Position numbers and translations under genes: made by a program
Assembly (NCBI GenBank): GCA_036526195.1
Contig: DATCYZ010000033.1
Location: forward strand, 110,153-174,152
DNA from: Burkholderiales bacterium
GTDB lineage: Bacteria > Pseudomonadota > Gammaproteobacteria > Burkholderiales > SG8-39
Length of the DNA: 64,000 nt
Reading direction: 5' to 3'
The notes under the pieces: generated by a model
Seen by the model: the letters and a program-made list of their open reading frames with translations, nothing else
What the model was told of the DNA's origin: nothing
Database searches by the model: none
Shown: positions 1 to 64,000 of the stretch, piece after piece
Position numbering within the stretch: position 1 is the first letter of the stretch
How the letters are laid out: each line of letters opens with the position of its first letter

Positions 1-182
1 GCGGCGTAATAGGTGAGCCAGGCGAGCAGCACCGAAGCGATCTCGTCATACCAGACGAGCGCATGCCCCGCGGCGCGGAACACCACGCCGATGGTGACCT
101 CCGCGAAGAGGACCACCATCAGCGCGATGACGAGCCATTCCATCGCGCGCTCGAAGAGCGCACGGAGCCGGACGAGGGTCAC
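1..182 (-). CDS. dctQ: TRAP transporter small permease (DctQ family), 5' part; runs off the window edge
   Basis: Manual translation from GTG at 182: VTLVRLRALFERAMEWLVIALMVVLFAEVTIGVVFRAAGHALVWYDEIASVLLAWLTYYA, hydrophobic with the W-x-D/E-E motif; directly downstream of dctP. Confidence 0.8.
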   Translation of the reverse strand, partial: MTLVRLRALFERAMEWLVIALMVVLFAEVTIGVVFRAAGHALVWYDEIASVLLAWLTYYA

Positions 183-206
183 GCGTCGACGCTGCCGCCG
201 GGGCGC

Positions 207-1184
207 TTACTTGCCGAGCGCGATGGCGCGGTCGATGACTTCCTTCGCGCCCTTCACTTCGGCGGAGAAGGCCTCGTAGACCGGCTTCGACGCGGCGATG
301 AACGCGTCCTTGTCGGGCGTGTTCACCTGCATACCGGCGGCCTTCAGCTTGCCGAGCAGTTCGTCTTCCTGCTTCGCCGCCGTCTGGTAGACGAAGGCCT
401 GGGTGTCGCGCGCCGCCTTCTCCAGCGTGCCGCGCACGTCCGCAGGCAGGCTGGCCCACTTCTTTGCGCCGACGGTGGCGTAGGCCGGCGTGTAGACGTG
501 GCCGGTGAGCGAGAGAAACTTCTGCACTTCCTGGAACTTGGCGCTGTAGATCTGCGTAAACGGGTTTTCCTGCCCGTCCATCACGCCGGTCTGCAGCGCG
601 GTGAACACTTCGGAGAACTTCATCGGCGAGGGGTTCGCGCCGTAGGCCTGGAACATCTTCACGCGCCACTTGCCCTCGGGGGTGCGCAGCTTGATGCCCT
701 GCAGGTCCGCGGGCACGTTGATCGGGCGCTTGGAGTTCGTGATGTGGCGGTAGCCGTTCTCCCAGACTGCGATCACCTTCAGGCCCTTGGCCTCGGCCGC
801 CGGGGCGAGCGACTTCCAGAACACCTCTTTCTCGATTCGCGACATGTGCGCCCGGTCCTTCACCAGGTAGGGCATCTCGAAGATGCCGAACAGGTCGGCT
901 TCCGAGGACATGACGGTGGAGGGCAGCGCGATGTCGACGGTGCCGAGCTTCAACTTCTGCAGCAGTTCCTTGTCGCCGCCGAGCTGGCTGGAGCCGAACA
1001 CCACGACCTTGGCCTTGTTGCCGAGCGCGGCGTTTGCCTTCTTCGCGAATTCGTCCGCGGACAGGGCAAACAGCGAACCGGGTTCTGCGACGTGGCCGAA
1101 CTTGATCTCGGTCTGGGCCGCGGCGGACAGGCTGGCCGCCAGCAGGGAGGCCGCGATCGCGGCGCGCGTGAGTTGCTTTTTCAT
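207..1184 (-). CDS. dctP: TRAP transporter substrate-binding protein (DctP family)
   Basis: Signal peptide MKKQLTRAAIAASLLAASLSAAAQ; motifs ENGYRHITNSKRPI, GIKLRTP, ALQTGVMDGQENP; GAGGAG-type RBS upstream of ATG 1184. Confidence 0.93.
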   Translation of the reverse strand: MKKQLTRAAIAASLLAASLSAAAQTEIKFGHVAEPGSLFALSADEFAKKANAALGNKAKVVVFGSSQLGGDKELLQKLKLGTVDIALPSTVMSSEADLFGIFEMPYLVKDRAHMSRIEKEVFWKSLAPAAEAKGLKVIAVWENGYRHITNSKRPINVPADLQGIKLRTPEGKWRVKMFQAYGANPSPMKFSEVFTALQTGVMDGQENPFTQIYSAKFQEVQKFLSLTGHVYTPAYATVGAKKWASLPADVRGTLEKAARDTQAFVYQTAAKQEDELLGKLKAAGMQVNTPDKDAFIAASKPVYEAFSAEVKGAKEVIDRAIALGK

Positions 1185-1222
1185 GGTGTCGTCCTCTCCT
1201 CGTTGAATTCGGTCGGCGGCAC

Positions 1223-2416
1223 TCAGGCGGCCGCGCGGGTGCTCTTGCGGTGGCCCTCGGCGAGATACGCGAGCGCCGCGGCCACGCCTTCCTGCTTCAC
1301 CGGCACGCCGGCGAGCCCAAGGCCCATTTCCACGCCGGCAAGCGTGCCGGCGAGCGTCAGATCGTTGAAGTGGCCGAGGTGGCCGATGCGGAACACCTTG
1401 CCGGCGAGCTTGCCCAGGCCGGTGCCGAGCGACATGTCGAAGGCGTCCAGGATGACCGCGCGCACATGGTCCGCGTCCTGTCCCGCGGGCAGCAGCACGG
1501 CGGTGAGCGATCCCGAGACCTCGCGCGGGTCGAGCGCAAGCACTTCCAGCCCCCAGGCGCGCACCGCGCGCCGTGTCGCCTCGCCGTGCCGCGCGTGGCG
1601 GGCGAAGACGTTCTCCAGCCCTTCTTCCTCCAGCATGGCGAGCGCCTCGCGCAAGCCGTAGAGCAGGTTGGTGGCCGGGGTGTAGGGAAAATAGCCGGTT
1701 TTGCCGCTGGCGAGCATCTCGTCCCATGCCCAGTAGCTGCGCGGCAGGCGCGCGGTCTTTGAGGCCTCGAGGGCGCGCGGCGAGATGCAGTTGAACGACA
1801 GCCCCGGCGGCAGCATCAGGCCCTTTTGCGAGCCGGCGACGGTGACATCGACCCCCCACTCGTCGTGGCGGTAGTCGATCGAGGCGAGCGAGGAGATGGT
1901 GTCGACCATCAGCAGCGCCGGGTGGCCGGCGGCGTCGATCGCTTTGCGCACCTCCGCGATGCGCGAGACCACCCCGGTCGAGGTTTCGTTGTGCACCACG
2001 CAGACCGCGCGAATGTCCTTTTGCGCGTCGGCGCGCAGGCGCTTCTCGATCGCGTCCGGGTCGGCGCCGTGGCGCCAGTCGCCGGGCAGGAACTCGGTCT
2101 TCAGGCCGAGACGCGTGGCGAGCTTGTTCCACAGCGCGGCGAACTGCCCGGTCTCGCACATCAGCACCTGGTCCCCGGGCGAGAGCGTGTTGACCAGGGC
2201 GGACTCCCAGGCCCCGGTGCCCGATGCGGGATAGATCACCACTTCGCCGCGCGTCGAACGAAACACCTTCTTCATGCCGGCGAGGCAGGCCTTGCCGAGG
2301 TCGGCGAATTCCGGGCCGCGGTGGTCCATGGTCGGGAAGTCGATCGCCCGCAGCACCCGGTCCGGGACATTGGTCGGGCCGGGGATCTGCAGGAAATGGC
2401 GTCCGGTGTGGGTCAT
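1223..2416 (-). CDS. Class V PLP aminotransferase, serine/alanine-glyoxylate aminotransferase family
   Basis: MTHTGRHFLQIPGPTNVPDRV, DHRGPEF, SGTGAWE, VHNETSTG, VDTISS, GSQKGLMLPPG (PLP lysine), FRIGHLG. Confidence 0.92.
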   Translation of the reverse strand: MTHTGRHFLQIPGPTNVPDRVLRAIDFPTMDHRGPEFADLGKACLAGMKKVFRSTRGEVVIYPASGTGAWESALVNTLSPGDQVLMCETGQFAALWNKLATRLGLKTEFLPGDWRHGADPDAIEKRLRADAQKDIRAVCVVHNETSTGVVSRIAEVRKAIDAAGHPALLMVDTISSLASIDYRHDEWGVDVTVAGSQKGLMLPPGLSFNCISPRALEASKTARLPRSYWAWDEMLASGKTGYFPYTPATNLLYGLREALAMLEEEGLENVFARHARHGEATRRAVRAWGLEVLALDPREVSGSLTAVLLPAGQDADHVRAVILDAFDMSLGTGLGKLAGKVFRIGHLGHFNDLTLAGTLAGVEMGLGLAGVPVKQEGVAAALAYLAEGHRKSTRAAA

Positions 2417-2492
2417 GGCGTCGTCAGCTTTTGAATGCGTAAATGTAAGTTGTGCGCAACATACGGGCAAGCAATTGCGCAGCGGGCTGGTT

Positions 2493-2513
2493 TTTTGTAT
2501 TCTGCATACAAAA
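2493..2513. promoter_or_regulatory. Putative GntR operator (inverted repeat) in the divergent aminotransferase/gntR promoter region
   Basis: TTTTGTAT-tctgc-ATACAAAA, perfect 8-bp arms, AT-rich in a GC-rich background, overlapping the gntR ATG. Confidence 0.65.
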
Positions 2514-3235
2514 TGAAGACCGTGCAAGACATCGAAGCCGATCTTTCTGTCGCAGCCAGGGCGGGACCCCGGATCCCCGCCATCCGTCGGCGGCCCCTGC
2601 ACGAGGAGGTCGTCGACCGCCTGCGCGACCAGATCGTGCACGGCGACCTCGCCCCGGGCACCCGGTTGAACGAGCGCGTCCTGACCGCGGAATTCGCGAT
2701 CTCCCGCACCCCCTTGCGCGAGGCGATCAAGCTGCTGGCCACAGAAGGGCTGGTCGAACTGCTGCCGAACCGCGGCGCGATCGTTGCCGAAGTCGATCCG
2801 CGACGCCTGTCGCAGACGCTTGAGGTGATGGGGGCGCTCGAAAGCCTGGCTGGCGAACTCGCCTGCCGACAGGCGAGCGCCGGGCAGATTGCCGAGATCC
2901 GTGCCCTGCACTACGAGATGCTGGCGATGCACGCGCGCGGCGACCTCGCTGGCTATTTCCGCTTCAACCAGGCGATCCACATCAAGCTGGTCGAGGCTTC
3001 GGGCAACGCGGTGCTGGCCCAGAGCTACCGCCAGCTGAACGCCAACGTGCGGCGCGCGCGCTACATGGCGAACCTGTCGCGCGAGCGCTGGGACACGGCG
3101 GTGCGCGAGCACGAGGCGATCCTCGCGGCGCTGGCGGCGCGCGACGCGCCCCGCCTGCAGACGTTGCTGCGCGAGCACCTTGCCGGCAAGGTGGCTTCGG
3201 TACTCGGCGCGCTCGGACGCAAAGAGGCGGCGTGA
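2513..3235 (+). CDS. GntR-family (FadR/FCD) transcriptional regulator
   Basis: LRDQIVHGDLAPGTRLNERVLTAEFAISRTPLREAIKLL winged HTH; FCD motifs NQAIH and EHEAILAAL. Confidence 0.93.
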   Translation: MKTVQDIEADLSVAARAGPRIPAIRRRPLHEEVVDRLRDQIVHGDLAPGTRLNERVLTAEFAISRTPLREAIKLLATEGLVELLPNRGAIVAEVDPRRLSQTLEVMGALESLAGELACRQASAGQIAEIRALHYEMLAMHARGDLAGYFRFNQAIHIKLVEASGNAVLAQSYRQLNANVRRARYMANLSRERWDTAVREHEAILAALAARDAPRLQTLLREHLAGKVASVLGALGRKEAA

Positions 3236-6165
3236 ACGCGCCTGCGGTGCCGGTCGGGTTTCTGCGGGCAGCGGGCGCGCATTCGTCGCTGGCCGCGCGC
3301 CTCGCGCGCGAAGTGGACGGCGAGGTGCTGTTCGACGCGGCGAGCCGCGGCCGCTATGCCACGGACGCCTCGATCTACCAGGTCGATCCCGTCGGCGTGG
3401 TGGTGCCGCGCAGCGAAGACGCGGCGCGCACCGCGATTGCCATCGCGCTCGAGGCCGGCGTGCCGGTGCTGCCGCGCGGCGCCGGCACCTCGCAATGCGG
3501 CCAGACCGTGGGCGCGGCGCTGGTCATCGACGATTCGAAGCACCTGAACGCCCTGCTCGAGTTCGACGTCGCCAGCCGCAGCGCGGTGGTGCAACCCGGC
3601 ATGGTGCTCGACCGGCTGAACGCGCAGTTGCGCGCGCACGGCCTGTGGTTCCCGGTGGATGTGTCCACCTCGGCCCAGGCCACGCTCGGCGGCATGGCGG
3701 GCAACAATTCCTGCGGCTCACGCTCGATCGTCTACGGCAACATGGTGCACAACGTGCAGGCCATCGAGGCGTTCACCGCGACCGGCGAGCGCTGGACCTT
3801 CGGCCCGATGGATGCGGGCGGCGGGCCGACCGGGTATCGCGACCTCGTGACCCGGCTGCAGGCGCTCTACCAGCGCGATAAGGACGAGATCGATACACGC
3901 TTTCCGAAGGTGCTGCGCAAGGTGGCGGGCTACAACCTCGACCACCTCGGGCCGCCGCACGCGAACGCCGCCCACCTGCTGGTCGGCTCCGAGGGCACGC
4001 TGGCGTGGTTCGAGCGGCTGCACCTGAAGCTCGCGCCGCTGCCGGCGCAACGCGTGCTCGGCGTGGTGCACTTCGCGAAGTTCCACGACGCCATGGACCT
4101 GACGCAGCACATCGTCAGGCTCGGACCCTCGGCGGTCGAACTGGTCGACCGCACCATGATCGGCCTGGCGCGCCAGATCGCCGCGTTTCGCAAGACGGTC
4201 GAAGCGACGATCCGCGGCGAACCGGACGCCATCCTGCTGGTGGAGTTCGCCGGCGAGGACCACGCCGCGCAGGTGGCGCGCCTGAAGTCGCTGGTGCAGC
4301 TGATGGGCGACCTCGGCCAGCCGGGGAGCGTGGTCGAAGTGACCGAGGCGGCGCTCCAGAAGGACATCTGGGAGGTGCGCAAGGCGGGCCTCAACATCAT
4401 GATGTCGATGAAGGGCGACGGCAAGCCGGTGTCGTTCATCGAGGATTGCGCAGTGCCGCTCGAGCACCTCGCCGAGTACACCGACCGGCTCACGCAGGTG
4501 TTCGAGAAGCACGGCACGCGCGGCACCTGGTATGCGCACGCCTCGGTGGGCACGCTGCACGTGCGCCCGGTGCTCGACATGCGTCGCGACGGCGCGCAGA
4601 AGATGCGCGCGATCGCCGAGGAGGCGAGCGCCCTGGTGCGGCAGTACAAGGGGGCGTACTCGGGCGAGCACGGCGACGGCTTGGTGCGCTCGGAATGGAT
4701 CGCGCCGTTCTTCGGTCCGCGGCTCACCGCGGCGCTCAGCGAGATCAAGTCCTGGCTGGACCCGAAGGGCCTGATGAACCCGGGCAAGATCGTCGACCCG
4801 CCGAAGATGGACGACGCGCGCCTGTTCCGTTTTCCGCCCGGGTACGCCGCGCCCGCGCCCGCGCCGGCGCTCGACTGGTCCGCGTGGGAGGTGGATGCGG
4901 TCGATCGCGGACAGGGCTTCGCCAAGGCGGTCGAGATGTGCAACAACAACGGCACCTGCCGCAAGTTCGACGCCGGCACCATGTGCCCGTCGTTCCGCGC
5001 CACCGGCGACGAGCAGCACCTGACGCGCGGCCGCGCCAACACGCTGCGCCTCGCGCTGTCCGGACAGCTCGGCGCCGAAGGCCTGACCGGGCCGGAGGTC
5101 AGGGCGGCGATGGACCTTTGCGTGTCGTGCAAGGGCTGCCGGCGCGAGTGTCCCGCGGGCGTCGACATGGCGCGCATGAAGGTCGAGTTCAAGGCGCAAT
5201 GGCGTGCGCGTCACGGCGCGTCGCTGCGCGAGCGGGCGGTGGCCTACCTGCCGCGCTACGCCCATTGGTCGGCCAAGCTCGCGCCGCTGGCGAATTTCGC
5301 GCAGGACGCGGCCCGCGGTCTGCTCGGCTTCACGACCCAACGGCGATTGCCGCGCTGGCGCCGCGACCGCTTCGTGGATCCCGCGGCGCCCAAGCGCGGC
5401 AGCGGCGAAGTGGTGCTGCTGGTGGACACCTTCAATCGCTATTTCGACCCCGAGAACGTGCGCGCCGCGATCCGGGTGCTGCAGGCCGCGGGACGGCGGG
5501 TGCACGTCGCCGAGCCGGTGCGCGGCGGCCGGCCGCTGTGCTGCGGGCGAACCTTTCTTTCGGCGGGCATGGTGGACGAGGCGCGCGCGGAGGCGCGTCG
5601 CATGCTCGAGGCGCTGAACCCCTGGGTGACGCGCGGCCTGCCGGTCCTCGGGCTGGAGCCCTCGTGCCTGTTCACGCTGAGGGATGAACTTGCCGCCCTG
5701 CTGCCCGGGGCGGCGGCGAACGCCGTGGGGGCACAGGCAATGCTGTTCGAGGAGTACATCGCCCGCGAAATCGATGCCGGGCGTTTCGCGCTCGAGTTGA
5801 AGCCGCTCCCGGGCGAGATCCTGCTGCACGGCCATTGCCACCAGAAGGCCTTCGGCGCGATGGGCGCGGTGGAGAAGGTGCTGCGCCTGGTGCCCGGCCT
5901 CACGGTGCGCACGGTCGAATCGAGCTGCTGCGGCATGGCCGGGTCCTTCGGCTACGAGGCCGAACATTTCGAGATGTCGATGAAGATGGGCGAGGCGGCG
6001 CTCCTGCCCGCGGTGCGCGCCGCGGCACCGGAGGTGCGCATCGTCGCCGACGGCACCAGTTGTCGGCACCAGATTGCCGACGGCACGGGGCGCCAAGCCC
6101 TGCACGTTGCGCGCGTCCTCGAACAATCCCTCGTCCGACCCGACCCCACAGGAGTTACCCCATGA
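3232..6165 (+). CDS. FAD-binding / Fe-S oxidoreductase (GlcD-GlcF fusion type, 2-hydroxyacid dehydrogenase-like)
   Basis: YATDASIY, PRGAGTSQCGQ, GSEGTL, SGEHGDG, CNNNGTCR, CVSCKGCRRECP, CCG domains (LCCGR, HGHCHQ, SCCGMAG). Confidence 0.92.
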   Translation: MNAPAVPVGFLRAAGAHSSLAARLAREVDGEVLFDAASRGRYATDASIYQVDPVGVVVPRSEDAARTAIAIALEAGVPVLPRGAGTSQCGQTVGAALVIDDSKHLNALLEFDVASRSAVVQPGMVLDRLNAQLRAHGLWFPVDVSTSAQATLGGMAGNNSCGSRSIVYGNMVHNVQAIEAFTATGERWTFGPMDAGGGPTGYRDLVTRLQALYQRDKDEIDTRFPKVLRKVAGYNLDHLGPPHANAAHLLVGSEGTLAWFERLHLKLAPLPAQRVLGVVHFAKFHDAMDLTQHIVRLGPSAVELVDRTMIGLARQIAAFRKTVEATIRGEPDAILLVEFAGEDHAAQVARLKSLVQLMGDLGQPGSVVEVTEAALQKDIWEVRKAGLNIMMSMKGDGKPVSFIEDCAVPLEHLAEYTDRLTQVFEKHGTRGTWYAHASVGTLHVRPVLDMRRDGAQKMRAIAEEASALVRQYKGAYSGEHGDGLVRSEWIAPFFGPRLTAALSEIKSWLDPKGLMNPGKIVDPPKMDDARLFRFPPGYAAPAPAPALDWSAWEVDAVDRGQGFAKAVEMCNNNGTCRKFDAGTMCPSFRATGDEQHLTRGRANTLRLALSGQLGAEGLTGPEVRAAMDLCVSCKGCRRECPAGVDMARMKVEFKAQWRARHGASLRERAVAYLPRYAHWSAKLAPLANFAQDAARGLLGFTTQRRLPRWRRDRFVDPAAPKRGSGEVVLLVDTFNRYFDPENVRAAIRVLQAAGRRVHVAEPVRGGRPLCCGRTFLSAGMVDEARAEARRMLEALNPWVTRGLPVLGLEPSCLFTLRDELAALLPGAAANAVGAQAMLFEEYIAREIDAGRFALELKPLPGEILLHGHCHQKAFGAMGAVEKVLRLVPGLTVRTVESSCCGMAGSFGYEAEHFEMSMKMGEAALLPAVRAAAPEVRIVADGTSCRHQIADGTGRQALHVARVLEQSLVRPDPTGVTP

Positions 6166-7268
6166 GCACCGAACCGTCTGGACCAAAGGCGCCAGGGGCT
6201 GGCAGTTCATCGCCTGGCAGTCGACCAGGCTCGGCGGCTGAACGATCGCGCATGGACGGAGCACTGCTCGCCGCCGACGAAGCCGCCGCCTGGCGCGGCG
6301 AAGATCTCGCCGACCCTGCGGTCTGGACGCGCACGCTTGCCGGTCCGCAGATCGCCGAACTCGACGCTGCGATCGCCGGCGTTGAGGCCCGCGGCACGCC
6401 GCTGTTCGATGTCGCGAAGACCGACTTCCCGCTCCCCGGGCTGCGCGCGCTCGTCGAGGAGATTCTCGAAGCGATGGAAAGCGGCCTGGGGTTCGTGCGC
6501 CTGCGCGGTCTGCCGGTCGTGCGCTGGGGTGAAACGCGCAGCAGGCTCGCGCTGTGGGGCCTCGGCAGGCACCTCGGATTTGCCGAAGCGCAGGACGGCG
6601 CCGGCAGCCTGCTGCACGACGTGCGCGACATCGGGCGCAAGTTCGGCTCCGACGACCAGATCCGCTACTTCCAGACCAACCAGCCGATCGAATTCCACAA
6701 CGACGGCGCCGACATCTTCGCGCTCGCCTGCCTGCGCGCCGGCCTGAGCGGCGGCCGCAGTCGTCTGGTGAGCGCGGTCGAGGTGTTCCGGGAACTTGCG
6801 CGGCGCCGCCCCGATCTCGCCGCGGTACTGCAGCAGCCGTTTCATTTCGATGCGCGCGGCCAGCATCCGCGCGGCCTGCGCTGCCAGGAGATCCCGGTCG
6901 TCTCGATTCACCTCGGGCGGTTCAGCATCGTCAAGAAAACGCACTACATCGTTTCGGCGCAGCGTTTCGAAGACGTGCCGCGCCTCAGCGCCGCGCAACA
7001 GGAAGCGCTCGCGCTGCTCGATGCGATTCCCGAGGAGCCCGGCATGGCGCTCGAATTCGACCTCGCGCCCGGCGACGTGCTGATCGCTTCCAACCACGTC
7101 ACGCTGCACGGGCGCACCGCGTTTTCCGACGATGCGGCGCCGGGACAGCACCGCCACATGCTGCGCCTCTGGCTCACCATTGCGAACGGCCGGGCGCTGC
7201 CGCCGCACTATGCGGACACGCGCGAGTTCTGCACCACTTGGGCGCGGCGCGTAGCACCGCGGGCCTGA
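6162..7268 (+). CDS. TauD/TfdA-family Fe(II)/2-oxoglutarate dioxygenase
   Basis: H-x-D (FHNDGAD), GGRSRLVS, distal His (NHVTLHGRT), RHMLRLWL; ATGA overlap with upstream gene and GGAG RBS; start could be ATG 6252. Confidence 0.85.
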   Translation: MSTEPSGPKAPGAGSSSPGSRPGSAAERSRMDGALLAADEAAAWRGEDLADPAVWTRTLAGPQIAELDAAIAGVEARGTPLFDVAKTDFPLPGLRALVEEILEAMESGLGFVRLRGLPVVRWGETRSRLALWGLGRHLGFAEAQDGAGSLLHDVRDIGRKFGSDDQIRYFQTNQPIEFHNDGADIFALACLRAGLSGGRSRLVSAVEVFRELARRRPDLAAVLQQPFHFDARGQHPRGLRCQEIPVVSIHLGRFSIVKKTHYIVSAQRFEDVPRLSAAQQEALALLDAIPEEPGMALEFDLAPGDVLIASNHVTLHGRTAFSDDAAPGQHRHMLRLWLTIANGRALPPHYADTREFCTTWARRVAPRA

Positions 7269-7286
7269 GCGGGGAGTGTCTGAAGC

Positions 7287-8063
7287 CTATCGGGCGCGGA
7301 CGCTCCAGCGAAAGAGCGCAATTCCGGCCAGGATCATCGGCAGGCTCAGCCACTGCCCCATCGACAGGCCGAGCGCGACCAGGCCGAGGAAGGCATCGGG
7401 TTCGCGCGCGAACTCGGCGAGAAAGCGGAACGCGCCGTAGCCGATCAGGAAGACCGCCGAGACCTGCGCGCGCGGGCGCGCTCGCGCGGAGAACCACCAC
7501 AGGAGTGCGAACAGCGCGAGGCCTTCGCCGGCGAACTGGTAGAGCTGCGACGGGTGCCGCGGCAGCGGCCCGGCGCCGTGGAACACCATGCCCCAGGCGA
7601 CGTCGGTTGCGCGCCCCCACAACTCGCCGTTGATGAAGTTGCCCAGCCGCCCGGCGGCAAGCCCGAGCGGCACCAGCGGCGCGACGAAGTCCATCACGCG
7701 CCACCAGTCGAGCCGGTGGCGCCGGGCAACGAACCACATCGCCACCAGCACGCCGAGGAAGCCGCCGTGGAAGGCCATGCCGCCGTGCCAGATGGCGAGC
7801 GCCTCGAGGGGGTGCGCGGCGTAGTACGCGGGCTTGTAAAACAGCACGTAGCCGAGGCGCCCGCCGAGAATCACGCCGAGCACGCCGAAAAACAGCAGGT
7901 CGTCGAAGTGCTCGCGCGTCACCGGCGCGCGGCCGGCCGCGATGCGGCGCGTGCCGAGCCACCAGAAGGCGCCGAAGGCGATGAGGTACATGAGCCCGTA
8001 CCAGCGGATCGCGACCGGGCCGAGGGCGATCGCGACGGGATCGAAGTTCGGGTGAACCAGCAT
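7287..8063 (-). CDS. lgt: Prolipoprotein diacylglyceryl transferase
   Basis: [42 protein letters not shown]. Confidence 0.97.
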
Positions 8064-8130
8064 CGAAGGCGTCGTTCGCGAGGTTAGAATCCTTTGCTCG
8101 GATTAAAACACAGCAGGAGAAGGAGCCGTC

Positions 8131-9813
8131 ATGGCAGACAACCGCCGATCCCGTCTCATCACGCAGGGCGTCGCCCGCTCGCCGAACCGCGCCATGCTGC
8201 GCGCCGTGGGTTTTCGCGACGGCGATTTCGAAAAGCCCATCATCGGCGTGGCCAACGGCCATTCGACGATGAACCCGTGCAACGCCGGCATCCAGCCGCT
8301 GGTCGACCGCGCCATGGCGGCGCTCGAGCGCGCCGGCGGCAAGCCGCAGGTGTTCGGCGTGCCGACGATTACCGACGGCATCGGCATGGGCACCGAGGCG
8401 ATGAAGTACTCGCTGGTTTCCCGCGAGGTGATCGCCGACGCGATCGAGACCTCGGTCAACGGGCAGGCCATGGACGGCGTGCTGGTGGTCGGCGGCTGCG
8501 ACAAGAACATGCCCGGGGGCATGATGGCGATCGCGCGCATGAACGTGCCCGCGATCTACGTCTACGCCGGCACCATCAGGCCCGGACGCTGGAAGGGCCA
8601 GGACCTGACCATCGTCTCGGCCTTCGAGGCCGTAGGCGCGTTCGCCGCCGGCAAGATGTCGAAGCAGGATTTCATCGGCATCGAGAAGAACGCCTGTCCC
8701 TCAGTGGGCGCCTGCGGCGGCATGTACACCGCCAACACCATGTCGTCGTCTTTCGAGGCGCTCGGCATGAGCCTGTTGGGCTCCTCGCAGCTCGCTTCGC
8801 CGGATGCGGAAAAGGCGGATTCCGCCGCGGAATCGGCGAAGGTGCTGCTCGCCGCGGTGCACGCCAACCTGCGTCCGCGCGACATCATCACCAGGAAGTC
8901 GATCGAAAACGCCATCGCCCTTGTCATGGCCACCGGCGGCTCGACCAACGCGGTGCTGCATTACCTCGCCATTGCGTCGGCCGCCAACGTGAAGTGGACC
9001 ATCGACGATTTCGAGCGCATCCGCCGCAAGGTGCCGGTGCTGTGCGACCTGAAGCCCTCCGGGCGCTACGTCGCGGTCGATTTCCATCGCGCAGGCGGCG
9101 TGCCGCAGGTGCTCAAGATCCTGCTTGCCAACGGCGTGCTGCACGGCGATTGCATGACCATCCATGGCAAGACCATGGCGCAGATGCTGCGCAACATTCC
9201 GGCCAGGCCGCGCGCCGACCAGGACGTGATCCGTCCCTGGTCTAGGCCGATGTACGCGGAAGGGCACCTCGCCATCCTGAAGGGCAACCTGTCGCCCGAA
9301 GGCTGCGTGGCGAAGATCACCGGCCTGAAGAAGACCTCGATCACCGGCCCGGCGCGGGTGTTCGATTCCGAGGTCGCCTGCATGAAGGCGATCATGGCCA
9401 AGAAGATCAAGGCCGGCGACGTCGTCGTGATCCGCTACGAGGGCCCGAAAGGCGGCCCCGGAATGCAGGAAATGTTGGCGCCCACTTCCGCATTGATCGG
9501 CCAGGGACTTGGGGATTCTGTCGGGCTCATCACGGACGGGCGGTTCTCCGGGGGCACTTGGGGCATGGTGGTCGGGCACGTCTCGCCCGAGGCGTACGTG
9601 GGCGGCATGATCGGGCTGGTGAACGAGGGCGACTCGATCACCATCGATGCGAAGAAGCGCCTGCTGCGGCTCAACGTGCCGGCGAAGACGATAGCTGCAC
9701 GGCGCAGGAAATGGAAGGCGCCAAGGCCGCGCTACACCCGCGGCCTGCTCGGCAAGTACATGCGGCTGGTGAGTACCGCCTCGAAGGGCGCGATCACCGA
9801 CTCAGAAGCCTGA
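8131..9813 (+). CDS. ilvD: Dihydroxy-acid dehydratase
   Basis: [61 protein letters not shown]. Confidence 0.97.
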
Positions 9814-10410
9814 GCCGGGCAGCGCCAGGAAGGCGATCTCCTCGGGCGTGCTGGCGCGCCCGAGGGCCTTGTTGCGGTGCGGAAAACGCCTGAACCGCCG
9901 AATGATCACCAGGTGGGCCTCGGCCCACTTCGGCAGGTCCTCGCAGCCGGGGAAGTGCGCGATCGAGCGCATCAGGTCCAGGCAACGCTGCTGGTCGGGC
10001 AGCGATTCCGAGTGTTCGAAGGGCAGGTAGGCGAACTGGCGCTCGCGGGGCAGCATCTGCCGGTCGTAGCCGGCGTCGAGCGCATGCTGCGCAGCATTTT
10101 TCGCCAGCGGGTCCGCCGCAAAGGCGCGGGCCGAATCGCGGTACAGGTTGCGCGGGAACTGGTCGAGCACGAGGATGCGCGCAAGGCAATCCCCGGGCGC
10201 CGCCAGCCAATCGGTGTGCGCGCCGCCTGAAACCGCCTCGACCAGCGCGCCGAAGCGCGTGCGGATTTCCGCGTCGAACGCCGGGTCCTTCCTGAACCAG
10301 CGTGCGTCCGCCTTGCCGTAGGCGTCGCCCGCGCCGAACCAGAAGCGCAGCACCGCTGCGGCCTCGGGGTTGGTGCATTCACCGGGTCGGTACATGGATT
10401 CCGGGCTCAC
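9802..10410 (-). CDS. DUF924 family protein
   Basis: [57 protein letters not shown]; start uncertain (GTG 10410 or a downstream ATG). Confidence 0.9.
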
Positions 10411-10420
10411 TTGAGAGAAA

Positions 10421-10433
10421 GGGGTCAGACCCC
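10421..10433. repeat. Short REP-like palindrome GGGGTCAGACCCC
   Basis: Intergenic GGGGTC-A-GACCCC; single copy seen in the window. Confidence 0.35.
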
Positions 10434-10597
10434 ATTATCCGCGACCAGCCGATGCCGGACGCTTCGCCATGCGCGGAGTATCGCAATCTGCGATGGGTGA
10501 CGGGCGCAAACACCTTCACCTGCACAGGGCGCGACGGTATCATTCGCGCTTTCCCGCACGCTTGTTTTCAACCGTTGCACTGTTTCGGAGAGAAGCC

Positions 10598-11908
10598 ATG
10601 AATTCCCCCAAAATCGCCCTGTCCCTGCTCGCTGTGGCCGTTGGCCTCATCGGTTGCGGCAAGGAAGAACCCAAGGCGCCGAAGCCCGCCGCCGCTGTCG
10701 AAGCGCCGAAGCCCGCCGCCGCGCCGACCATGGAAGTGAAGATCGGCCACGTCGCCCCGCTCACCGGCGGCATCGCCCACCTCGGCAAGGACAACGAGAA
10801 CGGCGCCCGGCTCGCCGTCGAGCAGGCGAATGCCGCGAAGATCAAGATCGACGGCAAGGACGTGACCTTCGTCCTCGTCGCGGAAGATGACCAGGCCGAC
10901 CCGAAGGTCGGCACCACGGTCGCGCAGAAGCTCGTCGACTCGAAAGTGGCCGGCGTCGTCGGTCACCTGAACTCCGGGACGTCGATCCCGGCCTCGCCGA
11001 TCTACAACCAGGCCGGCATCCCGGTGATCTCCGGATCGGCCACGAACCCCAAGCTCACCGAGCAGGGCTTCAAGAACCAGTTTCGTGTCGTCGGTCGCGA
11101 CGACCAGCAGGGTCCGGCGATCGCGAGCTACCTCGCGACGACGAACAAGCCCAAGGTGGTGGCGGTGATCGACGATGCCACGGCCTACGGCGAAGGCATC
11201 GCCAACGAGGTCGAGAAGACCCTCAAGGCCGCCGGTGTCACCGTGCTGCCGCGCGAGAAGGGCACCGACAAGACCACCGACTGGAAGGCCGTGCTCACCA
11301 AGTTGAAGGGCAAGAAGCCCGACGCGGTGTTCTACGGCGGCATGGACGCCACCGGCGGCCCGCTCATGAAACAGGGCCGCGAGCTCGGCATCAAGGCGGT
11401 GTTCTCCTTCGGCGACGGCGCCTGCACCGACAAGATGAAGGAACTCGCGGGAGATGCGTCCGAGGGCCTGCTCTGCTCGCAGGCGGGCATTCCGGCGCAG
11501 GCCGCGTCGGGCGCATTCACCTCGGCCTACAAGGCGAAGTTCAGCGCCGACCCCATCCTCTACGCGCCGTTCACCTTTGACGCGGTGAACCTGTTGATCG
11601 AGGCGATGAAGAAGGCGAACTCCGCCGACGCGGCGAAGTACCTGCCGGAACTGCAGAAGATCGCCTTCACCGGCGCCACCGGGCCGATCAGCTTCGACGA
11701 GAAGGGCGATCGCAAGGACGCCGAGATCACCATTTTCACCATGAAGGCCGGCAAGATCGAGCCGATCGCGGTGGTGAAGGGCGGCCAGACGCTAAGCTAC
11801 GAGGACTTCCTCAAGTCGATGGCCGGCGCGGCCCCGGCGGCAGCGAAGCCCGCCGCGGACGCCGCGAAGCCCGCGGCCGAGGCGGCCAAGGACGCGAAGA
11901 AAGAGTAA
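10598..11908 (+). CDS. Branched-chain amino acid ABC transporter substrate-binding lipoprotein (LivJ/LivK family)
   Basis: Lipobox-like LIGC; KIGHVAPLTG, EDDQADP, GHLNSG, ATNP, TAYGEG; precedes livHMGF. Confidence 0.93.
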   Translation: MNSPKIALSLLAVAVGLIGCGKEEPKAPKPAAAVEAPKPAAAPTMEVKIGHVAPLTGGIAHLGKDNENGARLAVEQANAAKIKIDGKDVTFVLVAEDDQADPKVGTTVAQKLVDSKVAGVVGHLNSGTSIPASPIYNQAGIPVISGSATNPKLTEQGFKNQFRVVGRDDQQGPAIASYLATTNKPKVVAVIDDATAYGEGIANEVEKTLKAAGVTVLPREKGTDKTTDWKAVLTKLKGKKPDAVFYGGMDATGGPLMKQGRELGIKAVFSFGDGACTDKMKELAGDASEGLLCSQAGIPAQAASGAFTSAYKAKFSADPILYAPFTFDAVNLLIEAMKKANSADAAKYLPELQKIAFTGATGPISFDEKGDRKDAEITIFTMKAGKIEPIAVVKGGQTLSYEDFLKSMAGAAPAAAKPAADAAKPAAEAAKDAKKE

Positions 11909-11933
11909 GTCGCAGGTCGGCAGAGGCATCCGG

Positions 11934-11961
11934 AACGGCACCTTCGGGTGCCGTTTCGTTT
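11934..11961 (+). terminator. Stem-loop after the liv SBP gene (terminator or mRNA-stabilising hairpin)
   Basis: AACGGCACC-TTCG-GGTGCCGTT followed by TCGTTT. Confidence 0.7.
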
Positions 11962-11992
11962 CCCGCGCCGCCTTTGCTAGCCTTCGCCCTGC

Positions 11993-12979
11993 ATGGACAT
12001 TTTCCTCCAGCAGATCATCAACGGCCTGACGCTGGGGGCGGTGTATGCCGTCGTCGCGCTCGGCTACACCATGGTCTACGGCATTATTCAACTCATCAAC
12101 TTCGCGCACGGCGAAGTGGTGATGATCGGCGCCATGGTCGCGTTCACGGTGATCCAGGCGCTTGCCCCCACGGGCCTGCCGCCGCTGGCGGTGGTGCTGA
12201 TCGGCACAGTTTGCGCGACCCTGGTCTGCATCCTCGTCGGCTGGTCGGTCGAACGGCTTGCCTACCGGCCGCTGCGGCGCGCGCCGCGGCTCGCCCCGCT
12301 GATCTCGGCGATCGGCGTGTCGATCATCCTGCAGCACCTCGCGCTGATGGTCTGGAGCCGCAACGTGCTCGCCTTTCCGCAGATCATCGAGACGCGTACC
12401 TGGGTGATCGGCGGCGCGCGGATCAGCAACGTGCAGATCGCGATCCTCGTTATCTGCGTGGCGATCATGGCGGGGCTCGCCCTGCTGGTGTATCGCACGC
12501 GCCTTGGCACCGCGATGCGCGCCACCGCGCAGAATCCGCAGGTCGCCGGGCTGATGGGCGTGGACATCAACAAGGTGATCGGCGCCACCTTCGTGATCGG
12601 CGCCGGGCTTGCGGCCATCGCGGGCGTGATGGTGGGCAGCTACTACGGCATCGCGCAGTACACCATGGGCTCGATCCTCGGCATGAAGGCCTTCGCTGCT
12701 GCGGTGCTCGGCGGCATCGGCAACATCCCGGGTGCGATGCTGGGCGGGGTGCTGCTCGGGGTGGTGGAGGCGCTCGGCGCCGGCTACATCGGCGACCTCA
12801 CCGACCTGTGCCGCTGGGGCCCGGTGGGCGGCTGGATCGGCGAGCGCTGCGCCGACGGCGGGCACTTCATCCTGTTCGGGTCCAACTACCAGGACGTGTT
12901 CGCCTTCGTGGTGCTGATCCTGGTGCTGGTGCTGCGGCCCTCCGGGCTGCTTGGCGAACGCGTCGGCGACCGGGCCTGA
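11993..12979 (+). CDS. livH: Branched-chain amino acid ABC permease LivH
   Basis: QQIINGLTLGAVYAVVALGYTMVYGIIQLINFAHGE; KAFAAAVLGGIG. Confidence 0.94.
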   Translation: MDIFLQQIINGLTLGAVYAVVALGYTMVYGIIQLINFAHGEVVMIGAMVAFTVIQALAPTGLPPLAVVLIGTVCATLVCILVGWSVERLAYRPLRRAPRLAPLISAIGVSIILQHLALMVWSRNVLAFPQIIETRTWVIGGARISNVQIAILVICVAIMAGLALLVYRTRLGTAMRATAQNPQVAGLMGVDINKVIGATFVIGAGLAAIAGVMVGSYYGIAQYTMGSILGMKAFAAAVLGGIGNIPGAMLGGVLLGVVEALGAGYIGDLTDLCRWGPVGGWIGERCADGGHFILFGSNYQDVFAFVVLILVLVLRPSGLLGERVGDRA

Positions 12980-12983
12980 GGCC

Positions 12984-14060
12984 ATGCGCAGCTTCTTCGA
13001 CGCGAAGTCCAACCCGATGCTGGTGCGCTTCGGCTTGGTGCTGATCGCCGTGGCGCTCCTGTTGCTGCCGTTCGCGCTGACGCAGGTCGGGACCACCTGG
13101 GTGCGCATCACGAACTTCGCGATCCTGTACATCCTGCTTGCGCTGGGCCTGAACATCGTCGTCGGCTTCGCCGGCCTGCTCGACCTCGGCTACGTCGCGT
13201 TCTACGCCGTCGGCGCGTACGTGTACGCGATCCTCGCCAGCCCGCACTTCGGCCTGCACCTGCCGTTCTGGGCGATCCTGCCGATCGGGGCCGCGATCGC
13301 CGGCCTGTTCGGCGTGCTGCTGGGCGCACCGACGCTGAAGTTGCGCGGGGACTATCTTGCGATCGTCACGCTGGGCTTCGGCGAGATCATCCGCATCTTC
13401 CTCAACAACCTGTCGCGGCCGGTCAACCTGACCAACGGCCCGCAGGGCATCTCGCGCATCGACTCCTTCAAGTTCGGCGAGTTCGATTTCGGCACCGAGG
13501 AGCGCATCCTCGGCCTCGATTTCAGCGGGCCGATGAAGTACTACTACCTGCTGCTTCTCGTGCTGGTGGGCGTGCTGGTGATCAACGTGCGGCTGCAGAA
13601 CTCGCGCATCGGTCGGGCCTGGGAGGCCATCCGCGAGGACGAGACCGCGGCCCGCGCCATGGGCATCAACACCACCGGCCTGAAGCTGCTCGCGTTCGCC
13701 ATGGGCGCGACCTTCGGCGGCGTCGCCGGCGGCATGTTCTCGGCGATACAGAGTTTCATCTCGCCCGAGAGCTTCGTGCTGGTCGAATCGATCATGATCG
13801 TCTCGATGGTGGTGCTCGGCGGCATGGGCAACATCTGGGGCGTGGTGCTGGGGGCGGTGCTGCTTTCGTTCGTACCCGAGGTGCTGCGCTGGACGGTGGG
13901 CCCGGCGCAGCAGGCGATCTTCGGGCGCACCTGGGTCGAGCCCGAGGTGATCCGCATGCTGCTGTTTGGCCTCGCGCTGGTGCTGGTGATGCTGTTCCGT
14001 CCGGCGGGGCTGCTGCCCTCGGCGGTGCGCAAGCGCGAACTCGCCGAGCGTTCCGAATGA
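12984..14060 (+). CDS. livM: Branched-chain amino acid ABC permease LivM
   Basis: ALGLNIVVGFAGLLDLGYVAFY, LRGDYLAIVTLGFGEI, GRAWEAIREDE. Confidence 0.94.
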   Translation: MRSFFDAKSNPMLVRFGLVLIAVALLLLPFALTQVGTTWVRITNFAILYILLALGLNIVVGFAGLLDLGYVAFYAVGAYVYAILASPHFGLHLPFWAILPIGAAIAGLFGVLLGAPTLKLRGDYLAIVTLGFGEIIRIFLNNLSRPVNLTNGPQGISRIDSFKFGEFDFGTEERILGLDFSGPMKYYYLLLLVLVGVLVINVRLQNSRIGRAWEAIREDETAARAMGINTTGLKLLAFAMGATFGGVAGGMFSAIQSFISPESFVLVESIMIVSMVVLGGMGNIWGVVLGAVLLSFVPEVLRWTVGPAQQAIFGRTWVEPEVIRMLLFGLALVLVMLFRPAGLLPSAVRKRELAERSE

Positions 14061-14844
14061 GCGCGGCGCCCGAGGCGGTCCCCGCGCGCGCCCTGCTCGA
14101 GGCGGACGCCGTGGGCAAGCGCTTCGGCGGGGTGCAGGCGCTTGCCAGGGTGTCGTTCTCGATCCGCCCTGGCGAGGTCTACGGCCTGATCGGGCCGAAC
14201 GGCGCCGGCAAGACGACCCTGTTCAACGTGCTGACCGGCATCTACGCGGCCGACGAGGGCGGCTTCACCTTCGACGGCACGCCGCTGGCTGGCCTCGCGC
14301 CGCACCAGGTGGCGGCGCGCGGCATCGCGCGCACCTTCCAGAACATCCGGCTGTTTGCGAACCTTTCCGCGCTCGAGAACGTGATGATCGGCCGGCACGT
14401 GCGCACGCGCGCCGGGGTGTTCGGCGCGATCCTGCGCGATCCGGGCACGCGCGCCGAGGAAGCCGCGATCGAATCGCGCGCCGCGGACCTGCTGCACCGC
14501 GTGGGGATCCACGATCGCGCGAACGACCCGGCCGGCAGCCTGCCCTACGGCGACCAGCGGCGCCTGGAGATCGCGCGCGCGCTGGCCACCGAGCCGAAGC
14601 TGCTCGCGCTCGACGAGCCGGCGGCGGGCATGAACCCGACCGAGCGCCGCGAACTTGGCCGCCTGATCGATTCGATCCGGGCCTCGGGCATCACCATCCT
14701 GCTGATCGAGCACGACGTGCGACTGGTGATGGACGTCTGCGACCGCGTGCTGGTGCTCGATTACGGCGAGCGCATCGCCGAGGGCGCGCCGGCCGAGGTG
14801 CAGCGCGACCCGAAGGTGATCGAGGCGTACCTGGGGACGCCGGC

Positions 14845-14848
<4 letters not shown>
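14057..14848 (+). CDS. livG: ABC ATP-binding protein LivG
   Basis: GPNGAGKTT, ARTFQNIRLF, LPYGDQRRLEIARAL, LDEPAAG, IEHD. Confidence 0.94.
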
Positions 14849-15567
<719 letters not shown>

Positions 15568-15642
15568 GGGGGCGCCGGGCGCCGCGCGGGGCCCTACAGC
15601 AACATATATGTTACCAAAACGCCGATGCCGGCGCCGGCGCGC

Positions 15643-16668
15643 TCAGCTGGCCGCGAGATCGGCCTGGGTGGTGAAGCTGTCGGCGAAGAACGCATCCTCC
15701 GGCAGCCCGCATTGCGCGACGAAGTCGCGCTTCGCGCTGTCCACCATCACCGGCACGCCGCAGGCATAGACCTGGTGCCCGGAAAGGTCCGGGAAATCCT
15801 CCATCACCGCGCGATGCACGAAGCCGGTCCGTCCGCTCCAGCCGTCCTCGGGCAGCGCCTCGGAGACCACGGGGACGTACCCGAAGTTCGGGTGCGCGGC
15901 CACCCAGGATTCCGCCAGCGCATTCATGTACAGGTCCTTCGGACGGCGCCCGCCCCAATAGAGGGTCATCGGCCGGGTGATCCCCTTGTTGAAGGCGTGC
16001 TCGAGGATTGCCTTGATCGGCGCAAACCCGGTGCCCGAGGCGACGAAGACGATCGGCAAGTCCGATTCCTCGTGCAGGAAGAAGGTGCCGAAGGGGCCTT
16101 CGAAGCGCAGGATGTCGCGCTCCTTCATCTTGCCGAACACATGGTCGGTGAACTGCCCGCCGGCCACGTGGCGCACGTGCAGCTCGACGAACTCGGCGTC
16201 GTGCGGGGCGTTCGCCATGGAGAAGCTGCGGCGCGAGCCGTCCTTCAGCAGGAACTCGATGTACTGGCCGGCGAGGAACATGAGCCGTTCGTTCGCCGGC
16301 AGCTTGAGTTGCAGCCGCATCGAATCCTCCGTCAGGCGCTCGAGCGACTGCACCCGGCAGGGCAGCTTCTTGATCGGGATGTCCTTGGCGCTGCCGACGG
16401 TGCGCGCTTCCAGCGCCAGGTCCGAAAGCGGCTTCGCCTGGCAGAACAGCGCCTTGCCCTCGGCCTTCTCCGCGTCGGTCAGCGCCTTCGCCTGGTAGGT
16501 GCCGTAGTCGACGCTGCCGGCGATCACCCTGCCCTTGCAGCTGCCGCAGGCGCCGTTCTTGCAGCCGTAAGGCAGCACGAAACCCTGACGCAGGGCCGCG
16601 GTCAGGATCGACTCGCCCTCTTCGACGATGAACTGGTGGCCGCTCGGTTGCAGGGTGACGGTATGCAT
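15643..16668 (-). CDS. 2Fe-2S ferredoxin-NAD(P)H reductase (AscD / CDP-6-deoxy-delta-3,4-glucoseen reductase-like)
   Basis: CKNGACGSC...LFCQ 2Fe-2S motif, RSFSMAN FAD motif, SGTGFAP, YACG. Confidence 0.9.
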   Translation of the reverse strand: MHTVTLQPSGHQFIVEEGESILTAALRQGFVLPYGCKNGACGSCKGRVIAGSVDYGTYQAKALTDAEKAEGKALFCQAKPLSDLALEARTVGSAKDIPIKKLPCRVQSLERLTEDSMRLQLKLPANERLMFLAGQYIEFLLKDGSRRSFSMANAPHDAEFVELHVRHVAGGQFTDHVFGKMKERDILRFEGPFGTFFLHEESDLPIVFVASGTGFAPIKAILEHAFNKGITRPMTLYWGGRRPKDLYMNALAESWVAAHPNFGYVPVVSEALPEDGWSGRTGFVHRAVMEDFPDLSGHQVYACGVPVMVDSAKRDFVAQCGLPEDAFFADSFTTQADLAAS

Positions 16669-16679
16669 AGAATGTCCGG

Positions 16680-17504
16680 ATGAAACGCTTGTTGATCGTG
16701 GGCTACGGCGACATCGCCGGCCGCGCCGCGGCGCGCCTGCCTGCAGCGGTGGAAACCCGCCTGCTGTCACGCCGCCTCGGCGCCGACCTCGATCGGCCCG
16801 AAACCCTCGGCCGGGCCGGCGGTTGGGCCGACACGGTGCTGCATTGCGCCCCGCCCCCGCCCTCGGGCGCGGCCGACCCGCGCACCGCGAACCTGCTCGC
16901 GGCGCTAGACGCCGGCGGCATTCTACCAACGCGCCTCGTTTACCTCAGCACCAGCGGCGTCTACGGCGATTGCGGCGGCGCCGAGGTCGATGAGGCGCGC
17001 CCGACGAATCCGCAGACGCCGCGCGCGATGCGGCGCGTCGATGCGGAACGACAGCTCGCGGACTGGTGCGCGGCGCACCGCGTCGCGCTCGTCGTCCTGC
17101 GGGTGCCCGGCATCTACGCCGCGGACCGGCTGCCGCTCGAGCGCCTGCGCGCCGGCACGCCGACGCTCGCGGCGGCGGACGATGTCTGGACCAACCATAT
17201 CCATGCCGACGACCTTGCCGGCATCGTCCTGCGCGCGCTCGAACCGGAGGCCGCGCCGGGGACCTACAACGCGAGCGACGACTCCCGCATGAAGATGGGC
17301 GAATGGTTCGACCTCGTCGCGGCGCGCGCGGGGCTGCCGCCGCCGCCGCGCATCGCCCGCCGCGAGGCCGAGGGTAGAATTCCCGCTGCCATGCTGTCGT
17401 TCATGAACGAGTCGCGCCGGCTGGACAATCGCCGGATGAAATCCCGGCTTGGCGTGACGCTGCGCTATCCCACCGTCCACGACGGCGTGCCGGAGCGGTC
17501 ATGA
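16680..17504 (+). CDS. NAD-dependent epimerase/dehydratase (atypical SDR, YeeZ-like)
   Basis: LLIVGYGDIA, VYLSTSGVYGD, LRVPGIY, NHIHADDLA. Confidence 0.88.
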   Translation: MKRLLIVGYGDIAGRAAARLPAAVETRLLSRRLGADLDRPETLGRAGGWADTVLHCAPPPPSGAADPRTANLLAALDAGGILPTRLVYLSTSGVYGDCGGAEVDEARPTNPQTPRAMRRVDAERQLADWCAAHRVALVVLRVPGIYAADRLPLERLRAGTPTLAAADDVWTNHIHADDLAGIVLRALEPEAAPGTYNASDDSRMKMGEWFDLVAARAGLPPPPRIARREAEGRIPAAMLSFMNESRRLDNRRMKSRLGVTLRYPTVHDGVPERS

Positions 17505-17818
17505 GCGTGGTTCTCGTTCGCACCAACCTGCCCGACGCGGCCTCGGCCGCGGAGCTTGCCGAGTCCCTCGTCGGGCAGCGCCTCGCGGCCTGCGTCAACG
17601 TGCTGGCACCCTGCCGATCGGTGTATCGCTGGAAGGGCGCGCTGCACCGCGAGGAGGAGGTGCCGCTGCTCATCAAGACGACCGCATCGCGCTACGCCGC
17701 GCTGGAAGCCGCGATCCGCGCCGGGCATCCCTACGAACTTCCGGAGATCGTCGCGGTCCCAGTCGAACACGGACTTGCCGCCTACCTCGACTGGGTGGAA
17801 GCCGAAACGGCCCCCTGA
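17501..17818 (+). CDS. cutA: Divalent-cation tolerance protein CutA
   Basis: LAACVN, SVYRWKG, LIKT, HPYELPEI; adjacent to dsbD. Confidence 0.95.
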   Translation: MSVVLVRTNLPDAASAAELAESLVGQRLAACVNVLAPCRSVYRWKGALHREEEVPLLIKTTASRYAALEAAIRAGHPYELPEIVAVPVEHGLAAYLDWVEAETAP

Positions 17819-17829
17819 GACGCGCGCCC

Positions 17830-19707
17830 ATGATCCGGTTCCTGCACGCATTCCTCGTCGCCTGCGGCCTCGCCCTTGCTGCCGCGCCGGCGAGCGCCCA
17901 GCTGGGCAAGCTGTTCGGCGCGTCCGACGAACTGCTCGCGCCGGAGAAGGCCTTTGCGTTCTCTGCGCGCGTGGCCGAGGCCAACGCGCTCGAGGTGCGC
18001 TTCGAGATCGCGGATGCGTACTACATGTACCGCGACAAGTTCAGCTTCGCGCTCTCGGGCGCCGAGGGCGTGAAGCTCGGTGCCGTGCAATTGCCCGCAG
18101 GCATCCGCAAGAAGGACGAGTTCTTCGGCGAGGTCGAGACCTACCGCAAGTCGGTGACCATCCGCCTGCCGCTCGAGCGCAGCAGCCCTGCGGGCGGCCC
18201 GGTCACGCTGAACGTGGTCTCGCAGGGCTGCGCCGACGTCGGCGTGTGCTACATCCCGATGGATTCGAGCGCCACGCTGCAGCTCGCCGCGCTCACCGCG
18301 GGCGCGACCGGCCCGGCGACGGCGACCGCCGCCGCAGGCGTGCCGGCCGCGGCCCCGCAACTCACCGAGGCGCCGCGCGCGGTGGAGGTGGCGCCGAAGT
18401 TCTCCATCTTCGCCACCGACCTCGAGATCGTGCGCCTGTTCGAGGGGAACCTGTTCATCGTGCTGGCGAGCTTCTTCGCCTTCGGCATCCTGCTCGCGTT
18501 CACGCCCTGCGTCCTGCCGATGGTGCCGATCCTCTCGGGCATCATCGCCGGCGAAGGCAAGGGCCTGAACAAGATGCGCGCCCTGGTGCTGTCGCTCGCC
18601 TACGTGCTCGGCATGGCGGTGGCCTACGCCGCCGCCGGGGTGGCGGCGGCGTACTCCGGCACCATGCTTGCCGCGGCCCTGCAGAATCCCTGGGTGCTCG
18701 GCGTCTTCGCGCTGGTGTTCGTCGTGCTGGCCTTTTCCATGTTCGGCTTCTACGACCTGCAGCTGCCCGGGTTCCTGCACCATCGTCTCGCCACGGCGCA
18801 CCAGAAACTGCGCGGCGGGCGCATCGCCTCGGTGGCCGCCATGGGCGTGTTCTCGGCGGTCATCGTCAGCCCCTGCGTCGCCGCGCCGCTGGCCGGCGCG
18901 CTGCTCTACATCTCGCAGACGCGCGATGTCGCGCTCGGGGGCGCAGCGCTCTTCGCCATGGCGCTCGGCATGGGCGTGCCGCTGGTGGCGGTGGGCGTGT
19001 CCGAGGGCGCGCTGCTGCCGAAATCGGGCGCCTGGATGAACGGCGTGAAGAAGTTCTTCGGCGTGCTGCTGCTTGCGGTGGCGATCTGGATCGTCTCGCC
19101 GGTGCTGCCGGCGGCGGTCCACCTGCTTGCCTGGGCGGCGCTGCTGGTCGGTTCGGGCGTGTTCCTGCGCGCCATCGACCCGCTGCCGGAATCCGCCGGC
19201 GGCTGGACGCGGCTGTGGAAGGGCGTCGGGCTGCTCGCGCTGGTGACCGGCGTGGCGATGCTGATCGGCGTGCTCTCGGGGGCGCGCGACCCGCTCAAGC
19301 CGCTCGCCGGGCTGGTCGGTGCCGGGGCCGGCACCGCGGTGGCGGGGCACGTCCCCTGGCAGCGGGTCGGCTCGCTCACCGATCTCGATGCGCGCCTCGC
19401 GGCCCCGGGCAAGCCGGTGATGCTGGACTTCTATGCCGACTGGTGCGTCTCCTGCAAGGAAATGGAAAATTTCACTTTCAGCGATCCGCGCGTGCGCGCG
19501 AAGATGGACGGCATGCTGCTGCTGCAGGCCGATGTCACCGCCAACAGCGAGCAGGACAAGCTCCTGCTCAAGCGCTTTGCGCTCTTCGGCCCGCCGGGCA
19601 TCATCTTCTTCGACCCGCAGGGCCGCGAGATCAAGGGGCTGCGCGTGATCGGCTACCAGGACGCCGACCGGTTCCTGAAGTCGCTGGCACTCGCCACCGC
19701 GCCATGA
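17830..19707 (+). CDS. dsbD: Protein-disulfide reductase DsbD
   Basis: QGCADVGVCY, FTPCVLPM, SPCVAAP, DFYADWCVSCKEME. Confidence 0.96.
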   Translation: MIRFLHAFLVACGLALAAAPASAQLGKLFGASDELLAPEKAFAFSARVAEANALEVRFEIADAYYMYRDKFSFALSGAEGVKLGAVQLPAGIRKKDEFFGEVETYRKSVTIRLPLERSSPAGGPVTLNVVSQGCADVGVCYIPMDSSATLQLAALTAGATGPATATAAAGVPAAAPQLTEAPRAVEVAPKFSIFATDLEIVRLFEGNLFIVLASFFAFGILLAFTPCVLPMVPILSGIIAGEGKGLNKMRALVLSLAYVLGMAVAYAAAGVAAAYSGTMLAAALQNPWVLGVFALVFVVLAFSMFGFYDLQLPGFLHHRLATAHQKLRGGRIASVAAMGVFSAVIVSPCVAAPLAGALLYISQTRDVALGGAALFAMALGMGVPLVAVGVSEGALLPKSGAWMNGVKKFFGVLLLAVAIWIVSPVLPAAVHLLAWAALLVGSGVFLRAIDPLPESAGGWTRLWKGVGLLALVTGVAMLIGVLSGARDPLKPLAGLVGAGAGTAVAGHVPWQRVGSLTDLDARLAAPGKPVMLDFYADWCVSCKEMENFTFSDPRVRAKMDGMLLLQADVTANSEQDKLLLKRFALFGPPGIIFFDPQGREIKGLRVIGYQDADRFLKSLALATAP

Positions 19708-20543
19708 CGACGCAGCACATTTCCGGGATCGATCACGTCGTGGTCGCGGTGCACGACCTGGACCGCGCGCGCGATGCCTGGCAGCGCATGGGCTTCACCG
19801 TCACGCCGCGGGGCTTTCATTCGCTCGGCTCGCAGAACCACTGCATCATGTTCGGCCGCGATTACGTCGAGCTGCTCTCGCTGCCGCGCGCGCACCCGGC
19901 AATGCAGTACTACGCGGACTTCCTCGCCCGCGGCGACGGCCTCGCCGCCGTCGCGCTTGCCACCGACGACGCCCACGCGGCGCAGGTCGAGCTGGTGGCC
20001 GCGGGCGTCGCGGCCGAGCCGGCGCTCGATTTTTCCCGGCCGGTGGCGCTGCCGGGCGGCACCAGCAATGCGCGCTTTCGCATCGTGCAGCTGCCGCCCG
20101 AACAGACCCCGGGTTGCCGCACCTTCCTGTGCGAGCACTTCACGCGCGAACTCGTCTGGCGCAGCGAGTACCAGCGCCATGCGCTGGGCGCCACGGGTCT
20201 TGCCGCCGTGGCGGTGGTGGTCGACGATCCGGTGACCGGGGCGGCCGCGTGGTCCAGGGTCTTCGGCGTGACGCCGCAGACGATCGAGGAAGGCCTGCGC
20301 GTGGACACCGGCAGCGCGCCGATCGCGGTCACCGCGCGCTGGAAACTGGGCCGGCGCCTGTTCGGCGTGGAACTGCCGCTGCGCCCGCGCCCGCTGGCGG
20401 CGGCGCTGTTCATCCACGTCGCCGACCGCGAGGCGGCGGCGAAGCGCCTGCATCAGGGCGGTTATGCGCCGATCGAACTGCCGGACGGGTCCTTCGGCCT
20501 GAGCGCCGCGGCGGCGGGCGGGGTCAGCCTCGTCTTCGGCTGA
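19704..20543 (+). CDS. VOC / glyoxalase-like domain protein
   Basis: IDHVVVAVHDLD..MGFTVTPRGFH..GSQNHCIMFGRDYVELL; ATGA-coupled to dsbD. Confidence 0.85.
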   Translation: MTTQHISGIDHVVVAVHDLDRARDAWQRMGFTVTPRGFHSLGSQNHCIMFGRDYVELLSLPRAHPAMQYYADFLARGDGLAAVALATDDAHAAQVELVAAGVAAEPALDFSRPVALPGGTSNARFRIVQLPPEQTPGCRTFLCEHFTRELVWRSEYQRHALGATGLAAVAVVVDDPVTGAAAWSRVFGVTPQTIEEGLRVDTGSAPIAVTARWKLGRRLFGVELPLRPRPLAAALFIHVADREAAAKRLHQGGYAPIELPDGSFGLSAAAAGGVSLVFG

Positions 20544-20567
20544 GCGCCGCGCGGGTGCGCGCCGGCC

Positions 20568-21671
<1,104 letters not shown>

Positions 21672-21676
21672 CCTTC

Positions 21677-21782
21677 AGACGATGCAAGTCGTCTCCCGCT
21701 TCTCCTCCCTGAGCGGGTGCCTTGCAGCAGCAAGGCGTTTTCGCCCCCGGACCAAATCTCCTTTGACCGGGGGTTTTTATTT
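21677..21782 (+). ncRNA. Candidate small regulatory RNA with anti-SD loops (resembles betaproteobacterial CUCCUCC-type sRNAs)
   Basis: Four consecutive hairpins: AGACGA/TCGTCT; CCCGCT/AGCGGG with loop TCTCCTCCCTG; GCCTTGC/GCAAGGC; CCCCCGG/CCGGGGG with loop containing TCTCCT, then TTTTTATTT; opposite strand to both flanking genes. Confidence 0.65.
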
Positions 21783-21811
21783 GTCCCCGGTCCGCCGGGA
21801 GTCCGGTCCGC

Positions 21812-22417
21812 TCAGGCGGCGCCCGCCTCGGCGAGCCAGCCTTCGAGCAGGTCGCGGACGTCCTCGACGCCGTCTCCCGAAAGGTTCGAAAGCAGACGGA
21901 CTTCCCCCTCGACGCCGCGCGCCGCGAGCTTTTTCACCGCCTCGGCCAGCGCCGCATCGCGGTCGCGGCGCCCGAGCTTGTCGGCCTTCGAGAGCACGAG
22001 GAGGACCCGCAGGCCGATCGGCCGCAGCCACGCGACCATGGCCGAGTCGTGCGGCGTGAAGGGGCGCCGCGCATCCATGATCACCACCACGATGGCGAGG
22101 CTCGCCCGGGTCGCGAGGTAGCCGCCGGCCAGCGTGTCCCATTCGGCCTTGATGGCTTCCGGCACCTTGGCGTAGCCGTAGCCGGGCAGGTCGGCCAGCC
22201 GCGCCGCTGCGCCGAGCGAGAAGAAATTGATCATCTGGGTGCGCCCGGGCGTCTTGCTGACGAAGGCGAGCTTGCGACGCCGGGCGAGTGCGTTGATGGT
22301 GCTCGACTTGCCGACGTTCGAGCGGCCGATGAAGGCCACTTCCGGCGGGCCGTCCGGCGGCAGGCGCTCGAGCTTGGCCACCGAAGTGAGGAAGACGGCG
22401 TTCGAGAAGGCGGACAT
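21812..22417 (-). CDS. yihA: Ribosome biogenesis GTP-binding protein YihA/EngB
   Basis: GRSNVGKSS, SKTPGRT, DLPGYGYA, SKADK. Confidence 0.96.
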   Translation of the reverse strand: MSAFSNAVFLTSVAKLERLPPDGPPEVAFIGRSNVGKSSTINALARRRKLAFVSKTPGRTQMINFFSLGAAARLADLPGYGYAKVPEAIKAEWDTLAGGYLATRASLAIVVVIMDARRPFTPHDSAMVAWLRPIGLRVLLVLSKADKLGRRDRDAALAEAVKKLAARGVEGEVRLLSNLSGDGVEDVRDLLEGWLAEAGAA

Positions 22418-22507
22418 GCGGCGACCCCGGATGCGCCGACGGCGCACGGTGAAAACGGAAATTGTAATAAAATCGCGACCTTTCCCCTCGACCGTGGAGT
22501 CGAACGC

Positions 22508-23146
22508 ATGAACCGAGTCGCAGTGATCGGCGCCGTCGTGGCGCTCCTTGGGTGGGGCGGCGCGGTGCACGCGCAGGCACCCGCCAAGGCTGACGCAGCC
22601 AGGGGGCAGAAGATCGCGACGCAGGTGTGCGCCGCCTGCCACATGGGGGACGGCAACAGCGAGCAGGCCGTAAATCCAAAGCTCGCGGGACAGATCCCGG
22701 AGTACCTTGCCAAGCAGCTGGCCAACTTCAAGGCCGGTGACGGCAAGAAGGCGGCGCGCGAAAACGCCGTGATGGCAGGCATGGTGGCCGGCCTGTCGGC
22801 GGACGACATGCAGGATCTTGCCAAGTACTACGGCAGGCAGAAGCTGAAGCCGGCCGCGGCGGGCGACAAGGACCTTGCCGCGCTCGGGCAGAAACTTTAC
22901 CGCGGCGGCAACATGGCGAGCGGCGTTGCCGCCTGCGCCGGTTGCCACGGTCCGGCCGGGGCGGGGATTCCCGCGCAGTACCCGCGGATCGCGGGCCAGT
23001 TTTCGGCCTACATCGAAGCGCAGCTCAAGGCGTTCCGTGACGGCTCGCGCGCGAATGACGCCAACGGCATGATGCGCGGGGTGGCCGCGCGCATGAGCGA
23101 TCGCGAAATCAAGGCAGTCGCGGAGTACACCGCAGGCCTGCGCTGA
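22508..23146 (+). CDS. Di-heme cytochrome c4
   Basis: Signal peptide, CAACH and CAGCH, PKLAGQ/PRIAGQ; divergent from yihA. Confidence 0.93.
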   Translation: MNRVAVIGAVVALLGWGGAVHAQAPAKADAARGQKIATQVCAACHMGDGNSEQAVNPKLAGQIPEYLAKQLANFKAGDGKKAARENAVMAGMVAGLSADDMQDLAKYYGRQKLKPAAAGDKDLAALGQKLYRGGNMASGVAACAGCHGPAGAGIPAQYPRIAGQFSAYIEAQLKAFRDGSRANDANGMMRGVAARMSDREIKAVAEYTAGLR

Positions 23147-23193
23147 CAACGTGCCGGAAGGCGCCACGCGTGGCGCATCGAAGCAGCCCTGCC

Positions 23194-23219
23194 GGGGCGG
23201 GCGAGAGTCCGCCCCTTTT
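23194..23219 (+). terminator. Rho-independent terminator after cyt c4
   Basis: GGGGCGGGC-GAGA-GTCCGCCCC-TTTT. Confidence 0.75.
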
Positions 23220-23240
23220 GCATTGCGCGGCGTGCGCTGA

Positions 23241-24641
23241 ATGCTCGACTTGATTGTCATCGGCTCTGGTCCCGGCGGGTTTCGCGCCGCGATGCTTGCC
23301 GCGCAGGGCGGCCTCAGGGTCGCGCTGGTCGAGCGCGACGACTGGGGCGGCGCCTGCCTGAACCGGGGGTGCGTGCCGAAGAAGGCGTGGTATCGCACCG
23401 CGCGGCTGGCAGCGGCCGCACCCGGATTTGCGCGCCGGGGCCTGTCGGGGTCCCTTGCGCCGGATTTTCCTGCCGCGTGGCGCTACCAGCGCGAAGTCGT
23501 ATCGACCGTGCGTGCGAGCTACGTCGCCTGGCTCGATCGTCTCGGCGTTCGCCGCGTGGAGGGCGCCGCGCGCTTCGTCGATCCCCGGCGCGTGCGGATC
23601 GAGGGCAAGCGCGATGGTGAAACGATCGCAGCGCGCCACACGATCATCGCCACCGGCTCGCGTCCGCAGCGGCCGCCCTGGCTGCGCGCGGGCGGTACGA
23701 AGGTCCTGGACACCGATGCCCTGTTCGAACGGCCGCCGCCCGAGGGCGGGCGCGTCGCGCTCCTCGGCAGCGGGGCGGTCGGCACCGAGATGGCGTTCAT
23801 CCTGGGGCAACTCGGGATCGAGCTCGTCTGGTTGACCGGACAGGCGCCGCTGTCGTCGATGGCGTTCAGCGCGCCGGCGAAGAAACGCCTTGGCGAGGCA
23901 CTCGCTGCGCAGGGCGTTGCCGCGCGCACCGGGTCGCGCCCGCTCGCCTGCCGCGTCGCGGGCGACGCGATCACACTCGAGTTGCCCGGGCATACGCAGC
24001 TGGAAGTCGACTGGGTGCTGGCCGGCACCGGACGGGTGCCGAACACCGATTCCCTGGATCTCGCCGCGGCGGGGGTGCGCGTCGATGCGCGCGGCTTCGT
24101 GGCGGTCGATGCGGCGCAGCGCACCAGCGTCGAAGGCGTGTACGCGATCGGGGATTGCGCGAATCCGGCCATGAGCGCGAACCACGCGCTGGCCGATGCG
24201 GGCGTTGCGATCAACTCGATCGTCTCGCCGCGCGCGGCGCCAGGGCCGCGTCCCTGGGTCCCCGAAGTGATCTATTCGGCGCTCGAACTCGCGCGCGTCG
24301 GCGCGACCGAGGACGCGCTCGAGGCCGGCGAGATCGAGTACGCCACCGGGTTCTCTTCCTTCGAGGCGAGCCCCGCGGCGCTCGCCGATGATGCCGCAGA
24401 CGGCTACGTGCGGCTGCTGGCGGCGAGCGAGGGCGGCGCGCTGCTCGGCTGCGAGATCGTCGGCGCCGAGGCGGGCGAACTGATCCAGCTGGCCGCCCCC
24501 GGCATGCCCGGCGAGGCGCTCCTCGCGCGTCTCGCGCGCGCCGGCGTCGCGCATCCGAGCCTGGGCGAGACCTTCGCCGACGCCGCCGAGTCCCTGGTCT
24601 CCGGGTGGGGGTTCAGGCGGGGCGGCGCCGGCGCGGCGTAG
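23241..24641 (+). CDS. Dihydrolipoamide dehydrogenase-like flavoprotein disulfide reductase
   Basis: GSGPGG, GGACLNRGCVP redox disulfide, IATGSRP, GSGAVGTE, YAIGD, HPSLGE. Confidence 0.88.
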   Translation: MLDLIVIGSGPGGFRAAMLAAQGGLRVALVERDDWGGACLNRGCVPKKAWYRTARLAAAAPGFARRGLSGSLAPDFPAAWRYQREVVSTVRASYVAWLDRLGVRRVEGAARFVDPRRVRIEGKRDGETIAARHTIIATGSRPQRPPWLRAGGTKVLDTDALFERPPPEGGRVALLGSGAVGTEMAFILGQLGIELVWLTGQAPLSSMAFSAPAKKRLGEALAAQGVAARTGSRPLACRVAGDAITLELPGHTQLEVDWVLAGTGRVPNTDSLDLAAAGVRVDARGFVAVDAAQRTSVEGVYAIGDCANPAMSANHALADAGVAINSIVSPRAAPGPRPWVPEVIYSALELARVGATEDALEAGEIEYATGFSSFEASPAALADDAADGYVRLLAASEGGALLGCEIVGAEAGELIQLAAPGMPGEALLARLARAGVAHPSLGETFADAAESLVSGWGFRRGGAGAA

Positions 24642-24646
24642 CCGCG

Positions 24647-24672
24647 GGAATAATCGGCGCCGGCGCCCTGTT
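24647..24672 (+). promoter_or_regulatory. Putative ECF-sigma promoter upstream of the cyt b / cyt c' / ECF operon
   Basis: GGAATA-N17-GTT ending 17 nt before the ATG at 24690. Confidence 0.4.
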
Positions 24673-24689
24673 GGCAGGGCAGAATCGAC

Positions 24690-25379
24690 ATGACCTCCGC
24701 CGCCCCCGTATCCACTCCCGCTTGGGATCTGCCGGTGCGCCTATTTCACTGGGCGCTGGTGCTGCTCGTCGTTGGCTCGGTGGTCACCGGCCTCCTCGGG
24801 GGCAACCTGATGGTCTGGCACATGCGCTTCGGCTACGCGATCCTCGCGCTGGTGCTGTTTCGCCTGCTCTGGGGTCTGGCCGGCAGCAGCACGGCGCGCT
24901 TCAGCGATTTCCTCTACGGGCCGCGTCGTGTCGCGGGCTTTGCCGGCGCGCTCCTCAAGCGGCGCGAGGCGCACTACCTCGGCCACAATCCGCTCGGCGG
25001 GTGGATGGTCGTGGTGCTGCTTGCGGCGCTCCTCTTCCAGGCCTCGAGCGGCCTGTTCGCGAACGACGACATCGCCGTCGAGGGTCCGCTCTACCCGTTC
25101 ATCGGCAAGGACCTGAGCGACCGGCTCACCGGCCTGCACAAGCTGAACATCAAGCTGATCTACGGGCTGGTGGCGCTGCATGTCGCGGCGGTGCTGTTCC
25201 ACTGGCTCGCACGCGGCGAGAACCTCGTGCGAGCGATGTTCTCGGGCGACAAGCAACTGCCGCCGGGCACGCCGGGGGCGCCCGCGCGCTTTGCTGGCGG
25301 CGGGCGCGCGCTGGCGCTCGCGATCCTGAGCGGCCTCGCCGTCTGGCTGCTCGTGACCCAACCTTTTTCCAACCCCTGA
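24690..25379 (+). CDS. Cytochrome b/b6-domain membrane protein (Ni/Fe-hydrogenase cyt b-like)
   Basis: WDLPVRLFHW, WHMRFGY, GHNPLGG, LH...LH heme ligands, ENLVRAM. Confidence 0.9.
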   Translation: MTSAAPVSTPAWDLPVRLFHWALVLLVVGSVVTGLLGGNLMVWHMRFGYAILALVLFRLLWGLAGSSTARFSDFLYGPRRVAGFAGALLKRREAHYLGHNPLGGWMVVVLLAALLFQASSGLFANDDIAVEGPLYPFIGKDLSDRLTGLHKLNIKLIYGLVALHVAAVLFHWLARGENLVRAMFSGDKQLPPGTPGAPARFAGGGRALALAILSGLAVWLLVTQPFSNP

Positions 25380-25386
25380 CAGGGAG

Positions 25387-25872
25387 ATGTCGATGACACG
25401 ATTCACCAAGATCGGGCTTGCGCTTGCACTGACCGCCAGCGCCACGTCCATTGCCTATGCACAGATGAAGCCCGAGGATGCGATTCGCGCGCGCCAGTCC
25501 ATCATGCGCGTGGTGGCCCTCAATTTCGGTCCCGTGGCGCAGATGGCGCAGGGCAAGATGCCCTGGAACAAGGAGGCCTTCGTCGCCAATGCGCTGCGCC
25601 TCGAGTCGGTCTGGGCGATGAACCCGCACCGCTTCTTCCCGGCGGGCAGCGACAAGGCGGTGGCGGGCGCGAAGATCGCGTCGTTTACCGACGCGACGCC
25701 CGAGGCCTGGTCGAAGGGCGAGGATTTCAAGAAAGCCTTCGACGGCAATACCCAGGCCATTGCGAAGCTTGCCGCCGCTGCCAAGTCCGGCGACGAAGCT
25801 GCCATGAAATCGGCCGCTGGCGACGTCGGCAAGGCCTGCAAGGTCTGCCACGACGACTTCAGGGCGAAGTAA
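25387..25872 (+). CDS. Cytochrome c' (class II cytochrome c)
   Basis: Signal peptide, IRARQSIM, C-terminal CKVCHDDFR. Confidence 0.9.
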   Translation: MSMTRFTKIGLALALTASATSIAYAQMKPEDAIRARQSIMRVVALNFGPVAQMAQGKMPWNKEAFVANALRLESVWAMNPHRFFPAGSDKAVAGAKIASFTDATPEAWSKGEDFKKAFDGNTQAIAKLAAAAKSGDEAAMKSAAGDVGKACKVCHDDFRAK

Positions 25873-25938
25873 GCCGTCGCGCGGCGGCCGTCCGGCTGGC
25901 GTACCGCAGCCGGACCCGCCTGCGTGATAATGCGCCGG

Positions 25939-26439
25939 ATGAGGGATTCCGACGCCGTCGTTGCGCTGATTCCGCGACTTCGCCGCTACGCGCGCGCGCT
26001 GGTCGGCGATCGCGGTGCGGCCGACGACCTGGTGCAGGACACGCTCGAACGTGCACTGGTCAAGTTCCACCTCTGGCGGCCGGGCAGCGACCTGCGGGCG
26101 TGGCTGTTCGCCATCATGCACAACGTGCACGTGAACCACGTGCGCGCGCGGCGCGAGTTTGCGCCGCTCGACGACGAGACGCTGGAGATCCCGGTGCGCG
26201 CAACGCAGGAGGTCGCGCTGCAGGGGCGCGACCTCGGGCGCGCGGTGGCGCAACTGCCCGACGGGCAGCGCGAAGTGCTGCTGCTCGTCGTGCTCGAGGA
26301 CATGAGCTACCAGGACGTTGCGGAAGCGCTCGGAATCCCGATCGGCACCGTGATGTCGCGCCTTTCGCGGGCACGCGAGAAGGTGCGCACGTCGATGGAA
26401 GGGTTGCCCGGCCCGGGGCGTTTGCAGGTTGTGAAGTGA
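25939..26439 (+). CDS. ECF RNA polymerase sigma factor (ECF26/PrtI-like)
   Basis: IPRLRRYARAL, ADDLVQDTLERA, RAWLFAIMHN, GIPIGTVMSRLSRAR; start could be 25930. Confidence 0.9.
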   Translation: MRDSDAVVALIPRLRRYARALVGDRGAADDLVQDTLERALVKFHLWRPGSDLRAWLFAIMHNVHVNHVRARREFAPLDDETLEIPVRATQEVALQGRDLGRAVAQLPDGQREVLLLVVLEDMSYQDVAEALGIPIGTVMSRLSRAREKVRTSMEGLPGPGRLQVVK

Positions 26440-26446
26440 TGCCATC

Positions 26447-27211
26447 ATGAGCGAATCCTTTCCCACCGAATCCGACCTGCACGCCTGGCTCGACGGCCGG
26501 CTGCCGGCGGCGCGGCGCGACGAAGTCGAGGCCTGGCTGGCCGCGCGTCCGGAAGAGGCGGCCCGGCTGGCGGCCTACCACGCGCACGATTCGGCACTGC
26601 GCGCGCTGCACCAGCCGGTACTCGAGGAGCCGGTCCCCGGCAGGCTGGTGCCGACGGTGCGCGTGCGCCGTGCGCGCGTGCTGCGTGTTGCCGCGGCCTT
26701 TGCCTGGATCGCGCTCGGCATGGTTGGCGGCTGGCAGATGCAGCGCGCCCTCCACCCGGCCGACCATGAGCCGGCGCCGGTGCCGATCGCGCGCAACGCG
26801 GCGATCGCGCACGCGACCTACTCCCCCGAAGTGCGCCACCCGGTCGAGGTGGGCGCGGACCAGGAACAGCACCTGGTGGCGTGGCTCTCCAAGCGGCTCG
26901 GCGCGCAGGTGCGCGCGCCGAAGCTCGAGGGCGTCGGCTACAGCCTGATCGGCGGCCGCCTGCTGCCGGGGGACGCGGGCCCGACCGCGCAGTTCATGTA
27001 CCAGTGCAAGGCGGGCACCCGCATCACGTTGTACGTGCGCACCGAGGCGCCGGACCACGGCCAGACCGCGTTCCGCTATGCCGACGAAGGCAACGTGCGG
27101 GTGTTCTACTGGATCGACCGCACCATGGGGTACGCGCTGTCCTCGGGCGACGTCAGCAAGGCGGACCTGTACAAGGTGGCGACCTCGGTGTATTCGCAGC
27201 TCAATCCCTGA
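26447..27211 (+). CDS. Transmembrane anti-sigma factor
   Basis: DLHAWLDGRL, single TM, AH..YSPEVRHPVEV, WLSKRLG, LIGGRLLPG; follows the ECF sigma. Confidence 0.9.
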   Translation: MSESFPTESDLHAWLDGRLPAARRDEVEAWLAARPEEAARLAAYHAHDSALRALHQPVLEEPVPGRLVPTVRVRRARVLRVAAAFAWIALGMVGGWQMQRALHPADHEPAPVPIARNAAIAHATYSPEVRHPVEVGADQEQHLVAWLSKRLGAQVRAPKLEGVGYSLIGGRLLPGDAGPTAQFMYQCKAGTRITLYVRTEAPDHGQTAFRYADEGNVRVFYWIDRTMGYALSSGDVSKADLYKVATSVYSQLNP

Positions 27212-27356
27212 CGGCGCAGCGACCGCGGCGTTCGCCGCCGCGGCGCCGTCTGCGCTGGATGGAACCGCACTGCGTGCGGTTCATCCCGCGCGAAACACGC
27301 CGTTGCGATGTGGCGTCAGGATCGCGCGCGATCGCGCTGTTCTGGTACCGTTTCGA

Positions 27357-28562
27357 ATGCGTACCGGGATCATGATTCGGCCATCGGCCGGGCAACGTAC
27401 CGCCGCGGCGCTGGCCGCGGCCACGGTGTTCTTCCTGCCCAGCGGCACCCTCTACGCCTTCAGCGTGTTCTTGGTGCCGATGGAAACGCTGCTCGGTGTC
27501 GGGCGCACTGCAATGAGCGTGGTGTTCGCGCTCGCCGCGGTGACGCTCACCGCGGGCATGAACCTCGCCCCGCGCCTGTATCGCACGATTGCGCCGGCGC
27601 GCCTCGCGCTTGCCTGCGGCCTGTGCAGCGGCGCCGGGCTGCTGCTCACCGCGACGGCCACGACCTTCGCGCAGTTCGTGCTCGGCTACGGCGTGCTGTT
27701 CGGCTTCGGCGCCGGCGTGGGCTTCATCGTCATGCAGCAGGGCGTGAACCAGGCGGTGAGCACCCATCGCGGCCTGGCCAACGGCTACGTGGTGAGCCTG
27801 TACCCGCTCGGCGCGATGATCGGCGCGCCGCTGATCGCCTGGTCGCTCGCCGCCGCGGGCCTGCGCTTCACGCTGCTGGCGCTCGCCTTCGCCATGCTGG
27901 CCGGCGGCCTGCTGGCCTCGGTCCTGATTCACTTCGCGGCGATCCGCATGCACGATGCCAGCGACGACGCGGAGAACGGCGCCGATCCGCAGTGGCCGCT
28001 GTTCCTGCGCCTGTCGACGGTGTTCTTCCTCGCGGCCGCGGCGGGGCTGATGGTGATGAGCCAGGTGGCGGAGATCGTGCGCGCCTACGGTGGGGCGACC
28101 GTGCTTGCGGTCGGCGCAACGACCCTGATCACCGGGGCGATCGCGGCGGCGCGCCTTGGCGGGGGCTGGCTTGCCGACCGTTTCCCGGTGCCGGTCGTGG
28201 CCGCCGGCGCGCACCTCTGGTCGCTCGCCGGCGCGATGCTGCTCGCGTTCTGGCCGCAACCGCTGGTGGCGGTGCCGGCGCTCGCCATGATCGGCATGGG
28301 CTACGGCTTCATCTCCGGGCTGACGGCGGGCGCGATCGCCCAGTACTGGCACCGCAACGCCTTCGGCAGCGTGGCGAGCCGCCTGTACATCGCCTGGTGT
28401 GTCGCGGCGCTCAGCCTGCCGGTGTTCGCCGGCTGGCTCTACGACCAGACGCAGGGCTACCGCGCAGCGGTGCTGATCGCCGGCGGGGTGAACCTGCTCG
28501 GTGTGTACTTCGCGGCGGGTCTGCCACGCCGTGCCCGGTCGGTGCGTCCCGCGCCGGCCTGA
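27357..28562 (+). CDS. MFS transporter (OFA-like)
   Basis: Multiple TM helices, YAFSVFL, RGLANG, GWLADRF, GWLYD; start ATG 27357 or 27372. Confidence 0.85.
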   Translation: MRTGIMIRPSAGQRTAAALAAATVFFLPSGTLYAFSVFLVPMETLLGVGRTAMSVVFALAAVTLTAGMNLAPRLYRTIAPARLALACGLCSGAGLLLTATATTFAQFVLGYGVLFGFGAGVGFIVMQQGVNQAVSTHRGLANGYVVSLYPLGAMIGAPLIAWSLAAAGLRFTLLALAFAMLAGGLLASVLIHFAAIRMHDASDDAENGADPQWPLFLRLSTVFFLAAAAGLMVMSQVAEIVRAYGGATVLAVGATTLITGAIAAARLGGGWLADRFPVPVVAAGAHLWSLAGAMLLAFWPQPLVAVPALAMIGMGYGFISGLTAGAIAQYWHRNAFGSVASRLYIAWCVAALSLPVFAGWLYDQTQGYRAAVLIAGGVNLLGVYFAAGLPRRARSVRPAPA

Positions 28563-28588
28563 GTCCCGGCGCGTGTCGCCGGCGTCGG

Positions 28589-28616
28589 CAAGATGTTCCC
28601 GATCGGGAACATCTTG
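28589..28616. terminator. Perfect 28-bp palindrome between convergent MFS and GST genes; possibly a bidirectional terminator
   Basis: CAAGATGTTCCCGA|TCGGGAACATCTTG followed by GCTTTTCTT. Confidence 0.55.
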
Positions 28617-28632
28617 GCTTTTCTTGCGCCTG

Positions 28633-29304
28633 CTAGCGCATCAGCGCGTAGGGCCCGCCCCGCTCGACGGCGCGCTGGTACGCCGGCCGCGCATGGATGC
28701 GCTCGAGAAAGCCCACCAGCGCCTGGCGGCGCGCATTCAAACCGCCGCGTGCGGCCGCGGCCTCCAGCGGGAAGCTCATCTGGATGTCCGCGGCGGTGAA
28801 GTCCTGTCCGGCGAACCAGGGTCGGTCGGCAAGTTCCGCCTCCATCCAGTCGAGGTGGCGCGTGATTTGCGGCTCGATGAACCCGGTCTTCACCTTGCGG
28901 GCGATGGCGCGCGCCACCGGCCTGACGAAGAACGGCATCGGGCCGCGCTCGAGCCGGTCGAAGACCAGCTTCATCAATAGCGGCGGCATCGCCGAGCCCT
29001 CGGCGTAGTGCAACCAGTAGGTGTAGCGCAGCCGCTCCGGGGTCCCCGGTGGCGGGATGAAGCGCCCGCCACCGTGGCGCTCGACGAGGTACTCGACGAT
29101 CGCCCCGGATTCGGCGACGGTCCGTTCTCCGTCAGTCACGACGGGCGACTTGCCCAGGGGGTGCACGCGCCGAAGTTCAGGCGGGGCGAGCGAGGTCTGC
29201 GCATCGCGCGCGTACCGTTGAACCTCGTACTCGAGCCCGAGTTCCTCCAGCAGCCAGAGCACCCGCTGCGAGCGCGAGTTCTCCAGGTGATGGACAACGA
29301 TCAC
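28633..29304 (-). CDS. Glutathione S-transferase
   Basis: GTG start; HHLENSRSQRVLWLLEELG, HPLGKSPV, AESGAI, HYAEGS, FTAADIQMSF. Confidence 0.92.
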   Translation of the reverse strand: MIVVHHLENSRSQRVLWLLEELGLEYEVQRYARDAQTSLAPPELRRVHPLGKSPVVTDGERTVAESGAIVEYLVERHGGGRFIPPPGTPERLRYTYWLHYAEGSAMPPLLMKLVFDRLERGPMPFFVRPVARAIARKVKTGFIEPQITRHLDWMEAELADRPWFAGQDFTAADIQMSFPLEAAAARGGLNARRQALVGFLERIHARPAYQRAVERGGPYALMR

Positions 29305-30119
29305 GCGCCGGCGGCGGCCCGGCTGATGATGTAGCCGCCCGATTTCTCGTCGCGCTCGAGCTGGAAGAGCTTGCGCTTGCCGGCTTCCTCGAGCAGGTCG
29401 GAGAAGGCGCGAAAGCCGTAGTAGGACTCGTTGAAGCCCGGGTTGCGGCGCTTCAGCGCCTGCTTGACCATCGAGCCCCAGACCTTCTCGCCCTCGCCGC
29501 GTTCCGCGATCAGGGCTTCGAAGGTCTCGAGCGCGAGGTCGAGCGCCTCCTGGTGCTTGTCCTCGCTGCCGGCGCTGTCCTTCGCGCCCTTGGCGGGCTT
29601 GGCATCGCGGCGCTTCTTCGCGGCGCGCCGCTTGACCTCGTCCTCGCGTACCAGGTCGTCGTAGAAAACGAACTCGTCGCAGTTGGCGATCAGCAGGTCG
29701 GAGGTGGAGTTCTTCACCCCGACGCCGATCACGGTCTTGGCGTTCTCGCGCAGCTTCGAGACCAGCGGCGAGAAATCCGAATCGCCGCTGACGATGACGA
29801 AGGTGTCGACGTGCGCCTTGGTGTAGCAAAGGTCGAGCGCGTCCACCACCATGCGGATGTCGGCGGAGTTCTTGCCCGACATGCGCACATGCGGGATCTC
29901 GATCAACTCGAACGAGGCGCCGTGCATCGAGGCCTTGAAGGCCTTGTAGCGCTCCCAGTCGCAGTAGGCCTTCTTGACGACGATCGAGCCCTTGAGCAGC
30001 AATCGCTCGAGCACCTTGCCGATGTCGAACTGGGCGTATTTGGCGTCCTGCACCCCGAGCGCTACGTTCTCGAAGTCGCAGAACACCGCGAGATTGCGGG
30101 TTTCCTGGGAGGCGGCCAT
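29301..30119 (-). CDS. NYN-domain protein (LabA/DUF88, PIN-like) with C-terminal OST-HTH/LOTUS domain
   Basis: VFCDFEN, KNSADIRMVVDA, SGDSDFSPL, CDEF, PGFNESYYGFRAFSDLLE. Confidence 0.9.
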   Translation of the reverse strand: MAASQETRNLAVFCDFENVALGVQDAKYAQFDIGKVLERLLLKGSIVVKKAYCDWERYKAFKASMHGASFELIEIPHVRMSGKNSADIRMVVDALDLCYTKAHVDTFVIVSGDSDFSPLVSKLRENAKTVIGVGVKNSTSDLLIANCDEFVFYDDLVREDEVKRRAAKKRRDAKPAKGAKDSAGSEDKHQEALDLALETFEALIAERGEGEKVWGSMVKQALKRRNPGFNESYYGFRAFSDLLEEAGKRKLFQLERDEKSGGYIISRAAAGA

Positions 30120-30217
30120 GCGCGATGCTAGCAGAAGGCCTCCCGCGCAGTGAAACGCGCACCCCCGGGGGAGCGCCCTGCCCGTATCATCGCCCCACCT
30201 TCTCCAGGAGCCTCCCC

Positions 30218-31759
30218 ATGAACGGCGCAGAAAGCCTCGTGCGCAGCCTCGTTGCCTCGGGCGTCGAGGCCTGCTTTGCCAACCCCGGCACCTCGGAGAT
30301 GCATTTCGTCGCCGCGCTCGACCGGGTCCCCGGGCTGCGTTGCGTGCTCGGACTCGCGGAAACCGTGGTCACGGGATGCGCGGATGGCTATGGCCGCATG
30401 GCGGGCAAGCCCGCGGCCACCTTGCTGCATTGCGGCCCCGGCCTCGCCAACGGCATCGCCAACCTGCACAACGCGCGCCGCGCCAATGCCCCGGTGGTGA
30501 ACATCGTCGGCGACCACGCGACCTACCACCGGCCGCATGACGCGCCGCTCACCGCGGACACCGAGGGCCTTGCGCGCGCGGTGTCGCACTGGGTGCGCAC
30601 CAGCATGTTGTCGTCCGACGTGGCCGCTGACGGCGCTGCCGCGGTGCGCGCCGCGCGCAGCGCCCCGGGGCAGGTCGCCACGCTGATCCTGCCGGCGGAC
30701 ACCGCATGGAACGCAGGCGGCGCCGTCGTCACCGCCGCGCCGCCGCCCGCGCGCGCGCACGCGGCGCCCGACACGGTGCGCGCCATCGCCGCGGCGCTGT
30801 CGCGCGGCGAGGCCTCGATGCTGGTGCTCTCGGGCGAGGCGTTGACCGAGGCAGGGCTGGTCGCGGCGCAGCGCGTTGCGCAGGCCTGCGGCGCGCAACT
30901 GCGCACCCCCACGCAGGTGGCGCGCATGGCGCGCGGCCGCGGTCGCGTGCCGGTGGACCGGATTCCGTACGTGGTCGACATGGCGCTGAAGGTGTTCGAG
31001 GGCGTGAAGCAGCTGGTGCTGGTCGCGGCCAAGCCGCCGGTGGGCTTCTTTGCCTATCCGGACAAGCCGAGCACGCTGTGGCCGAAGGATTGCGCGGTGC
31101 ACGTGCTCGCGCGCCCGGAGCAGGATGCGGTTGCGGCGCTCGAGGCGCTCGCCGATGAACTCGGCGCGCCGCGCAAGGTGGCGATCCCCGCGCCGCCGGC
31201 GCTCGCCGGCGCGGCGCGCGGCGCCTTCGAGCCGCTCGCCTTTGCCCACACCTTCGCCACGCTGATCCCGGAGAACGCGATCGTCATGGAAGACGCGGTG
31301 ACCTCGGGCCGCGCGCTGTTCGCGCCGACCTTCGGCGCGGCGCCGAACGACTGGATGCAGAACACCGGCGGCGCGATCGGGGTCGGCCTGCCGGCGGCGA
31401 CCGGGGCGGCGATCGCCTGCCCGGACCGCAAGGTGATCTGCCTGCAGGCCGACGGCGCCGGCATGTACACGCTGCAGTCGCTGTGGACGCAGGCGCGCGA
31501 GAAGCTCGACGTGGTCACCGTGGTCTTCGCCAACCGCATCTACCGCATCCTGCAGGGCGAGCTGGTCTCGGTCGGCGCGCAGCCCGGCCCGACCTCGGAG
31601 GCGCTGTTCGACATCGGCCACCCGGATCTCGACTGGGTGAAGCTCGCCGCCGGCATGGGCGTCGAGGCGGTGCAGGTGGCGACGCTGGAGGGCTTTGCCG
31701 ATGCCATGCGCGGCGCCCTCAAGCGCCGCGGGCCCTTCCTGATCGCGTTCCGGATCTAG
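30218..31759 (+). CDS. ThDP-dependent enzyme, acetolactate synthase large subunit-like family
   Basis: MNGAESLV, FANPGTSEMH, ADGYGR, LHCGPGLANG, GGAIG, QADGAGMY..N; AGGAG RBS. Confidence 0.88.
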   Translation: MNGAESLVRSLVASGVEACFANPGTSEMHFVAALDRVPGLRCVLGLAETVVTGCADGYGRMAGKPAATLLHCGPGLANGIANLHNARRANAPVVNIVGDHATYHRPHDAPLTADTEGLARAVSHWVRTSMLSSDVAADGAAAVRAARSAPGQVATLILPADTAWNAGGAVVTAAPPPARAHAAPDTVRAIAAALSRGEASMLVLSGEALTEAGLVAAQRVAQACGAQLRTPTQVARMARGRGRVPVDRIPYVVDMALKVFEGVKQLVLVAAKPPVGFFAYPDKPSTLWPKDCAVHVLARPEQDAVAALEALADELGAPRKVAIPAPPALAGAARGAFEPLAFAHTFATLIPENAIVMEDAVTSGRALFAPTFGAAPNDWMQNTGGAIGVGLPAATGAAIACPDRKVICLQADGAGMYTLQSLWTQAREKLDVVTVVFANRIYRILQGELVSVGAQPGPTSEALFDIGHPDLDWVKLAAGMGVEAVQVATLEGFADAMRGALKRRGPFLIAFRI

Positions 31760-31781
31760 CCGGAGGCCGCAGTCGCGCCGC

Positions 31782-34700
31782 TCAGGGATCGCGCCGGCGG
31801 TCCTGCGGGCCGTGCAGGGCCGCGGCGCCGGCCGGCAGCGCGGCGCCGCGCCGCCGCTCGCGCCAGTTCTCGATCAGCGAATACGCCGCCGGCACCACCA
31901 CCAGCGTGAGCAGCGTCGAGGTCACCATGCCGCCCATCACCGCGATCGACAGCGGCTGGTTGGTCTCGGCGCCCGCCCCCAGCCCCAGCGAGGCCGGCAG
32001 CAACGCGAGGATCAGCGTGAGCGAGGTCATCAGCACCGGGCGCATGCGGATCGGGCAGGCGTCGGCGAGGGCCGCATCGACGCCCATGCCCTGCGCGCGC
32101 CGCTGGTTGGTGAGGTCGACCAGCAGGATCGAGTTCTTCGCCACCAGGCCGATCAGCAGCACCAGGCCGATGCCCGAGTAGATGTTCAGCGTGTGCGTGC
32201 GGATCTCCCAGCCCACCAGCGCACCGAGTTGCGACAGGGGCTGGAACATCCACAGCGCGAACACACCGCCGATGATGGCGAGCGGTACCGCCAGCATGAT
32301 GAGCAGCGGTTGCAGGAACGAGTTGAACTGGCTGGCGAGGACCATGTAGAGGAGCACCAGCGCCAGCACGAAGGTGAAGATGGTGGCGCCGCTGGTCTTC
32401 TCGAGCTGCTCCGCCTCACCGATGAAGGCGACGGAATAGCCGATCGGCAGGTCGCTCGCGGCGGCGCGCACCTTCTCGATGGCGGTGCCAAGCGCCACCG
32501 CCGGAGTGGCGTAGAAGGTGGCAGCGTACTGCAGGTCGAAGCGGCCGATGACCGCCGGTCCGACCACTTCGCTGAAGCGCGCCACGCTGTCCAGCCGCAC
32601 CAACTGCCCGGTGCGGTTGCGCAGGTAGATCTTCGACAGGTCGGCCTGCTGGCGGAACTCGCCCTCTTTCGCCTTCACGCGGATGTCGTAGCGCTCGCCG
32701 TCGCCCGGGATGTCGTTGTACTTGGCAATGTCGATGCCGCCGGTGAGCATGTTGATGGCGAGCGCGACGTCCGAGGAGTTCAGCCCGAGTCCGGCGGCGC
32801 GTACCCGGTCCGGCTGCAGCACCAGTTGCGGCAGGTTGAGCTGCAGGTCGGTGTCCATGCGTCCGATGCCGGGGTCCGCCTGCAGCGTGCGCTGCAGTTC
32901 GGTGGCGAGCCGCCCCATCTCCTGCAGGTTCGGGCCCTTGACGACGAACTGCAGCGGTTCCGAGCGTTGCCCCTGGACCAGTCCGGGCGGGCGCGGGAAG
33001 ACCCGCGCGCCGGCGATCTGCGACAGCTCGCGCCGCAGCACCACCAGGATCTCCTGCTGCGAGCGCTTGCGCTCGGCGCGCGGCTTCATGCGCACCACCA
33101 GCGTCGCCTGGTTCACCTGCCCCGCCGAGCCCAGCCCGATGATGCCGAACTCGGTGACGATCTCCTTATGCCGGAAGACGATGGTCTCAACCTCGCGCAG
33201 CTTCGATTCCGTGTACTCGATGGACGAGCCGAGCGGTGTGCGGATGCCGACCAGGAAGCGCCCCTCGTCCTGCTGCGGCGCGAGTTCCGTGGGCAGCTGC
33301 TTGAAGAAGAAGACCGAGGACAACGTCACCGCGAGCGCCGCCAGCATCACCAGCCAGCGGTACTTGAGCGAGCCGTCGAGCGCGCGCCGGTAGAGCTGCT
33401 CCATGCCCTGGAAGAAACGCTCGAGCGCCCAGTACACGCGCCCGTGTTGTGCCTTCACCTCGAGATAACGCGAGCACAGCATCGGCGTCAGGGTGAGGGA
33501 CACGAAAAGCGACACCAGCACGCCGAAGGTCACCACGACGGCGAATGAACGCAGGAACTGGCCGAGGATGCCGGAGACGAAGATCACCGGCGCGAAGATC
33601 GCCACCAGCGCAAAGCTCGCCGCAATCACGGCAAAGGCGACCTCGCGGCTGCCGGTGGCGGCCGCGGTCATGGCGTCGGTCCCGGGGTCCTCCTCACGGT
33701 GCCGGTAGATGTTTTCCAGCACCACGATGGCATCGTCCACCACCACGCCGATCAGCAGCAGGAGCGCGAGCAGCGTCACCGAGTTGAAGGTGTAGCCGAA
33801 GAAGTACATCACCGCGATCGCGCCGAACAGCGACACCGGGATCGAGGTCGCGATGATCAGCGTCGAGCGCAGGCTCTTCAGGAACAGCCAGACGATGAGC
33901 GCGGCGAGCAGCGTGCCCTCGATCAGGTGGTTCTTCAGCGAACTGACCATCTCGCCGATGAAGATCGCGTCGTTCTGCACGTAATGCAGCGCCAGCCCCG
34001 GCGGCAGCTGGGCGCGAATCTCGCCGTCGACGCGGGCTTGCACGGCGTGGATGATGTCCACGGTGTTGGTGTTCGGCACCTTGACGATGCCCACGCCGAC
34101 GGTGGGCTTGCCGTTGAAGCGCGCGAGCTGGCGGAAGTCCGTCAGGCCGTCCTCGATCTCGGCGACATCGCGCAGCCGCACCGGCGCGCCCTCGCGCTGG
34201 CCGATGATCATCGCGCCGAGTTCGTCGAGGCGATGGAATTCAAGGTCGAGCTTCACCAGGTGCTCGGTGGTGCGGCCGGTGAGGAAGCCGCCGGAGAACT
34301 GGATGTGCTCCTTGCCGAAGGCCTCGGCGATGTCCTGCGCGGCGACGCCGAAGGCCGCCATCTTCGAGGGTTGCAGGTTGACGCGGATGGTGCGGTCGCG
34401 CCGCCCGCCGATGCGGATCTCGCCCACGCCGTCAATGGTCTCGAGGCGCTTCTTGATGATGTTGATGGCGTATTGGTTGAGCTGCTGCTGGGTGCGATCG
34501 CCCTGCAGGGCCATCCACATGATGGGCGAGGTGTTGGTCTCGACCTTCGCGACCACCGGCGGGTCGGCGTCCTTTGGCAGGCGGCGCACCACCTGGTTCA
34601 CCTTCGCCTGCACCTCCTGGAAGGCGGAATCGATGCGTTTGTCGAGATTGAAGGTGATCGACACCACGGAAACGCCGGGCGAGGAGGTCGACTGGATGTG

Positions 34701-34934
34701 CTCGATGCCGGGCACGCTGTTGACCGCGGTCTCGATCAGGTTGGTGATCGCCGCGTCGATGACGTCCGGGTTGGCGCCCTTCTGCGCCGTGGTGACCGAG
34801 ACCACCGGGAACTCGATGTAGGGCAGCTTGTCGACGCCCATTCGGGTGTAGGCGATGACGCCGAACAGGATCAGCACCGCGTTCAGCATGAACGCGAGGA
34901 CGTGCCGCTTGATGGACAGTTCAGGGAGCGTCAT
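31782..34934 (-). CDS. RND efflux permease (AcrB/MdtB-like)
   Basis: GVVVDDAIVVLENI, VSLTLTPML, GLVAKNSILLVD, RMRPVLMT; 1050 aa. Confidence 0.95.
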   Translation of the reverse strand: MTLPELSIKRHVLAFMLNAVLILFGVIAYTRMGVDKLPYIEFPVVSVTTAQKGANPDVIDAAITNLIETAVNSVPGIEHIQSTSSPGVSVVSITFNLDKRIDSAFQEVQAKVNQVVRRLPKDADPPVVAKVETNTSPIMWMALQGDRTQQQLNQYAINIIKKRLETIDGVGEIRIGGRRDRTIRVNLQPSKMAAFGVAAQDIAEAFGKEHIQFSGGFLTGRTTEHLVKLDLEFHRLDELGAMIIGQREGAPVRLRDVAEIEDGLTDFRQLARFNGKPTVGVGIVKVPNTNTVDIIHAVQARVDGEIRAQLPPGLALHYVQNDAIFIGEMVSSLKNHLIEGTLLAALIVWLFLKSLRSTLIIATSIPVSLFGAIAVMYFFGYTFNSVTLLALLLLIGVVVDDAIVVLENIYRHREEDPGTDAMTAAATGSREVAFAVIAASFALVAIFAPVIFVSGILGQFLRSFAVVVTFGVLVSLFVSLTLTPMLCSRYLEVKAQHGRVYWALERFFQGMEQLYRRALDGSLKYRWLVMLAALAVTLSSVFFFKQLPTELAPQQDEGRFLVGIRTPLGSSIEYTESKLREVETIVFRHKEIVTEFGIIGLGSAGQVNQATLVVRMKPRAERKRSQQEILVVLRRELSQIAGARVFPRPPGLVQGQRSEPLQFVVKGPNLQEMGRLATELQRTLQADPGIGRMDTDLQLNLPQLVLQPDRVRAAGLGLNSSDVALAINMLTGGIDIAKYNDIPGDGERYDIRVKAKEGEFRQQADLSKIYLRNRTGQLVRLDSVARFSEVVGPAVIGRFDLQYAATFYATPAVALGTAIEKVRAAASDLPIGYSVAFIGEAEQLEKTSGATIFTFVLALVLLYMVLASQFNSFLQPLLIMLAVPLAIIGGVFALWMFQPLSQLGALVGWEIRTHTLNIYSGIGLVLLIGLVAKNSILLVDLTNQRRAQGMGVDAALADACPIRMRPVLMTSLTLILALLPASLGLGAGAETNQPLSIAVMGGMVTSTLLTLVVVPAAYSLIENWRERRRGAALPAGAAALHGPQDRRRDP

Positions 34935-34937
34935 GAC

Positions 34938-36161
34938 TTACCCCTTCGCCGCAGCATCCTTCGCATCGGTGGCGGGCGGTCCGCCGCCCGGACGGTCCCC
35001 GGATTTCATCCCGCCCTTGCCTTCCGGCCTTGCGCCGTCCTTGCCTTCGGGTTTCGCGCCCGGCTTGGCCGCCGGCTTCGGGAACGCCACGGCGGCGCCG
35101 TGGGTGAGGAATCCCGCGCCGTCCACCGCGACCGTTTCGCCGGCCGCCAACCCCTTCACGATCTCCTGCAGGGCGTCCTGCTTGAGCCCCGTCTCCACGA
35201 CGCGCTGCTCGGCCTTGCCTTCCCTGATCACGTACACCACCTTGCCTGCGGGCCGCAGCACGACGCTCTGCTCGGGGACCATCAGCGCCTTGTCCTTCAC
35301 CGCGATGACGATGCGCGCGGTGACGCTGCCGCCGCCGCGAAACGCCGGGTCGGAGGTCTCAAAGCGCACGATCGCGTTGAGCGCGCGATTGGCCGTGCCC
35401 ACCGTCGGCTTGATGTCGTTGATGGCCGCCTCGACGACGCGGCTCGGTGCCGCGGGCGTGAAGAAGCGGACCTTCAGGCCCGGCTGGATGCGCTCGGCGG
35501 CGCTCTCGGGCAGCAACAGCTGCGCGCGCAGCACCCGTGTCCCGACCATCGTAAAGAGCAGGTCGCCGACCTTCACGAAATCGCCGCTGGCGACCGCCTG
35601 GCGTTCGATCTCGCCGTCCATCGGCGCAAGCACCCGTGCCTTGCCGATGCTGCGCCGCGTCTGGTCGCCGCGCGCCTTCGCCGCCGCGAGCTGGTCGCGC
35701 TGGGCGTTGCGCTGCGCGGTGGCATCGTCCACCGCGTTCTGCGAGATGAAGCCCTTCTCCATCAGGCGCGTCTGGCGCTCGACGACACGCTCGGCCTGCT
35801 CCAGCAGCGTCGATAGCCGCGCGATGTCGGCGGTGTCCGCGCGCGCCTGGATCTCGAAATCCTGCGGGTCGATCTCGGCGAGCAACTCGCCTTTCTTCAC
35901 CTTTTTGCCGGTATGCGCGAGGACCCGGATCACCCGGCCCGCGACCTCCGCGCCGAGCTTCGGGTCCATGACGTTCTCGAGGGCGCCGACAACCTCCTCG
36001 TAGACCTCGAAGCTGCGCGGCTGCACCTGCGTCGCGGTGACGAGGACGGGCGGCGGGCCGGCCGGGCGCTTGGTCGGCGCCGCCTCCTTGCCGCAGGCGG
36101 CCAGCAGCGCGGCACACAGCACGAGCGCCGGCAGGCGAACGGGAAAACGCAGGATCCTCAT
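34938..36161 (-). CDS. RND periplasmic adaptor (membrane fusion lipoprotein)
   Basis: Lipobox LAAC, AEVAGRV..VKKGELLAEID, APMDGEI, VETG..GLAAGE. Confidence 0.92.
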   Translation of the reverse strand: MRILRFPVRLPALVLCAALLAACGKEAAPTKRPAGPPPVLVTATQVQPRSFEVYEEVVGALENVMDPKLGAEVAGRVIRVLAHTGKKVKKGELLAEIDPQDFEIQARADTADIARLSTLLEQAERVVERQTRLMEKGFISQNAVDDATAQRNAQRDQLAAAKARGDQTRRSIGKARVLAPMDGEIERQAVASGDFVKVGDLLFTMVGTRVLRAQLLLPESAAERIQPGLKVRFFTPAAPSRVVEAAINDIKPTVGTANRALNAIVRFETSDPAFRGGGSVTARIVIAVKDKALMVPEQSVVLRPAGKVVYVIREGKAEQRVVETGLKQDALQEIVKGLAAGETVAVDGAGFLTHGAAVAFPKPAAKPGAKPEGKDGARPEGKGGMKSGDRPGGGPPATDAKDAAAKG

Positions 36162-37405
36162 TTCGGCACCGACTCCATGGCAAGCATTTCCTCGACCGTC
36201 TCGCGGCGTCGCACCAGATGTGCGGCGCCACCGTCCACCAGCACTTCGGCGGCGCGCGGCCGGGTGTTGTAGTTGGAGCTCATGACCATTGCGTAGGCGC
36301 CTGCGGACATGACGGCCAGCAGGTCGCCGGCCTGCGCGGCAAGTCGGCGGTCTTTGGCGAGGAAATCGGCCGACTCGCAGACCGGGCCGACGACGTCGAC
36401 CACGGCCCCGGCCGCCTGCGCGGGCGCCTCGCGCACCGGCAGCACCTCGTGCCAGGCGCTGTACAGCGACGGGCGCAGCAGGTCGTTCATGGCCGCATCG
36501 ACCACGAGGAAGCTCTTTGCCTCGCCGGGCTTCACGTACTCGACGCGGGTGAGGAGCACGCCGGCATTGCCGACGATCGAGCGACCCGGATCGACGATCA
36601 GCATCTCGCGCCGACCGGCAAGCGCGCCGCGGATCGCCGCGATCGTCTCGCCCACCGGGCGCGGCGTCTCGTCGCGGTAGCGGATGCCGATGCCGCCGCC
36701 GACGTCGATGTGCGAAAGCGTGATGCCGGCCCGCGCAAGGCGCTCGACGAGGGCGATGATACGCACCGTCGCCTCCACCAGCGGCGCGCCGTCGGTGAGC
36801 TGCGAGCCGATGTGGCAGCCGATGCCCGTGACCTCGATGTGCGCCGAAGCCGCAGCCCGCCGGTACAGCCGTTCCGCGTCCGCGTAGGCCACGCCGAACT
36901 TGTTCTCGCGCAGGCCGGTCGAGATGTAGGGATGGGTTTTCGCGTCGACATCCGGATTGACGCGAAAGGCGACTGGCGCGCGAAGGCCGAGCCGTCCGGC
37001 CACCGCCTCGACACGCTCGAACTCGGCCTCGGACTCCAGGTTCAGGCTCAACACGCCCGCTTCGAGCGCCTGCGCGATCTCGGCTTCGCTCTTGCCGACG
37101 CCCGAGAACACGGTGCGCCGCGCATCCCCCCCCGCGGCGAGCACCCGGGCAAGCTCGCCGCCGGAAACGATGTCGAATCCGGCGCCGAGCCGCGCCAGCA
37201 GTGCGAGCACTGCGAGGTTGGAGTTCGACTTGACCGAATAGCACACCATCGACGCGCAACCCTCGAGCGCATCGGCGTAGCTGCGATACGCCGCCTCGAT
37301 CGCGGCGCGCGAATAGACGTAGCAAGGCGTGCCGTGCCGGCGCGCGATCTCCTCGAGCGGCACCTCTTCGGCGCGCAGTGCGCCCGCGACGTACGCAAAG
37401 CTCAT
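36158..37405 (-). CDS. lysA: Diaminopimelate decarboxylase
   Basis: TPCYVYS, YSVKSN, DIVSGGE, HIGSQ, GPVCESAD, SNYN. Confidence 0.96.
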   Translation of the reverse strand: MSFAYVAGALRAEEVPLEEIARRHGTPCYVYSRAAIEAAYRSYADALEGCASMVCYSVKSNSNLAVLALLARLGAGFDIVSGGELARVLAAGGDARRTVFSGVGKSEAEIAQALEAGVLSLNLESEAEFERVEAVAGRLGLRAPVAFRVNPDVDAKTHPYISTGLRENKFGVAYADAERLYRRAAASAHIEVTGIGCHIGSQLTDGAPLVEATVRIIALVERLARAGITLSHIDVGGGIGIRYRDETPRPVGETIAAIRGALAGRREMLIVDPGRSIVGNAGVLLTRVEYVKPGEAKSFLVVDAAMNDLLRPSLYSAWHEVLPVREAPAQAAGAVVDVVGPVCESADFLAKDRRLAAQAGDLLAVMSAGAYAMVMSSNYNTRPRAAEVLVDGGAAHLVRRRETVEEMLAMESVPK

Positions 37406-37414
37406 GGGGGGACC

Positions 37415-37609
37415 TTACTGCGGCTTGCCGGCGTCGCCGCCCTCGGTGCGCGGCTCGGCCGGATACGGCACCGGCTTGTACACCGGTTCGGTCTTCGGCG
37501 GCTTGACGCCGGGGGGCGGCTTGTCGCGCAGATAAAGCTCCCCGCGCTGGCCGCAGCCGACCGCGACCAAGCATGCGAGGACGGCCAGAACAAGGGGCGC
37601 GCGGGGCAT
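37415..37609 (-). CDS. lptM: Small lipoprotein LptM/YifL-like
   Basis: VGCGQRGELYL motif; located between cyaY and lysA. Confidence 0.75.
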   Translation of the reverse strand: MPRAPLVLAVLACLVAVGCGQRGELYLRDKPPPGVKPPKTEPVYKPVPYPAEPRTEGGDAGKPQ

Positions 37610-37662
37610 CTTCAGAGGGGCTGCACTAAAATATCGATGCTAGCACGGAGGCGCCGCACCCC

Positions 37663-38010
37663 ATGATGTCAAGCCTGACAGATTCCGAGTTCGAGGCCCT
37701 CACCGATGCCGAGCTTGAACGCATCGAGCAGGCGCTCGAGGCCTGTGGCGTGGATGCGGACCTCGAGCCCAAACCCGGCGGGGTGCTCGACATCGAGTTC
37801 GCCGACGGCTCCAGGATCATCATCAACCGGCACGGGGCGGCGCGCGAACTCTGGGTCGCGGCGCGCTCGGGCGGGTTTCATTTCCGCTGGGACGGGACGG
37901 CTTGGCACGACTCCCGCGACGGCAGCGAGTTCTACGCGGCGCTCTCGCGGCTGGTGTCGGCCCAGAGCGGCGAAGGCGTCGTGCTCGCGCCTAGACCGGC
38001 GGCGCCTTGA
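37663..38010 (+). CDS. cyaY: Iron donor protein CyaY (frataxin)
   Basis: GGVLDIEF, IIINRH, ELWVAARSGGFHF. Confidence 0.94.
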   Translation: MMSSLTDSEFEALTDAELERIEQALEACGVDADLEPKPGGVLDIEFADGSRIIINRHGAARELWVAARSGGFHFRWDGTAWHDSRDGSEFYAALSRLVSAQSGEGVVLAPRPAAP

Positions 38011-40333
38011 ACGGGTTCTCCACGGGGGGAATGGCGGGGGCCCCGGGGAGGACCGGCATTCCAGGCAGGCCCGGCGGCGCAGCCGGACCTGGCAGGTACT
38101 CGCGGTAAAAGAACTCGGACACCGGCTTGCCGTCGTCGGGTCTTGCCGGATCGGGTTCCGTGAGGGCGCTCACCACGCCCTCGGGCGGGGTGCGGGCGAC
38201 TTCCGGCACGCCTTTCAGCACCTTTTCCATGTAGCCCAGCCAGATCGGCAAGGCGACTGAACCGCCGGTCTGGTTGCGTCCCAGGCTGCGCGGCTGGCCG
38301 TAGCCGACCCAGGCGACCCCGGCCACCGTGGGCTGGTAGCCGGCGAACCAGGCATCGACGAACTCGTTGGTGGTGCCGGTCTTGCCGGCAAGGTCGTGGC
38401 GTCCCAGCCGCGCCGCGCGCGCCGCCGTGCCATAGCGCGTCACGTCCTGCAGCAGGCTGTCCATGATGAAGGCGTTGCGCGCATCGATCACGCGCAGCGC
38501 CGGGTCCCCGGCGAGCGGCGGGTTCGCCACCGCGAGCACGTTGCCCCGGTCATCGACGATCTTCTGGATGAAGTACGGCTGCACGAGGAAGCCGCCGTTC
38601 GCGAAGACGGCGTAGCCGCGCGCCACCTGCATCGGCGTCACCGAGCCGGCGCCGAGCGCCATGGTCAGGTAGGGCGGGTGCTTGTCGGCGTCGAAGCCGA
38701 AGCGACGGATGTAGTCCTGCGCGTACTTCGGGCCGATCGCCTCGAGGATGCGGATCGACACCATGTTCTTCGACTTGGCGAGCGCGTTGCGCAGCCGCAG
38801 CGGCCCCTCGAATTTGCCGTCGTAGTTCTTCGGTTCCCAGCGCTGCGAGCCGGTGATCTCCGCATCGACCACGATCGGTTCGTCGGCGATCACCGTAGCC
38901 GGGGTAAACCCCTTCTCGAGCGCCGCGGAGTAGATGAAGGGCTTGAACGAGGAACCGGGCTGGCGCCAGGCCTGCACCACGTGGTTGAACTTGGTGCGTG
39001 AAAAATCGAACCCGCCCACCAGCGCGCGCACCGCGCCGTCCGAGGGATCGAGCGAGACGAAGGCCGCCTCGACCTCGGGCAACTGGGCGAGTTGCCAGCG
39101 CTGCCGCTCGTCCTTCTGCAGGCGGACGATCGCGCCGCGCTGGATCCTGCGCTGCGGCGCGGCCTTTGGGTCGAGCGCGCGCGCTACGAACTTCAAGGCC
39201 TCGCCCTCGATCTTCACGCGCGTGCCGTTGCGCAGCGCGACTTCGACGCTGCCGGGGCCGGCCGAGAGCACCAGCGCCGCGACCAGGTCTTCGCTGTCCG
39301 GGTGCTCCGCCAGCGCATCGTCGATCTCGTCCTCGTCAAGCGGCTCGGTGAGCCTGGCAAAGCCCTCGGGGCCGCGGTAGCCGTGGCGTCGGTCGTACTC
39401 GAGCACGCCGCGGCGCAGGGCGGTGTACGCAGCCTCCTGGTCTGCGGCGCGCAGGGTGGTGTAGACGCGAAAGCCCTTGGTGTAGGCCGCTTCCGGGTAT
39501 TGCTCGTAGATCGCCTGGCGGACCATTTCGGCGAGGTGGTCCGCAGCCACCGAGAAGTGGGCGGTTTCCCGGCGGACGTGCAGGGACGCCTTGCCGCCCT
39601 CTTCATGCTGCGCCGCAGTAATGTGTCCAAGATCACGCATCCGGCGCAGCACGTACTGCTGCCGGAGTTTCGCGCGTTGTGGATTCGCAACAGGGTTGTA
39701 GGAAGACGGTGCCTTGGGCAGGCCGGCCAGCATGGCCATTTCGGCGATGGTGAGGTTGCCCAGCGCCTTGCCGTAATAGATCTGCGAGGCGGCGGCGAAT
39801 CCGTACGCGCGCTGGCCGAGATAGATCTGGTTCACGTACAGCTCGAGGATCTGGTCCTTGGTCAGGCTGTGCTCGATCTTGAAGGCAAGCAGCGCCTCGT
39901 AAAGCTTCCGGGTCAGGGTCTTTTCCGAGGACAGGAAGAAGTTGCGCGCCACCTGCATGGTGATGGTGCTGGCGCCCTGCCGTTTCCCCCCTGCGATGAG
40001 GTTGGCGTACGCTGCACGCAGCACGCCGAGATAGTCGATGCCGGCGTGCTGGTAGAAGCGTTCGTCTTCGGCCGCGAGGATGGCCGCTTTCAGCAACGGC
40101 GGCACGTCGCGGATCGACACGACCGAGCGCCGCTCCTCGCCGAACTCGCCGATCAGGATGCCTTCAGCGGTGTAGACCCGCAGCGGAATCTTGGGCTGGT
40201 AATCGGTCAGCATCCCCAGGGTGGGCAGGTTCGGCCAGGCAAGCAGCACCACGAAGGCGGCCATCAGCGCACCAGCCGTGGCGAGGCCCAGCAGCAGGAC
40301 GAACGGAAACAGTAAAAAACGGAGCCACATCAA
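37991..40333 (-). CDS. mrcA: Penicillin-binding protein 1A
   Basis: EDERF, GASTITMQVARN, RKLYE, RQPGSSFKP, SKN, KTGTT; divergent from pilM. Confidence 0.96.
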   Translation of the reverse strand: MMWLRFLLFPFVLLLGLATAGALMAAFVVLLAWPNLPTLGMLTDYQPKIPLRVYTAEGILIGEFGEERRSVVSIRDVPPLLKAAILAAEDERFYQHAGIDYLGVLRAAYANLIAGGKRQGASTITMQVARNFFLSSEKTLTRKLYEALLAFKIEHSLTKDQILELYVNQIYLGQRAYGFAAASQIYYGKALGNLTIAEMAMLAGLPKAPSSYNPVANPQRAKLRQQYVLRRMRDLGHITAAQHEEGGKASLHVRRETAHFSVAADHLAEMVRQAIYEQYPEAAYTKGFRVYTTLRAADQEAAYTALRRGVLEYDRRHGYRGPEGFARLTEPLDEDEIDDALAEHPDSEDLVAALVLSAGPGSVEVALRNGTRVKIEGEALKFVARALDPKAAPQRRIQRGAIVRLQKDERQRWQLAQLPEVEAAFVSLDPSDGAVRALVGGFDFSRTKFNHVVQAWRQPGSSFKPFIYSAALEKGFTPATVIADEPIVVDAEITGSQRWEPKNYDGKFEGPLRLRNALAKSKNMVSIRILEAIGPKYAQDYIRRFGFDADKHPPYLTMALGAGSVTPMQVARGYAVFANGGFLVQPYFIQKIVDDRGNVLAVANPPLAGDPALRVIDARNAFIMDSLLQDVTRYGTAARAARLGRHDLAGKTGTTNEFVDAWFAGYQPTVAGVAWVGYGQPRSLGRNQTGGSVALPIWLGYMEKVLKGVPEVARTPPEGVVSALTEPDPARPDDGKPVSEFFYREYLPGPAAPPGLPGMPVLPGAPAIPPVENPFKAPPV

Positions 40334-40503
40334 GGGGGTTAGAGTGTGACGGAATGCCGCGGGTTCGGGCGGGCAGGCAAGGTAGCATGAATGGGCCCCG
40401 CTGCCGGGGAGGATTTACTAGACACCTGCGGGAGTTGTTGCTAGCATTTAACGCGAATTCTACGTATTGCACCTAACAGGCCGGTGCACAAGGAAAAATA
40501 GCG

Positions 40504-41580
40504 ATGGGCTTCGATCTCTTCACTCCGAAGGCTCCCCCGCTGTTCGGGCTCGACGTCAGTTCCTCATCCGTCAAGATGCTGGAAATCGTCGATGCGGGCA
40601 AGGGCGCGTACCGGGTCGACCGATATGCCATGGAGGCATTGCCGCGTGATGCGGTGGTCGACGGCAACGTCAACAACCTCGAGGCGGTCGCCGAGGCCGT
40701 CAAGCGCGCCTACAAGCGCCTCGGCACGCGCACCAAGCACGTCGCCATGGCCGTGCCCTCGGGCGCGGTGATCACCAAGAAGATCATCGTCCAGTCCGGG
40801 CTGCGCGAGGACGAACTCGAGATCCAGGTCGAATCCGAGGCGAACCAGTACATCCCGTTTGCCCTCGAGGAGGTCAACCTGGACTTCCAGACGCTCGGGC
40901 CCTCCCCGTCGTCGCCGGAAGAGCAGGAAGTGCTGATCGCGGCGACACGCAAGGAGAAAGTCGAGGACCGCGTGGCGATCGCCGAATCGGCGGGACTCCG
41001 CGCGCTGGTGATGGACGTCGAGTCCTATGCCCAGCAGATGGCGCTGGCGCTGGTGGTTGAACAACTGCCCGGCGGTGGCAAGGACCAGAACATCGCGGTG
41101 GTCGATGTCGGCCAGAGCGTCATGCAGATCACCGTGTTGCGCAACGACCAGTCCGTCTATACGCGCGAACAGGCCTTCGGCGGCAGCCAGCTGACGCAGG
41201 ACATCGTCGCGCGCTACGGCATGTCGCCGGAAGAAGCCGAGAATGCCAAGCGCACCGGGGGGCTGCCCGACGATTACGAGGCCGAGGTCCTGCGCCCGTT
41301 CATGGAGAACGTGGCAATGGAAGTGCAGCGCGCGCTGCAGTTCTTCTTCAGTTCCACCCAATTCAACACCGTCGACCACATCCTGCTCGCGGGCGGCTCG
41401 GCCGTCATTCCGGGGCTGGACGAGGTGGTGAACACCCGCACGCAGGTCCCGGCCATTGTGGCCAACCCGTTTGCCTCGATGCAGACTTCGCCGCGAATCC
41501 AGTTGAAGCGCCTGATCGTCGATGCGCCCTCGCTGATCGTTGCCTGCGGGCTCGCCATGCGGAGGTTTGACCCGATATGA
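40504..41580 (+). CDS. pilM: Type IV pilus assembly protein PilM
   Basis: GLDVSSSSVK, EANQYIPF, VDVG, GGSQLT, LAGG, ACGLAMR. Confidence 0.96.
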   Translation: MGFDLFTPKAPPLFGLDVSSSSVKMLEIVDAGKGAYRVDRYAMEALPRDAVVDGNVNNLEAVAEAVKRAYKRLGTRTKHVAMAVPSGAVITKKIIVQSGLREDELEIQVESEANQYIPFALEEVNLDFQTLGPSPSSPEEQEVLIAATRKEKVEDRVAIAESAGLRALVMDVESYAQQMALALVVEQLPGGGKDQNIAVVDVGQSVMQITVLRNDQSVYTREQAFGGSQLTQDIVARYGMSPEEAENAKRTGGLPDDYEAEVLRPFMENVAMEVQRALQFFFSSTQFNTVDHILLAGGSAVIPGLDEVVNTRTQVPAIVANPFASMQTSPRIQLKRLIVDAPSLIVACGLAMRRFDPI

Positions 41581-42185
41581 GCACACGCATCAACCTGTTG
41601 CCGCATCGCGAGGAGCGCCGCAAGCGCGCCCGCCAGCACTTTGCCGTGCTCGCCGGGTTGACGGCCGTGCTCGGCCTGGCAGTCGTCGGCGCCGGCCACA
41701 TCTACAACAGCAACCAGTTGCAGACCCAGGCCGACCGCAACAGCTTCCTGGTCGGCGAGAACAAGAAACTCGACAAGGAAATCGAGGAAATCAAGAAGCT
41801 GAAGGACGAGATCGCCGCGCTGCTCGCGCGCAAGCAGGTAATCGAAACCCTGCAGACCGACCGCGCCCAGACCGTCCACCTGCTGGACGAACTGGTGCGG
41901 CAGATGCCCGAGGGCGTGTACCTGAAGTCCGTGACGCAGAAGGGCCTGTCGGTGCGGGTGAGCGGCTACGCCCAGTCGAATGCCCGCGTGTCCACGCTGA
42001 TGCGCAACATCGAATCCTCGCCCTGGCTGGAAAGCCCCGGCCTCATCGAGATCAAGGCCTCGATCGTCGACAAGAAGCGCGTCTCGGAATTCGACCTGAC
42101 GCTCGCGCTCAAGCGCGCCGCGAAGGACGAAGCCAAGGACGCAGCTGCCAAGGGCGCGGCCAAGCCGGCCGCGAAAAAAGGTTAA
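41577..42185 (+). CDS. pilN: Type IV pilus assembly protein PilN
   Basis: RINLLPHRE, TM helix, operon position. Confidence 0.95.
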   Translation: MSTRINLLPHREERRKRARQHFAVLAGLTAVLGLAVVGAGHIYNSNQLQTQADRNSFLVGENKKLDKEIEEIKKLKDEIAALLARKQVIETLQTDRAQTVHLLDELVRQMPEGVYLKSVTQKGLSVRVSGYAQSNARVSTLMRNIESSPWLESPGLIEIKASIVDKKRVSEFDLTLALKRAAKDEAKDAAAKGAAKPAAKKG

Positions 42186-42188
42186 GCC

Positions 42189-42842
42189 ATGGCGATCAAC
42201 CTCAACGCGATTGCCGAAGACTTCAAGCACCTCAATCCGAAGGATCCCGGCACCTGGCCGCTGATCCCGAAACTTGCGGCGCTGCTTGCGATCCTGGTCG
42301 CGCTGCCGGTGGGCGGCTATTTCGGGCACTGGCAGGGACAGATCGAGGAAATCGAGGCGGGCAAGCAGAAAGAGGTGAAGCTGAAGGAGGAGTACCTCAA
42401 CAAGAAGAAGCAGGCGGTCAACCTCGATTTGCTGAAGCAGCAGGAACGCGAGATCGAAACGCAGTTCGGCGCGCTGTTGCGCCAGTTGCCGAACAAGTCG
42501 CAGATGGACGCGCTGCTCGTGGACATCAACCAGGCCGGTCTTGGCCGCGGCCTGCTGTTTGAGCTGTTCAAGCCCGAAAGTGCCGAATCGGCCAAGGAGT
42601 TCTACGCCGAATTGCCGATCAAGGTGAAGGTTGTGGGCACGTACCACGACATGGGCGCCTTTGCCTCGGATGTCGGGCAGCTGCCGCGCATCGTCACGCT
42701 GAACGACGTTGCGATCACCGCGGGCAAGGACGGCAACCTCACCATGGACGCCACCGCGCGCACCTTCCGCTACCTCGACGAGGAAGAAATCGCGTCGCAG
42801 CGCAAGGCGCAGCAGGCCGCGAAGAAGGGGGCGAGAAAATGA
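42189..42842 (+). CDS. pilO: Type IV pilus assembly protein PilO
   Basis: LLRQLPNKSQM, FYAELPI, LPRIVTL. Confidence 0.95.
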   Translation: MAINLNAIAEDFKHLNPKDPGTWPLIPKLAALLAILVALPVGGYFGHWQGQIEEIEAGKQKEVKLKEEYLNKKKQAVNLDLLKQQEREIETQFGALLRQLPNKSQMDALLVDINQAGLGRGLLFELFKPESAESAKEFYAELPIKVKVVGTYHDMGAFASDVGQLPRIVTLNDVAITAGKDGNLTMDATARTFRYLDEEEIASQRKAQQAAKKGARK

Positions 42843-43366
42843 AGCGCCTGATCGTGCTGGCCTGCGCCAGCGTCCTCGCCGCCTGCGGCGGCGAGGAGCA
42901 CAGCGACCTCAAGCAGGAACTGACCGCAATGACCAAGGACGTGCGCGGTCGTGTCGACCCGCTGCCGAAGGTCAGGGATTACGAGCCGGTGCCCTACACC
43001 GCGGAAGGCGACGTCGACCCGTTCCGGCCCGATCGCATCATCGTCGCGCAGTCGGGAACGGCGACCGCGGCCGCCGGCAAGCTGGCACCCGACCGGGACC
43101 GCCCGAAAGAGCCGCTCGAAGCCTTTCCCCTCGAGTCGATCCAGATGGTCGGCACGCTCGAACAGAAGGACGCGGTATTTGCCCTCGTGGTGGCCGGGCA
43201 GAACCTGTACCGGGTCAAGAAGGGGAATTACATGGGACAGAATTTCGGCGTGATCACGTCCGTCAATGACGGACAGATCGCGCTCAAGGAGCTGGTGCAG
43301 GACGGGGCCGGCGAATGGACCGAACGCGAGAGCGCGCTGCAACTGCAGGAGGGAAGCAAACGATGA
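42839..43366 (+). CDS. pilP: Type IV pilus lipoprotein PilP
   Basis: Lipobox LAAC, DPF, EPLEAFPLE, GNYMGQNFG. Confidence 0.95.
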   Translation: MKRLIVLACASVLAACGGEEHSDLKQELTAMTKDVRGRVDPLPKVRDYEPVPYTAEGDVDPFRPDRIIVAQSGTATAAAGKLAPDRDRPKEPLEAFPLESIQMVGTLEQKDAVFALVVAGQNLYRVKKGNYMGQNFGVITSVNDGQIALKELVQDGAGEWTERESALQLQEGSKR

Positions 43367-45480
43367 TCATGCGAACCGTAGTCAAACTCCTCGCGTTCTG
43401 GCTCGCGGGCCTCGGTCTTGCGCTCGCGCAGGGCAACAGCATCGAATCGGTCAACGTCACCGAGCAGGGCGGCAAGGTGATCCTGAGGATCGTGACCAAG
43501 GAACCGCTTGCGGCCGTGCCGCCGAATTTCACCGTCGCCACCCCGGCGCGCATCGCGTTCGATTTCCCGAACACCGCGAACGCGCTCGGCCGCGCCAGCC
43601 AGGACTTCAGCCAGGGCGAACTGCGCAGCATGAACGTGGTGCAAGGCGCCAACCGCACGCGCCTGGTGCTCAACCTGCGCCGGCCGGTGCCGCACGAGGC
43701 GGTGATCGACGGCAAGGCGCTCGTCGTCACCCTGTCTGCGCCGGCGGTCTCCGCGGCGGCGCCGGCGGGCCAGACCGCGCACTTTGCCGACGGCAAGGTC
43801 GATGCCAAGCACGCGATCCGCGATGTCGACTTCCGCCGCGGCAGCTCGGGCGAAGGCCGGGTGGTGGTGGACCTCTCCGACACCTCGACCGGCATCGACA
43901 TCCGTCAGCAGGGCCAGAACCTGGTCGTCGAGTTCCTGAAGACCACGCTGCCGGAGAACCTGCGGCGGCGGCTGGACGTGGTCGACTTCGCCACGCCGGT
44001 GCAGCTGGTCAGCACCTTCCAGCAGGGCGAGAACGTGCGCATGGTGATCGAGCCACGCGGTCAGTGGGAGCACACGGCCTACCAGTCTGAGACCCAGTTC
44101 GTGGTTGAAGTGAAGCCGGTGTCCGCCGACCAGGGCCGCGCCTCGCAGCGCGGCCGTTATGTTGGCGAGAAGCTCTCGCTCAACTTCCAGAACGTGGAAG
44201 TGCGCGCGGTGCTGAACGTGATCGCCGACTTCACGGACCTCAACATCATCACCAGCGACACGGTGACCGGCAACATCACGCTGCGGCTGAAGGACGTGCC
44301 CTGGGACCAGGCGCTGGAGATCATCCTGCAGACCCGGGGGCTGGACAGCCGCAAGAACGGCAACGTGGTCTGGATCGCGCCGCGCGACGAGCTCGCCACC
44401 CGCGAGAAGCTCGCGCTCGAGGCACAGCAGCAGATCACCGAGCTCGAGCAGACGCGTACCGAGTCCTTCCAGATGAACTACCAGAAGGCCGGCGACGTGC
44501 AGAAGCTGCTCTCCGACCGCACCCAGCCGATCCTCTCGAAGCGCGGCAGCGCGGTGGTTGACGCGCGCACCAACACGCTGTTCGTCCAGGACGTGCCGAG
44601 CCGGCTGGAAGAGGTCCGAAAGCTGCTCGCGAAAATAGACATTCCGGTGCGCCAGGTGATGATCGAGGCGCGCATCGTCGAGGCGAGCGACACCTTCGCC
44701 AAGAACCTCGGTGCGAAGCTCGGCTTCAACGACGTCTCCCTGTTGCGGCAGCCCAATTCACCGGGTGGCCTCTCGGTTGCGGGCTCTCGCGACGACCGCT
44801 TCATCATCAGCGGCAACCAGATCGGTTCCGGCATCCGCACGGGCCAGACGCCGGACCCGGGCACCGGCTACTTCCCGGACGGCTACCAGGTCAACCTGCC
44901 CGCGGCCGGCCTGAACAGCTTCAGCGCGGGGCAATTCGCGATCACGCTGTTCCGGCCCTCGCTCACGCGCTTCATCAACCTGGAACTCACCGCGCTGGAA
45001 GCCGACGGCAAGGGCAAGATCATCTCCAGCCCGCGGGTGCTGACGGCAGACCAGGTCGAGGCGCTGATCGAGCAGGGCACGGAGATCCCGTACCAGCAGG
45101 CCACTTCCTCGGGGGCCACCGCGGTCTCGTTCCGCAAGGCGAACCTCGCGCTCAAGGTGAAGCCGCAGATCACGCCGGACGGCAACATCATCATGACGCT
45201 CGACGTGAACAAGGACGCGCCGGGCGCCACCACGCCGGCGGGCGTGCAGATCAGCACCAAGCACGTGAAGACCGAGGTTCTGGTCGAGAACGGCGGCACG
45301 GTGGTGATCGGCGGGATCTACGAGCAGACCGATCGCCAGGACGTCACCAAGGTGCCGTTCCTCGGGGACCTGCCCTACGTCGGGTTCCTGTTCAAGAACG
45401 ACCAGAAGACTTCGCAGAAGACCGAACTCCTGGTGTTCATCACGCCGCGGATCGTCAACGACCGGCTGAATCTGCGCTGA
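43363..45480 (+). CDS. pilQ: Type IV pilus secretin PilQ
   Basis: AMIN-type N-terminus, SLNFQNVEVR, VPWDQAL, QVMIEARIV, KVPFLGDLP, ELLVFITPRI. Confidence 0.96.
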   Translation: MIMRTVVKLLAFWLAGLGLALAQGNSIESVNVTEQGGKVILRIVTKEPLAAVPPNFTVATPARIAFDFPNTANALGRASQDFSQGELRSMNVVQGANRTRLVLNLRRPVPHEAVIDGKALVVTLSAPAVSAAAPAGQTAHFADGKVDAKHAIRDVDFRRGSSGEGRVVVDLSDTSTGIDIRQQGQNLVVEFLKTTLPENLRRRLDVVDFATPVQLVSTFQQGENVRMVIEPRGQWEHTAYQSETQFVVEVKPVSADQGRASQRGRYVGEKLSLNFQNVEVRAVLNVIADFTDLNIITSDTVTGNITLRLKDVPWDQALEIILQTRGLDSRKNGNVVWIAPRDELATREKLALEAQQQITELEQTRTESFQMNYQKAGDVQKLLSDRTQPILSKRGSAVVDARTNTLFVQDVPSRLEEVRKLLAKIDIPVRQVMIEARIVEASDTFAKNLGAKLGFNDVSLLRQPNSPGGLSVAGSRDDRFIISGNQIGSGIRTGQTPDPGTGYFPDGYQVNLPAAGLNSFSAGQFAITLFRPSLTRFINLELTALEADGKGKIISSPRVLTADQVEALIEQGTEIPYQQATSSGATAVSFRKANLALKVKPQITPDGNIIMTLDVNKDAPGATTPAGVQISTKHVKTEVLVENGGTVVIGGIYEQTDRQDVTKVPFLGDLPYVGFLFKNDQKTSQKTELLVFITPRIVNDRLNLR

Positions 45481-45504
45481 TTTGCCACGTCTCCTCCTGA
45501 CGGC

Positions 45505-45533
45505 ACGGCCGGGCTTGCCCGGCCGTTTTCTTT
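45505..45533 (+). terminator. Rho-independent terminator of the pil operon
   Basis: ACGGCCGGG-CTTG-CCCGGCCGT-TTTCTTT. Confidence 0.8.
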
Positions 45534-45558
45534 CCGGCGCCGCCGCTACAATGTCCCG

Positions 45559-46092
45559 ATGCAGTCGGCGGGCAACCTCATCCTGGTGGGACTGATGGGC
45601 GCGGGCAAGACGACCGCCGGGCGATTGCTCGCGCGCAGGCTCGGCCGCGAGTTCTTCGACAGCGACCATGAGATCGAGCGGCGCTGCGGGGTCGGCATTC
45701 CCGTGATCTTCGAGATCGAGGGCGAGTCGGGGTTTCGCGATCGCGAGGCGCAGATGATTGCAGAACTCGCCGGGCAGCACGACTGCGTGCTCGCCACCGG
45801 TGGCGGGGCGGTGCTGCGCGAGGCGAACCGCCGGGTGCTGGCGGCCGCCGGCACGGTGGTCTACCTGCACGCGAAGCCCGAAGCGCTCTATCGCCGGATC
45901 CGCCACGACCGCAACCGGCCGCTGCTTTCGGGCGCCGATCCGCTCGGCCGGCTGCAGGCGCTGTACGAGGAACGCGACCCGCTGTATCGCGAGATCGCCG
46001 ACCTGGTGGTCGAAACCGGCATCCAGAATGCCCGCACCCTGGCCCGCGCGCTGCAGACGCGTCTGGAGGAATCGTGCCTTCGCTCCGCGTAG
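45559..46092 (+). CDS. aroK: Shikimate kinase
   Basis: [27 protein letters not shown]. Confidence 0.96.
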
Positions 46093-47174
46093 CGCTCGGC
46101 GAGCGCAGCTACCCCATCCACCTCGGGACGGGCGTGCTCGACGATGCGGCGCTTTATGCGCCGCATGCCGCCGGCCGGCGCGCGGCGATCGTCACCAACC
46201 CGGTCGTCGCCCCGCTGTATCTCGATCGTGTCGAGCGCGCCCTGGCCGCCTGCGACACGCAAACGGTCCGCATCGTGGTGCCGGACGGCGAGGCGGCCAA
46301 GGGCTGGGAAACGCTGGATCGCGTCTTCGATGCATTGCTCGCCGCGCATTGCGACCGCGAGACGCTCGTCGTGGCACTGGGCGGGGGCGTGGTGGGCGAC
46401 CTCGCCGGTTTCGCGGCCGCCACCTACCAGCGCGGGGTGCCGTTCCTGCAGATCCCGACAACATTGCTTGCGCAGGTCGATTCCTCGGTGGGCGGAAAGA
46501 CGGCCATCAATCATGCGCGTGGCAAGAACATGGTCGGCGCCTTTCACCAGCCGCAGGCGGTGCTCGCCGACATCGGCGTGCTGGCCACGCTGCCGCCACG
46601 CGAACTGCGCGCGGGACTGGCCGAGGTCATCAAGCACGGGCTTGCCCTGGACGCCGGTTTCGCGGACTGGATCGAGGCCAATATCGCGCTCCTGGTCGCG
46701 GGCGAGGCCCCGGCGCTGGAGCATGCGGTCCGCCGCTCGTGCGAACTCAAGGCCGCGGTGGTGGCGGAAGACGAACGCGAGGCCGGCCGGCGCGCCCTGC
46801 TGAACCTTGGCCATACCTTCGGCCACGCAATCGAGGCGGGAATGGGATACGGCGCCTGGCTGCATGGCGAGGCCGTGGCTGCGGGCATGGTGATGGCGGC
46901 GGACCTGTCGGCCCGCGCGGGCCTGCTCGCCGTCGACCAGGCGACGCGGGTGCGCCGCCTGGTCGCGCGCGCCGGCCTGCCGTCGCAGGGGCCGGCGGAC
47001 CTGCTGCCTGCGCGCTACCTTGAACTCATGAAGGTCGACAAGAAAGTTGCGGCCGGACGCATCCGCTTCGTGCTGCTCGAGGCGATCGGGCAGGCGGTGA
47101 TGCGGGGGGACATCGATCCGGCCCTCGCGCAGGCAACCATCGCCGACTGCACGAAAAAAACCGACGCCGCCTGA
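46074..47174 (+). CDS. aroB: 3-dehydroquinate synthase
   Basis: [41 protein letters not shown]. Confidence 0.97.
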
Positions 47175-47289
47175 GCCCTCCGGCGGGTCTTGTCTGGACT
47201 GGGGTCGGCTAGTATATTCGGCAGTTCGCCCGCAGTTTGTGCAGAGCGGCGAAAACGTCAGAAAATCATTTGTATCCAGAGGCTTAGCC

Positions 47290-51936
<4,647 letters not shown>

Positions 51937-51938
51937 CG

Positions 51939-53396
51939 ATGGGCAAAATCACCGGATTCCTCGAGTTCGAACGCCTCGCCGAAGCCGCCGAGCCGCCGGA
52001 GGCGCGCACCCGGCATTACCGCGAGTTCGTGCTGCACCTCACCGACGCGCAGGCGGCGGTGCAGGGCGCGCGCTGCATGGACTGCGGCACGCCCTTCTGT
52101 ATGTCCGGCTGTCCGGTGAACAACATCATCCCGGACTTCAACGACCTTGTGTTTCGCGAGGATTGGCAGCGCGCGATCGAGACGCTGCACTCGACCAACA
52201 ACTTCCCGGAGTTCACCGGCCGCATCTGCCCGGCCCCCTGCGAGGAAGCCTGCGTCCTGCGCATCAACGACGATCCCGTGGGCATCAAGTCGATCGAGCA
52301 CGCGATCATCGACAAGGCCTTCGAGGAAGGCTGGGTGAAGCCGCTGCCCCCGGGAGTGAAGTCGGGCAAGCGCGTCGCCGTGGTCGGCTCGGGGCCGGCG
52401 GGGCTTGCCAGCGCGCAGCAACTCGCGCGCGCCGGCCATGAGGTGGTGGTGTTCGAGAAGAACGACCGCGTGGGCGGCCTGCTGCGCTACGGCATTCCGG
52501 ACTTCAAGATGGAGAAGTGGCTGATCGACCGGCGTGTCGAGCAGCTTCGGGCCGAGGGCGTCGTGTTTCGCACCAACCACGTGGTCGGACGCGCGCCGGT
52601 CGGCGCGGGCAATGCCGCGGCGACCGTGCTCGATGCGGCCACCATCGCCGATGAATTCGATGCCGTGGTGCTCGCGGGTGGCGCCGAGGTGCCGCGCGAC
52701 CTGCCGGTGCCGGGCCGCGAACTCGACGGCGTGCACTTCGCGATGGATTTCCTGCCGCTGCAGAACCGCCGCGTGGCCGGGGACACCGGCGTGGCCGACC
52801 TGTGGGCGAAGGACAAGCATGTCATTGTCATCGGCGGCGGCGACACCGGCTCGGACTGCGTCGGCACCTCGAACCGCCACGGCGCAAGATCGGTGACCCA
52901 GTTCGAGCTGCTGCCGATGCCGCCCGATCCCGAGGCCAACCCCGTCTGGCCGTACTGGCCGACACGGCTGCGCACGTCCTCCTCGCACGAGGAAGGCGTC
53001 GAGCGCGACTGGTCGGTGGCTACCAAGGCGCTGACCGGCAAGGACGGCCGGGTCACCGCCCTGCAGGGCGTGCGGCTCGAATGGAAGGACGGCAAACCCG
53101 TCGAGATCGCCGGCTCGGAATTCACCCTGCCGGCGGACCTCGTGCTGTTGGCGATGGGCTTCGTCTCGCCGGTGCAGTCGATGCTCGAATCCTTCGGCGT
53201 CGCCAGGGACGCGCGCGGCAACGCGCAGGCCGCCACCGAGGGCGCAGGCAGCTACCTCACCTCGGTGCCCAAGGTGTTCGCGGCAGGCGACATGCGCCGC
53301 GGCCAGTCGCTCGTGGTGTGGGCGATCCGCGAAGGGCGCCAGTGCGCGCGCGCGGTGGACGAGTTCCTCATGGGCACGTCGGTGCTTCCCCGCTAG
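51939..53396 (+). CDS. gltD: Glutamate synthase small subunit
   Basis: [56 protein letters not shown]. Confidence 0.97.
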
Positions 53397-53408
53397 GCCC
53401 GCACGCCG

Positions 53409-54050
53409 ATGAATGCGCCGCCGGTCGCCGCCGAGAGGCTCTCGGATGCGCAGATGCTCAAGCTTGGCGCGCACGGCATCACGCGCAGCTTCCCGAAGCA
53501 GACGATCGTCCTCAGCGAAGGCGACGAGACCGACGCGCTCTACATCGTCATCGAGGGCCGCCTCAAGGTCTTCGTCGCCGACGAGCACGGCCACGAGATC
53601 GTGCTCTCGACGCTCGGGGCGGGCGAATACTTCGGCGAGATGGTGCTCGACGGCGGGCCGCGCTCGGCCTCGGTCATGACGCTCGAGCAAAGCCGCCTGC
53701 TGACCGTGCCCAAGGCGCAGTTCCGTGACTTCGTCACGAAGAACCCGGCTTTTGCGCTGAGCCTGATCGACAAGTTGATCCGGCGCGTGCGCGCACTCAC
53801 CGCCCACGTGAAGAGCCTCGCGCTGATGGATGTCTACGGGCGCGTGGCGCACCTGCTGCTCGACCTCGCCGAAGAGAAGAACGGCAAGCTGGTGATCGGC
53901 GAGCGCCTGACGCAGCAGGACATCGCCAACCGCGTCGGCGCCTCGCGCGAGATGGTCGGGCGCATCCTCAAGGACCTCGCCGTCGGCGGATATATCTCCG
54001 TGTCCAAGGACGGCATCGTGCTGCACCGCAAACCACCGCTGCACTGGTAG
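53409..54050 (+). CDS. CRP/FNR-family transcriptional regulator
   Basis: cNMP cassette GEYFGEM..DGGPRSASV; HTH LTQQDIANRVGASREMVGR. Confidence 0.93.
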   Translation: MNAPPVAAERLSDAQMLKLGAHGITRSFPKQTIVLSEGDETDALYIVIEGRLKVFVADEHGHEIVLSTLGAGEYFGEMVLDGGPRSASVMTLEQSRLLTVPKAQFRDFVTKNPAFALSLIDKLIRRVRALTAHVKSLALMDVYGRVAHLLLDLAEEKNGKLVIGERLTQQDIANRVGASREMVGRILKDLAVGGYISVSKDGIVLHRKPPLHW

Positions 54051-54092
54051 CCGGGCGGTTTCGTGCTGCGGCGCGAGGGTGCAAAAGTCGCA

Positions 54093-54120
54093 GGAACTAA
54101 GGGCATTGCTTCGCTGTCTG
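54093..54120 (+). promoter_or_regulatory. Putative ECF/sigmaE-type promoter
   Basis: GGAACT-N17-GTCTG, ~50 nt upstream of the small ORF at 54173. Confidence 0.45.
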
Positions 54121-54172
54121 GAAACTCCGGAGGCGCGAGACTGTTGACGCCGGATTCCTCAGGGAGGCCGCC

Positions 54173-54373
54173 ATGTCATTCAGGGAGTTGCTCCAGGCCA
54201 TCGCGATGCTCGTTCCCACGCTGGTGGTGCTGATTGCTGCCGCAGTGTCGATGGGCCATTCTGACGATCGACCGAGCCTGTCCAACGATTCGGTTGCGTC
54301 GGCGCCCCGCGCCCCGTATCGGCACGCTCGATCCAGCTTCGCGGCGGACGCCGAGTACGACGAGGGGCAGTAA
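54173..54373 (+). CDS. Small hypothetical protein with an N-terminal hydrophobic helix
   Basis: Strong GGAGG RBS, IAMLVPTLVVLIAAAVSM hydrophobic stretch, acidic tail, ECF-like promoter. Confidence 0.6.
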   Translation: MSFRELLQAIAMLVPTLVVLIAAAVSMGHSDDRPSLSNDSVASAPRAPYRHARSSFAADAEYDEGQ

Positions 54374-54421
54374 CCGTTTCGTTCCGGCGCCGCTATACTT
54401 CACCGCCTCAGGGGGGGTTGC

Positions 54422-54577
54422 ATGGTCCGTGGCGGTGGACGCCGCAGGGTCTTGTTCTGCACCGGTGCGCTGCGCGCAGCGACCGTCGCGCCTCGTTTTC
54501 ATCTGCAGCCAAACCTCTGTCCCGAGCGCGCGAAGACGTCGCGGATCCTGCCGTGCGCCGACCGGGTGCCCGAATGA
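54422..54577 (+). pseudogene. Internally deleted / decayed relic of an ABC_sub_bind-type SBP gene
   Basis: Manual translation MVRGGGRRRVLFCTGAL...PRFHLQPNL...ILPCADRVPE*; last 21 nt GCCGACCGGGTGCCCGAATGA match the SBP 3' ends (GCCGACCGGGTGATCGAATGA); TATACT and a G-rich RBS upstream. Confidence 0.55.
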
Positions 54578-54677
54578 GGCGAGCGAGCAGCAGGGGCGCG
54601 GGCGCGGTCGAAAAGTTCCTGATCGGCAACAGTTCCGGCGCCGCGGCACCGGCGCTCCGATTCGCGCCGGGCGCCCA

Positions 54678-55661
54678 ATGACAACGCGGCGGGAGACGCT
54701 CAGGCTGGTGGCGGGCATCGGACTCTGTGCTGCGCTGGGCGCTCAGGCTGCCCGCTTGCCGCGGATCGGCTACCTGCTCCTCGGGCCGGTGTACGACACG
54801 CCCTCGGTCGAGCGGCGGGCGTTTCTCGATGGCTTGCGCGCGCTTGGCCATGTTGCCGACCGCACGATCGAGATCATCTACAAGTCCGCGGAGGGCGAGA
54901 CGGTTTTCCTCGATGCCACGATCCGGGAACTGATCGACCTGCGCCCGGATGTGATCGTTGTCAGCAGTGCGGTGACGCTGCTTGCGCTGAAAAAGGCGAC
55001 TCGCACGATTCCGATCGTCATGCTGGCGATTGGCGATCCGGTCGGGGTCGGCGCAGTTGCGTCGCTTGCGCGCCCCGGTGGAAACATTACGGGCGTGTCC
55101 TTCATTTCGAGCGATCTCGCGCAGAAGCGCGTGGAACTGTTGCGCGCGGTCGCGCCGCGTGCCCGGACGCTTGCGGTCCTCTGGGATATGCGTAACGCCA
55201 ATACACGGAACGAGTCGAAGGCGGTTGAGGTGGCGGCGCGCGGGCTCGGTTTTTCAATCCGACCGATGCCCATCCGGTCCGAGACGGACCTTGCGGCCGC
55301 GCTTGTCGCACTTGCGAGGAATCGACCGGATACCGTTTACGTCTGCTTCGAAGGCCAGATCGTCGGTTCGCACGGTGCGATCCTTGCCCAGTTCGGACTG
55401 GATAACCGCCTTCCCATGGTCGTGGGCTGGACGCCCCTCGTCGATGCCGGCGGCCTGATCGCCTACGCGCCCCACATGCCGGCGATCTTCGCGCGCGCCG
55501 CCTATTTCGTCGACCGCATCCTGAAAGGCGCGCGACCCGCCGAACTGCCGATCGAGTTGCCGACCCGGCTCGAGTTGGTGGTCAACCTGAAGACCGCCAA
55601 GGCGATCGGTACCGCGATCCCGGGCGATCTGCTGCTGCGCGCAGACCGGGTGATCGAATGA
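54678..55661 (+). CDS. Orphan ABC-type substrate-binding protein (ABC_sub_bind-like), copy 1
   Basis: RR-containing signal, RIGYL, GDPVGVGAVASLARPGGNITGVS, KRVELL, GGLIAY, VDRILKGARPAELPIELPT, LLLRADRVIE. Confidence 0.9.
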   Translation: MTTRRETLRLVAGIGLCAALGAQAARLPRIGYLLLGPVYDTPSVERRAFLDGLRALGHVADRTIEIIYKSAEGETVFLDATIRELIDLRPDVIVVSSAVTLLALKKATRTIPIVMLAIGDPVGVGAVASLARPGGNITGVSFISSDLAQKRVELLRAVAPRARTLAVLWDMRNANTRNESKAVEVAARGLGFSIRPMPIRSETDLAAALVALARNRPDTVYVCFEGQIVGSHGAILAQFGLDNRLPMVVGWTPLVDAGGLIAYAPHMPAIFARAAYFVDRILKGARPAELPIELPTRLELVVNLKTAKAIGTAIPGDLLLRADRVIE

Positions 55662-56626
55662 AACGTCGAGCGTTTCTGGCGGCCGCCTGCGTGCTTGCCG
55701 CCATGTCGCGGGGTCACGCGCAGTCCGTGCGGCGCCCGCCACGGATCGGAACCCTGAACTTCGGTGCGCCGCCTGCGCCCGGCGGCTCGGCAGACCCGAT
55801 CGAACGGCACCTCCGGATGCTCGGCTACGCGGAGCCCGGGCAGGTGGTGTTCGTACGGCGCTATGCGTCTGGCGATCGTTCGCACTTTCCCCGGCTTGCC
55901 GCCGAACTGCTGCGCGCGGACCTCGATCTGATCTTCACACCCGGATCCGACGTGGCGCGTACCTTCGCGCGGACCGACGTGCGTGTTCCGGTGGTATTCG
56001 TGGTCAGCGACGATCCGGTGGCGACCGGCCTGGTGCGCAGTCTCGGACGTCCGGCCGGCCGGTTCACCGGCATCTCCCTGATGTCACCCGAGCTCGGCCC
56101 CAAGCGGCTCGAACTGCTCGTCGAGGCATTGCCGCGCGCACGCAAGGTGGCCGTGTTGTATGACGAGAACCATGCGAAATACCTGACGGAGATGCGCGCG
56201 CCGGCGGCCAGCATGGGGATCACCCTCCTGCCCATCCGGTTCGACACCGTGGCCGATTTCGAGCCCGCATTCGCGTCGGCGAAACAGGGCGGCGCGGCCG
56301 CGATGTTCGTCGCGCCGAACCGGTTCACGCTCGCCTACGCTGCGCGCCTCGCCGCCCTCTCGATCGAGCACGGCATACCCGCGATCTCGGCCTACGACAG
56401 CTTTGCTGCGGCGGGCGGGCTGCTGTCTTACGGCCCGGTCGTCGATGACGCAGCCGCACGTGCCGCGTCGATCATCGACCGGATCCTCCGGGGCGCTGAT
56501 CCGGCCGATCTGCCGGTCGAGCAGCCGCCGCGGATCGCGCTCACGCTGAACCGGAAGGCCGCCCGCGCGCTCGCTATCGAGTTGCCAGCTTCGATGCTGC
56601 TGCGCGCCGACCGGGTGATCGAATGA
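55658..56626 (+). CDS. Orphan ABC-type substrate-binding protein (ABC_sub_bind-like), copy 2
   Basis: MKRRAFL twin-arginine-like signal, DPVATGLVRSLGRPAGRFTG, KRLELL, GGLLSYG, DRILRGADPADLPVEQP, LLRADRVIE. Confidence 0.9.
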   Translation: MKRRAFLAAACVLAAMSRGHAQSVRRPPRIGTLNFGAPPAPGGSADPIERHLRMLGYAEPGQVVFVRRYASGDRSHFPRLAAELLRADLDLIFTPGSDVARTFARTDVRVPVVFVVSDDPVATGLVRSLGRPAGRFTGISLMSPELGPKRLELLVEALPRARKVAVLYDENHAKYLTEMRAPAASMGITLLPIRFDTVADFEPAFASAKQGGAAAMFVAPNRFTLAYAARLAALSIEHGIPAISAYDSFAAAGGLLSYGPVVDDAAARAASIIDRILRGADPADLPVEQPPRIALTLNRKAARALAIELPASMLLRADRVIE

Positions 56627-56710
56627 ACAGACGCCTCGACCCGTGCCGCGCGCTTGTGGCTTCCCGATGATTCCCCTACCCTCTGCCCCACGGGCTTGGG
56701 AGGGCGCGTC

Positions 56711-59700
56711 ATGGCAAAAAGCTCGAAGGCGAAGCGGCAGCGACGGACCAAGGCGCAAGCGCCTCAGCGTCCCCGACAAAAGGTGAAGCCTACGACCCGC
56801 GACGGAGGTCTGCCTGCCCCGGAGGCCGCGCTGCTCGAGGCCCTGCCCGCCGCCATCGCGGTCTTCGACGCCGATCGACGGCTGGCGGTCTTCAACACCG
56901 CATTCGCAGAACTCGGGCTGTTTCCGAAGTCGCTGCTCAAACCGGGTCGCGCATTTTCCGAGTTCCAGCGCCGCGATGCGAGCCTGAGGCGCCGCGGGCC
57001 GGGGCCACACGAGGTGTCGCTTCCCGGTGGCCAGGTGCTGCAAGCAAGCAAGCGATCGTTGCCGGGGCGCCAGATCCTGCTTTGCTACGAGAACGTGACG
57101 GCGGAACGGCTTGCCGCGGAGCGCCTCGATCTCGTGACCCGGGCGAGCAGCGAGGGCACCTACGACTGGGACATCGTCAACGATACGATCTACTACTCGG
57201 ATCAGGTCTTCGAGGCGATCGGCCTGCGTCGCAAGGACGTGCCCGACGCAACGGCCTGGTACGAACGCATCCATCCTGACGACCAGCCCCGCTATAGCGA
57301 ACGCCTGCGCGCCCATTTCAGGGGCGAAACCGACCGCTTCGAAGTCGAAATTCGCTTCCGCGGCCCGAGGGGCGATTGGCGCTGGGCGCGACAGCACGGG
57401 ATCGGCATCCGCGATGCGCGGGGCAAGGTCGTGCGCATGGTCGGTTCCACCGGCGATATCGATCGCCTGAAGCGGCTCGAGCAGGCGCTCGCCGAAAGCG
57501 AGGCGCGCTACGCGCTCGCCACACGGGCCGCCACCGAAGGCATCTACGACTGGAACGTCGGAACCGGCGAGCTGTACCTGTCCGATCGCGCCAAGACGTT
57601 CTTTGCGATCAAGGGTCGCAAGCTCACGCCGGCGGTCTGGAGTTCGCGGATTCATGCGGAGGACCTTCCCGCATATCGCGCGGTGATGGCGCGCTACTTC
57701 AAGGGCGAGATACAGCAGTTCGAGCACGAGTACCGCATTCAAAGCGCATCCGGCAGTTACAACTGGATCCAGGATCGTGCCGTGGCAGAGAGAGGCGAAT
57801 CCGGACGCGTGCAACGGCTGGTCGGCGCGATCACCGACATTAGCGCGCGCAAGCAGGCCGAGATCGAACTCCTGCAGGCGCACGACGAGACTGCCGCCGC
57901 CCTCGAACGGCAGACGGCGACCGCGGAAATCCTGCGCGTCATCTCGGACTCGCCGACCGACGTGGCGCCGGTGCTCAAAGCCGTCGCCGAGCGGGCAGCA
58001 CGCATCTGCGACGCGCACACCGTGGACATTGTTCTGGCAGAGGGTCAATCGATGCGCATGTCGGCATCGGTCGGGAACATCGGCCGACCGGGTGCGGCCG
58101 AATCGATCCCCCTCAGCCGTGAAACCGTCATGGGTCGGGCGATTGTTGACCGGGCCGTTGTGCAGGTCGTGGATCTCCAGAATCCGCCGGAGGGCGAATA
58201 CGCTCTTGGGCGCGAGCTTGCGCGCAAGTACGGCCATCGCACCATCCTCGCGGTTCCGCTGCTGCGCGAAGGCCGCGCCCTCGGAGCCATTCTCGTGCGC
58301 AGGATCGAGGTGCGGCCGTTTGAAGACAAGCACATCTCGCTCCTGCGGACGTTTGCCGATCAGGCTGCAATCGCGATCGAGAACGTGCGCCTGTTCAACG
58401 AGACGAAAGAGGCGCTCGAGCGGCAGACGGCGACCGCGGATGTGCTAAAGGTCATCAGCAGCTCGGTTTCGGACACCAAGCCGGTGTTCGAGAAGATCAT
58501 CGACAGCTGCCAGGGGCTGATTCCCACGACGGACATCGTCGGGTTCACGTTCGATGATCGTTCTTTCGTGCATGTCGTCGCCACGCGCGGTCCGATGGCG
58601 GACGCGTTTGCAAACCACGCCGCGCGTCCGGTCGAAGAGACCTTCCTGACGCAGGCGCTGCATGAGCGGCGGGTGCGGGTCTATCCCGACCCGATCAACG
58701 GCGACGACGTGCCCGAACGCCTGCGCAAGTTGAGCGAGCAAATCGGCAACTTCTCCTGGGCCGTGGCGCCGATCCTGACCGAAACCCGCTGCGTCGGTTT
58801 TTTCACCATGACACGCAAGCAGGGTGAGGTGTTCGCAGACAAGGAGATCGATCTCCTCAAGGCCTTCGCCGACCAGGCGGCGATCGCGATCCAGAATTCG
58901 CGCCTGTTCAACGAGACGGAAGAAGCGCTCGAGCGTCAGACGGCGACCGCGGAGATCCTGCGGGTGATTTCCAGCACGCCAACCGATACGCAACCGGTTT
59001 TCGACGCGATCGCGGCCAGCGCCAGACGGCTGTGCGACGCAGGTGCCGTCGTCGTGCTGGGCTACGACGGACGGGTGATTGACGTCGCCGCCCTCGACTC
59101 CGTCAACGTGGAAGGGGCGCAGCAACTGCGCTCCGCGTTCCCCATGCCAGCCACGGGCGGGAGCGTATCCACCCGCGCGATCCTCAACCGCGAGGTCACG
59201 CAAGTCCCCGACGTGCTTGAAATCGAGAACTACGTCCTCGGCACCGCAGCCAACGCGATCGGCTATCGCAGCGTCCTGGCCGTCCCCATGCTGCGCGAAG
59301 GCCAACCGATCGGAGCGATCACTGTCACGCGCGCCATACCGGGCCTCTTCCCCGACCGGCAGGTCGAACTTCTCAGGGCCTTCGCCGACCAGGCCGTGAT
59401 CGCGATCGAGAACGTGCGTCTGTTCAACGAAACGAAGGAAGCGCTCGAGCGGCAGACGGCGACGGCCGAGATCCTCGCGGCGATGAGCGATTCGATGACG
59501 GACGCGCAGCCCGTGTTCGACGCCATCGTGCGCAACCTGCGCCGGCTGTTCGACACGCGCTTCGCGGTCGTTCAGCTGCTGAACGGGGAGACGATCGAGA
59601 TGCCGGCCGCGGACGGCGAGCCCGGGTTCGAGCGGCTCCGCGATCACTACCCCCGGCCCCTCGACCAAACCACGATCGGCGCCCAGACCATGTTGGCGAG

Positions 59701-61213
59701 ACGCGTCATCCAGTGCTCTCCGGTGATCGGCAACCCCGAGGCTGCGATCGGCACGCAGGCGTTCGCCCGCGAGTTCGGCTTCAACGCCGCGCTGTTCGCG
59801 CCGATGATCCGCGGCGAGGCGGTGATTGGCGTGATCGGCATCGCGCATCGCGAGCCGCGGGTCTTCGACGATGATGAAGTCGCGCTCATCAAGGCGTTTG
59901 CCGATCAGGCGGTGATCGCGATCGAGAACGTGCGGCTGTTCAACGAACTTAAATCGCGTACCGAAGCGCTCACCCGCTCGGTCGGTCAGCTCACCGCGTT
60001 GGGTGAAGTCGGCCAGGCGATCAGCGCGACACTGGACGTCGAGACGGTGCTGAAGACCATCGTTTCGCACGCCATGCGCCTGACCGGACTCGACGCAGGG
60101 GTGATATACGAATACGACATCGCCTCCGAGGGGTTCCAGTTGCGCGCGTCCGAGAATTTCGACGATGAAACCGTGGGCACGCTGCGTGGTGCGGAGTTGC
60201 GCGTCGGTGAGGGCGCGGTCGGCACCAGCGTCTCGGCGCGCAAGCCGACGCAGGTGCCCGACACCCACGCGCCCGGGTACCCGGCGCGCCTGCGCGAGAT
60301 GCTCGATGGCCCCGGGTTCCGGGCCGTGCTGGCGGTGCCGCTCCTGCGCGAAGAGCAGATTATTGGCGCGCTGATGATGCTGCGTCGCGCGCCGGGTCTG
60401 TTTCCAACGGAAGTCGTCGAGTTGCTCAGCACCTTCGCCTCGCAGTCGGCGCTGGCGATGCAGAATGCGCGCCTGTTCCGCGAGATCGGGGACAAGGGTC
60501 AGCAGCTCCAGGTCGCGAACCAGCACAAGTCGGAGTTCCTCGCCAACATGTCGCACGAACTGAGGACGCCACTGAACGCCATCATCGGCTTCTCGGAAGC
60601 GCTCGACGAGCGCTACTTCGGCGAGCTGACCGACAAGCAGGCCGAGTACGTGAAGGACATCCATGGCTCCGGCAAGCACCTGCTCTCGCTCATCAACGAC
60701 ATCCTCGACCTGTCCAAGATCGAGGCCGGGCGCATGGACCTCGACCTTGCCGAGTTCGACCTGCCCGGGGCGATCGACAATGCGCTCACACTGGTGCGAG
60801 AGCGCGCGCAGCGCCACGGCGTGCGCCTCGAGCATGAACTCGATCCGGCGCTCGGAACGGTGACGGCCGACGAGCGCAAGGTGAAGCAGATCCTGCTCAA
60901 CCTGCTCTCGAACGCGGTAAAGTTCACGCCGGAGGGCGGGCGCATCACGGTGCGCGGGAGGCCGAACGGAAACATGATCGAGGTGGCCGTCGTCGACACC
61001 GGCGTGGGCATCGCGCCCGAGGACCAAGCCGCGGTGTTCGAGGAGTTCAAGCAGGTCGGCAACGACGTGGCCGCAAAGGCACAGGGCACGGGGCTCGGCC
61101 TCGCCCTCACGAAACGCTTCGTCGAACTGCACGGCGGCACCATCGGCCTGGAAAGCGCGCCGGGCAAGGGATCCACCTTCATCTTCACGCTGCCCTTGCG
61201 CGGTGGCGAATGA
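56711..61213 (+). CDS. Cytoplasmic sensor histidine kinase with ~3 PAS, 5 GAF, HisKA and HATPase domains
   Basis: PAS motifs (IHPDD, EGIYDW), repeated LERQTATA...FADQAxIAIENxRLF GAF units, SHELRTPLN, NLLSNAVKF, DTGVG, GTGLGL; no TM helix seen. Confidence 0.93.
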   Translation: MAKSSKAKRQRRTKAQAPQRPRQKVKPTTRDGGLPAPEAALLEALPAAIAVFDADRRLAVFNTAFAELGLFPKSLLKPGRAFSEFQRRDASLRRRGPGPHEVSLPGGQVLQASKRSLPGRQILLCYENVTAERLAAERLDLVTRASSEGTYDWDIVNDTIYYSDQVFEAIGLRRKDVPDATAWYERIHPDDQPRYSERLRAHFRGETDRFEVEIRFRGPRGDWRWARQHGIGIRDARGKVVRMVGSTGDIDRLKRLEQALAESEARYALATRAATEGIYDWNVGTGELYLSDRAKTFFAIKGRKLTPAVWSSRIHAEDLPAYRAVMARYFKGEIQQFEHEYRIQSASGSYNWIQDRAVAERGESGRVQRLVGAITDISARKQAEIELLQAHDETAAALERQTATAEILRVISDSPTDVAPVLKAVAERAARICDAHTVDIVLAEGQSMRMSASVGNIGRPGAAESIPLSRETVMGRAIVDRAVVQVVDLQNPPEGEYALGRELARKYGHRTILAVPLLREGRALGAILVRRIEVRPFEDKHISLLRTFADQAAIAIENVRLFNETKEALERQTATADVLKVISSSVSDTKPVFEKIIDSCQGLIPTTDIVGFTFDDRSFVHVVATRGPMADAFANHAARPVEETFLTQALHERRVRVYPDPINGDDVPERLRKLSEQIGNFSWAVAPILTETRCVGFFTMTRKQGEVFADKEIDLLKAFADQAAIAIQNSRLFNETEEALERQTATAEILRVISSTPTDTQPVFDAIAASARRLCDAGAVVVLGYDGRVIDVAALDSVNVEGAQQLRSAFPMPATGGSVSTRAILNREVTQVPDVLEIENYVLGTAANAIGYRSVLAVPMLREGQPIGAITVTRAIPGLFPDRQVELLRAFADQAVIAIENVRLFNETKEALERQTATAEILAAMSDSMTDAQPVFDAIVRNLRRLFDTRFAVVQLLNGETIEMPAADGEPGFERLRDHYPRPLDQTTIGAQTMLARRVIQCSPVIGNPEAAIGTQAFAREFGFNAALFAPMIRGEAVIGVIGIAHREPRVFDDDEVALIKAFADQAVIAIENVRLFNELKSRTEALTRSVGQLTALGEVGQAISATLDVETVLKTIVSHAMRLTGLDAGVIYEYDIASEGFQLRASENFDDETVGTLRGAELRVGEGAVGTSVSARKPTQVPDTHAPGYPARLREMLDGPGFRAVLAVPLLREEQIIGALMMLRRAPGLFPTEVVELLSTFASQSALAMQNARLFREIGDKGQQLQVANQHKSEFLANMSHELRTPLNAIIGFSEALDERYFGELTDKQAEYVKDIHGSGKHLLSLINDILDLSKIEAGRMDLDLAEFDLPGAIDNALTLVRERAQRHGVRLEHELDPALGTVTADERKVKQILLNLLSNAVKFTPEGGRITVRGRPNGNMIEVAVVDTGVGIAPEDQAAVFEEFKQVGNDVAAKAQGTGLGLALTKRFVELHGGTIGLESAPGKGSTFIFTLPLRGGE
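57902..59947 (+). repeat. Periodic conserved GAF-linker DNA repeats inside the kinase gene
   Basis: ~89-nt near-identical blocks at 58352-58440, 58865-58953, 59381-59469; half copies at 57902-57927 and 59897-59947; period 513-516 nt. Confidence 0.85.
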
Positions 61214-63600
61214 GACCGAACGGCCCGGACCGGATGATCTGGCGCGGCGGCCTGTACCGGAAGTACGTCATCCTGATCATCTCGCTGGTGTCGGTCACGC
61301 TGCTGGTGAGCGGGGCGATCGGCATGTACCGCACCTGGCTGGAAACGCGCAGTGCCCTTCTGCTGATCGCGCGCGGCGAGGCGGCCACTGCCGCGGTGCG
61401 CATCGAGCAGTTCGTGCGCGAGATCGAGAACCAGATCGACTGGACTTCGCTGCCGCAGGTCGTGGAGGGCGTCAACCCGCTGGAAGCGCGCCGCTTCGAT
61501 TACTGGAAGCTGCTTCGCCTGGTGCCGGCAATCACGGAAGCCACCTGGATCGACGGCAAGGGAATCGAACAGCTGTCGGTCTCGCGCCTGAAGATGGAGG
61601 CGCTTGGCGCCGGGGCAGATCGTTCAGCGGAGCCGGCTTTCCAGGTCGCGAGCACCGGCAAGACCTGGTTCGGGCCGGTGTACTTCCGCAAGGAGACCGA
61701 GCCCTACATGGCGATCGCCATCCGGGCCGGGCGCGCCGGGGCCGGCGTCACGGTGGTCGAGGTGAACCTGAAGTTCATCTGGGAGGTGGTGCAGAAGATC
61801 CACGTCGGCAAGACCGGCTATGCCTACGTCGTGGACGCCAACGGTCTGCTGGTCTCGCACCCGGACATCAGCCTGGTTCTCCAGAAGACCACGCTCGCGG
61901 GCTTGCCGCAGGTGAGAGCCGCGCTTGCGTCGCCGGCCTCGCCGGGGACCGAGACGCCGCCCGACGCAAGCGAAGCCGTGGATCGCGCGGGACGCGAGGT
62001 GCTGTCGGCCTGGGCGAGGATCGATGCGCTCGGCTGGGCGGTATTCGTCGAGCAGCCTACCCAGGAGGCGTACGCGCCGCTCTATGCCACCGTGATGCGC
62101 ACCGCGCTGCTGCTCGTGGCCGGGCTGCTGCTGTCGATTCTTGCCGGGTTCGTCTTCGCGCGGCAGATGATCGGTCCGATCCGCAAGCTGCAGGAGGGCG
62201 CCGCGGCAATCGGCGGCGGCGACCTTGATCAGAAAATCGACGTGCGCACCGGTGACGAGTTGCAAGCGCTGGCCGAGCAGTTCAACGCCATGGCGGCGAA
62301 GCTGGGCGAGTCCTACGCGGGCCTCGAGCGCAAGGTGGAGGCGCGCACTGCGGAATTGCAGGAGTCGCTAGACCAGCAGCAGGCCTCGGCCGAGGTGCTG
62401 GGGGTGATCAGCAGCTCGATCTCGGACACCGCGCCGGTGTTCGACAAGATCATCGAAAGCTGCGAACGGCTGTTTTCGGGGCGGATCGTCGGGCTGAACC
62501 TCGTCGGCGAGGACGGGCTGATCCGCATCGGCGCCTACCACGGCCCCCACCGGGAGGACTTCGAGCGGATCTTCCCGCTGCCGGTGACGCGCGACTCCGG
62601 CTCCGGGCTTGCGATTCTCGAGCGCCGGGTGATCCACTACCCGGACGTCGACAACGGCGAGGAGGTGCCGGCCGCCACGCGGCAGGGCTGCCAGTCGATC
62701 GGCATCCGCGCGGCGATCTTCGCGCCGATGCTGTGGGAATCGCGCGGCCTGGGGGCGATCTTCGTCGGCCGCGACCACGCGCGCGGGTTCTCGGAAAAGG
62801 AGGTGGCGCTGCTGCGCACCTTCGCCGACCAGGCCGTGATTGCCATCCAGAACGTGCGCCTGTTCCACGAGATCGAGGAAAAGAGCCACCAGCTGGAGGT
62901 GGCCAACCAGCACAAGTCCGAGTTCCTCGCCAACATGTCGCACGAGCTGAGGACGCCGCTGAACGCCATCATCGGCTTCTCGGAAGCGCTCGACGAGCGT
63001 TATTTCGGCGAGCTGACGGACAAGCAGGCCGAGTACGTGAAGGACATCCACGCCTCCGGCCGGCACCTGCTTTCGCTCATCAACGACATCCTCGACCTTT
63101 CGAAGATCGAGGCCGGGCGCATGGACCTGGACCTCGCGGAGTTCGACCTGCCGGCGGCGATCGACAACGCGCTGACGCTGGTGCGCGAGCGCGCGCAGCG
63201 CCACGGGCTCGCCCTGTCGCGCGAACTCGATCCCGCGCTGGGCACCGTGCGCGCGGACGAGCGCAAGCTGAAGCAGATCCTGCTCAACCTGCTCTCCAAC
63301 GCGGTGAAGTTCACGCCCGAGGGCGGCAGCGTTTCGGTGCACGCGAAGCCGATTAACGGCATGATCGAAGTCGCGGTGACCGACACCGGCGTCGGCATCG
63401 CACCCGAGGACCAGGCCGCGGTGTTCGAGGAGTTCAAGCAGGTTGGCAACGACTACACGCGCAAGGGCGAAGGCACCGGGCTCGGGCTCTCGCTCACCAA
63501 ACGCTTCGTCGAACTGCACGGCGGCGAACTGCGCCTCGAAAGCACGCCCGGCAAGGGCTCCACCTTCACCTTCACGCTACCGGTGCGCCATGGCCAATGA
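61210..63600 (+). CDS. Membrane sensor histidine kinase: TM-dCache-TM-HAMP-GAF-HisKA-HATPase
   Basis: Two TM helices, GPVYFRKETEPYM and GYAYVVDANGLLVSHPD Cache motifs, HAMP (DELQALAEQFNAM), GAF, SHELRTPLN; start 61210 or 61234. Confidence 0.93.
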   Translation: MRPNGPDRMIWRGGLYRKYVILIISLVSVTLLVSGAIGMYRTWLETRSALLLIARGEAATAAVRIEQFVREIENQIDWTSLPQVVEGVNPLEARRFDYWKLLRLVPAITEATWIDGKGIEQLSVSRLKMEALGAGADRSAEPAFQVASTGKTWFGPVYFRKETEPYMAIAIRAGRAGAGVTVVEVNLKFIWEVVQKIHVGKTGYAYVVDANGLLVSHPDISLVLQKTTLAGLPQVRAALASPASPGTETPPDASEAVDRAGREVLSAWARIDALGWAVFVEQPTQEAYAPLYATVMRTALLLVAGLLLSILAGFVFARQMIGPIRKLQEGAAAIGGGDLDQKIDVRTGDELQALAEQFNAMAAKLGESYAGLERKVEARTAELQESLDQQQASAEVLGVISSSISDTAPVFDKIIESCERLFSGRIVGLNLVGEDGLIRIGAYHGPHREDFERIFPLPVTRDSGSGLAILERRVIHYPDVDNGEEVPAATRQGCQSIGIRAAIFAPMLWESRGLGAIFVGRDHARGFSEKEVALLRTFADQAVIAIQNVRLFHEIEEKSHQLEVANQHKSEFLANMSHELRTPLNAIIGFSEALDERYFGELTDKQAEYVKDIHASGRHLLSLINDILDLSKIEAGRMDLDLAEFDLPAAIDNALTLVRERAQRHGLALSRELDPALGTVRADERKLKQILLNLLSNAVKFTPEGGSVSVHAKPINGMIEVAVTDTGVGIAPEDQAAVFEEFKQVGNDYTRKGEGTGLGLSLTKRFVELHGGELRLESTPGKGSTFTFTLPVRHGQ

Positions 63601-63976
63601 AACCATCCTGATCGTCGAAGACAACGACAAGAACATGAAGCTTGCCCGCGACGTGCTGCAGGCAAAGGGCTACCGCACGCTGGAGGCCGTCACGGCGGGC
63701 GAAGGCGTGGCCGCCGCGGCGCAAAAACCGGACCTCGTGCTGATGGACATCCAGCTGCCCGATTTCAGCGGCATCGAGGCGCTCGGCAAGCTGCGCGCGG
63801 AGGCGGCCACGAAGGACATCCCGGTGATTGCCTTCACCGCCTCGGTGATGGAGCACAACCGCCACCAGATCATGGCCGCCGGGTTCGACGCCTTCATCTC
63901 CAAGCCGATCAACCTGAAGGAGTTCTTCGCCACGATCGCGGCGACGCTGGCGAAGCGCGGCGGGGGCACATCGTGA
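63590..63976 (+). CDS. Single-domain response regulator (DivK/CheY-like receiver)
   Basis: ILIVEDN, LVLMDIQLP, IAFTA, ISKPI. Confidence 0.93.
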   Translation: MANETILIVEDNDKNMKLARDVLQAKGYRTLEAVTAGEGVAAAAQKPDLVLMDIQLPDFSGIEALGKLRAEAATKDIPVIAFTASVMEHNRHQIMAAGFDAFISKPINLKEFFATIAATLAKRGGGTS

Positions 63977-64000
63977 ACGACAAGCCCCGCGTGCTTGTGG
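63973..64000 (+). CDS. Start of the next gene, probably with an N-terminal receiver domain (partial)
   Basis: GTGA overlap; translates VNDKPRVLV, typical of a receiver beta-1 strand; only 9 codons visible. Confidence 0.45.

Follow-up and report, generated by a model that had tools for sequence, protein, structure and literature searches.

Transporter-free PF04392 substrate-binding proteins as candidate sensing heads for one family of dCache_1 receptors

Introduction

Histidine kinases activated by a periplasmic substrate-binding protein (SBP) are already known. LuxP-LuxQ of Vibrio and HptA-HptS of Staphylococcus aureus are presented in PMC8050422 as SBP-stimulated kinases with dCache-like sensors, and in both, as at the Burkholderiales locus described here, a periplasmic SBP gene stands beside the gene for a kinase with a dCache-type sensor. 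In PMC8050422 the SBP-stimulated receptor classes comprise chemoreceptors, kinases, GGDEF-EAL proteins, and Ser/Thr kinases, with class III cyclases not among them. That paper also describes Escherichia coli Trg, a chemoreceptor stimulated by several SBPs that sets a precedent for many SBPs acting on one receptor, and NspS-MbaA and ScrB-ScrC, in which an SBP gates a second-messenger enzyme of c-di-GMP signaling via a dCache-like domain. Other dCache domains sense directly; the dCache_1AA sensors of amino acids carry the motif YxxxxRxW...Y...D (PMC8915833).

The locus differs from each of these systems. LuxP and HptA belong to another SBP family (the main text of PMC8050422 has no occurrence of PF04392) and serve with one SBP per receptor, whereas here there are two PF04392 SBPs at the locus, five in the genome, and up to 101 elsewhere. 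Unlike in those systems, the same sensor family here drives kinases or a cyclase directly, and no LuxQ or HptS chain came up in a profile search. The SBPs of Trg come from unrelated transport operons and act on a chemoreceptor, in contrast to what appears to be a dedicated, transporter-free paralog family, and the output here, unlike that of NspS-MbaA and ScrB-ScrC, is a class III nucleotide cyclase with a CRP. Of the same fold are TrpX, CD0873, VC_1101, and SP1069 (PDB 3LFT, 3LKV, 6HNI; PMC9382623, PMC6816091, PMC10443332), binding proteins of ABC importers for aromatic amino acids, which share the Pfam family at about 25% identity and a TM score of 0.80-0.85. The SBPs described here differ from them in having no permease or ATPase partner, in forming a separate clade, and in conserving a different surface. 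A full-text literature search, which covered main texts and few subscription papers, returned no paper on PF04392 as a receptor partner or on its expansion; the partner family and its repertoire are what the literature searched does not contain.

Organization of the locus

The window is the whole 64,000-nucleotide stretch that was analyzed, and the features of interest are collected in Table 1. A preliminary description had reported two SBP genes upstream of two kinases and receivers in a tight same-strand run, and this is what we find. All genes lie on the plus strand, ATGA overlaps join SBP1 to SBP2 and HK1 to HK2, a GTGA overlap joins the stand-alone receiver to the receiver-cyclase gene, and 84 bp separate SBP2 from HK1. 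The expected Pfam domains were confirmed for both SBPs, both kinases, and the receiver, and the reported lack of a transporter partner holds for the whole gltD-glmU interval, where no permease or ATPase gene was found. Other details had to be revised. The first SBP gene begins at 54678 and not at 54422, and what had been called an SBP array does contain two SBP genes, yet only two, with 33% identity. Nor is there one receiver: there are two, the second fused to a class III cyclase, and the likely output is the cyclase plus CRP. The Crp-family regulator is a member of the conserved neighborhood. Nothing was found in a promoter and terminator scan of positions 53300-57000. Two RNA runs had only 8-14% of sampled words in common, which is not evidence of expression.

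Table 1. Features of the locus, in window numbering
Feature	Position	Strand	Basis or remark
Crp-family regulator gene (cNMP_binding + HTH_Crp_2)	53409-54050	+	Pfam
66-aa ORF, hydrophobic N-terminus and good ribosome site	54173-54373	+	no Pfam match
SBP1, PF04392, orphan clade, twin-arginine-type leader	54678-55661	+	Pfam E 1.6e-44
SBP2, PF04392, orphan clade	55658-56626	+	Pfam E 1.1e-33
HK1, likely cytoplasmic 3xPAS-5xGAF histidine kinase	56711-61213	+	Pfam, hydropathy
HK2, membrane histidine kinase with dCache_1-HAMP-GAF, the system's conserved core	61210-63600	+	Pfam, hydropathy
Codons for predicted SBP docking face of HK2 dCache	61450-61881	+	complex model
Stand-alone receiver	63590-63976	+	Pfam
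Receiver-class III nucleotide cyclase, first 28 bases in window	63973-64000	+	366 aa; ends at 65073 (window numbering), on the contig

Both SBPs score far above the curated PF04392 (ABC_sub_bind) cut-off of 25.9 bits (152.8 for SBP1 and 117.2 for SBP2), and an AlphaFold2 model of SBP1 (pLDDT 94.6) has the class I SBP fold of 3LFT and 3LKV (TM 0.84-0.85). The two are not sisters in a tree that retained all 125 rows, built in quick mode and with many open forks. Their 33% identity and their placement in different subclades rule out a recent tandem duplication. In the same tree, SBPs that adjoin a permease, where one exists, fall in the canonical clade (support 100). Compared over 104 orphan-clade and 21 canonical rows, the orphan clade has lost 29 of the 61 positions conserved in canonical SBPs (e.g., Q102, D142, E173, N227, and Y267), and position 267 aligns with a residue to which specificity has been attributed in VC_1101 and SP1069.

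Association with one dCache_1 sensor family

The SBP clade is associated with a single conserved family of dCache_1 sensors. Metagenome loci centered on the dCache sensor hold 70 SBP matches in 572 kb, fragments included, or about 122 per Mb, which is far beyond chance when set against 5 copies in the 3.17 Mb of the source genome and 101 in the 7.3 Mb of the richest genome seen. In 30 of these 80 loci a same-strand SBP gene ends no more than 400 bp upstream of the sensor gene; 37 hold an SBP somewhere, and the other 43 have no SBP match. The corresponding GTDB scan returned only 19 loci because it used a single protein as query; these are labeled as several phyla, with an SBP within 1 kb in 13 and no SBP match in 6. 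In five distant genomes an SBP adjoins 12 of 16 dCache matches. The preference is for this sensor family and not for kinases as such: in G035 an SBP lies within 5 kb of 5/7 dCache-family kinases vs 0/63 other kinases, in G033 both SBPs flank the sole dCache kinase among 22 kinases, and a general attraction of SBPs to any kinase was not seen in the three genomes tested (G035, G033, and G031). The proposed enrichment of SBPs near sensors is strong beside the dCache family in the GTDB loci, the metagenome loci, and G035, and the proposed tie to kinases stands for one specific dCache_1 family but not for kinases in general. In Ruegeria (L038) an SBP is paired with a dCache-HAMP-cyclase, the SBP being kept although the output differs.

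Co-occurrence was profiled across 121 family genomes, which are kin and hence not independent, with 18 candidates scored per genome. Both SBP and sensor were found in 39, the sensor only in 4, the SBP only in 16, and neither in 62. Thus 39 of 43 sensor-positive genomes carry an SBP, and in three of the four that do not, the sensor is divergent and adjoins another kind of regulator gene, with no cyclase. Among the 55 SBP-positive genomes, the 16 with no sensor match include 7 of genus g8. G007, which is 99% complete, gave no sensor match despite 15 PF04392 matches, several of them partial; no membrane sensor that might replace it was identified at 6 of its 15 first-ranked SBP loci and four further regions, although a PAS-cyclase belonging to the same family was found close to one SBP.

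Predicted docking of SBP1 on the dCache domain

Structure prediction supports, for SBP1, the contact proposed in the preliminary description. SBP1 placed on the dCache dimer gave a model score of 0.70, and the best of three controls gave 0.00. A mark of 0.70 was reached by 116/157 solved complexes and 2/215 mismatched pairs, rates that apply only roughly here because the model was built on a dimer and from our own alignments. Runs agreed on at least 94% of contacts, and partner pLDDT was 85 or higher. SBP1 is predicted to sit on one dCache subunit, at its membrane-distal part, and to touch the other, which recalls the bridging mode described for HptA. A caution is that the prediction could be carried over from already solved SBP-dCache complexes, LuxP-LuxQ among them. 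The predicted docking face covers dCache residues 73-216, numbered from the ATG at 61234, an alternative start of HK2; predicted docking residues include K150, E293, and R321 of SBP1 and S117-R118-L119 of the dCache domain.

This predicted face appears conserved in orphan-clade SBPs and variable in transporter-linked SBPs. Mean pairwise identity at the 27 SBP interface positions is 0.52 vs 0.39 overall in the orphan clade (104 rows) and 0.23 vs 0.44 overall in canonical SBPs (21 rows), in a test that shares its alignments with the complex model and pools buried and exposed residues. Of the 27 consensus docking residues, SBP1 keeps 16, SBP2 18, the three dispersed copies 18-19, and canonical SBPs 2-9.

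Kinases, cyclase, and proposed mechanism

HK2, a protein of 796 aa, carries dCache_1, HAMP, GAF, HisKA, and HATPase_c domains and two hydropathy peaks, and its periplasmic domain takes up about residues 38-296. HK1, which stands between the SBPs and HK2, has a partial PAS_7, two PAS_3, five GAF, HisKA, and HATPase_c domains. Although adjacent, HK1 was rejected as the SBP partner because it has no N-terminal membrane or hydrophobic segment (a single marginal hydropathy peak lies inside a GAF region) and because close loci such as L024, L045, and L047 have no PAS-GAF kinase. HK1 looks like a lineage-specific insert. The DHp regions of HK1 and HK2 are identical at 68 of 70 residues.

Aligned to CyaB (3R5G), the cyclase has the two metal-binding Asp and the Asn/Arg pair. 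Its base-selecting positions are His and Gly, compared with Lys and Thr in CyaB and Glu and Gly in 2W01, and relatives mostly have Arg or His with Gly or Ala. The adenine-selecting Lys and Thr/Asp of class III adenylate cyclases are absent, and its product is uncertain because His and Gly occupy both base-selecting positions. The Crp-family regulator likely reads this product; relatives L014, L024, L031, L157, and L158 have a Crp-like match close to the dCache kinase gene, as do 5 of the 80 metagenome loci.

We propose that the SBPs are plug-in ligand receptors for the dCache kinase, signaling to the cyclase and CRP, and assign this reading a probability of roughly 0.7. The SBPs would be interchangeable sensing heads in the periplasm, docking on the dCache domain and setting kinase activity, and each would have a variable pocket for a small molecule of its own. 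When ligand binding closes an SBP, the dCache dimer would change and, through HAMP, so would the kinase output. HK2 and HK1, the latter likely cytoplasmic, have nearly identical phosphotransfer helices and may phosphorylate the same two receivers, and the receiver-cyclase would then make a cyclic nucleotide that is read by the neighboring CRP. The same single receptor could be used in trans by the three dispersed SBP copies. We give even odds to a broader form of the proposal, in which a whole PF04392 clade left transport and became a germ-line repertoire of sensing heads that share a conserved docking face but differ in their pockets. Genomes would carry between one and about a hundred such heads, linked or scattered, serving a small number of receptors from one dCache family with kinases or cyclases as outputs. 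At this locus the signal would reach CRP via a cyclase whose base-selecting residues are non-standard.

Alternative explanations

That the SBPs serve ordinary transport, with a permease in the unassembled part of the genome or a borrowed one of the LivH/LivM type, draws on the fold and family they share with TrpX, CD0873, VC_1101, and SP1069, on the 82% completeness of the source genome and its 28 other PF02653 permeases, and on the canonical permease present in G034 and G005. However, tblastn with the canonical query (E 1e-3) found no TrpY-type permease in the source genome, none in G004 (100% complete, 5 SBP copies) or G010 (98%, 10 copies), and none in G031, G032, G033, or G035; the query matched 2 of 31 related genomes. 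In 11 of 14 genomes canonical SBPs lie no more than 1.5 kb from a permease gene, whereas the 80 dCache-centered metagenome loci contain no permease. SBP1 and SBP2 score 124 and 88.9 against the NCBIfam TrpX equivalog, with its cut-off of 390. On the TrpX scores, permease searches, and clade separation we reject transport as the main reading, and we consider this the least probable of the explanations. Hardly more probable is that a small molecule is sensed by the dCache domain itself and that the SBPs are co-regulated cargo without docking, such as ligand buffers or scavengers under CRP output. Most studied dCache domains do bind ligands directly (PMC8050422), the distal module keeps invariant residues, about half of the sensor loci have no SBP, and the syntenic G001 locus has none either. 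This is countered by the complex model, by the clade-specific conserved SBP surface, and by an adjacency that persists across kinase and cyclase outputs and in loci without a crp match. The one direct-binding motif examined, that for amino acids, is also absent, its N-terminal half YxxxxRxW occurring in 0/101 rows.

An unlikely but weightier alternative accepts docking and restricts it to locus-linked copies, one receptor with one or two SBPs, the dispersed and arrayed copies being mostly drifting duplicates or ligand-free modulators with no true many-input repertoire. Fragments and stop-containing copies are indeed common in the large arrays L150-L152 and in G001, G007, and G099, SBPs persist in the 16 genomes without a detected sensor, and the complex model covers SBP1 alone. 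Yet the dispersed copies match the docking consensus at least as well as the locus copies do, and the G034 array consists mostly of full-length members. SBP2 has its closest relative (63%) in a gene of G010 that stands alone, and copies therefore move between solitary positions and the locus. Counting against the main proposal are the three of five copies in the source genome that sit singly among unrelated genes, the SBP-positive genomes with no sensor match, the sensor loci with no SBP match, and the position of HK1 between the SBPs and HK2. The proposal that the SBPs are sensory inputs for the dCache kinase and not transport components is supported, and none of the three refuting outcomes named in the preliminary description appeared: searches of the source genome and near-complete relatives gave no cognate permease, SBPs are enriched beside the sensor, and SBP1 is predicted to contact it.

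Implications

If the proposal is true, PF04392 would count among the receptor-stimulating SBP families, and class III cyclases among their outputs. In soil and sediment bacteria, thousands of genes that carry the annotation "ABC transporter substrate-binding protein" would encode signaling receptors, and transport capacity inferred from them would therefore be overstated. By separating the sensed input (the SBP pocket) from the relay (one dCache face), the system would be a natural modular biosensor platform. The two-gene version in Ruegeria, an SBP with a dCache-HAMP-cyclase in a named strain, makes the idea directly testable. The repertoire would then represent a little-noticed way for environmental bacteria to broaden their sensing range.

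Gene organization and probable cyclase output

The locus follows gltB-gltD on the + strand, and glmU and glmS lie after the cyclase gene (Table). The window (G000:C33:110153-174152) comes from the source genome G000, which is 82% complete. All of the gene anatomy given in the preliminary description, including the gene overlaps, is present, and its "SBP array" does consist of SBPs, its extent being two genes only. Its convergence on one receiver gives way to a different output, namely a cyclase with CRP adjoining.

Table. Features of the SBP-kinase locus (window numbering)
Feature	Position	Strand	Description
crp	53409-54050	+	
66-aa ORF	54173-54373	+	between crp and SBP1
SBP1	54678-55661	+	PF04392
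SBP2	55658-56626	+	PF04392
HK1	56711-61213	+	3 PAS, 5 GAF, kinase core
HK2	61210-63600	+	dCache_1-HAMP-GAF-kinase
Stand-alone receiver	63590-63976	+	
Receiver-class III cyclase	63973-65073	+	mostly past window end; L001:12126-13226

SBP1 and SBP2 begin with twin-arginine-type leaders, and RR occurs within the first 12 residues of 67 of 104 aligned relatives. Small ORFs with leader-like N-termini stand between crp and the SBP/kinase genes here (the 66-aa ORF) and in the compared genome G004 (L014:8260-8787, L014:9971-10264, L013:1597-2061), and are possible CRP targets. Studies of soil, estuary, and sediment account for 18 public runs that each contain at least half of the sampled words of the DNA; one of these runs may be its source.

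HK1 has no N-terminal membrane segment. The kinase cores of HK1 and HK2 (60515-61204 and 62902-63591) share 86% protein identity, and in the DHp region 68 of 70 residues are the same, as are 196 of 210 bases, with the next-closest kinase in G000 at 43% identity; this likeness points to recent duplication or gene conversion. DHp helices usually set receiver specificity. The near-identical helices of HK1 and HK2 would therefore address the same receivers, and HK1 would thus add cytoplasmic inputs. At the catalytic positions, the cyclase retains the Asp, Asn, and Arg seen in CyaB. Its two base-selecting positions hold His and Gly (Lys and Thr in CyaB, Glu and Gly in 2W01), and its relatives mostly have Arg or His at the first and Gly or Ala at the second.

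Transport or signaling

The solved PF04392 relatives 3LFT, 3LKV, and 6HNI have Trp, Phe, and Tyr as ligands (PMC6816091, PMC10443332), and permease and ATPase genes are co-transcribed with trpX in S. suis (PMC9382623). Across a phylum sample, a permease lies within 1.5 kb of the top-scoring PF04392 genes in 11 of 14 genomes. A permease query from the canonical operon of G030 (L007) matched only 2 of 31 related genomes and found no match in G000, G004 (100% complete, five SBP copies), or G010 (98%, 10 copies); among five distant genomes it matched G034 alone, where the permease has adjoining SBPs of its own. In a 125-row tree, a branch with support of 100 separates the 21 canonical rows from the rest, and all five G000 copies are among the latter. 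Canonical SBPs share 61 conserved positions, and the orphan clade, to which the G000 copies belong, has lost 29 of them; one of these is position 267, the counterpart in the alignment of the specificity residue Tyr-262/Gln-284. Identity as a TrpXYZ importer was rejected for the SBP1/SBP2 system, with the caveats that G000 encodes 28 other PF02653 permeases and is incomplete.

The periplasmic region of HK2 belongs to a large conserved sensor family (6631 matches at E 1e-20 from 8000 scored candidates). An orphan-clade SBP lies within 1 kb of this sensor in 13 of 19 GTDB loci, whose labels, which can err for MAGs, span beta- and alphaproteobacteria, Acidobacteriota, Binatota, Chloroflexota, and a deltaproteobacterium. 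A record labeled Enterobacteriaceae (L036) is possibly a mislabeled bin; in the tree its SBP clusters with one from Binatia, and the dCache domains of L036 and Binatia are closely alignable. In the best 80 of 568 confirmed metagenome sensor loci, 37 have an SBP (directly upstream in 30), 27 a cyclase, five crp, and none a permease. Sensor matches in five distant genomes have an adjoining SBP in 12 of 16 cases, with G034 counted from its listed rows. As a control, SBPs in G035 lie within 5 kb of 5/7 dCache-family kinases vs 0/63 other kinases, and in G033 the sole two SBPs flank the one dCache-family kinase among 22 kinases. The SBP in Ruegeria (L038) precedes a dCache-HAMP-cyclase, so it is the sensor domain, rather than the output, with which SBPs are associated.

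Contrary cases exist. About half of sensor loci have no SBP nearby, and the syntenic pilQ-aroKB-gltBD-crp site in G001 holds kinase and cyclase with the SBP absent. The 121 family genomes, in which kin are not independent and for which the p-value is therefore given no weight, divide into 39 with SBP and sensor, four with sensor only, 16 with SBP only, and 62 with neither; in genus g8, SBPs occur in 8/9 genomes and the sensor in 1/9. The SBP-only genomes mostly carry one to three copies, a pattern consistent with decay once the receptor was lost or with gaps in the assemblies. G007 is also SBP-only at 99% completeness, with 15 matches, some partial, and SBPs in such genomes may have a second partner. 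One G007 SBP, in this genome with no dCache sensor detected, sits 1.3 kb from a same-family PAS-repeat cyclase (L141:965-4886, G007:C54). In the five distant genomes, copies number from 2 to 101. An array of orphan SBP genes in G034 covers ∼45 kb and runs straight up to genes for a dCache kinase, a receiver, and a receiver-cyclase (L150-L152, G034:C19:376000-436000); gene fragments are interspersed in it. Three of the five G000 copies are solitary among unrelated metabolic genes (L002:3819-4814, L003:3885-4862, L003:11556-12533), two of them bordered, on one side or on both, by ∼1 kb without gene calls. SBP-less sensor loci, SBP-only genomes, and solitary copies are compatible with action in trans and also with drift. 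A divergent dCache branch (L154, L155, and L156 from G040, G085, and G062) faces a different response regulator gene in convergent orientation; its loci have one neighboring gene in common and no SBP nearby, and this branch may have lost its SBP partner.

Predicted docking and proposed mechanism

SBP1 residues 26-327 were modeled with two dCache domain copies, using a custom alignment for each. The complex scored 0.70 vs 0.00 for the best control. Among solved complexes 116 of 157 attain this mark, as do 2 of 215 mismatched pairs; these figures apply only roughly to the present model. Model runs shared at least 94% of contacts, with partner pLDDT of at least 85. The predicted interface joins SBP1 129-132, 143-153, 289-298, and 316-325 to dCache 88-99, 117-122, 153-156, 178-187, and 211-216, with further contacts on the other subunit at 73-76 and 167. 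Resemblance to solved SBP-dCache pairs could contribute to the score; a profile search gave no LuxQ or HptS chain among its matches, and the fold matches listed are at most 20% identical. Entropy at the 27 SBP interface positions vs the rest is 1.61 vs 2.19 in the orphan clade and 2.33 vs 1.50 in canonical SBPs, a test that is partly circular and blind to burial in its orphan half and not circular in its canonical contrast. Pairwise identity at these positions is 0.52 (orphan) and 0.23 (canonical), and the dCache side of the interface is likewise more conserved than the rest of that domain (entropy 0.97 vs 1.49). Of the 27 consensus residues, 18-19 are matched in SBP2 and in each of the three dispersed copies, 16 in SBP1, and 2-9 in canonical SBPs. 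The model supports predicted binding of SBP1 to the dCache dimer. The motif by which dCache_1AA domains bind amino acids directly (PMC8915833) occurs in 0 of 101 rows.

We give a probability of about 70% to a pathway in which ligand-loaded SBPs would dock on the HK2 dCache dimer, HAMP would pass the dCache change onward, HK1 and HK2 would control how far the receiver and receiver-cyclase are phosphorylated, and the cyclic nucleotide would be read by CRP. Such a system would work like LuxP-LuxQ and HptA-HptS, and Trg is a precedent for several SBPs on one receptor (review PMC8050422). The main text of that review has zero mentions of PF04392, and our literature search did not find the orphan clade described as signaling partners.

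Follow-up and report, generated by a model that had tools for sequence, protein, structure and literature searches.

The window analysed here (a 64,000-nucleotide stretch of a Burkholderiales contig) carries a row of forward-strand genes that runs from a Crp/Fnr-family regulator to a stand-alone receiver-domain protein (Table 1). Two of them, SBP1 and SBP2, encode solute-binding proteins of family PF04392 and score well above its gathering cut-off of 25.9 bits (152.7 bits, E 1.7e-44, and 117.2 bits, E 1.1e-33, respectively). The two proteins are 33% identical and belong to differing subtypes: SBP1 is 46-49% identical to the kinase-proximal SBP-b of related loci, and the nearest relatives of SBP2 are 61-65% identical to it and have different flanking sequence. 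An RR pair is nearly invariant at the start of the SBP alignment; the consensus of Tat twin-arginine signals is RRxFL.

Table 1. Features of the array and its surroundings in the window
Feature	Position	Strand	Basis and remarks
Crp/Fnr-family regulator	53409..54050	+	Pfam cNMP_binding and HTH_Crp_2; in relatives, the conserved anchor on the array's upstream side
66-aa small hydrophobic ORF	54173..54373	+	Translation and alignment
Candidate -10 box of an array promoter, TATACT	54394-54399	+	Likely; sequence only
Putative purine-rich ribosome-binding site ahead of the 51-aa ORF	54410-54417	+	Likely; sequence only
51-aa ORF, read as what remains (head plus tail) of a lost first SBP unit	54422..54577	+	Single open frame
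35-aa spacer ORF	54574..54681	+	Leads from relic stop to SBP1 start through two -4 overlaps
SBP1	54678..55661	+	PF04392 solute-binding protein, RR-type signal, 327 aa; predicted docking on the dCache domain
SBP1/SBP2 junction	55628..55675	+	LLRADRVIE tail, GGTGATC anti-SD match (55649-55655), ATGA overlap, RR head
SBP2	55658..56626	+	PF04392, 322 aa
15-aa ORF past the last junction	56623..56670	+	Chain stops here
Putative ribosome-binding site of the gene after the 15-aa ORF, its own	56698-56704	+	Sequence
PAS/GAF-repeat histidine kinase, between array and dCache kinase	56711..61213	+	Pfam
dCache-HAMP-GAF-HisKA sensor kinase	61210..63600	+	Pfam; conserved downstream anchor, predicted SBP partner
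Stand-alone receiver-domain protein, same operon	63587..63976	+	Pfam; syntenic

The comparison loci came from relatives outside the window's genus. The Crp/Fnr gene is syntenic upstream of the array in L197-L200, L066/L253, L093 and L209. L066 and L197-L200 have a shorter look-alike of the 66-aa hydrophobic ORF in the corresponding position, and also TATACT or TAGAAT where the candidate promoter would be. On the other side, a dCache kinase is found downstream of the SBP genes in 13 of the 17 SBP-bearing regions compared. In the window its dCache_1 domain scores 69.8 bits (E 3.3e-19, cut-off 45), although the match is shorter than the curated cut-off stretch; the sensor domain is 88% identical in relative P0002 (94.7-kb contig). 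The PAS/GAF kinase, whose stop overlaps the start of the dCache kinase (GAATGA), is absent from the corresponding position in L197-L200, judged by synteny. In our reading, a conserved operon of the form Crp-(SBP)n-dCache kinase-receiver has the two PF04392 genes as its variable front end. Contigs from other sequencing runs span the array with 0-1 differences per piece among the pieces listed, and therefore the array is not an assembly artefact.

Gene ends, overlaps and relics

The original prediction described a 21-nt block with GAATGA junctions at three positions, and all its coordinates were verified (GCCGACCGGGTGCCCGAATGA at 54557-54577, GCAGACCGGGTGATCGAATGA at 55641-55661 and GCCGACCGGGTGATCGAATGA at 56606-56626). 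The 51-, 35-, 327-, 322- and 15-aa ORFs are linked by four -4 ATGA overlaps (54574, 54678, 55658 and 56623); such an overlap by itself forces an ATG after each TGA and an A-initial second codon (K/R/N/T/I/M/S). The original prediction also had each terminal ATGA open a frame with a nearby RR; the last of these, the 15-aa ORF, could not be separated from chance (13.6%, signal-peptide HMM versus background). Genome-wide, the degenerate motif has four exact copies, three in the window's array and one that closes an SBP gene on contig C99; with up to three mismatches there are eight, among them a second relic, on C99. When 301 genomes across the phylum were searched by pattern, 3 had the 21-mer, and the motif is therefore lineage-restricted.

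The proposal that the 51-aa ORF joins an RR head to a decayed SBP C-terminus was well supported. Its tail (34 nt) scores 27.6 bits against a matrix of SBP tails, exceeded in the genome only by the five SBP ends and the C99 relic (the match below it reaches 21.0 bits), and its head scores 9.2 bits on the signal-peptide HMM, which places it in the top 0.6% of a background of 6000 ATGA-started peptides. The ORF also occupies the position of SBP-a in L197/L199 and of a 48-aa relic in L198. We regard it as a real head-plus-tail relic of a lost first-position unit. The head of the 35-aa ORF scores more weakly (top 2.5% of the ATGA-started background); this ORF is likely a relay ORF, and possibly a second decayed head. 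Of the three to five former units first proposed, three are supported and the 35-aa ORF would be a weak fourth; the 15-aa ORF is not evidence for another. Because an open, in-register 35-codon frame has a chance of about 0.68/3 (~0.2 per ORF), the window's own relay is weak taken alone.

That a gene end provides the start codon of the next unit was supported: where two SBP genes adjoin, 93 of 102 pairs have an exact -4 overlap. The match of the tail to the anti-Shine-Dalgarno sequence averages 6.2 nt in 87 protein-found genes, versus 4.7 nt after synonymous recoding (maximum 5.2 nt in 300 runs), scored against an assumed 16S 3' end; none was found in the window's genome (82% complete). By synonymous recoding, DNA-level constraint in the tail exceeds the protein's need. 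GGTGATC is likely the Shine-Dalgarno sequence of the next unit, and a stop/start overlap with such a match inside the upstream gene is the arrangement of a translationally coupled operon. The synonymous bias is, however, equal in coupled and uncoupled genes, which would not be expected from a purely current Shine-Dalgarno role. The tail probably has three jobs, as predicted kinase-docking surface, Shine-Dalgarno sequence and -4 stop/start overlap; the first two would largely account for the conservation of the 21-nt block.

Array content and breakpoints in related genomes

The number of SBP genes at this locus ranges from zero to 12 or more across relatives. The orthologous loci L197 and L199 have SBPs a and b, L198 has an in-frame 48-aa relic and b, L200 b alone, and L196 none; L066/L253 carry a relic and five other SBPs, and L093/L380 a relic and 12 or more. 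No SBP cluster at 60% identity or above is common to the window and any of seven orthologous loci, and two orthologous hotspots are largely non-overlapping in content. Array content thus varies between the Crp gene and the dCache kinase-receiver block, and in the conserved signalling operon of relatives an overlap of the same kind forms the start of the kinase gene. Whole units also change neighbours between arrays, in line with the gain and loss of units originally proposed. Where a cluster is common to at least one side of a junction, the other side differs in 23 of 27 comparisons (the pairs are not independent), and c11 precedes c2 in L253 and follows it in L256. Neighbouring SBPs are barely closer than random ones (median identity 41% versus 38%), and the nearest relative is the neighbour for 14 of 144.

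These observations bear on plain local tandem duplication with decay, in which the common ending would be protein conservation only and no exchange between arrays would take place. Recent local duplicates do exist in a few arrays (c4 c4 c4 in L061, c1 c1 in L207), the order a-b is stable within genus g120, which counts against exchange, the tail is a conserved, predicted interface, and no credible junction variants of the window's organism were found among the joints listed from 8 runs. This reading is, however, largely refuted by clusters that recur in different arrays with other neighbours and in other order, and the unrelatedness of neighbouring units, the differing hotspots and the constraint beyond the protein's need also speak against it; we consider it quite unlikely. 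Five candidate variant joints were rejected, their sides being 21-30 nt at 93% likeness and fitting SBP genes of other organisms; the joints listed thus gave no sign of present-day activity. The fraction of words present in the RNA runs was 0.08-0.16.

The 21-nt block had been proposed as the crossover site, and here the original prediction was not supported: SBP content varies between aligned loci, but the breakpoints are scattered over a stretch reaching from the stop/start core to the codons of the signal peptide. L136 and L139 (98% identical in nucleotides) differ by one whole unit, and identity with the first junction runs to +82; in this best-resolved loss the crossover lies inside signal-peptide codons. 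Crossovers were located at about +39 and up to +82. Among 301 core matches, 65 retain less than 150 nt of tail, spread continuously from 12 to 145 nt (about nine of the shortest are probably chance). Since tail lengths are continuous and crossovers fall in signal-peptide codons, the block is not a fixed recombination site. An apparent sharp 5' edge at -24/-27 was an artefact of the 26-nt scan pattern and became a continuum with a 12-nt pattern.

No hairpin was detected at the junctions (mean z +0.3 for 80 junctions, +1.8 to -1.3 for those of the window). An inverted repeat or attC-like hairpin noticed by eye (CGCGCCG...CGGCGCG) was rejected: it folds no better than shuffles, and its CGG-CGC is also the commonest RR codon pair in gene bodies. 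In agreement with the proposed lack of an integrase, no recombinase was found beside the arrays in the 61 of 90 flanking ORFs scanned, apart from an IntI-like gene lying 3.6 kb away from a solitary SBP gene. The window's genome, G000 (82% complete), has two PF00589 matches (on C7 and C57, neither an array contig), which we take to be XerC and XerD; G173 (96% complete) likewise has only two tyrosine recombinases.

The junction could still be an att-like site for a recombinase encoded elsewhere, in a new integron-like system with SBP genes and toxin-antitoxin (TA) operons as cassettes. Remnant tails pile up at 15-29 nt, and some junctions lie between two TA inserts or beside a TA insert with no adjoining SBP (L298, L300, L352 and L345, the first three with non-SBP DNA on both sides), which a recognised site would also fit. 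The ORF-tight inserts, the bias that persists in the tails of uncoupled genes, and 11 comparisons in which the tail had not moved together with the gene downstream point the same way. Against this stand the continuous remnant lengths, the crossovers reaching +39 to +82, the lack of hairpins and the scarcity of recombinases in the scanned flanks and of tyrosine recombinases in the two genomes, and we find this explanation unlikely.

Alternatively, ordinary integron cassettes, each an SBP or TA unit with its attC, may have been the source of the units; loss of attC would then have left fused fossil integron arrays. Elements of 90-91 nt that resemble attC (GCCCAAC...GTTAGGC) do follow three SBP genes (L100, L115 and L121), several array-rich genomes have longer, IntI-like tyrosine recombinases (one confirmed with Phage_int_SAM_4), and the antisense TA inserts recall superintegron content. 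No attC-like element, however, was found in the window between 53000 and 62000 or inside the arrays of 20 regions with a strict pattern, itself insensitive (it missed the L100-type elements), and the arrays sit within a conserved signalling operon whose kinase starts at the same overlap. We judge this origin very unlikely.

Antisense inserts and predicted docking

Related arrays carry TA inserts in antisense orientation. In 15 of 19 antisense TA/AAA inserts, the frame opened by the junction ATG stops exactly on the start overlap of the next junction; these frames are about 473-1238 nt long and cover 9 of 10 insert families, and two of the four misses are exact via a second -4 restart. At control PIN loci outside arrays, any antisense frame was open for at least 600 nt in 12 of 55 cases and for at least 680 nt in 4 of 55, and the excess in the arrays has a binomial p of 3e-4 even at a null of 0.33. 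In a held-out set, exact single-frame relay occurred in 0 of 3 new antisense TA inserts (frames open for 497 of 829, 710 of 809, and 1007 nt), and three further inserts, one a sense-oriented HigBA-like pair (named by eye), were not relayed. What is new here is that related arrays hold antisense TA inserts and that these in most cases leave the sense frame uninterrupted between one junction and the next. The inserts are ORF-tight, with the toxin stop mostly 1-41 nt from the junction. Target-site duplication was rejected, as left and right tails and heads mostly differ; a 10-12-nt repeat flanks the insert only in L255 (15960) and L252 (5668).

A model of the SBP-dCache complex reached an ipSAE of 0.66, versus 0.00 for the best of three controls; 116 of 157 solved pairs score at or above the mark used, against 2 of 215 mismatched pairs, counts that hold only roughly for the alignments of our own used here. 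Contacts agree to at least 81%, and partner pLDDT is at least 86. Interface columns are more conserved than the remainder on both sides (0.66 versus 0.49, and 0.88 versus 0.72), a measure not independent of the alignments behind the model, and resemblance to already solved SBP-dCache complexes may explain why the model passed. The model predicts that the dCache domain is bound by the conserved face of the SBPs, to which tail residues 317-321 belong. The SBP genes are linked to a dCache-domain kinase gene, as for SBP-stimulated kinases of the LuxPQ/HptAS type; the permease gene that would adjoin the SBP of an ABC importer was not found. The scanned array flanks contained no ABC permease, and there is no BPD_transp_2 permease within 25 kb of the genome's five PF04392 genes (G000 has 28 matches to PF02653; C99 has none of them, and the closest to any SBP gene is 25 kb away).

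Proposed mechanism and known systems

The locus is, in our view, fairly probably an integrase-free, translationally chained sensor-cassette array. Divergent binding-protein genes in a row, differing from one related genome to the next, would all dock on one membrane kinase. Units would be gained, lost and reordered by ordinary homology-driven recombination over the common junctions, mediated by the host (RecA-type, or microhomology and slippage) and not site-specific, under selection for a single unbroken chain of translated frames. GGTGATC-GA-ATG would serve the following unit as its ribosome-binding site; relics such as 54422-54577 and spacer ORFs such as 54574-54681 would be kept for handing on ribosomes and avoiding polarity, and the TA inserts may act as a brake on array loss, as in superintegrons.

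More tentatively, and with rather less confidence than we would need to assert it, such arrays could be a general counterpart of integrons that lacks an integrase. The coding junction would combine docking codons, ribosome-binding site, start and recombination handle; SBPs would be plug-in receptors moving between arrays and species; and TA operons would lock the array, admitted mainly if their reverse strand is readable, which would give selected, protein-meaningless overlapping ORFs of 150-410 codons. The array shows a possible route to an integron-like repertoire of units, TA stabilisers and ribosome hand-on without integrase or att hairpin. It may offer a case in which an antisense frame is selected for translatability and not for its product, with a bearing on polarity in long operons and on the origin of overlapping genes. 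Uncultured bacteria of soil and sediment hold a very large orphan share of PF04392, for which a sensory role becomes likely, and the predicted common docking face can be tested in vitro.

Tandem paralogue arrays evolve by birth-and-death through unequal crossing-over, and -4 ATGA overlaps couple translation. The SBP array resembles them in copy-number change via conserved ends and in its stop/start overlap; unlike them, it holds no local duplicates for the most part but old, unrelated subtypes that have moved from array to array and genome to genome, and its foreign antisense operons appear filtered for frame continuity. A literature search, mostly of titles and abstract beginnings with few subscription papers and no supplements, returned no description of PF04392 arrays or of relay frames through antisense TA operons.

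Structures of PF04392 proteins (PDB 3LFT, 3LKV and 6HNI) have Trp, Tyr and Phe as ligands (PMC10443332). Pfam and sequence matches to the solved chains place the array SBPs in this family; they differ in having no BPD_transp_2 permease gene within 25 kb. In LuxP/LuxQ, HptA/HptS and CBP/ChiS a periplasmic binding protein is encoded beside a dCache-domain kinase (PMC8050422, whose main text has 0 occurrences of ABC_sub_bind). The array SBPs likewise lie beside a dCache kinase, with direct docking predicted; those systems pair one SBP with one kinase, whereas here a variable row of SBPs, 30-45% identical, has a common conserved face.

Chromosomal integrons such as the Vibrio superintegron hold exchangeable single-gene units behind one promoter, among them TA units that bring their own promoters and act as array stabilisers, and short integron ORFs (ORF-11 at attI1) hand ribosomes to the next gene by translational coupling (10.1101/2023.11.17.567518, PMC8876359). 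The SBP array similarly has exchangeable single-gene and TA units behind one, putative, promoter, and its short relic and spacer ORFs would pass ribosomes along in a like manner. Unlike integrons, SBP arrays have no adjoining intI, attC hairpin or fixed crossover base; their units are paralogues of one family joined within coding sequence, and their sense frame is usually open through the antisense TA inserts.

A chained array of solute-binding protein genes

The three 21-nt blocks, five chained ORFs and four −4 ATGA overlaps on which the original prediction of a solute-binding protein (SBP) cassette array was built all lie where it had placed them. Both SBP genes belong to PF04392 and have matches among chains of known structure (3LFT, 3LKV and 6HNI); they share 33% identity overall, yet their last 36 nt agree at 31/36 positions. 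The genome (G000; 3.17 Mb, 82% complete) encodes five such SBPs in full length and matches the degenerate block exactly at four positions. Contigs from further runs (soil, sediment, estuary) reproduce the array, with 0–1 differences per listed piece.

The 51-aa ORF is a genuine relic. Scored with a matrix of SBP tails, its final 34 nt reach 27.6 bits; in G000 only the five full SBP genes and a single further relic score higher (the next position scores 21.0 bits). Its head falls in the top 0.6% of background. Of the other proposed relics, the 35-aa ORF weakly resembles a head (2.5%), and the 15-aa ORF does not stand out from background (13.6%). On another G000 contig, C99, an in-frame 26-aa fusion of SBP head and tail lies directly behind a full SBP with the same ATGA overlap, and is a second array remnant.

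On one side of the array is a Crp-family gene; on the other are receiver genes and a dCache-HAMP-GAF histidine kinase, whose number of GAF domains also differs among relatives. None of the five G000 SBP genes has a BPD_transp_2 permease closer than 25 kb. SBP genes are present in 17/20 regions fetched from relatives; the same dCache kinase follows in 13 of those 17, and in 7 regions its start overlaps the last SBP by −4, as between SBPs. A small hydrophobic ORF (~30–66 aa) separates Crp from the likely array promoter in 6/6 orthologous loci examined (window, L066, L197–L200).

Features of the window and of related loci (L, DNA regions of related genomes; SBP-a and SBP-b, first and second SBP at the orthologous Crp site)
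Feature	Location	Detail
Small hydrophobic ORF	window 54173–54373	
51-aa ORF	window 54422–54577	
35-aa ORF	window 54574–54681	
SBP1	window 54678–55661	
SBP2	window 55658–56626	
15-aa ORF	window 56623–56670	
PAS-PAS-(GAF)5 histidine kinase, 1500 aa	window 56711–61213	between array and dCache kinase; GAF units repeat at 513–516 nt
Head–tail fusion	C99 4862–4942	
Crp site	L197, L199	SBP-a and SBP-b
Crp site	L198	SBP-a cut down to in-frame 48-aa relic; SBP-b
Crp site	L200	SBP-b only
Crp site	L196	no SBP
Crp site	L066/L253	frameshifted relic and five other SBPs
Crp site	L093/L380	in-frame relic and 12 or more SBPs
Crp present	L201, L202	no SBP within stretch fetched
Relic carrying shared signal-peptide DNA, 110 nt	L252 4584–4694	
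Tail duplications	L254 8247–8306; L262 6227–6295	
Junction/tail remnants	L352 near 2237; L345 near 1917; L343 near 2692	

The conserved tail may serve both protein and ribosome. A complex model of SBP1 (25–327) with the dCache domain (40–296) gave an ipSAE of 0.66 (best control 0.00), a mark reached by 116/157 solved and 2/215 mismatched pairs (approximate for the custom alignments used here); contact agreement was at least 81% and partner pLDDT at least 86. The predicted interface comprises residues 129–132, K150, 289–298 and tail residues 317, 320 and 321. Alignment columns at this interface show higher conservation than the others (SBP side 0.66 versus 0.49; kinase side 0.88 versus 0.72), and SBP2 retains 14/26 of them. 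The model supports a predicted binding of SBP1, tail residues included, to the dCache domain; its score may echo solved SBP–dCache complexes. The codons for R/E-V-I-E at the tail read GGTGATC-GA-ATG, and GGTGATC is presumably complementary to the 16S 3′ end. In 87 genes from a protein search the anti-SD match in tails averages 6.2 nt, versus 4.7 under synonymous recoding (maximum 5.2), and the Val codon GTG is used in about 75% of tails versus 36% of gene bodies.

Exchange of units and position of crossovers

A scan of the genome collection with a 26-nt pattern gave 110 stretches; of 78 segments bounded by two gene ends, 52 proved to be whole SBP genes whose overlaps were exact. An enlarged set (264 distinct SBP genes, 207 clusters at ≥60%) showed the exact −4 overlap in 93/102 adjacent SBP pairs. 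Where junction comparisons shared a cluster on at least one side, both sides were common in only 4/27 (comparisons not independent). Among 230 genes, array neighbours were hardly closer than random pairs (41% versus 38% identity), and the nearest relative was the array neighbour in 14/144 cases. Because neighbours change, SBP order is reversed from one array to another, and the SBP sets of two orthologous hotspots are mostly distinct, we conclude that whole units do move between arrays, as the cassette claim held.

Comparison of the Crp site likewise revealed the predicted differences in gene content among relatives. The slot of SBP-a is taken by the window's 51-aa relic; the nearest relative of SBP1 is SBP-b (46–49%), and SBP2 falls in another subtype. 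Two observations count against present activity: the a–b order is constant within one related genus, and no credible junction variant occurred among the matches listed from 8 sequencing runs.

A second hotspot (L246, L252, L291, L295, L300) adjoins CoxD/CoxE-like AAA/VWA and xanthine-dehydrogenase-like genes, and its SBP and toxin–antitoxin (TA) content is largely different across the five genomes. One distinctive signal-peptide DNA is found on SBP bodies of different clusters (L049, L097, L291) and in a relic; heads have therefore been swapped apart from bodies. Tandem duplications (60–70 nt) of the SBP tail itself, beginning at the stop/start overlap, occur in two regions.

The 21-nt block, proposed as the site of recombination, is probably not one, as breakpoints are spread. 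L136 and L139 (98% nucleotide identity) are one unit apart, and the first junction is common to both up to +82 (nt downstream, into the next head); L140 switches sequence at about +39. The upstream tail stays with the upstream gene as far as the stop, and heads follow either side. At 65 of 301 matches to a 9+3-nt core pattern an SBP tail of <150 nt is retained (12 to 145 nt, mode 15–29; some nine of the shortest probably arose by chance). That mode would suit a site-specific recombinase encoded elsewhere and acting on the junction, as would junctions flanked on both sides by TA DNA or lacking a neighbouring SBP (L298, L300, L352, L345) and a tail synonymous bias equal in coupled and uncoupled genes. 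We, however, regard such an enzyme as improbable, given the spread of tail lengths and crossovers, the lack of junction folding (n=80, mean z +0.3) and the two PF00589 matches in G000, which we take to be XerC and XerD (the 96%-complete genome G173 also has two). No recombinase was detected among 61 scanned of 90 flank ORFs, except an IntI-like gene that lies 3.6 kb away from a solitary SBP, and the scanned flanks of multi-SBP arrays are integrase-free, as predicted.

Junction/tail remnants of 21–25 nt lie beside PIN TA loci with no SBP adjoining (Table). Elsewhere, 90–91-nt attC-like elements (GCCCAAC...GTTAGGC) stand about 45–140 nt past the SBP stop (L100, L115, L121). Judging by these elements, SBP genes of the arrays' family also seem to move in the form of genuine integron cassettes, one way in which units could have reached the arrays.

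Open frames through antisense inserts

Non-SBP inserts at junctions (22 of at least 400 nt, 13 families) are mostly opposite-strand type II TA operons (PIN with AbrB/MazE or RHH, BrnTA, ParE, nucleotidyltransferase) or AAA-DUF4143 genes (19 inserts, 10 families), with the last stop only a few bases from the junction. In 15/19 of these (nine families) a frame from the junction ATG or GTG, which could relay ribosomes to the next junction, is open for 473–1238 nt and ends exactly in the next junction/SBP −4 overlap. Of the four misses, two carry the chain through by way of a second −4 restart, one ends 8 nt too early and the last is interrupted; the other 3/22 inserts have no relay frame. Pfam gave no match in three relay frames searched. 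In 55 control PIN loci outside arrays (60 fetched; 3 at contig edges and 2 in arrays left out), any antisense frame was open for at least 600 nt in 12 and at least 680 nt in 4, frequencies that ignore register, as entry and exit register would each cut them by three.

The pattern was less clear in a held-out set: exact single frames spanned 0/3 new antisense TA inserts (open 497 of 829 nt, 710 of 809 nt, and 1007 nt), and 3 further inserts were not relayed. Within one family of genomes, frames therefore strongly tend to stay continuous, though not invariably. Head-plus-tail relics, too, are often in frame (L093, L192, L198, L065, C99), with exceptions in L205, L261, L359 and L066. The window chain, from the 51-aa ORF through the 35-aa ORF to SBP1 and SBP2, fits the relay pattern, and taken alone hints at it weakly. 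Array-rich genomes of 3–4 Mb (L311–L370) have 15–44 PIN-domain genes each.

Proposed mechanism and known systems

A junction combines three parts, a conserved tail of ~150 nt, the stop/start core and signal codons over ~70 nt, and is 55–85% identical between paralogues. Most likely, host recombination at junctions adds, drops or swaps a unit, and would leave frame and ribosome-binding site intact. Signal–tail microhomology would give internal deletions, leaving stubs behind; selection would retain products preserving the translated chain to distal SBPs and kinase. Antisense TA operons passing this frame filter might then penalise array loss.

All components belong to known families, and the array system fails integron tests. 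Our literature searches found no description of PF04392 arrays or of relay frames through antisense TA operons. SBP-stimulated dCache kinases have been described (PMC8050422), the PF04392 ligands recorded in one source are Trp, Tyr and Phe (PMC10443332), and ORF-11 of class 1 integrons is presented as a sequence-indifferent coupling ORF (PMC8876359). Superintegron TA cassettes are described as penalising loss of the array (10.1101/2023.11.17.567518), the same penalty that we propose for the antisense TA operons here.
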